A stretch of DNA of 64,000 nucleotides from Eledone cirrhosa (taxonomy: Eukaryota), in NCBI GenBank assembly GCA_964016885.1, contig CAXHJY010001547.1:62001-126000 (forward strand), read 5' to 3'. Positions 1 to 64,000 of this stretch are shown here, piece after piece. A program made the position numbers and the translations under genes. Positions within the stretch are counted from its first letter, which is position 1; each line of letters starts with the position of its first letter. The notes below the pieces were generated by a model. The model saw nothing but the letters and a program-made list of their open reading frames with translations, made no database searches and was not told the DNA's origin.

Positions 1-449
1 ATATTAAATCTTTAATATTAAGGCAAATTTTAATCTTTAATTTTGATTTCTAATTTTTAATTTTAATCTAATTTTTCAACCTATCATTATAAGTATTGTA
101 ATCAAAACGTAATGAACCCTGCATTATAAATATTATTCTTCCACGTTAATCTTATTTCTTCTTTCACTTAGATATACTTACGCTGTGTATATTTCTCCTT
201 TGAAACTTATTTCTTCATTCACTTTATCTTCACTATCAATATGTATAATCGTTCTTTCTTTCCTCTTCTATCTTTCTCCTTTCTTTTTTCTTTTTTTTTT
301 CTTCCTTTTTTCTTTTTTTCTCTCTCCCTTACATATCATCTTCTTCCAACAGTTTAATTTAAATAAACCGTTATCTTTTCAACCTTTCAAACACTCATTT
401 GCATACTCATTCATAACTTTGTATTACCCTCAATAAATGTACTATCTCC

Positions 450-628
450 ACTATCCAGGAAGCTCCAATCGTTAAGGTTGTCTTTTTTTCGGGGATGTCA
501 ATATTTATTTATAAAACAAATCTGTATTTTATCTGATGAAAACGCACCATAATTTGCCCTGGTTGCCCTTGAAATATGTATAATAAAATAAATATGGTTT
601 TATAAATATAGTTTCCATTTATTAATAT

Positions 629-632
<4 letters not shown>
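450..632 (+). mobile_element. Penelope-like element pseudo-LTR 3' end abutting (TA)n
   Basis: Homologous to ~13980-14164; contains a hammerhead motif; ends directly in a TA microsatellite. Confidence 0.65.
525..590 (+). ncRNA. Type I hammerhead ribozyme (minimal stem III)
   Basis: tattttat-CTGATGA-stem II (gcacca/tggttgc, bulged)-GAAA-tatgta-TA-ataaaata; 8-bp stem I. Confidence 0.75.
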
Positions 633-683
<51 letters not shown>

Positions 684-769
684 ATATATAATCTGTGTTT
701 GTATGTAGCATGCATATTTGTGTGTATATATGTCAGTGTATCTATTTAGCATGTATAATGAATGATGGA

Positions 770-1258
770 ATGTTAGAGACAGTGATATAATACATGTGGC
801 CTTGAGTCACATGGCAACATGTTAGAGACAGTGATATAATACATGTGGCCTTGAGTCACATGGCAACATGTTAGAGACAGTGATATATTACATGTGATCT
901 TGAGTCACAGGACAACATGTTAGAGACAGTGATATATTACATGTGATCTTGAGTCACATGGCAACATGTTAAAGACAGTGATATATTACATGTGATCTTG
1001 AGCCACATGGCAACATGTTAGAGACAGTGATATATTACATGTGGCCTTGAGTCACATGGAAACATGTTAGAGACAGTGATATATTACATGTGATCTTGAG
1101 TCACATGGCAACATGTTAGAGACAGTGATATATTACATGTGGCCTTGAGTCACATGGAAACATGTTAGAGACAGTGATATATTACATGTGGTTTTGAGTT
1201 ACACGGCAACATGTTAGAGACAGTGATATATTACATGTGGTTTTGAGTTACACGGCAA
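770..1258. repeat. 49-bp minisatellite, about 10 copies
   Basis: Unit atgttagagacagtgatatattacatgtggccttgagtcacatggcaac. Confidence 0.95.
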
Positions 1259-1574
1259 GCAAGTTTAAAATGAATGAATAAATTATGATAAATATGAATG
1301 AATAAATTCTGATAAATATAAATGGATGATAAATTATGATAAATATGAATGGATGAATAAATGAATCAAATGACATAATAGTTAGAATACTGAGTTGTTG
1401 ACCATAAGGCGTTGAGCTCTATTACTGGACCAGACCTCATGTTGTGTCAGTAAGTTACTTTATTTCACATTGCTTCTGTCTACTCAGGTGGGAAACGTGT
1501 TGTGACAACACTGCTACCCAACTATCTTTCTCAAAACGACAAGTTTCCACAATAATGTTTCATCAGTCAATAAA

Positions 1575-2085
1575 TCTTCTTCTTCTTCTTCTTCTTCTTC
1601 TTCTTCTTCTTCTTCTTCTTCTTCTTCTTCTTCTTCTTCTTCTTCTTCTTCTTCTTCTTCTTCTTCTTCTTCTTCTTCTTCTTCTTCTTCTTCTTCTTCG
1701 TCGTCGAAGCAACCATCTCCTACTGATTTAGCTAGATCACCAAGAGAGACCAGCCAAGCTCATGGATGTTATCCAACCATTTTGGTCGTGGTCTACCCCT
1801 GGGTCTCCCGTTGGTTGTTTTGCCCGTAAAATCTGCCCACGGATTCTTTCCTAAGACATTCTAACCACATGTCGATAGTATTGGAGCCCTGATCACTCAA
1901 TTCAGAGAAGTAATACCTCTACCTGGAGAGACTCTCTGATCCCCGAGCAACACACTTTATCAAGTAACGTTATTCCAAAGACCCTTCGGAGGAATCACAT
2001 TTCGGCCGCTGGTATTCGCGATCGTATTCTTTCGGTCATTACCTAAGATTCATGACAATGGGTAAGGGTTGTCACAAATACCGAA
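1575..2085 (-). mobile_element. RTE-clade LINE 3' fragment with (GAA)n tail, degenerate
   Basis: Minus translation HES*VMTERIRSRIPAAEM*FLRRVFGITLLDKV...IRESLQVE resembles the RTE RT C-terminus; (CTT)n at 1575-1700 lies at its 3' end. Confidence 0.75.
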
Positions 2086-2351
2086 TTGTGAGATAGATGC
2101 TAGATATATTCACACCTCAGACAAGTCTGCTATGTAGACATAAAAATCGTTGAGCAGACCATCTAAGCTAGGTGATTTCCTCCTTGTGCTGTGTTAATTT
2201 GTTGACAGGTGATTGTGTAGAATAGTGATTCCCAGCATAGGCGGCACGCCCCACGGGGGAGTAATTTCAATATTTGAGGGGGGCATTTGAAAATGATGTT
2301 AATGAGAACAAAATTCAGGTTTTACCTTATTACTTTTACATCAAGGCAACT

Positions 2352-5300
2352 TTGGTACACATTACTGTCGGAAACACCTGTCTCACCTCCTCCATGGTAG
2401 ACATTACTGTCGGAAACTCCTGTCTCACCTCCTCCATGGTAGACATTACTGTCAGAAACTCCTGTCTCACCTCCTCCTCCATGGTAGACATTACTGTCAG
2501 AAACTCCTGTCTCACCTCCTCCTCCATGGTAGACATTACTGTTGGAAACTCCTGTCTCACCTCCTCCATGGTAGACATTACTGTCAGACACTCCTGTCTC
2601 ACCTCCTCCATGGTAGACATTACTGTCGAAAACTCCTGTCTCACCTCCTCCATGGTACACCACATTACTGTCAGAAACTCCTGTCTCACCTTCTCCATGG
2701 TAGACATTACTGTCAGAAACTCCTGTCTTACCCTCCCCCCCCCCCATGGTACACCACATTACTGTCAGACACTCCTGTCTCACCTCCTCCATGGTAGACA
2801 TTACTGTCAGAAACTCCTGTCTCATCTCCTCCATGGTAGACCACATTACTGTCAGAAACTCCTGTCTTACCCCCCCCCCCCATGGTACACCACATTACTG
2901 TCAGACACTCCTGTCTCACCTCCTCCATGGTAGACATTACTGTCAGAAACTCCTGTCTCATCTCCTCCATGGTAGACCACATTACTGTCAGACACTCCTG
3001 TCTCACCTCCTCCATGGTAGACCACATTATTGTCAGAAACTCCTGTCTCACCTCCTCCATGGTAGACATTACTGTCAGACACTCCTGTCTCACCTCCTCC
3101 ATGGTAGACCACATTACTGTCAGAAACTCCTGTCTCACCTCCTCCATGGTAGACATTACTGTCGGAAACTCCTGTCTCACCTCCTCCATGGTAGACATTA
3201 CTGTCAGAAACTCCTGTCTCACCTCCTCCATGGTGGACATTACTGTCAGACACTCCTGTCTTACCTCCTCCATGGTATACCACATTACTGTCAGAAACTC
3301 CTGTCTCACCTCCTTCTACATGGTAGACATTACTGTCAGAAACTCCTGTCTTACCTCCTCCATGGTAGACCACATTACTGTCAGAAACTCCTGTCTCACC
3401 TCCTCCATGGTAAACATTACTGTCAGAAACTCCTGTCTCATCTCCTCCATGGTAGACCACATTACTGTCAGACACTCCTGTCTCACTCCCTCCATGGTAG
3501 ACGACATAACTGTCAGAAACTCCTGTCTCATCTCCTCCATGGTAGACATTACTGTCAGAAACTCCTGTCTTACCTCCTCCATGGTAGACCACATTACTGT
3601 CAGAAACTCCTGTCTTACCTCCTCCATGGTACACTACATTACTGTCAGAAACTCCTGTCTTACCTCCTCCATGGTATACCACATTACTGTCAGAAACTCC
3701 TGTCTTACCTCCTCCATGGTATACCACATTACTGTCAGAAACTCCTGTCTTACCTCCTCTATGGTACACCACATTACTGTCAGAAACTCCTGTCTCACCT
3801 CCTCCATGGTAAACATTACTGTCAGAAAGTCCTGTCTCATCTCCTCCATGGTAGACCACATTACTGTCAGAAACTCCTGTCTTACCTCCTCCATGGTACA
3901 CTACATTACTGTCAGAAACTCCTGTCTTACCTCCTCCATGGTACACCACATTACTGTCAGAAACTCCTGTCTCATCTCCTCCATGGTATACCACATTACT
4001 GTCAGAAACTCCTGTCTTACCTCCTCCATGGTACACCACATTACTGTCAGAAACTCCTGTCTTACCTCCTCCATGGTACAACACATTACTGTCAGAAACT
4101 CCTGTCTTACCTCCTCCATGGTACACTACATTACTGTCAGAAACTCCTGTCTTACCTCCTCCATGGTAGACACATTACTGTCAGAAACTCCTGTCTCATC
4201 TCCTCCATGGTACACCACATTACTGTCAGAAACTCCTGTCTTACCTCCTCCATGGTACACCACATTACTGTCAGAAACTCCTGTCTTACCTCCTCCATGG
4301 TACACCACATTACTGTCAGAAACTCCTGTCTTACCTCCTCCATGGTACACCACATTACTGTCAGAAACTCCTGTCTTACCTCCTCCATGGTACACCACAT
4401 TACTGTCAGAAACTCCTGTCTTACCTCCTCCATGGTACACTACATTACTGTCAGAAACTCCTGTCTTACCTTCTCCATGGTACACCACATTACTGTCAGA
4501 AACTCCTGTCTTACCTCCTCCATGGTACACCACATTACTGTCAGAAACTCCTGTCTTACCTTCTCCATGGTACACCACATTACTGTCAGAAACTCCTGTC
4601 TTACCTCCTCCATGGTACACCACATTACTGTCAGAAACTCCTGTCTTACCTTCTCCATGGTACACCACATTACTGTCAGAAACTCCTGTCTTACCTTCTC
4701 CATGGTACACCACATTACTGTCAGAAACTCCTGTCTTACCTTCTCCATGGTACACCACATTACTGTCAGAAACTCCTGTCTTACCTTCTCCATGGTACAC
4801 CACATTACTGTCAGAAACTCCTGTCTTACCTTCTCCATGGTACACCACATTACTGTCAGAAACTCCTGTCTTACCTCCTCCATGGTACACCACATTACTG
4901 TCAGAAACTCCTGTCTTACCTTCTCCATGGTACACCACATTACTGTCAGAAACTCCTGTCTTACCTCCTCCATGGTACACCACATTACTGTCAGAAACTC
5001 CTGTCTTACCTTCTCCATGGTACACCACATTACTGTCAGAAACTCCTGTCTTACCTCCTCCATGGTACACCACATTACTGTCAGAAACTCCTGTCTTACC
5101 TCCTCCATGGTACACCACATTACTGTCAGAAACTCCTGTCTTACCTTCTCCATGGTACACCACATTACTGTCAGAAACTCCTGTCTTACCTCCTCCATGG
5201 TACACCACATTACTGTCAGAAACTCCTGTCTTACCTCCTCCATGGTACACTACATTACTGTCAGAAACTCCTGTCTTACCTTCTCCATGGTACACCACAT

Positions 5301-8237
5301 TACTGTCAGAAACTCCTGTCTTACCTCCTCCATGGTACACCACATTACTGTCAGAAACTCCTGTCTTACCTTCTCCATGGTACACCACATTACTGTCAGA
5401 AACTCCTGTCTTACCTTCTCCATGGTACACCACATTACTGTCAGAAACTCCTGTCTTACCTTCTCCATGGTACACCACATTACTGTCAGAAACTCCTGTC
5501 TTACCTCCTCCATGGTACACTACATTACTGTCAGAAACTCCTGTCTTACCTCCTCCATGGTACACTACATTACTGTCAGAAACTCCTGTCTTACCTCCTC
5601 CATGGTACACTACATTACTGTCAGAAACTCCTGTCTTACCTTCTCCATGGTACACCACATTACTGTCAGAAACTCCTGTCTTACCTCCTCCATGGTACAC
5701 CACATTACTGTCAGAAACTCCTGTCTTACCTCCTCCATGGTACACCACATTACTGTCAGAAACTCCTGTCTTACCTTCTCCATGGTACACCACATTACTG
5801 TCAGAAACTCCTGTCTCACCTCCTCCATGGTAGACATTACTGTCAGAAACTCCTGTCTCATCTTCTCCATGGTACACCACATTACTGTCAGACACTCCTG
5901 TCTCACCTCCTCCATGGTAGACATTACTGTCAGACACTCCTGTCTCACCTCCTCCATGGTAGACATTACTGTCAGAAACTCCTGTCTCACCTCCTCCATG
6001 GTAGACATTACTGTCAGAAACTCCTGTCTCACCTCCTCCATGGTAGACATTACTGTCAGAAACTCCTGTCTCATCTTCTCCATGGTACACCACATTACTG
6101 TCAGAAACTCCTGTCTCACCTCCTCCATGGTATACATTACTGTCAGACACTCCTGTCTCACCTCCTCCATGGTAGACATTACTGTCAGAAACTCCTGTCT
6201 CACCTCCTCCATGGTAGACATTACTGTCAGAAACTCCTGTCTCACCTCCTCCATGGTATACATTACTGTCAGACACTCCTGTCTCACCTCCTCCATGGTA
6301 GACATTACTGTCAGAAACTCCTGTCTCACCTCCTCCATGGTATACATTACTGTCAGAAACTCATGTCTTACCTCCTCCATGGTAGACCACATTACTGTCA
6401 GAAACTCCTGTCTCACCTCCTCCATGGTATACATTACTGTCAGAAACTCCTGTCTCACCTCCTCCATGGTAGACCACATTACTGTCAGAAACTCCTGTCT
6501 CACCTCCTCCATGGTATACATTACTGTCAGAAACTCCTGTCTTACCTCCTCCATGGTACACCACATTACTGTCAGAAACTCCTGTCTTACCTCCTCCATG
6601 GTAGACCACATTACTGTCAGACACTCCTGTCTCACTCCCTCCATGGTAGACGACATAACTGTCAGAAACTCCTGTCTCATCTCCTCCATGGTAGACATTG
6701 CTGTCGGAAACTCCTGCCTTACCTCCCCCTCCATGGTACACCACATTACTGTCAGAAACTCCTGTCTTACCTCCTCCATGGTAGACCACATTACTGTCAG
6801 AAACTCCTGTCTCATCTCCTCCATGGTAGACCACATTACTGTCAGAAACTCCTGTCTCATCTCCTCCATGGTAGACCACATTACTGTCAGAAACTCCTGT
6901 CTCATCTCCTCCATGGTAGACCACATTACTGTCAGAAACTCCTGTCTCATCTCCTCCATGGTAGACATTACTGTCGGAAACTCCTGTCTCACCTCCTCCA
7001 TGGTACACCACATTACTGTCAGAAACTCCTGTCTCATCTCCTCCATGGTACACCACATTACTGTCAGAAACTCCTGTCTTACCTCCTCCATGGTACACCA
7101 CATTACTGTCAGAAACTCCTGTCTTACCTCCTCCATGGTAGACCACATTACTGTCAGAAACTCCTGTCTCATCTCCTCCATGGTAGACCACATTACTGTC
7201 AGAAACTCCTGTCTCATCTCCTCCATGGTAGACCACATTACTGTCAGAAACTCCTGTCTCATCTCCTCCATGGTAGACCACATTACTGTCAGAAACTCCT
7301 GTCTCATCTCCTCCATGGTAGACATTACTGTCGGAAACTCCTGTCTCACCTCCTCCATGGTACACCACATTACTGTCAGAAACTCCTGTCTCATCTCCTC
7401 CATGGTACACCACATTACTGTCAGAAACTCCTGTCTTACCTCCTCCATGGTTCACCACATTACTGTCAGAAACTCCTGTCTTACCTCCTCCATGGTACAC
7501 CACATTACTGTCAGAAACTCCTGTCTTACCTCCTCCATGGTACACCACATTACTGTCAGAAACTCCTGTCTTACCTCCTCCATGGTAGACCACATTACTG
7601 TCAGAAACTCCTGTCTTACCTTCTCCATGGTACACTACATTACTGTCAGAAACTCCTGTCTTACCTCCTCCATGGTACACCACATAACTGTCAGAAACTC
7701 CTGTCTTACCTCCTCCATGGTATACCACATTACTGTCAGAAACTCCTGTCTTACCTCCTCCATAGTATACCACATTACTGTCAGAAACTCCTGTCTTACC
7801 TCCTCCATGGTACACCACATTACTGTCAGAAACTCCTGTCTTACCTCCTCCATGGTACACCACATTACTGTCAGAAACTCCTGTCTTACCTCCTCCATGG
7901 TACACCACATTACTGTCAGAAACTCCTGTCTTACCTCCTCCATGGTACACCACATTACTGTCAGAAACTCCTGTCTTACCTCCTCCATGGTACACCACAT
8001 TACTGTCAGAAACTCCTGTCTTACCTCCTCCATGGTACACCACATTACTGTCAGAAACTCCTGTCTTACCTCCTCCATGGTACACCACATTACTGTCAGA
8101 AACTCCTGTCTTACCTCCTCCATGGTACACCACATTACTGTCAGAAACTCCTGTCTTACCTCCTCCATGGTACACCACATTACTGTCAGAAACTCCTGTC
8201 TTACCTCCTCCATGGTACACCACATTACTGTCAGAAA
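2352..8237. repeat. 42/45-bp minisatellite, about 130 copies
   Basis: Unit cacattactgtcagaaactcctgtcttacctcctccatggtacac and a 3-bp shorter variant; explains all long ORFs here. Confidence 0.97.
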
Positions 8238-8824
8238 TATGGTAGGGTTTTTATTTACAGTTATATAAATAACATTACAAATTGTTCACAATTCTCTCAG
8301 AATGAAATGCCTGCCTCAAAAATATAGCGTTGACCCTTGTGGTGTGATGTGTGACCAATTATCACAGTTGCTGGTGGATTGATGGTTGTTTTGGTTTCCA
8401 CTTTCTCTCGCTTTAATCATACTAGCAGAAAAAGCACCCCTTGGGTGGTTTTCTGCTAGCATGTGTTGTGTGTATATTGATATACGCAAGTATATATACA
8501 TGTAGATATGATACATCAAATAAAATCGTAATTGACAATATAAACAGAAATTGAACGAAGACTGTGTTACACTGTCTTATGTAATCAGTAACGTAATCCA
8601 TGATACATTAAAAAATACGATATTATATATAAACTGCATTAGGAGAAAATTAGTGACGGAAATATATGAATGTTTATTTAAGCAATCGTTAACCGGAAGT
8701 GTTGACATTTGAACATTGTAAAGAAGTGAATCTTAAAATAAGCATCAAAATTATTTATATTTAATCAAGAATAACGAAATTTAGTCGTTAAATTATGTAA
8801 TATTCATTCATTATTTATTCAATT

Positions 8825-8922
8825 GTTGACTTTGCCTTTCATCCTTATGGGGTTGATAAAATAAAGTACCAGTAATGCACTGGGTAATTGCTGGCCTTGT
8901 GCCTAAAGTAGAAACAATTATT
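8825..8922 (+). mobile_element. tRNA-SINE 3' fragment
   Basis: gactttgcctttcatcc...gataaaataaagtaccagt...gctggccttgtgcctaaa, shared with 51938-52030 and 58890-59080. Confidence 0.75.
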
Positions 8923-9249
8923 TATTCAAAGTAATCCAACTTATTTTACAAACGAGTTAAACATATATTCTGGACACAGTCCCACACTCCTTACTTTATT
9001 ATAGTTTAGATATATCGGTGTGTTATTTTGTGAGGTTCCTAACAATAGTTGACTGTTTATTATTTCTGTTTATATTTTCGTTCTGTAATGTTATTTATAG
9101 AACTATGAATAAAAACTCAGATCACAAATGATATAGATTTGGAAGACTATAGAAAACTCCATATAAATTCTGGTTACTGCCGGTAAAAGGTGGGTATCCA
9201 ATTAGAATGTTAATCAGGTAAACACCTTAATAAACCTTAATGGAATATA

Positions 9250-10000
9250 GTTAGCACCCTGGGCTAGCTCTACAATGTGTGCCTGGCTGTTTAGCATCCT
9301 GGGCTAGCTCTACAATGTGTGTCTGGCTATTTAGCACCCTGGGCTAGCTCTACAATGTGTGTCTGGGTATTTAGTACCCTAGTCTAGCTCTACAATGTGT
9401 GTCTGGGTATTTAGTACCCTAGTCTAGCTCTATAATGTGTGTCTGGCTATTTAGCACCCTGGGTTAGCTCTACAATGTGTGTCTGGGTATTTAGTACCCT
9501 AGTCTAGCTCTACAATGTGTGTCTGGGTATTTAGCACCCTAGGTTAGCTCTACAATGTATGTCTGGGTATTTAGTACCCTGGGTTAGCTCTACAATGTGT
9601 GTCTGGGTATTTAGCACCCTGGGTTAGCTCTACAATGTGTGTCTGGGTATTTAACATCCTAGGTTAGCTCTACATTGTATGCCTTGGTATTTAGTACCCT
9701 AGTCTAGCTCTACATTATATGCCTTGGTATTTAACATCCTAGGTTAGTTCTACAATGTATGCCTTGGTATTTGGTACCCTAGTCTAGCTCTACAATGTGT
9801 GTCTGGGTATCTAGCACCCTAGGTTAGCTCTACAATGTTTACCTAGTTATCAAGCACCGTAGGCTAGCTCTACAATATGTGCCAGAGTATTTAGCACCCT
9901 AGGCTAGCTCTGCAATCTATGCCTGGGTATTTAGTACCCTAGTCTAGCTCTACAATGTTTACCTGAGTATTTAGCACTCTAAACCACCTCCACAATGTAG
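9250..10000. repeat. 40-bp minisatellite, about 19 copies
   Basis: Unit ttagcaccctgggctagctctacaatgtgtgtctgggtat. Confidence 0.92.
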
Positions 10001-10227
10001 ACTATCCAATTAGAATGTTAATCAAGTCAACACCTTAATAAACCTTAATGGAATATATTATCGTTGAACCAATGCTTCACTAATTACCAACAAATGGTGT
10101 CACTAATTAACTGAAAACATGCATCTATTCATTCTAGATAGGAACACGTGTAATCTGATCTTCAGAAATTATTTATAGATGACAAAAGGTATCTCTTCTT
10201 TGGTTTCCTACATAATTTACTTCCTAC

Positions 10228-10314
<87 letters not shown>

Positions 10315-10565
10315 GTGTGTATGAAAGATAATGTGTGATTTTTAGTACATATACAGGCTGAAGATTTAAATACTTTTTTCTGTAAATGTGTGTGTGAGCA
10401 TGTGTGTGTGTGAGCATGTGTGTGCGTGAGCATGTGTGTGTTTGTGTATGTTTGTGTATATGTGTATGTATATTTGTGTGTGTTTTCTTATTTTATGAAC
10501 AAAGTTTGAACATTTTGTAGCTGATATGTAAACTGGTTATATTTTCTCCTTTCTCCACCATCTCT

Positions 10566-10646
<81 letters not shown>

Positions 10647-10649
10647 AGG

Positions 10650-11330
10650 TCTCGAGATAAAAAAATAAGCGGTCGGCTGCTCTGTTCTCAGATGTGAGTC
10701 CGGAGACCCTGAGCGAACAACGAGGCCGGAAACAGTGAGGTGGTCGGTGGAGCGGAAATGTTGGGCGACTGGAAACGGGTTGCCGAGCCCGATTTTTCCA
10801 GAGATACTCGGCAAACCTGTCCGCTAGTCGTCAACTGGTTTGTCCAATGTAGACAGCGTCGCATGACATGTAACGGAGCCAGTAGACAAGTATGGAGGAG
10901 TCCCAGACTAGCAAGGATTGGCCGTTGGGACTACTGAGGGATGTTGGGGACGAAGTGGCATGTGTGGCACCGGGGTCGGGAGTGGGTGGGATCTGGGGAA
11001 AGAGTTGGGGGTCAATAAGAAAGGGAGCTGCAGGCGAGATTTCGGAGGTTGTATTCGCGTTTGAAGAAGGGGAAGGGTGGGAGGGGTAATACGGTAGAGG
11101 TAGAGGAGTCCGACTGAATGCGGCGGAAGAACCGGAGGATCATCCACTGGAGGGGCAAGGTGGCGGGATGGTAGGGGACGAGAGTGTGAAGTGAGGGCGC
11201 GGGGGAGAGTGGCTGGGGCCAGGAAGGTAAGGGGGCAGAGGGAAGACATGAAATAATTCTGAGCATCAAAGTCATTGATTGGACTGCAGAGGAGGCGGAA
11301 ACGGAGAAATTGAGAGAAGAGGATGAAGTG
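10650..11330 (-). pseudogene. Degenerate PLE GIY-YIG endonuclease fragment
   Basis: Minus translation SSILVYWLRYMSCDAVYIGQTS*RLADRFAE, then frameshifted PVAQHFRSTDHLTVSGL; homologous to the 55597-56178 ORF. Confidence 0.8.
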
Positions 11331-11384
11331 TTTGGTAAGAGTGGGGTGAGGTGGGGTGGCGGGGCTGGGTGGGTGTGGTGTGGT

Positions 11385-13560
11385 GGGGTGGGGTGATGTG
11401 GTGTGATGTAGTGTGGTGTAGTGTGGTGTGATGTAGTGTGGTGTAGTGTAGTGTGGTGGGGTGGTGTGATGTAGTGTAGTGTGGTGTGATGTGGTGTAGT
11501 GTGGTGTAGTGTGGTGCGGTGTAGTGTGGTGTAGTGTAGTGTGGTGGGGTGGTGTGATGTGGTGTAGTGTGGTGTAGTGTGGTGTGGTGTAGTGTAGTGT
11601 AGTGTAGTGTGGTGTGGTGTAGTGGTGTAGTGTGGTGTAGTGTGGTGTGATGTAGTGTGGTGTGATGTAGTGTGGTGTGGCGTGATGTGATGTGTGTATT
11701 TGTGGTGGGGTGGTGTAGTGTGGTGTAGTGTGGTGTGATGTGGTGTGGTGTAGTGTGGTGTGATGTAGTGTGGTGTAGTGTAGTGTGGTGGGGTGGTGTG
11801 ATGTAGTGTAGTGTGGTGTGATGTGGTGTAGTGTGGTGTAGTGTGGTGCGGTGTAGTGTGGTGTAGTGTAGTGTGGTGGGGTGGTGTGATGTGGTGTAGT
11901 GTGGTGTAGTGTGGTGTGGTGTAGTGTAGTGTAGTGTAGTGTGGTGTGGTGTAGTGGTGTAGTGTGGTGTAGTGTGGTGTGGTGTAGTGTAGTGTGGTGT
12001 AGTGTGATGTAGTGTGGTGTGATGTAGTGTGGTGTGATGTAGTGTGGTGTGGCGTGATGTGATGTGTGTATTTGTGGTGGGGTGGTGTAGTGTGGTGTAG
12101 TGTGGTGTGATGTAGTGTGATGTAGTGTGGTGTTGTGTGGCGTGGTGTAGTGTGGTGTGGTGTGGTGTAGTGTAGTGTAGTGTGGTGTAGTGTGATGTAG
12201 TGTGGTGTGATGTAGTGTGGTGTAGCGTGATGTGGTGTGTGTATTTGTGATGGGGTGGTGTGGTGTAGTGTGGTGTAGTGTAGTGTGATGTAGTGTGGTG
12301 TGATGTAGTGTGGTGTGGTGTGGTGTGATGTGGTGTGGTGTAGTGTGGTGTGGTGTGGTGTAGTGCGGTGTGGTGTAGTGTGGTGTGGTGAGGTGTAGTG
12401 TGGTGTGGTGTAGTGTGGTGTGGTGTGGCATGATCTGGTATGTGTGTGGGGTGGGTGGGTGTGGTGTAGTGTGGTGTGGTGTGGTGTAGTGTGGTGTGGT
12501 GTAGTGTGGAGTAGTGTGGTGTGGTGTAGTGTAGTGTGGTGTAGTATGGTGTAGTGTGGTGTGGTGTAGTGTGGTGTGGTGTGGTGTAATGTGGTGTGGT
12601 GGAGTGTAGTGTGGTGTGGTGTAGTGTGGTGTGGTGTAGCGTGGTGTAGTGTGATGTAGTGTAGTGTGGTGTAGTGTGGTGTAGTGTGGTGTGGTGTAGT
12701 GTGGTGTAGTGTGGTGTGGTGTAGTGTGGTGTAGTGTGGTATAGTGTGGTGTGGTGTAGTGTGGTGTAGTGTGGTGTGGTGTAGAGTGGTGTAGTGTAGT
12801 GTGGTATGGTGTGGTGTAGTGTGGTGTGGTGGAGTGTAGTGTGGTGTGGTGTAGTGTGGTGTGCTGTAGTGTGGTGTAGTGTGATGTAGTGTAGTGTGGT
12901 GTAGTGTGGTGTAGTGTGGTGTGGTGTAGTGTGGTGTAGTGTGGTGTGGTGTAGTATGGTGTAGTGTGGTGTAGTGTGGTGTGATGTAGTGTGGTGTAGT
13001 GTGGTGTAGAGGGGTGTGGTGTAGTGTGGTGTGGTGTAGTGTGGTGTGGTGTTGTGTAGTGTGGTGTTGTGTAGTGTGGTGTTGTGTAGTGTGGAGCTGT
13101 GTGGTGTGGTGTAGTGTGGTGTAGTGTGGTGTAGTGTAGTCTGGTGTAGTGTGGTGTAGTGTGGTGTAGTGTGGTGTAGTGTGGTGTAGTGTGGTGTGGT
13201 GTAGTGTAGTGTAGTGTGGTGTAGTATAGTGTGGTGTGGTGTAGTGTGGTGTAGTGTGGTATGGTGTGGTGTGGTGTGATGTAGTGTAGTGTTGTGTGGT
13301 GTAGTGTGGTGTGGTGTGGTGTAGTGTGGTGTAGTGTGGTGTGGTGTAGTGTAGTATAGTGTGGTGTGGTGTAGTGTGGTGTAGTGTGGTGTGGTGTGGT
13401 GTGGTGTGATGTAGTGTAGTGTTGTGTGGTGTGGTGTAGTGTGGTGTGGTGTGGTGTGGTGTAGTGTGGTGTAGTGTGGTGTGGTGTGGTGTAGTGTAGT
13501 GTTGTGTGGTGTGGTGTAGTGTGGTGTGGTGTGGTGTAGTGTGGTGTAGTTTGGTGTGGT
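11385..13560. repeat. (GTGTA/GTGTG)n pentamer satellite with an internal ~360-bp duplication
   Basis: Direct inspection; marker gcgtgatgtgatgtgtgtatttgtgg recurs at ~11680 and ~12053. Confidence 0.95.
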
Positions 13561-13754
13561 GAGACGGGGCGGGGTGGTGTGGGGCGGGGTGATGTCGTGT
13601 GGCGTGGTGTGGGGTGGGGTGAAATCGAGGTAGGAATTGAAGTCGGTAGGTTTTTAAATTCCTCAAACGCCTTAAATATTCCACAATACTCAAGTGAATG
13701 TAGGAATTTAGAAAACGCACATGTATGTCACATGTTTGATTATGAATACATTCA

Positions 13755-13816
<62 letters not shown>

Positions 13817-13908
13817 ATGTAGAGGTTATATTTAATTTGTTGGGATACAACAAGCAAAATATTTTTATAACTGATATAAAGCACTCAACAAATTATTGGA
13901 GTAAATAT

Positions 13909-14160
13909 ACAATATATTAGCAAATGGAAACTATATTTATAAAACCATATTTATTTCATAATACATATTTTATACATATATCCAGGAGATTCCAACCAGA
14001 ATGGTTGCATTTTTTCAGGGTATGTCAATATTTATTTATAAAACTAACCTATATTATATTTTATCTGATGAAAGTGCACCATAGTTTCCCTTGGTGGCCC
14101 TTGAAATATGTATAATGCAATAAATATGGTTTTATAAATATAGTTTCCATTTGCTAATAT

Positions 14161-14164
<4 letters not shown>
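13909..14164 (+). mobile_element. PLE pLTR fold-back fragment with partly degraded hammerhead
   Basis: 13909-13980 is the near reverse complement of 14104-14164; CTGATGA at 14065, GAAA at 14103; same family as 450-632. Confidence 0.75.
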
Positions 14165-14197
<33 letters not shown>

Positions 14198-14399
14198 AGA
14201 GAGAGAGAGGGGTAAAATCCCGACTGCGGCGCCAAGCGGTTTTAGGTTATATGGCAAAGCCGAAACCGCTTCGTACTGTCGTCAGGATTTTTCACATATG
14301 TATACCTAGTCTGCATCTCCCCATACATCGAGTACTCCCAGCCTGAGCGCCGTAGGCTCCCACCTCTCTCTCCCTCTCACCCCCTCTCTCTACCTCACC

Positions 14400-14586
<187 letters not shown>

Positions 14587-14838
14587 CTGAAAAGTTTCGT
14601 GAAATCGTCTTGATTTTATTTTGAATTGAGATTGTATTGCTTTTTTCCCAACTTACACAAAGTTTTGATGACAAAGTTTTTCTTCTTTATTTGTTTTGAA
14701 TTAAGATTGTATTACTTTTTCCCTCGTCTTACATTAAATATTTGTTCATCTTGATGGTAGTCACTTATATACTTGAATTATTGTTGGCATTTTGCATTAA
14801 TTTTATTTTCATTTATTTTCATTTATATATTTATTTTC

Positions 14839-14884
<46 letters not shown>

Positions 14885-14885
<1 letters not shown>

Positions 14886-15077
14886 TCAGAGCAAACAGCA
14901 CGGACACTCTATCTCAAAATTATTTTTGAAAAGCATTTAGAAATGCGCAACCGGTAAAAACTTAAAAACTTAAAACCACAACTGAATACTAACCCATACA
15001 ATCACTAATACTCTTTTATTCCTAATTAAACCATTTTTCAACTGTGAACAATTTGTCAGCATTTTCTATTCCGTTTA

Positions 15078-15081
<4 letters not shown>
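14885..15081 (-). mobile_element. Dispersed repeat in TA tracts (probable PLE pLTR)
   Basis: Near-identical to 20664-20843 and related to 21147-21300 and 36085-36237; the 21147 copy adjoins a hammerhead. Confidence 0.6.
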
Positions 15082-15110
<29 letters not shown>

Positions 15111-15118
<8 letters not shown>

Positions 15119-15826
15119 CTGTGGTTGTCTGTCTGTCTATCGATTTTTGGCACACATCTCCTCTTAGAATCTCTGACGGAATTGCATCGAAATTGCTATA
15201 CTTGTACATTGAGCCCTAGCGAAGACATCGGAAAAAAAATATTTCAAATTGACCCACCCTAAGTGACGAAATCGAATCTAATGTATCGATTTTTGAGCGT
15301 AAGTGACGAGTTATTTCCCTTTGTTCTGTTTACATTGAGCGTCTTACGTTCTGTTTACATTTTCTGCGTGCAAAAAGTAAAAAAATTACGCTGGCTTTCT
15401 CAGCGTTTAAAATGACATTAACACAATACACGAACAGTTGTCGAGCCATCAAAATTTTGACCTGCAAAATTCATCAGTTCGAACACTAAGCTTCCGTTTT
15501 GCTTCATTTCCATTTAAAAGCCTTTTGAAACAATATTTTTACTTGAAAACAAGTCTATTTAAAGACTACGCAAAACAAGCAAATATTTCGTAAAAAAAAG
15601 CAAAAATTATATAAGTTTATTTAAAATATATGTATCTGTAAATTTCGTTAGGCGTGCAGACAGACAGTCGTGCAGACAGACAGTCGTGCAGACAGACAGT
15701 CGTGCAGACAGACAGTCGTGCAGACAGACAGTCGTGCAGACAGACTTTAAGCCAAGAAAGAAACTTAACATTGTAACTTTAACACAGCTACTGAGCGACC
15801 CCGAGCAACGCCGGGCTTTACTGCTA

Positions 15827-15827
<1 letters not shown>
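15111..15827 (+). mobile_element. Non-autonomous Helitron
   Basis: 5' ...tataaagctg start in TA tract; subterminal hairpin cccg-agcaacgc-cggg (15800-15815), then CTAG followed by T; internal 16-bp repeat gtgcagacagacagtc. Confidence 0.75.
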
Positions 15828-15880
<53 letters not shown>

Positions 15881-15882
<2 letters not shown>

Positions 15883-16334
15883 CGTTTCTGAATTTGTTTA
15901 GCAAGATTCTTTATCTGAAAACGTGTGTTGAAACCGATATTGTTATACTTTGGGAGGGTCATGTTGCCAATAAGAAACACACGCACCAGTTGCTTTCACT
16001 TCAATTTATTATAAATTAAATTTATAAATTTCCGGTTGGTTGGTTGGTTCCACAACCAGACGATTGTTCATATATTGTCAAAGTGTCCTACGCCATCTTG
16101 TTTTTCACAAGATGGCGTAGGACAGAACAAAGGAGAGACACAAAAACAAAGAAAAGAATCCCCAGTCACTGAAGAGGTCACAGAATGTGTGACGAAAGAA
16201 CTTTGACAATATATGAACAATCGTCTGGTTGTGGAACCAACCAACCGGAAATTTATAAATTTAATTTATAATAAATTGAAGTGAAACAACTGGTGCGTGT
16301 GTTTCTTATTGGCAACATGACCCTCCCAAAGTAT

Positions 16335-16340
<6 letters not shown>
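15881..16340 (+). mobile_element. PLE pLTR fold-back insertion (family A) in (TA)n
   Basis: Long inverted arms; matches the 3' end of the PLE at 59254-60700. Confidence 0.85.
16165..16207 (+). ncRNA. Type I minimal hammerhead (family A)
   Basis: gtca-CTGAAGA-g-gtcac/agaatgt/gtgac-GAAA-gaac-TT-tgac. Confidence 0.75.
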
Positions 16341-16377
<37 letters not shown>

Positions 16378-16876
16378 CGTCCAATAAATTTTATTCGTCG
16401 CCACACTGATTCTCCGTTTCTTATGTGATATATATATAGCAAGTGTAAAAATATAACTCTGTTTGTATGTAGAGATCTATATAAGAACATATTGCCAAAT
16501 ATTTTTATACACGGTTCAGTGTGTTAATGTGGTTATGGATGTAAGATATGAAAGATATTCTTATGGTAAAAAATACAAAAAGATAAATGTAAACACGGAA
16601 CATATCTAACCAAAGTAAAAGATAGAATAAGGTTGAGTGTTTCCAGCCATCATTACATTATAATGTAAACTCCAATGCCCTGTATCTTACCCTAGAAGGC
16701 TGGTCTGTATTTTATTTTTCTGCTTATTTTGTCTCTGAAGAGGTTTTGACAATTTTCTTTGAACATGTTACACACAATTTTATTCCACCTTCTTGACTCA
16801 CAGTATAATGACCGATAGAAACACCAAAGTAATTGCAAGGTATTAAATGAGTTGAGGACCTTTTTCTATTTCTTTG

Positions 16877-16957
<81 letters not shown>

Positions 16958-16962
<5 letters not shown>

Positions 16963-17470
16963 AAACCTTATAACTATATTTTGCTGATACGAATCTCGCT
17001 TCGTTTCACCACTTATATGTGAAGTATCAGGTCAGTGATTTCGCCCTACTCTGGCCAGCATGTCTATTAGCAATCTCTCTATCCATGAGGTTAGATGTGT
17101 AGTGTTCAGCGTTCGCATTTGCTGACTGAGGATCCTGTGACCTGATACTTCACATATAAATGGTGAAACGAAGCGAGATTCGTATCAGCAAAATATAGTT
17201 ATAAGGTTTGTGATTTAAAACTCTAATTCAGAGATTTGATTCTGAATTGGTTTTTTCTATTTAATTGCTAACCTGTAGATATTGTTCTCTATACAGTAAC
17301 GGTAAAATCACTTGTAACAAATATTTACACACATCTCACCGTGTAACACACTTCTCTTTGTGTAATATATACTTGCATTTGAGCTCAGAAGGAAATTCTC
17401 TATTCTTCTTTAGCTAATACTATTATTATTATTATTACAGTGAACTGCGGAATACTCTTAATTCCGATCT
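16958..17470 (+). mobile_element. PLE pLTR with 5' inverted segment
   Basis: 16958-17034 is the near reverse complement of 17138-17214; flanked by (TA)n. Confidence 0.7.
17118..17192 (+). ncRNA. Type I hammerhead ribozyme
   Basis: tttgctga-CTGAGGA-stem II-GAAA-cgaa/gcgaga/ttcg-TA-tcagcaaa; 8-bp stem I, GUA site. Confidence 0.8.
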
Positions 17471-17471
17471 T

Positions 17472-17518
<47 letters not shown>

Positions 17519-17766
17519 TTGAGGTCATTTAATTGCAGGATTATACAGAGTCCTTTGCTCCGTTATTTTAATATATATATATATATATATATAAATAACT
17601 GATGAAGGTTGATACCCAGGAATATTAGTGTCTGCAGTTCTGTTTACATGCCAACACAAGAGCAAGAATGAAGGGTTCATTCTACTGACATGGCATTAAA
17701 AATGAGGCTTGTTTGCATAATTGCAAACGAACCGAATGCTACTATTAATATTCGAAAAACTCAGAT

Positions 17767-17799
<33 letters not shown>

Positions 17800-17804
<5 letters not shown>

Positions 17805-18548
17805 TCTGAATTTGTTTAGCAAGATTCTTTATCTGAAATCGTGTGTAAAACCGATATTGGGAGGGTCATGTTGCCAATAAGAAACACACGCACCAGTTAC
17901 TTTCACTTCAATTTATTATATATTTATAAATTTATAAATTTACAAATCTACAAACTTATAAATTTCTGGTTGGTTGGTTGGTTCCACAACCAGACAGCTG
18001 TCTATATATAGTCACAGTTCCTTCGTCACACACTCCGTGACCCCTTCAGTGACCGGGGACTCCCCTCCCCACTTCTGTGCCTCTCCCTTGTTCTGTCAGA
18101 AACAAAATGGCGTAGGACAGAACAAAGGAGAGGCACAGAAACAAAGAAAGGAATCCCCAGCCACCGAAGAGGTCACAGAGTGTGTGACGAAAGAACCATG
18201 ACAATATACAAACAACCATCTGGTTGTGGAACCAACCAACCAACCAGAAATTTATAAATTTATTATAAATTTATTATAACAAATTGAAGTGAAAGCAACT
18301 GGTGCGCGTGCTTCCCATTGGCAACATGACCCTCCCCAAGTACAACAATATCGGTTTCAACACGAAAGAACCATGACAATATACAAACAACCATCTGGTT
18401 GTGGAACCAACCAACCAACCAACCAGAAATTTATAAGTTTGTAGATTTGTAAATTTATAAATTTATAAATATATAATAAATTGAAGTGAAACAACTGGTG
18501 CGTGTGTTTCTTATTGGTAACATGACCCTCCCAAAGTATAACAATATA
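17800..18548 (+). mobile_element. Family A pLTR inverted plus tandem insertion, hypermutated
   Basis: Inverted arm ~17800-18097, sense arm ~18100-18364, partial tandem copy 18365-18548; hammerhead cores mutated. Confidence 0.85.
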
Positions 18549-19229
18549 CGTTGAAAGTGATATGTATACAGCAGATTCTAAGGATAGTGATATGTATACA
18601 TATATAATATACGTTGAAAGTGATATGTATACAGCAGATTCTAAGGATAGTGTATGAAGTGGAGGAGGGAGGTTATAGAATAGGTAAATCGAATGAGAGT
18701 AGGAGACAATACAAGATAATAGAAAGAAATAAAAAAATATATAAAATTAGATAGTGAGAAATGAAAAAAAAAATCGCAATGCTATCTTACAAATACATGT
18801 TAATAAGTTGAGAATAGAAAAAAATTATAGAAATTGAGTAGTACAAAACTGATACAAAAATAAAAGGGGTTTAACACGTCTGCTATAAGTAGTTAGTAAA
18901 ACGTATTCGGCCAATTCTATCTTAAAATTACAGGGGTGGGGGAACTGATGCTACAGAGGCCCGATGAGCTGCATCGGGGTAGGCGAAAGGGGAAAAGCAG
19001 ACGAGGAAGAAAATAGGGGGTGGAAGGAAGTGATAGGATGAGACAGGGGGAAGAAGAAGACAATGAGGAAAAGAAAAGAAAAGAGATATGTCTACCTATG
19101 TAAGCTGGGGTTTCCCCTAACTTATTCGGCAAGTGTGTGTGTGTGTGTGGGGGGGGGGGTATCAGCTCTTGTCTACCCACCCGGGTCGTTATGGGTTTGA
19201 GGGCGAGGTAAGTCCTATGCAATCTGTGT

Positions 19230-19355
19230 TTGCATGCGGTTACCAGTTTGACATAGAGAGTTACTATGCATCTATTGCCTTACCGCTCCTTACCACCGCC
19301 TTGGACTTTGCCGAAACACTCACACCCATCACTGACCAGGAAAGAACCCAAACTC
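19230..19355 (+). pseudogene. Short PLE reverse transcriptase fragment
   Basis: YQFDIESYYASIALPLLTTALDFAETLTPITDQER resembles PLE RT motif 3 (FDIxxFYPSI...LLxxALxFA). Confidence 0.55.
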
Positions 19356-19384
19356 TAGATCACAAACCCAAACTCTAGATCAAT

Positions 19385-19678
19385 TCGCTCTCTAATTAGT
19401 TGCTCTATACCTCTTTCTGTGACCTTCATGACCTGCTCAACTAATGCCTCTATAGTTTCCCCTATCTAGAGCATCTCCTTTACCCTTGTAGCAGTTAATG
19501 ATGAGGCAGCTACGCCAGTCTTTTGGTATGACCCCATTCTGTATTACTTGGTTTACTATGCGGGTGACCATAGTATGTCCCACCATTCCAGATGCCTTCA
19601 ACATCTCAGCAACTATCTTCGAAGGCCCAGCTGCCTTGCATGTCTTCATATCTTTGATTGCCTTACTTATTATACTAC
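19385..19678 (-). pseudogene. RTE-clade LINE RT fragment
   Basis: ORF 19437-19649: KAAGPSKIVAEMLK...IPKDWRSCLIINCYKGKGDALDRGNYRGIS. Confidence 0.85.
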
Positions 19679-19748
<70 letters not shown>

Positions 19749-19784
19749 GAAGTCAGATTTGCAGCTTGTTATGAAACTTTATTT

Positions 19785-19870
19785 CATATTACAATTGTTT
19801 CGATATCGATCAGGTCAGGTTTGATCAGGCGATTGGATCCCGACTATGAATCGACATCTCTTCAGATATG
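19785..19870 (-). ncRNA. Type I hammerhead with extended stem II
   Basis: catat-CTGAAGA-gatgtcgat...atcgatatc-GAAA-caattg-TA-atatg; palindromic stem III. Confidence 0.8.
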
Positions 19871-20279
19871 CGAGTTTACATATGTTCCATGTTCGTATTA
19901 TATACAAGTAATTGGGTTCAGGCGGGTGGGAAATGGCAGTGGGTAGAGGGAGAACAGTAAATTTTTAATTAAATATCACAGAAATGAAGAATCGTCAAGA
20001 ATTATAAAGAATTGTAAAGCTGGTCTATGGGAATGGTATAGATGGTATTTGACGAAAGTATAAATAGCAAAATTGAAAGGGGAAAGGTTTGGGGGAGGGG
20101 GAAAGAGAAGAAATATATAAATTAGTGCACCTATTTGCACTACATGTATCGTTTCTAAATTCCTGCATTCAAGTGTGTATTGTGGAATATTTAATGAGTT
20201 TGTGGAATTTAAAGAATTGTTTCAAAATATCCATTGGGTGATGGCTATGCATTGTATACACACACATGCACACACATAC

Positions 20280-20322
<43 letters not shown>

Positions 20323-20392
20323 CACACACACACACACGCGCGCGCGCGCACGCGCACGCACACACACCCATGCACACACACACGCGCGCGCG

Positions 20393-20499
<107 letters not shown>

Positions 20500-20527
20500 A
20501 GACACACACACACACAGAGAAACACAA

Positions 20528-20670
<143 letters not shown>

Positions 20671-20839
20671 CAAACATCACGGACGCTCTATCTCAAAATT
20701 ATTTTTGAAAAGCATTAGAAATGCGCAACCGGTAAAAACCAAAACTCAATACTAACCAATACTATTACTAATTCTCACTTATTCCTAATTAAACTGTTTT
20801 TCACTGTGAACAATTTGTCAGCATTTTCTATTCCGTTTA

Positions 20840-20938
<99 letters not shown>

Positions 20939-21074
20939 TATGTATTAATAAACACAGTAAATCGTGTGTTTAAAATTACGAGGATTGTAAACCACATTTG
21001 TTTGAAATATTTAACGATGAAACAGACAGAAAATATATAAGATAAATATACAGACCGCCTCAATAACTATTATA

Positions 21075-21156
21075 TCTCCCGGACAGATTAGGGATTAATC
21101 TGTTTCGCCCTGAGTGTGTTTGTAACAGATAATCCTTGGGCATCATCAGCGAGAGA
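21075..21156 (-). ncRNA. Type I hammerhead with full stem III
   Basis: tctctcg-CTGATGA-tgccc...gggc-GAAA-cagatta/atccc/taatctg-TC-cgggaga; GUC site. Confidence 0.85.
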
Positions 21157-21359
21157 AAACCACAAACCCTCCATCTCAATTCTACTTTTGAAAAGCAGAA
21201 GAACTGCGAAACCGGTAAAGGAACCAAATAAATATATATTTAAAAAAAAAAGACTCCAGTTCCATTTTCGATTTCATCTTTTTTCCTTATACTTTCACTC
21301 GTTTAGAACAGCTCGTTTTTTTTTTTATTTTGTAAAAAAAACCTCACTTTCTAATAATT

Positions 21360-21418
<59 letters not shown>

Positions 21419-21480
21419 AGTATTTCTGTAGAAAAAGTAAAGGAAAGAAGAGTGCTCTATGTATAGTACAGAGGTATTTA

Positions 21481-21672
21481 ATTACATAATAAACAACATA
21501 ATATAATTATTCCATTACCAAAGGTTTCAGGAAACTAGATGATTCTTACAGAAACGTCTAGCTAGTTTAACAGATAATTTTTAAATTAACGAGCTGGACG
21601 TTTCTGCAAGAATCGTCTAGTTTCCTGAAACCTTTGGTAATGGAATAATTATATTGTGTTGTTTATTATGTA

Positions 21673-21674
<2 letters not shown>
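21481..21674. repeat. Near-perfect palindrome (~85-bp arms), probable PLE fold-back
   Basis: attacataataaacaac... is the reverse complement of ...gttgtttattatgtaat; ends at (TA)n. Confidence 0.75.
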
Positions 21675-21717
<43 letters not shown>

Positions 21718-23469
21718 TAAGAATAAAGTAACAAAGAGTCAGTGTTGCATCATAACATATTTAATAACATATTACATATGTTTCATTGTTGATCAGCTCG
21801 AGGAACGATTGATTAATGATCGAACCTGACTCTGGAATCGAAAGATCTTCAATATGCCTCAGTAATTTTCTTTCACCTATACACCTATATATATATATAT
21901 ATATATACAAACCATATGCACATGCACACATGTAGATACAATGTATATGCACATGCACACATAAAACTCAAAACATCCACATCCACACATACAATAACAT
22001 CCATACAGGCACATGTGCATGCAGACATGCATTCATATCTACCTAGTTGATGTGTAAATTCCAATGAGAGAGTCTTGTATCTATGTTAGAAACCGACTCT
22101 CTCTCTATTGGTAAACATTTGTGAAATTATAAAACCAGAACATACATACATGATGGCTGCCCCCTCGTTATCGAGTATGGCCATTGCACGATATACCATT
22201 ATTAATAATTATTAATTAATTCTATCGTGCAATGCCTGTGCGTGAAGATATTTTTTAAAGTGAGGAAAGACTGTGCACTGAGCCAATCCCACTCTCTGAG
22301 CGAGAGTAGCTATAACCCGAAAAGAAGAAAAGATCAACATCATCGGTAACTACTGAGCCGCAGGTTTTATATCGCAGTTATCCCAGTTTCCTGAGATGCC
22401 TTCTCCTAGAAGAATGCCCTGACAAAGGCTAGGGGTCCTTCACTCCCAGTGGTTTAACCGTGCGATCGGGTGTCCAGCCTGACTATTTTATGTCCTCGCG
22501 CATATACATACACTTGCACACATGCATATGCATATATACATATACATATACATATACATATGTACATGTGTATATACATATTTACACACTTTTGGATGAC
22601 CGTTGAGTTCTTCCACCCTTTGTCAGGTTTTTTTTTTGTCCTACTGGGTGTCCAAAATCACCCTCCTCACAAAGTAAACTCGGTGGGGTTGCCGGTTTAG
22701 TCACCGACGACCCGACCATGCGACAGGCTGTACTGGGTTACATATTACCAGTAGCACTCAAGAGTGACCCGACATAACATACATACATAAAACATACATT
22801 CATATATACATACATATATATATATATATATACATAAATACACTCATATATACATGATGGCTGCAAACTCTGCTGAGCGTATGGTAATCACTTGTCAGAT
22901 TATAGAGTTTGGTGCATTGTTAGGCTACGGCCAGCCACACAAACCTGTAACAGATCCTGAACAAGCAATGCCTGTACGTTGAAGGTTTTTTTTAAGTGGG
23001 GAAATGCCTTGCACTCGCCCTATCCCACTCTCTGAGTATAGAAAACACTACCTGAAAAGGAGAACTGGTCAACATCTTCGGATGATTCCGAAGCCACAGG
23101 TTTTTTTTTGCTTTTTTTCAGAGTTTCCCTCACCTAGAAAGGTGTTGTGACAACAACTGGGGGCCTTTCACTCACAGGTAAAAAAAAGGTACTATTTGGA
23201 TGGCCGTTGACTCTGCTGAGTCCCTCCGCCCTTTGCCGGGTCTTGTATTTCATTCCGCAGGGTGTCCAAATATCACCCTCCACACCAAGCTAGCTTGGTG
23301 GGGTTGCCGGTTTAGTCGCATATATACATACATACTCACATACATATATACATGCATGCATACATACATAAATACATATATACATACATACATACATATA
23401 TACATATATGCACACATACTTACACACATGCACACATATATAAATACATACATACATATATTGAACAGT

Positions 23470-23776
23470 GGAAGGCACTCCGTCGGTTACGACGACGATT
23501 GTTCCAGTTGATCCGATCAACGGAACAGCCTGCTCGTGAATTTAACGTGCAAGTGGCTGAGCATTCCACAAACATGCATACCCTTAACGTAGTTCTCAGG
23601 GAGATTCAATGTGACAAGGCTGGTCCTTCGAATTACAACTCATTGTTGCCAGCTGAGTAAACTATTGCAACATGAAATAAAGTGTCTTGCTCAAGGACAA
23701 AATGCGCCGCCGGGAATCGAACTTTCGACCTTACGGTTGTGAGCCGAATTCCCTAACCACAAAGCCATCCGCCTTC
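23470..23776 (-). mobile_element. Full-length tRNA-derived SINE
   Basis: Minus strand begins gaaggcggatggctttgtggttaggg (A box)...gttcgattccc (B box); body shared with 29600-29775 and 41690-41820. Confidence 0.85.
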
Positions 23777-23780
23777 ACAG

Positions 23781-23823
23781 AAATATGGAACGCTTCTCGA
23801 ATTTGCGTGTCATCCTTGCGCAG
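23781..23823 (-). pseudogene. U6: U6 snRNA 3'-half retrocopy
   Basis: CTGCGCAAGGATGACACGCAAATTCGAGAAGCGTTCCATATTT differs at one of 43 nt from the conserved metazoan U6 3' end as I recall it. Confidence 0.9.
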
Positions 23824-24292
23824 TATTTGAACAGTAATACATAATTTATTAACTAAGAAAACTTTAAGATCATTTAACAAGTTTCCACATTATTGGAGGG
23901 GTTTAAGCCCTTAGCGCCGGACAGCTTATCAAGGACACAAACGTGGTGCCTTCACAATGAACTAATACGCAGATTATACAGTGGACATACATACATACAG
24001 TAAAAATATGTAAAACATTCCAAAAATGTTGCAACTAATAACTGCATATACACACGTACAGATACAAAGCATATGCACATGCACACATACAACTCAAAAC
24101 ATCCACATCCACACATACAATAACATCCATATCTACACATGCATGCATACATACATATCTACCTAGTTGATGTTGTGTAAATTCCAATGAGAGAGTCTTG
24201 TGTCTATGTTAGAATCCGACTCTCTCTCTATTGGCAAACATTTGTGAAATTATAAAACCAGAAGAACATACACACACGCGCACACACACACG

Positions 24293-24341
<49 letters not shown>

Positions 24342-24444
24342 ACTAGGTCCCGTAACTCCTGATGGTGTCACAGGGACGCCGTAGTGACATACGGCGTTAC
24401 TTGGGCATTTTAAGCCTGGTGGGCCCATCCCTCTCTAGGCCTAA

Positions 24445-24650
24445 GGTTGTGAGTTCAAATCTCGGACCGGGTGATGTGTTGTTTCCTTGAGCAAGACACT
24501 TTATTTCACGTTGCTCCAGTTTACTCAGCTGCAGAAATGAGATGATAGGACTGGGGTCCCTATCATTAAATTACCCAAGACACCTCCAACGAGATATACC
24601 TTGGAGGAGGCCAGCTAAATCTGCATAGGTGTGAGCTGTCACAACACACA
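24445..24650 (+). mobile_element. tRNA-SINE, 5' truncated
   Basis: ggttgtgagttcaaat...cataggtgtgagctgtcac; same family as 38078-38758 and 41832-42068. Confidence 0.8.
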
Positions 24651-24929
24651 CAATGGGAAGAAGGTATTCTATTTTGTTCTACTCTCTTGGATGCGGGGGA
24701 CCCCTCGCTAAAGTCCTAGGCACCATAATCAGAACCATACGGACCTATTTTCATCTTGGGCCACTATCCTAAAATTAAATACAGATGGTATGGTATGGTC
24801 CTGTAACTCCTGATGGTGTCGCAGGGACGCCATAGTGACATACGGCGTTACTTGGGCATTTTAACCCTGGTGGATCCCATCCCGCTCCAGGCCTAAGTAC
24901 AGCAGATTTCTTCCAGAGAGAGGAAGAAT

Positions 24930-26400
24930 CGACTCCAGTACAAGGCTGATACTTTTTCTTATCGACCTCGAGAGGATTAAAGGCAAAGTTGACCTCGGCA
25001 GGATTTGAACTCAGAGAGTAGAGAGACGGAACGAATACCAAAAAGAATTCTGTCTGACGTTCTAACCACTCTACCATTCTATCAGACGTTCTAACCACTC
25101 TACCATTCTATCTGACGCTCTAACGATTTACCATTCTATCTGACGTTCTAACCACTCTACCATTCTATCTGACGTTCTAACCACTCTACCATTCTATCTG
25201 ACGTTCTAACCACTCTACCATTCTGTCTGACGTTCTAACCACTCTACCATTCTGTCTGACGTTCTAAGCACTCTACCATTCTATCTGACGTTCTAACCAC
25301 TCTACCATTCTATCTGACGTTCTAAGCACTCTACCATTCTGTCTGACGTTCTAACCACTCTAGCATTCTATCTAACGTTCTAACCACTCTAGCATTCTAT
25401 CTGACGTTCTAACCACTCTACCATTCTGTCTGACGTTCTAACCACTCTAGCATTCTATCTGACGTTCTAAAGACTCTACCATTCTGTCTAACGTTCTAAC
25501 CACTCTACCATTCTGTCTGACGTTCTAAGCACTCTACCATTCTATCTGACGTTCTAAGCACTCTACCATTCCCTCTGACGTTCTAACCACTCTAGCATTC
25601 TATCTGACGTTCTAACCACTCTACCATTCTGTCTGACATTCTAACGACTACCATTCTGTCTGATGTTCTAACCACTCTACCATTCTATCTGACGTTCTAA
25701 CGACTACCATTCTGTCTGACGTTCTAACCACTCTACCATTCTATCTGACGTTCTAAGCACTCTACCATTCCCTCTGACGTTCTAACCACTCTAGCATTCT
25801 ATCTGACGTTCTAACCACTCTACCATTCTGTCTGACATTCTAACGACTACCATTCTGTCTGATGTTCTAACCACTCTACCATTCTATCTGACGTTCTAAC
25901 GACTACCATTCTGTCTGACGTTCTAACCACTCTACCATTCTATCTGACGTTCTAAAGACTACCATTCTATCTGACGTTCTAAAGACTACCATTCTGTCTG
26001 ACGTTCTAACCACACTACCATTCTATCTGACGTTCCAAAGACTACCATTCTATTTGACGTTCTAACGACTACCATTCTGTCTGACGTTCTAACCACTCTA
26101 CCATTCTATCTGACGTTCTAAAGACTACCATTCTGTCTGACGTTCTAACCACTCTACCATTCTATCTGACGTTCTAAAAACTACCATTCTGTCTGACGTT
26201 CTAACCACTCTATCATTCTGTCTGACCTTCTAACCACTCTACCATTCTATCTGACGTTCTAACCACTCTACCATTCTGTCTGACGTTCTAACCACTCTAC
26301 CATTCAGTCCGACGTTCTAACCACTCTACCATTCTATCTGACGTTCTAACCACTCTACCATTCTGTCTGACGTTCTAACGACACTCCAAATTGACCGCCT
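24930..26400 (-). mobile_element. tRNA-SINE with an internal 27/29-bp minisatellite expansion (25049-26381)
   Basis: SINE body 24930-25048 with B box gagttcaaatcc; head aggcggt at 26400; repeat unit agaatggtagagtggttagaacgtcagac. Confidence 0.8.
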
Positions 26401-26409
26401 ACATACAGA

Positions 26410-26513
26410 TAAGGTGAACTAAATTATCACTGATAAAATAGAATATCACAAAGGTATATTTCAAGGGGACAGATTATCTGTGATGATATATATTTATATA
26501 TATCTTATGTCCC

Positions 26514-26588
<75 letters not shown>

Positions 26589-55639: not shown

Positions 55640-57372
55640 TCTCTCTCTCTCTCCTCCTCGTCCACAGCTCCTCTACCCCCGGTTCACTTCCCTGCTCCAG
55701 GCCCCGTTGCCACACCTGCCCCCACATCACCAACACCACCACCTTTCATGGTCCCAACGGCCACTCTCTCTCTGTCCGGCACGTCTTCCGCTGCACCTCC
55801 TCCAATCTAGTCTATGGACTTCGCTGCACGGAGTGTAGCGCAACCTACGTCGGACAGACTGGACGTCGCCTGGCGGACCGTCTCACGGAACACCTCCGGG
55901 ATATTCGCCTCGGCGGGAGTTCCCCCATCGCCCGCCACTTTCGCTCCCCTGGACATTCCGCCCTCCACCTCACAGTCTGTGGCCTTCTCCAATTCCATGG
56001 AACACCCGCCACCCACCTCACGGTCGAACAACACACCATCTTCACCCCCCCCCCCCCCCGACCTGAACATTCCCACCCCTATTCCTTTAGCCTTCGACCG
56101 GCCACCCGACCGCCCACCCTTTCCCCACTAACACCTCTAACGCCCCCCCCCCGGCCCATCCCACAACTAACATACTAACACCCCTACCCCACCCCTACCC
56201 CACCCCTCGACCCTCTCCCAACTAACTATACTAACAACCCCACCTCTCCCCCTAACACGCACACACCCACCTGAACATATATACACGCACTCACACATAT
56301 ACACGCACTCACACTATCCACACACCCTACTACCACCACTAACCCTCACCCACACATCCACTCCGACCACCCCACAACTAACATCACTAACCTCCCCCCG
56401 ACCTCACGCACACGAACACAGACCATCACACACACACCCACACCTATGTACACCTCCAACTCCACACACCCAACCACCACTAACCCCCACTTACACACCC
56501 GCTTTCCACCCTTTCCCCATCACATGTAATACTAACACCCCCTTTACCACACACACACTCATCCAAACACGCACGCACACACCAGTACACTACACTCCCT
56601 CCTCCGTCCCAACACCTCTTCTCTCCCTCTCTCTCTCTCTCTCCCCCCTCTCTCTCCCCGCTCCACCCACACCCCTTTACGCACACACATCCCACTAACA
56701 CCTCTACTAATATACACCTCATCGCCCCACTTCACCATCTTCCCGCTCCACCCTTCCCACCTACCCATCCTCTCCCCTGTCCACCACACCTTCGCACACA
56801 CAGTCCTCACCTTACTCCACCTGTCATCCCACTCTACTGCTATCTCTTCACCCCGCTCTACTGCTATCTCTACACCCTGTCTTGACCCTCTGACCACTTC
56901 CTGTTGCGCGCGCACCCCACTTCCCTCCACTTCCTACCACCACCAACATTGGATTCTACACCTTCGGTCATCTCTCCAACCATCCACTCCATACCTTGAA
57001 AAATATCCAGCACCTCTCCACACATCTGACGGAACTACCTCAGGACCTTACCCACGAACATACACTCACACATTATTTTCGCACCACGCCACCCACATCC
57101 ACACCACATATAAACACAAACACACACGTGCGTACCCCCCACATATACACAACCTCCGGAATCCACACGCCACCTTCCCCACCCCTGACCTCTCTCCTTC
57201 CACACGCACGCACACATCGACTCACACCCCACCTCACGCACACACCTTTACCTGAACATAGAACCTCGTTCTTCCTCAAACTCTCACATACACACGCACA
57301 CACACTCACGTACACCTACACACATACACACACACATACACAAACACCACCTTCAGCCTTCCTCGCTGAAGA
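55640..57372 (+). mobile_element. C-rich PLE 3' fragment: GIY-YIG endonuclease plus low-complexity tail
   Basis: ORF 55597-56178: CHTC...CTSSNLVYGLRCTECSATYVGQTGRRLADRLTEH...PIARHF. Confidence 0.85.
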
Positions 57373-57618
57373 ACAAAAACAAGATGGCGTAGGACAGAAC
57401 AAAGGAGAGGCACAAAACCAAAGAAAAGAATCCCCAGTCACTGAAGAGGTCACAGAATGTGTGACGAAAGAACTTTGACAATATATGAACAACCGTCCGG
57501 TTGTGGAACCAACCAACCAACCGGAAATTTATAAATTTAATTTATAATAAATTGGAGTGAAAGCAGCTAGTGCGTGTGTTTCTTATTGGCAACATGACCC
57601 TCCCAAAGCATAACAATA
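57373..57618 (+). mobile_element. Family A pLTR with intact hammerhead (57437-57479)
   Basis: gtca-CTGAAGA-ggtcacagaatgtgtgac-GAAA-gaac-TT-tgac; ends in (TA)n. Confidence 0.82.
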
Positions 57619-57645
57619 TATATATATATATATATATAATATTCA

Positions 57646-57910
57646 GAATATTAATAAATGAAGACATTCACATAATCAAAATATATGTTTTATTATATAT
57701 ATTTCGAAGGTACTGTGCTGTTTTTTCAGCACGTCCTCGTCAGATACAATACATGAATTGATGTATGACATACCTCAACGGTCTTGATAGTTCAATTCCA
57801 GTATTGCCAATACTGGAATTGAAAAACTGAAAAAACAGTACAGTACCTCCGAAATATATATAATAAAACATATATTTTGATTATGTGAATGTCTTCATGT
57901 ATTAATATTC
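57646..57910 (-). mobile_element. PLE pLTR fold-back with candidate hammerhead (57688-57749)
   Basis: ~85-bp inverted arms; ttgtat-CTGACGA...gtgctg/cagcac...GAAA-tatata-TA-ataaaa. Confidence 0.65.
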
Positions 57911-58214
57911 GATTCTCGGACTGGGTGATGCGTTGTGTCCTTGAGCAAGACACTTTATTTTATGTTGCTCCAGTTTACTCAGATGTAGAAATGAGTTGCG
58001 ACATTACTGGTACCAAGCTGTATCAGCCATTGCCTTTCCCTTGAACAACATCAGTGGTGTGAACAACATCATGGTATGCATGGACGATTGTCGGTCTTCC
58101 ACAACACAAACTTTACCCAGGCTTGTGTCTCGGAGGGAAACTTTATTGGTGCAAAACCATGGTCATATATAGCAAAGCTATATATATATATAGAGAGAGA
58201 GAGAGAAAGAGAGT

Positions 58215-58705
58215 CCGTTGTTAGAAGAGAAGTCTAATAAGGCCTCTCCATTCGTATTTAGATTGGGGTCACCATTCCTTCCAATCAATCCTTTCTATGT
58301 CATGTGGTCAGGGATAACATGTGCACTGAAGTCTCCCATCAGGATATATGACTCAGTCTTAACTACATCTAATGCTGTGGTGACTTCATGGAGGAAGGAT
58401 CTGTATTAGGAGTCCTTGTTTGGTGCATAAACTTGCATCCCCATAGAGACCTATCTTTCAGCCTCAGCTTCAAGAGGCCAATCCTCCTTCCTAATGGGAT
58501 CTAGTCCATAACACATTCTGACAGCCAGGAGCTTGTGAGTATCCCCACTCCCTCTCCTGCAGTCTTGTGCCACACCTGAATAGTGGAGTTAACCATCCTC
58601 TATCCAAATCTACAGTACCAGAGGCACATAACTTAGTTGAGGAAATCCCAACTATATCTAGCTGGTAACATCTGGCCTCCTCCACTAGTTCCTGCTCCTT
58701 ACCTT
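58215..58705 (-). pseudogene. RTE-like LINE APE endonuclease fragment
   Basis: GKEQELVEEARCYQLDIVGISSTK...; downstream VYAPN-like and ILMGDFSAHV motifs. Confidence 0.8.
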
Positions 58706-58724
58706 TAAACTAACCTCGGATATG

Positions 58725-59085
58725 TTCTGAGTTCAAATCTCGCCGTGCTTAGCTTTGCCTTTCATACTTACGTAGTTGATAAAATAAAGTACCAGTAACG
58801 CACTGGGTCGACTTAATTGACTTTCTCCTCCCCTAAAATTGCTGGCCTTATGCCTAAATCAGAAACAATTATTATTATAATTATAATGGGGGGTGGATTG
58901 GCAGTATCGGTAGAGGGTCTGATGCCATGCTTTGCAGCATAGAGTTACGGCCCTTGCCATTCTGAGTTCAAATCCCGCCGAGGTTAACTTTGCCTTTCAT
59001 CCCTACGGGGTCGATAAAATAAAGTACCAGTAATACACTGGGGTAATTGCTGGCCTTGTGCCTAACGTAGAAACAATTATTATTA
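58725..59085 (+). mobile_element. Two tandem tRNA-SINEs
   Basis: ggtggattggcagtatcggtag (A box)...gagttcaaatccc (B box); shared 3' body. Confidence 0.8.
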
Positions 59086-59181
59086 TAAAGAAAGAGATCA
59101 CTATTATTATTATTATTAAAGTATTGAGCTAACTGCTTATAGCCTCAGATCTTTTTAACACTATATACATATGTATATATG

Positions 59182-59253
<72 letters not shown>

Positions 59254-59258
<5 letters not shown>

Positions 59259-60698
59259 ATATTTTGGGAGGGTCATGTTGCCAATAAGAAACACACGCAC
59301 CAGTTGCTTTCACTTCAATTTATTATAATAAATTTATAAATTTAGGAATTTATAAATTTCCGGTTGGTTTGTTGGTTCCATAACCAGATGATTGTTTATA
59401 TATTGTCAAAGTTCTTTCGTCACACATTCTGTGACCTCTTCAGTGACTGGGGATTATTTTCTTTGTTTTTGTGCCTCTCCTTTGTTCTGTCCTACGCCAT
59501 CTTGTTTTTGTGTGTGTTGTGTGCTTAGTTTGCTCATGTGTTACATCCGGGAGTCTGTGTGTGTTTCATTCGTTTATTTATCTGTTTATTTACATGTTAC
59601 TGGTTGGTTGTTTGTTATATGTGCGTGTGTGTTTTCATTTTGTCCTTAATTGTAAGTTGTGATGTTGCTGTTCCACTCATGTTTTCTATTTCATTTTGGT
59701 TGGAGTTCATTTATGTTTATTGCCTCTGTGATTTGTCTAAACATTGCGTCTTTTCTGTGTGTAGATTCTATTTTTATTTCTATGTTCTCTAATTTACCCT
59801 TATGTTCTATTTTAGCATGTTGGTAGAGTACAGATGATTCTTTACTATCTTGAAGGTCTCGCCAGTGTTCATTTATCCGTTCCCCTATACTACGAGCTGT
59901 CTCACCTATGTACACTATATTTTTATCTCTACATTGTCCTTCAGTACATCTTATGCTATATACTACATTTCTAGTTTTACAGTTAATATGGGGGCTTAAT
60001 TTACAGATTATACATTTTTTATCTATACAGGGAGGTCTTTGAAAAGGGTATGTATTGCTAATAAGTGTTTTTATGGAGGTACCTGGTCTTTCTACTATCT
60101 TAATATTGAGTTTATGTTTATCTAGGGCCCTTCTAAATTTGTAAGCTAATTCACCTCTAGGGGTTGTATCGATGAACATTACACTCTGGTATTTATTGCT
60201 ATCATACCATGAGTTTATTCTATTAGCCTTATTCCTAGTTCTTTCTATTCTATTCCAAAATTTGCTCCTATACAAGGGGTAGGTCTCATTTGTGTCATTA
60301 TTTACCATTTTTTCCCATTTGGTTCTGGCTCCTCTATATACTCTGATTTTATCTCTCTGATTGTAACCAGAGAACTGCATACGGTGGATGAAGTGTTGTA
60401 TGTGTCTCTCTAGTTCTTCGGGGTTGCACATGCGGGACACATTTCTCATCACCCGTACCAAATCCGCAATCAGTATGTTGATTTTGGTATGGTCCGAAAC
60501 AGCTGAGTTTCGGTGGATCAGATATTTGGAAGTCATGGGTTTGGCATAATGGGAATGGAGGATTTGTTTTTTGTTATTAATGGTATCTAACCAGAGCTCT
60601 GTGTCTAGTACAGGTAATCGATGGTTGGAGTGTTTGCTTGGGTAGTCTATAGTAACTCTAATACTCTGGTGGATGGAGTTAGCTATTTGCTGGATGCT

Positions 60699-60700
<2 letters not shown>
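59254..60700 (-). mobile_element. 5'-truncated Penelope-like element in (TA)n; parent family of the family A pLTRs
   Basis: C-terminal GIY-YIG ORF followed by a pLTR with hammerhead at 59405-59447; both ends in TA tracts. Confidence 0.92.
59691..60698 (-). pseudogene. PLE ORF remnant: end of RT, thumb, linker and GIY-YIG endonuclease (possibly Nematis-like)
   Basis: Frame stays open upstream of the listed ATG (IANSIHQSIRVTIDYP...LPVLDTELW...HYAKPMTSK); CIICK, NVVYSIRC, YIGETARSIGERINEH. Clade assignment is from memory only. Confidence 0.85.
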
Positions 60701-60752
<52 letters not shown>

Positions 60753-60984
60753 CTTGAATAATAGCCGATCTCATATAAAAGTTGACCTTGTATATTTGGC
60801 CAGAAAGTCTGGAATTTTCCATAGACAGTCTATAAAAGTCCACCCTAATATTTCACAGTCAACATTTGTGGGTCGAGATATCATCCTGTATGTAGAAATA
60901 ACAGTTTACAAAATTATCATAAATTTAAGGCAGCAAATACATGTCTAAAACTAATCATTTATTTATATATACACACCATTGAAA

Positions 60985-61860
60985 TACAGTTGGCTCAGCC
61001 TCCGAGCTAGTTCTGACCCAGCATTGACAGCCTACCTATCCTCAATTACCTCCAGCCACACTCTCATCAGTGAGGTCATCTGTAAGACAGCAGAACCAGA
61101 TATGAACAGGGAACTAGGATCAGCCTTGATTGGATCGATAAAGGCCTCGTCATCCCCCAGTATGTAACAGGGATGACATCAAGTGCAGGTCAAATCAGGA
61201 AAACTGAGTCTTCCTTTGACCAACACTATCTTACCTGCCTCCATTCTACCTCACAGTCAAACAGTGGTGCATGGCTCCCTTCAGTGCCCTCCTTATCACG
61301 GTGCATGGCTCAATACAGTGCCCTCCTTATCAAGGTGCATGGCTCAATTCAGTACCCTCCTTATCAAGGTGCATGGCTCAATTCAGTACCCTCCTTATCG
61401 ACCTATACTTTTCTTGATGATGCGTGTCCCAGCACTACAATCTGTGTGTGAACTTCACAAATGCCATTGTGGAGCCCTTGTTGATGAGTTCAGTTGGCAC
61501 CCACTATCCTGCTGCCACAGCACACAATAGTTCCCTCAACATGCCACTCTCAATGACAATCAAAAGGAGCTGCTATGTGGCCAGCTCCTCATTACAATTG
61601 GAGTCAGCTGGCCTTAGCCGTGGTGAGGCTACACACCTGAGTGAGATAACCCATTTGAAGGAGGTAAATCCCTAATGTGGGACATCATGTACTGCAACTC
61701 GCTCTCCACCTCCAACCTTGTTGCCTCGGCTGTAAACCCCAGCACCACCAGCCATAATACAGAGAAGAGGAAGATAACTAAATATTGGGACTTTACCAAC
61801 CACTTCCTGCTCATGCTATTCACTATCAAGACCTCAGGTCCCCTTCGTCACTGCACTGCT
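60985..61860 (+). pseudogene. Degenerate CRE-like LINE C-terminus (zinc knuckle plus restriction-like endonuclease)
   Basis: SGAWL..VPS, CELHKCHCGALVDEFSWHPLSC...HATLND, WDIMYCNS...EKRKITKY...IKTSG; internal 34-bp tandem repeat ~61265-61400. Confidence 0.72.
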
Positions 61861-61974
61861 GTTTTCTTGCCTAACAAAACTATGTAACCTGTTCATACCT
61901 AACCCCCTCCTCTAACAATCTTTAGTATTATTCTCATCACCACTTTTCCCCTCCACTCTCTCTCTTATATTATG

Positions 61975-62205
61975 TTTAAGATTAAGCTTAGGCTTCAGGT
62001 AAGGTTACAGTTAGGGATATGTTTAGGATTAGTTTTACAGTTAGGGTTAGGCTTATAATTTTGGTTAGGGATATAGCTATTGTTAGGATAAGGATTAGAG
62101 TTATGGTTAGGGATAAGGTTAAGGATATGGTTATGGTTAGGGTTAAGGTTATTGTTAGGGTTAAGGTTCGGGTTATTGTTATGGTTTGTTTTTCGGTTAA
62201 GGTTA
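61975..62205 (+). repeat. Degenerate (TTAGGG)-like hexamer tract
   Basis: ttagggttagg, ggttagggttaaggtt etc. with 6-nt periodicity. Confidence 0.7.
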
Positions 62206-62312
62206 TGGTGGCATATGCAGAAATTAGACAGGAGTAAATGTTTAACAGTTAAACTATTTGTTATAGTGAAGTATCATGTTATAAGTTTATGTTATGTAGA
62301 AAACAGAAGTTT

Positions 62313-64000
62313 GTGTTTAGCTGTTGTATTAGTGTAGCTGCAAGGCTGGCCATCATGACGACATTCCTGACTCTGTTTAGCTGTTGTATTAGTGTAGCTG
62401 CAAGGCTGGCAATCATGAAGACATTCCTGACTCTGTTTAGCTGTTGTATTAGTGTAGCTGCAAGGCTGGCCATCATGAAGACATTCCTGACTCTCTTTAG
62501 CTGTTGTATTAGTGTAGCTGCAAGGTTGGCCATCATGAAGACATTCCTGACTCTGTTTAGCTGTTGTATTAGTGTAGCTGCAAGGCTTGCCATCATGAAG
62601 ACATTCCTGACTCTGTTTAGCTGTTGTATTAGTGTAGCTGCAAGGCTGGCCATCATGAAAACATTCCTGACTCTGTTTAGCTGTTGTATTAGTGTAGCTT
62701 CAAGGCTGGCAATCATCAAGACATTCCTGACTCTGTTTAGCTGTTGTATTAGTGTAGCTGCAAGGTTGGCCATCATGAAGACATTCCTGACTCTGTTTAG
62801 CTGTTGTATTAGTGTAGCTGCAAGGCTGGCCATCATGAAGACATTCCTGACTCTGTTTAGCTGTTGTATTAGTGTAGCTGCAAGGCTGGCCATCATGAAG
62901 ACATTCCTGACTCTGTTTAGCTGTTGTATTAGTGTAGCTGCAAGGCTGGCAATCATGAAGACATTCCTGACTCTGTTTAGCTGTTGTATTAGTGTAGCTG
63001 CAAGGCTGGCAATCATCAAGACATTCCTGACTCTGTTTAGCTGTTGTATTAGTGTAGCTGCAAGGTTGGCCATCATGAAGACATTCCTGACTCTGTTTAG
63101 CTGTTGTATTAGTGTAGCTGCAAGGCTTGCTATCATGAAGACATTCCTGACTCTGTTTAGCTGTTGTATTAGTGTAGCTGCAAGGCTGGCCATCATGAAG
63201 ACATTCCTGACTCTGTTTAGCTGTTGTATTAGTGTAGCTGCAAGGCTGGCAATCATGAAGACATTCCTGACTCAGTTTAGCTGTTGTATTAGTGTAGCTG
63301 CAAGGCTGGCCATCATGAAGACATTCCTGACTCTGTTTAGCTGTTGTATTAGTGTAGCTGCAATGCTGGCCATCATGAAGACATTCCTGACTCTGTTTAG
63401 CTGTTGTATTAGTGTAGCTGCAAGGTTGGCCATCGTGAAGACATTCCTGACTCTGTTTAGCTGTTGTATTAGTGTAGCTGCAAGGCTGGCCATCATGAAG
63501 ACATTCCTGACTCTGTTTAGCTGTTGCATTAGTGTAGCTGCAAGGCTGGCCATCATGAAGACATTCTTGACTCTGTTTAGCTGTTGTATTAGTGTAGCTG
63601 CAAGGCTGGCCATCATGAAGACATTCCTGACTCAGTTTAGCTGTTGTATTAGTGTAGCTGCAAGGCTGGCCATCATGAAGACATTTCTGACGCTGTTTAG
63701 CTGTTGTATTAGTGTAGCTGCAAGGTTGGCCATCATGAAGACATTCCTGACTCTGTTTAGCTGTTGTATTAGTGTAGCTGCAAGGCTGGCCATCATGAAG
63801 ACATTCCTGACTCTGTTTAGCTGTTGTATTAGTGTAGCTGCAAGGCTGGCCATCATGAAGACATTCATGACTCTGTTTAGCTGTTGTATTAGTGTAGCTG
63901 CAAGGCTGGCCATCATGAAGATATTCCTGACTCTGTTTAGCTTTTGTATTAGTGTAGCTGCAAGGCTGGCCATCATGAAGACATTCCTGACTCTGTTTAG
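62313..64000. repeat. 60-bp minisatellite, at least 28 copies, runs off the window
   Basis: Unit gtttagctgttgtattagtgtagctgcaaggctggccatcatgaagacattcctgactct. Confidence 0.97.

Follow-up and report, generated by a model that had tools for sequence, protein, structure and literature searches.

A fold-back pair of Penelope-like pLTRs in the genome assembly of Eledone cirrhosa carries dense A>G changes on one and the same DNA strand in both of its arms, and we read it, at a rough probability of 0.68, as an ADAR-hyper-edited hairpin RNA that was written into DNA by reverse transcription. The locus lies at positions 17802-18547 of the stretch analysed here (the window: 64,000 nucleotides of contig CAXHJY010001547.1, assembly GCA_964016885.1, positions 62,001 to 126,000 of the forward strand), and all changes are read from the assembly letters. 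Sequencing or assembly artefacts of either kind are unlikely when taken together, and other mutators or a subfamily, again taken together, are less likely still.

The insertion consists of three parts that all belong to a single repeat family, namely an inverted pLTR pair and a partial tandem copy. Its left junction is a (TA)n microsatellite (17761-17801), which from its sequence is the presumed insertion target. The left arm (17802-18097, minus orientation) starts with an extension of the pLTR tail (17802-17856) that has no A>G change, followed by an outer portion (17857-17989) with the 3' part of the pLTR, an AT array and an (AACC)n tract, also free of private A>G. Over 17802-17921 this sequence differs from the copy at 15882-16012 by 3 substitutions, none being A>G in element sense. 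The inner left arm (17990-18097, minus) harbours a hammerhead-like motif and 16 private minus-strand A>G sites, that at 17995 being ambiguous, together with 2 C>T in CpGs beside A>G sites (17996 and 18071). An 18-nt spacer (18098-18115), the loop of the hairpin, lies between this arm and the right arm (18116-18361, plus orientation), which comprises pLTR sequence, a hammerhead-like motif and a partial tail, and in which 10 plus-strand T>C and 1 A>C are found. The inverted arms pair as 17952-18097 with 18116-18261. The third part, the tandem copy (18362-18547, plus), is a 5'-truncated mosaic: its segment 18409-18491 mirrors the left arm, being the exact reverse complement of 17901-17983 (83 nt, 100%), and its 3' end is without T>C. 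At the right end of this copy, 18543-18652 contains a 47-nt exact direct duplication with 63-nt spacing, which is not a target-site duplication because both copies lie on one side.

Six other copies of the family occur in the window (15937-16084, 16102-16342, 36306-36464, 52108-52321, 57374-57619 and 59251-59510), and the polarity of every change was set by the majority of these copies, all within the same 64 kb. We used as reference the copy on the minus strand at 59251-60698, a Penelope-like ORF remnant (59691-60698) with an unedited pLTR (59251-59510) downstream. The remnant has look-alikes in the Atlas that score 0.95-0.97 and carry HTH_animal in 24-94% of their members, and one look-alike cluster carries GIY-YIG (48%); a Pfam search of the remnant found no GIY-YIG at E up to 0.1, and no RT core was found in the window copy of the element. 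Further Penelope-like ORF remnants lie at 34491-35162 (minus) and 55597-56178 (plus), the latter with a weak Pfam match to GIY-YIG (E 0.002, below cut-off). The left-arm tail joins (TA)n, and the same tail-to-(TA)n junction recurs at two other copies, one near 15880 and one near 36260. For Penelope-like elements (PLEs), pLTRs in inverted and tandem order have been described along with tails and (TA)n targets (PMC8557442), and the tandem and inverted arrangement, the tail extension and the (TA)n target are all present at our locus. Among the six copies, variable columns in element sense are A/G in 15 cases and C/T in 3 (majority bases A 82, G 42, T 43, C 38), and singletons comprise 6 G>A, 6 A>G and 1 C>T, a strand skew in the family as seen in a small sample. 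A 22-base family motif gave 0 matches in metagenome contigs. In general appearance, the interspersed repeats of the window resemble octopus repeats.

The first-pass annotation had counted, by eye, about 15 T>C among about 18 differences in the left arm and had noted T>C in the opposite arm also, so that both arms would show A>G on the minus strand. Alignment of 18007-18097 with 59401-59491 bears out the first count: its 91 columns are free of gaps and contain 19 substitutions, 15 of them T>C. The right-arm changes are likewise present, at 18161, 18165, 18307, 18311, 18315 and 18316 and additionally at 18197, 18209, 18280 and 18343; being T>C on plus, they are A>G on minus. Against the six other copies, the shared strand holds for 16 private sites in the left arm and 10 in the right. 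Overall 26 of the 89 minus-strand adenines in the interior are changed, and these 26 private T>C compare with only 4 other private substitutions (17996, 18010, 18071 and 18337).

The same asymmetry emerges when the arms are compared directly with each other. They differ in 32 mismatched columns (18 G/A, 12 T/C and 2 T/A in element sense), of which 30 are A-C on the plus strand and hence G-U in a minus-strand hairpin, with none of the reverse type (30:0, binomial p=1.9e-9); two of the 30 fall within the AT array, which is rich in indels and uncertainly aligned. This result speaks strongly against an ordinary, diverged subfamily of normal substitution spectrum, since the arms have changed in opposite directions in element sense (A>G in the left arm, T>C in the right) and a single subfamily cannot yield 30:0. 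We regard a subfamily as the least probable of the alternatives, even though the three parts of the locus share three sense A>G, one T>A and one G>A, and the family has many A/G columns (15 versus 3 C/T) in a comparison with six other copies. Beyond its private sites, the inner left arm has three A>G in common with the right arm: three of the 15 T>C counted above (18033, 18063 and 18075) are mirrored as right-arm A>G (18180, 18150 and 18138), so that they are older than the fold-back or were passed from one arm to the other. Mirroring between copies is also seen for four G by which the AT array departs from its pure repeat. These mirrored A>G and AT-array G, whether older than the event or copied between arms, may reflect an earlier round of editing.

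The minus strand is predicted to fold as one long hairpin, at -384.8 kcal/mol compared with -289.8 kcal/mol for plus, and the changed sites fall on both sides of its stem, with the exception of the outer left arm (0/19). A sliding screen of 510 repeat pairs in the window (30,203 bases) found clusters of one-type transitions only in pairs involving this locus. In the inverted pair 31534-32021/32560-33026, 12 G-T and 3 A-C columns on plus and 9 others were counted (p=0.035, uncorrected and unpolarised), a skew that is possibly due to chance among the many pairs examined. ADAR is able to act on DNA within RNA:DNA hybrids, and deamination of a DNA strand in this or a similar manner, without reverse transcription, would also be expected to give one-strand A>G over a continuous stretch with unedited outer arms. 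Such deamination is nonetheless very unlikely here, given that the changes are confined to the inverted repeat with no cluster in 30,203 comparable bases (the unique flanks having no partner), and that their density of about 30% fits hyper-editing of dsRNA, which reaches up to 50% (PMC2790459).

The sequence context of the changes lends further weight to an ADAR origin. The strict test covered 83 minus-strand adenines in the edited segments, 25 of them changed; 17995 was left out because it is ambiguous. The segments were chosen post hoc, and the p values are modest and uncorrected. The depletion of 5' G that the first-pass annotation had proposed as a check is present, with 2/20 changed after G and 23/63 otherwise (p=0.027). 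By 5' neighbour, the changed fractions are A 12/24, U 6/16, C 5/23 and G 2/20, and by 3' neighbour G 10/18 (p=0.018), A 5/23, C 5/22 and U 5/20. Reversed CpG polarity was considered and rejected as an explanation because only 5/25 sites follow C. Another candidate source is error-prone copying of a plus-strand RNA, with G placed opposite U, or an A:T mutator; copying from skewed dNTP pools and mutators of the polymerase-eta kind are mechanisms of this sort. The minus-strand excess of 3' G is equally a plus-strand excess of 5' C, which could result from slippage, and W-A contexts are changed more often (18/40 versus 7/43). Neither process, however, predicts the tie to a hairpin or the avoidance of 5' G, and the interior spectrum is nearly purely one transition (26 T>C versus 4 others), which together leave this source highly improbable. 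For ADAR itself, the 5' pattern matches that of all metazoans in PMC9989829, and the 3' G fits most species there. In invertebrate hyper-edited sites, on the other hand, it is 3' A that is enriched, and octopus has 3' G at only 20-25% (PMC5625713), a level exceeded by the 10/25 sites (40%) at our locus.

Each of the two C>T substitutions of the interior affects a CpG that has an A>G site for its G, a placement open to 6 of the 137 original G/C bases (p=0.0016 if mutation is uniform, 0.35 if only CpGs mutate). The CpGs were apparently made by A>G, and their loss suggests later CpG decay in real, aged DNA, as far as sequence can tell. At 17995-17996, G is present in 3/6 other copies; this CpG may therefore be old, and one clean case of decay is left.

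These observations bear on the two ways in which the letters could mislead. In the first, a sequencing or consensus error in the palindrome would have placed C where the true DNA has T. The changed letters are known from the assembly only, and complex tandem and inverted PLE insertions do trouble assemblies (PMC8557442). Several features speak against this reading, and we consider it improbable. First, an error that depends on read direction would, we infer, be mirrored, with T>C in one arm and A>G in the other, and not confined to one strand; a literature search on nanopore errors in inverted repeats returned nothing describing a one-strand T>C error. Second, the densest 91 nt contain no indel. 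Third, other palindromic sequence is clean: the same-family fold-back 15941-16084/16200-16338 has 0 substitutions in 144 columns, the inversion 47887-49008/49296-50427 has 0 in 1132 columns, and 83 nt of this very locus are perfectly inverted. Lastly, the changes have an ADAR-like 5' context and have acquired C>T in new CpGs. In the second way, edited RNA would have leaked into the assembly through RNA-seq polishing or gap filling, so that the editing is real and the DNA unedited. The same strand and context signature would be expected, but this route stands only a slim chance: it leaves unexplained the C>T at CpGs beside A>G sites and the exact duplicate at 18362-18408, and hyper-edited reads usually do not align (PMC4365171).

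A run search with 38 sampled words from 17985-18375 returned 13 sequencing runs, none containing half the words and none of RNA. The best four, from one study, held 0.21-0.24 of the words, where 0.23 is expected from unedited family sequence alone (84 of the 361 31-mers in this interval are free of private T>C sites). These shares equal the unedited-family expectation and so count neither for nor against the C alleles.

Among the other palindromic features of the window, the same-family fold-back at 15880-16345, whose left arm is tailed and set in (TA)n and whose right end is short, serves as an unedited control. A tandem array of ~466-bp units with an internal inversion occupies 45147-50427, its units being 97.6-99.4% identical across the inversion. 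A long inverted repeat at 38078-38624 includes a tRNA-like match (38245-38315; Rfam tRNA, 31.3 bits) and is probably a pair of tRNA-derived SINEs. Matches of our locus to miRNA families were discarded, since all score far below gathering thresholds and reflect the hairpin only.

The edited interior is bounded on either side by an (AACC)n tract. None of 19 adenines in the outer left arm and none of 22 in the outer tandem copy are changed, in comparison with 26/89 in the interior (p=2.4e-5; outer arms pooled, 0/41). The outer right arm has 6/25 edited, while its pairing partner, the outer left arm, has 0/19 (p=0.029). The first-pass annotation had described the tandem copy as unmutated, which holds near 18500 (0/22 minus-strand A) and fails for 18362-18408: these first 47 nt match the right arm exactly (18187-18233), including T>C at 18372 and 18384. 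From the unedited outer arms and from the right-arm changes shared by the tandem copy, it follows that the locus is a mosaic. The two shared T>C could themselves be older variants.

Unedited copies of the family contain a CUGAAGA box and a GAAA box, and their predicted fold has stems I and II; we read these features as a candidate minimal hammerhead in the pLTR. An Rfam search detected no hammerhead family, either at the gathering threshold or at E up to 10. The left core is changed at 18043, 18021 and 18015, positions that on our reading of the hammerhead consensus presumably correspond to A9, A15.1 and the cleavage position. Changes in the right core are at 18165, 18197 and 18161, presumably U4, U16.1 and stem I. 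Both hammerhead-like cores are probably dead because both carry changes at conserved hammerhead positions. The annotation's statement that both had been destroyed is therefore upheld as regards the altered positions, with loss of function being the likely consequence. The tandem copy (18362) and the copy 36306-36475 (at 36464-36475) both have their start close to the 3' foot of hammerhead stem II, where reverse transcription may stall recurrently.

What strand the template came from can be deduced from the right arm. Normal copying of PLE sense RNA would place A>G on the sense strand of each copy, whereas the right arm has T>C in sense; it was therefore copied from antisense, for example from one minus-strand transcript through the fold-back. 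A Penelope-like RT has been shown to initiate at the tail, to nick AT-rich DNA, its own pLTR included, and to be independent of hammerhead cleavage (PMC11167929). An antisense right arm, a tailed sense left pLTR on the edited strand and an RT start at the tail together make the edited hairpin RNA the best reading. Penelope RNA is massively hyper-edited in a lizard, and Octopus bimaculoides is one of a pair of species whose hyper-editing rate is exceptionally high (both PMC5625713). The earlier proposal of an edited hairpin RNA that was reverse transcribed and integrated is thus sustained in its core, by one-strand A>G in both arms, by the depletion of 5' G, by the lack of a similar cluster in the window and by an edited strand that has the left pLTR in sense with its tail at (TA)n, the expected start for Penelope RT. 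In its simplest form, as a single integration, it accounts neither for the outer left arm (0/19, where the partner has 6/25) nor for the two right-arm changes of the tandem copy. Weighing against the best reading are that it concerns one locus, with no second among 510 repeat pairs, and that the unedited outer left arm requires an extra step.

We postulate the following sequence of events, in which transcription, ADAR action, reverse transcription and template switches are inferred steps and the pattern, strand, context and limits of the changes are seen directly. A fold-back Penelope-like pLTR pair would have been transcribed on the minus strand to give a hairpin of ~240 bp, in which ADAR would have deaminated ~30% of adenosines along both strands of the stem. 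Inosine would then have been read as G by a reverse transcriptase, most likely the element's own, and the changes would thereby have been fixed in germline DNA. The edited cDNA would comprise the interior only (~17990-18408), flanked by (AACC)n on either side, while the outer arms would stem from an unedited template, through either RT template switching or joining into a pre-existing pLTR copy. The (AACC)n tracts are where we would place such switching, or a joining by homology. The tandem copy probably acquired its first 47 nt by re-copying of the edited right arm, at a microhomology of 3 nt.

The closest precedents come from avian retroviruses, where ADAR-linked A-to-G hypermutation was described in a variant RAV-1 LTR (Felder et al. 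1994) and in avian leukosis virus (Hajjar and Linial 1995), as cited in PMC8586724 and PMC2790459. As is proposed for our locus, A-to-G clusters ascribed to ADAR action on RNA reached DNA by reverse transcription, although those viruses are infectious and not inherited, and the present case is a non-coding PLE pLTR fold-back in an animal genome assembly. Our locus further differs in having both arms edited together with unedited outer arms. In the avian leukosis virus case of Hajjar and Linial, the changes were reportedly confined to complementary sequences in the provirus. A second parallel is found in APOBEC-edited LTR retrotransposons of vertebrates, which share with the present case clustered, strand-biased and context-dependent fixed transitions detected by comparing copy with consensus (PMC4866542). 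There, however, cytidine deaminases act on cDNA and produce sense-strand G>A; here the change is A>G, following the hairpin strand and not the element sense. The APOBEC screen was designed to detect G>A in LTR elements, and invertebrates were at noise level (PMC4866542). ADAR-hyper-edited repeat dsRNA resembles the locus in chemistry, density, hairpin substrate and 5' G avoidance (PMC5625713 and PMC9989829), but consists of RNA-DNA differences that are not inherited, whereas our changes are in assembled DNA, and the 3' neighbour bias is to G here and to A in invertebrate hyper-edited sites (PMC5625713). As for the insertion itself, an inverted copy with a partial tandem copy, a tail, (TA)n and a hammerhead-like pLTR motif are shared with known PLE insertions (PMC8557442 and PMC11167929). 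In the literature searched, which included few subscription papers, no germline-fixed ADAR scar in a retrotransposon was reported.

The common view of A-to-I editing is that it alters RNA and is not passed on by inheritance. Scars of APOBEC fixed in retroelements (G>A, vertebrates) and ADAR scars in retroviruses are already known. A two-armed scar of A>G on one strand is unusually diagnostic because ordinary mutation and deamination of cDNA cannot alter opposite element strands alike, and it provides a simple genome-wide test, the count of G-U against A-C mismatches between fold-back arms. This test addresses ADAR action on germline retroelement RNA and how often its products reach DNA; the present case is a single locus, known from assembly letters. 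It is doubtful that Penelope-like fold-backs in this genome return ADAR-edited hairpin RNA to the germline as a matter of routine, possibly with cDNA of an edited transcript replacing the interior of an existing palindrome. If they do, editing would loosen the hairpin for copying, disrupt the ribozyme cores and result in a palindrome that is less perfect and more stable. Past A-to-I editing in the germline would then be recorded in DNA at such loci in a datable form, and RNA editing would have a route to heritable mutation in an invertebrate.
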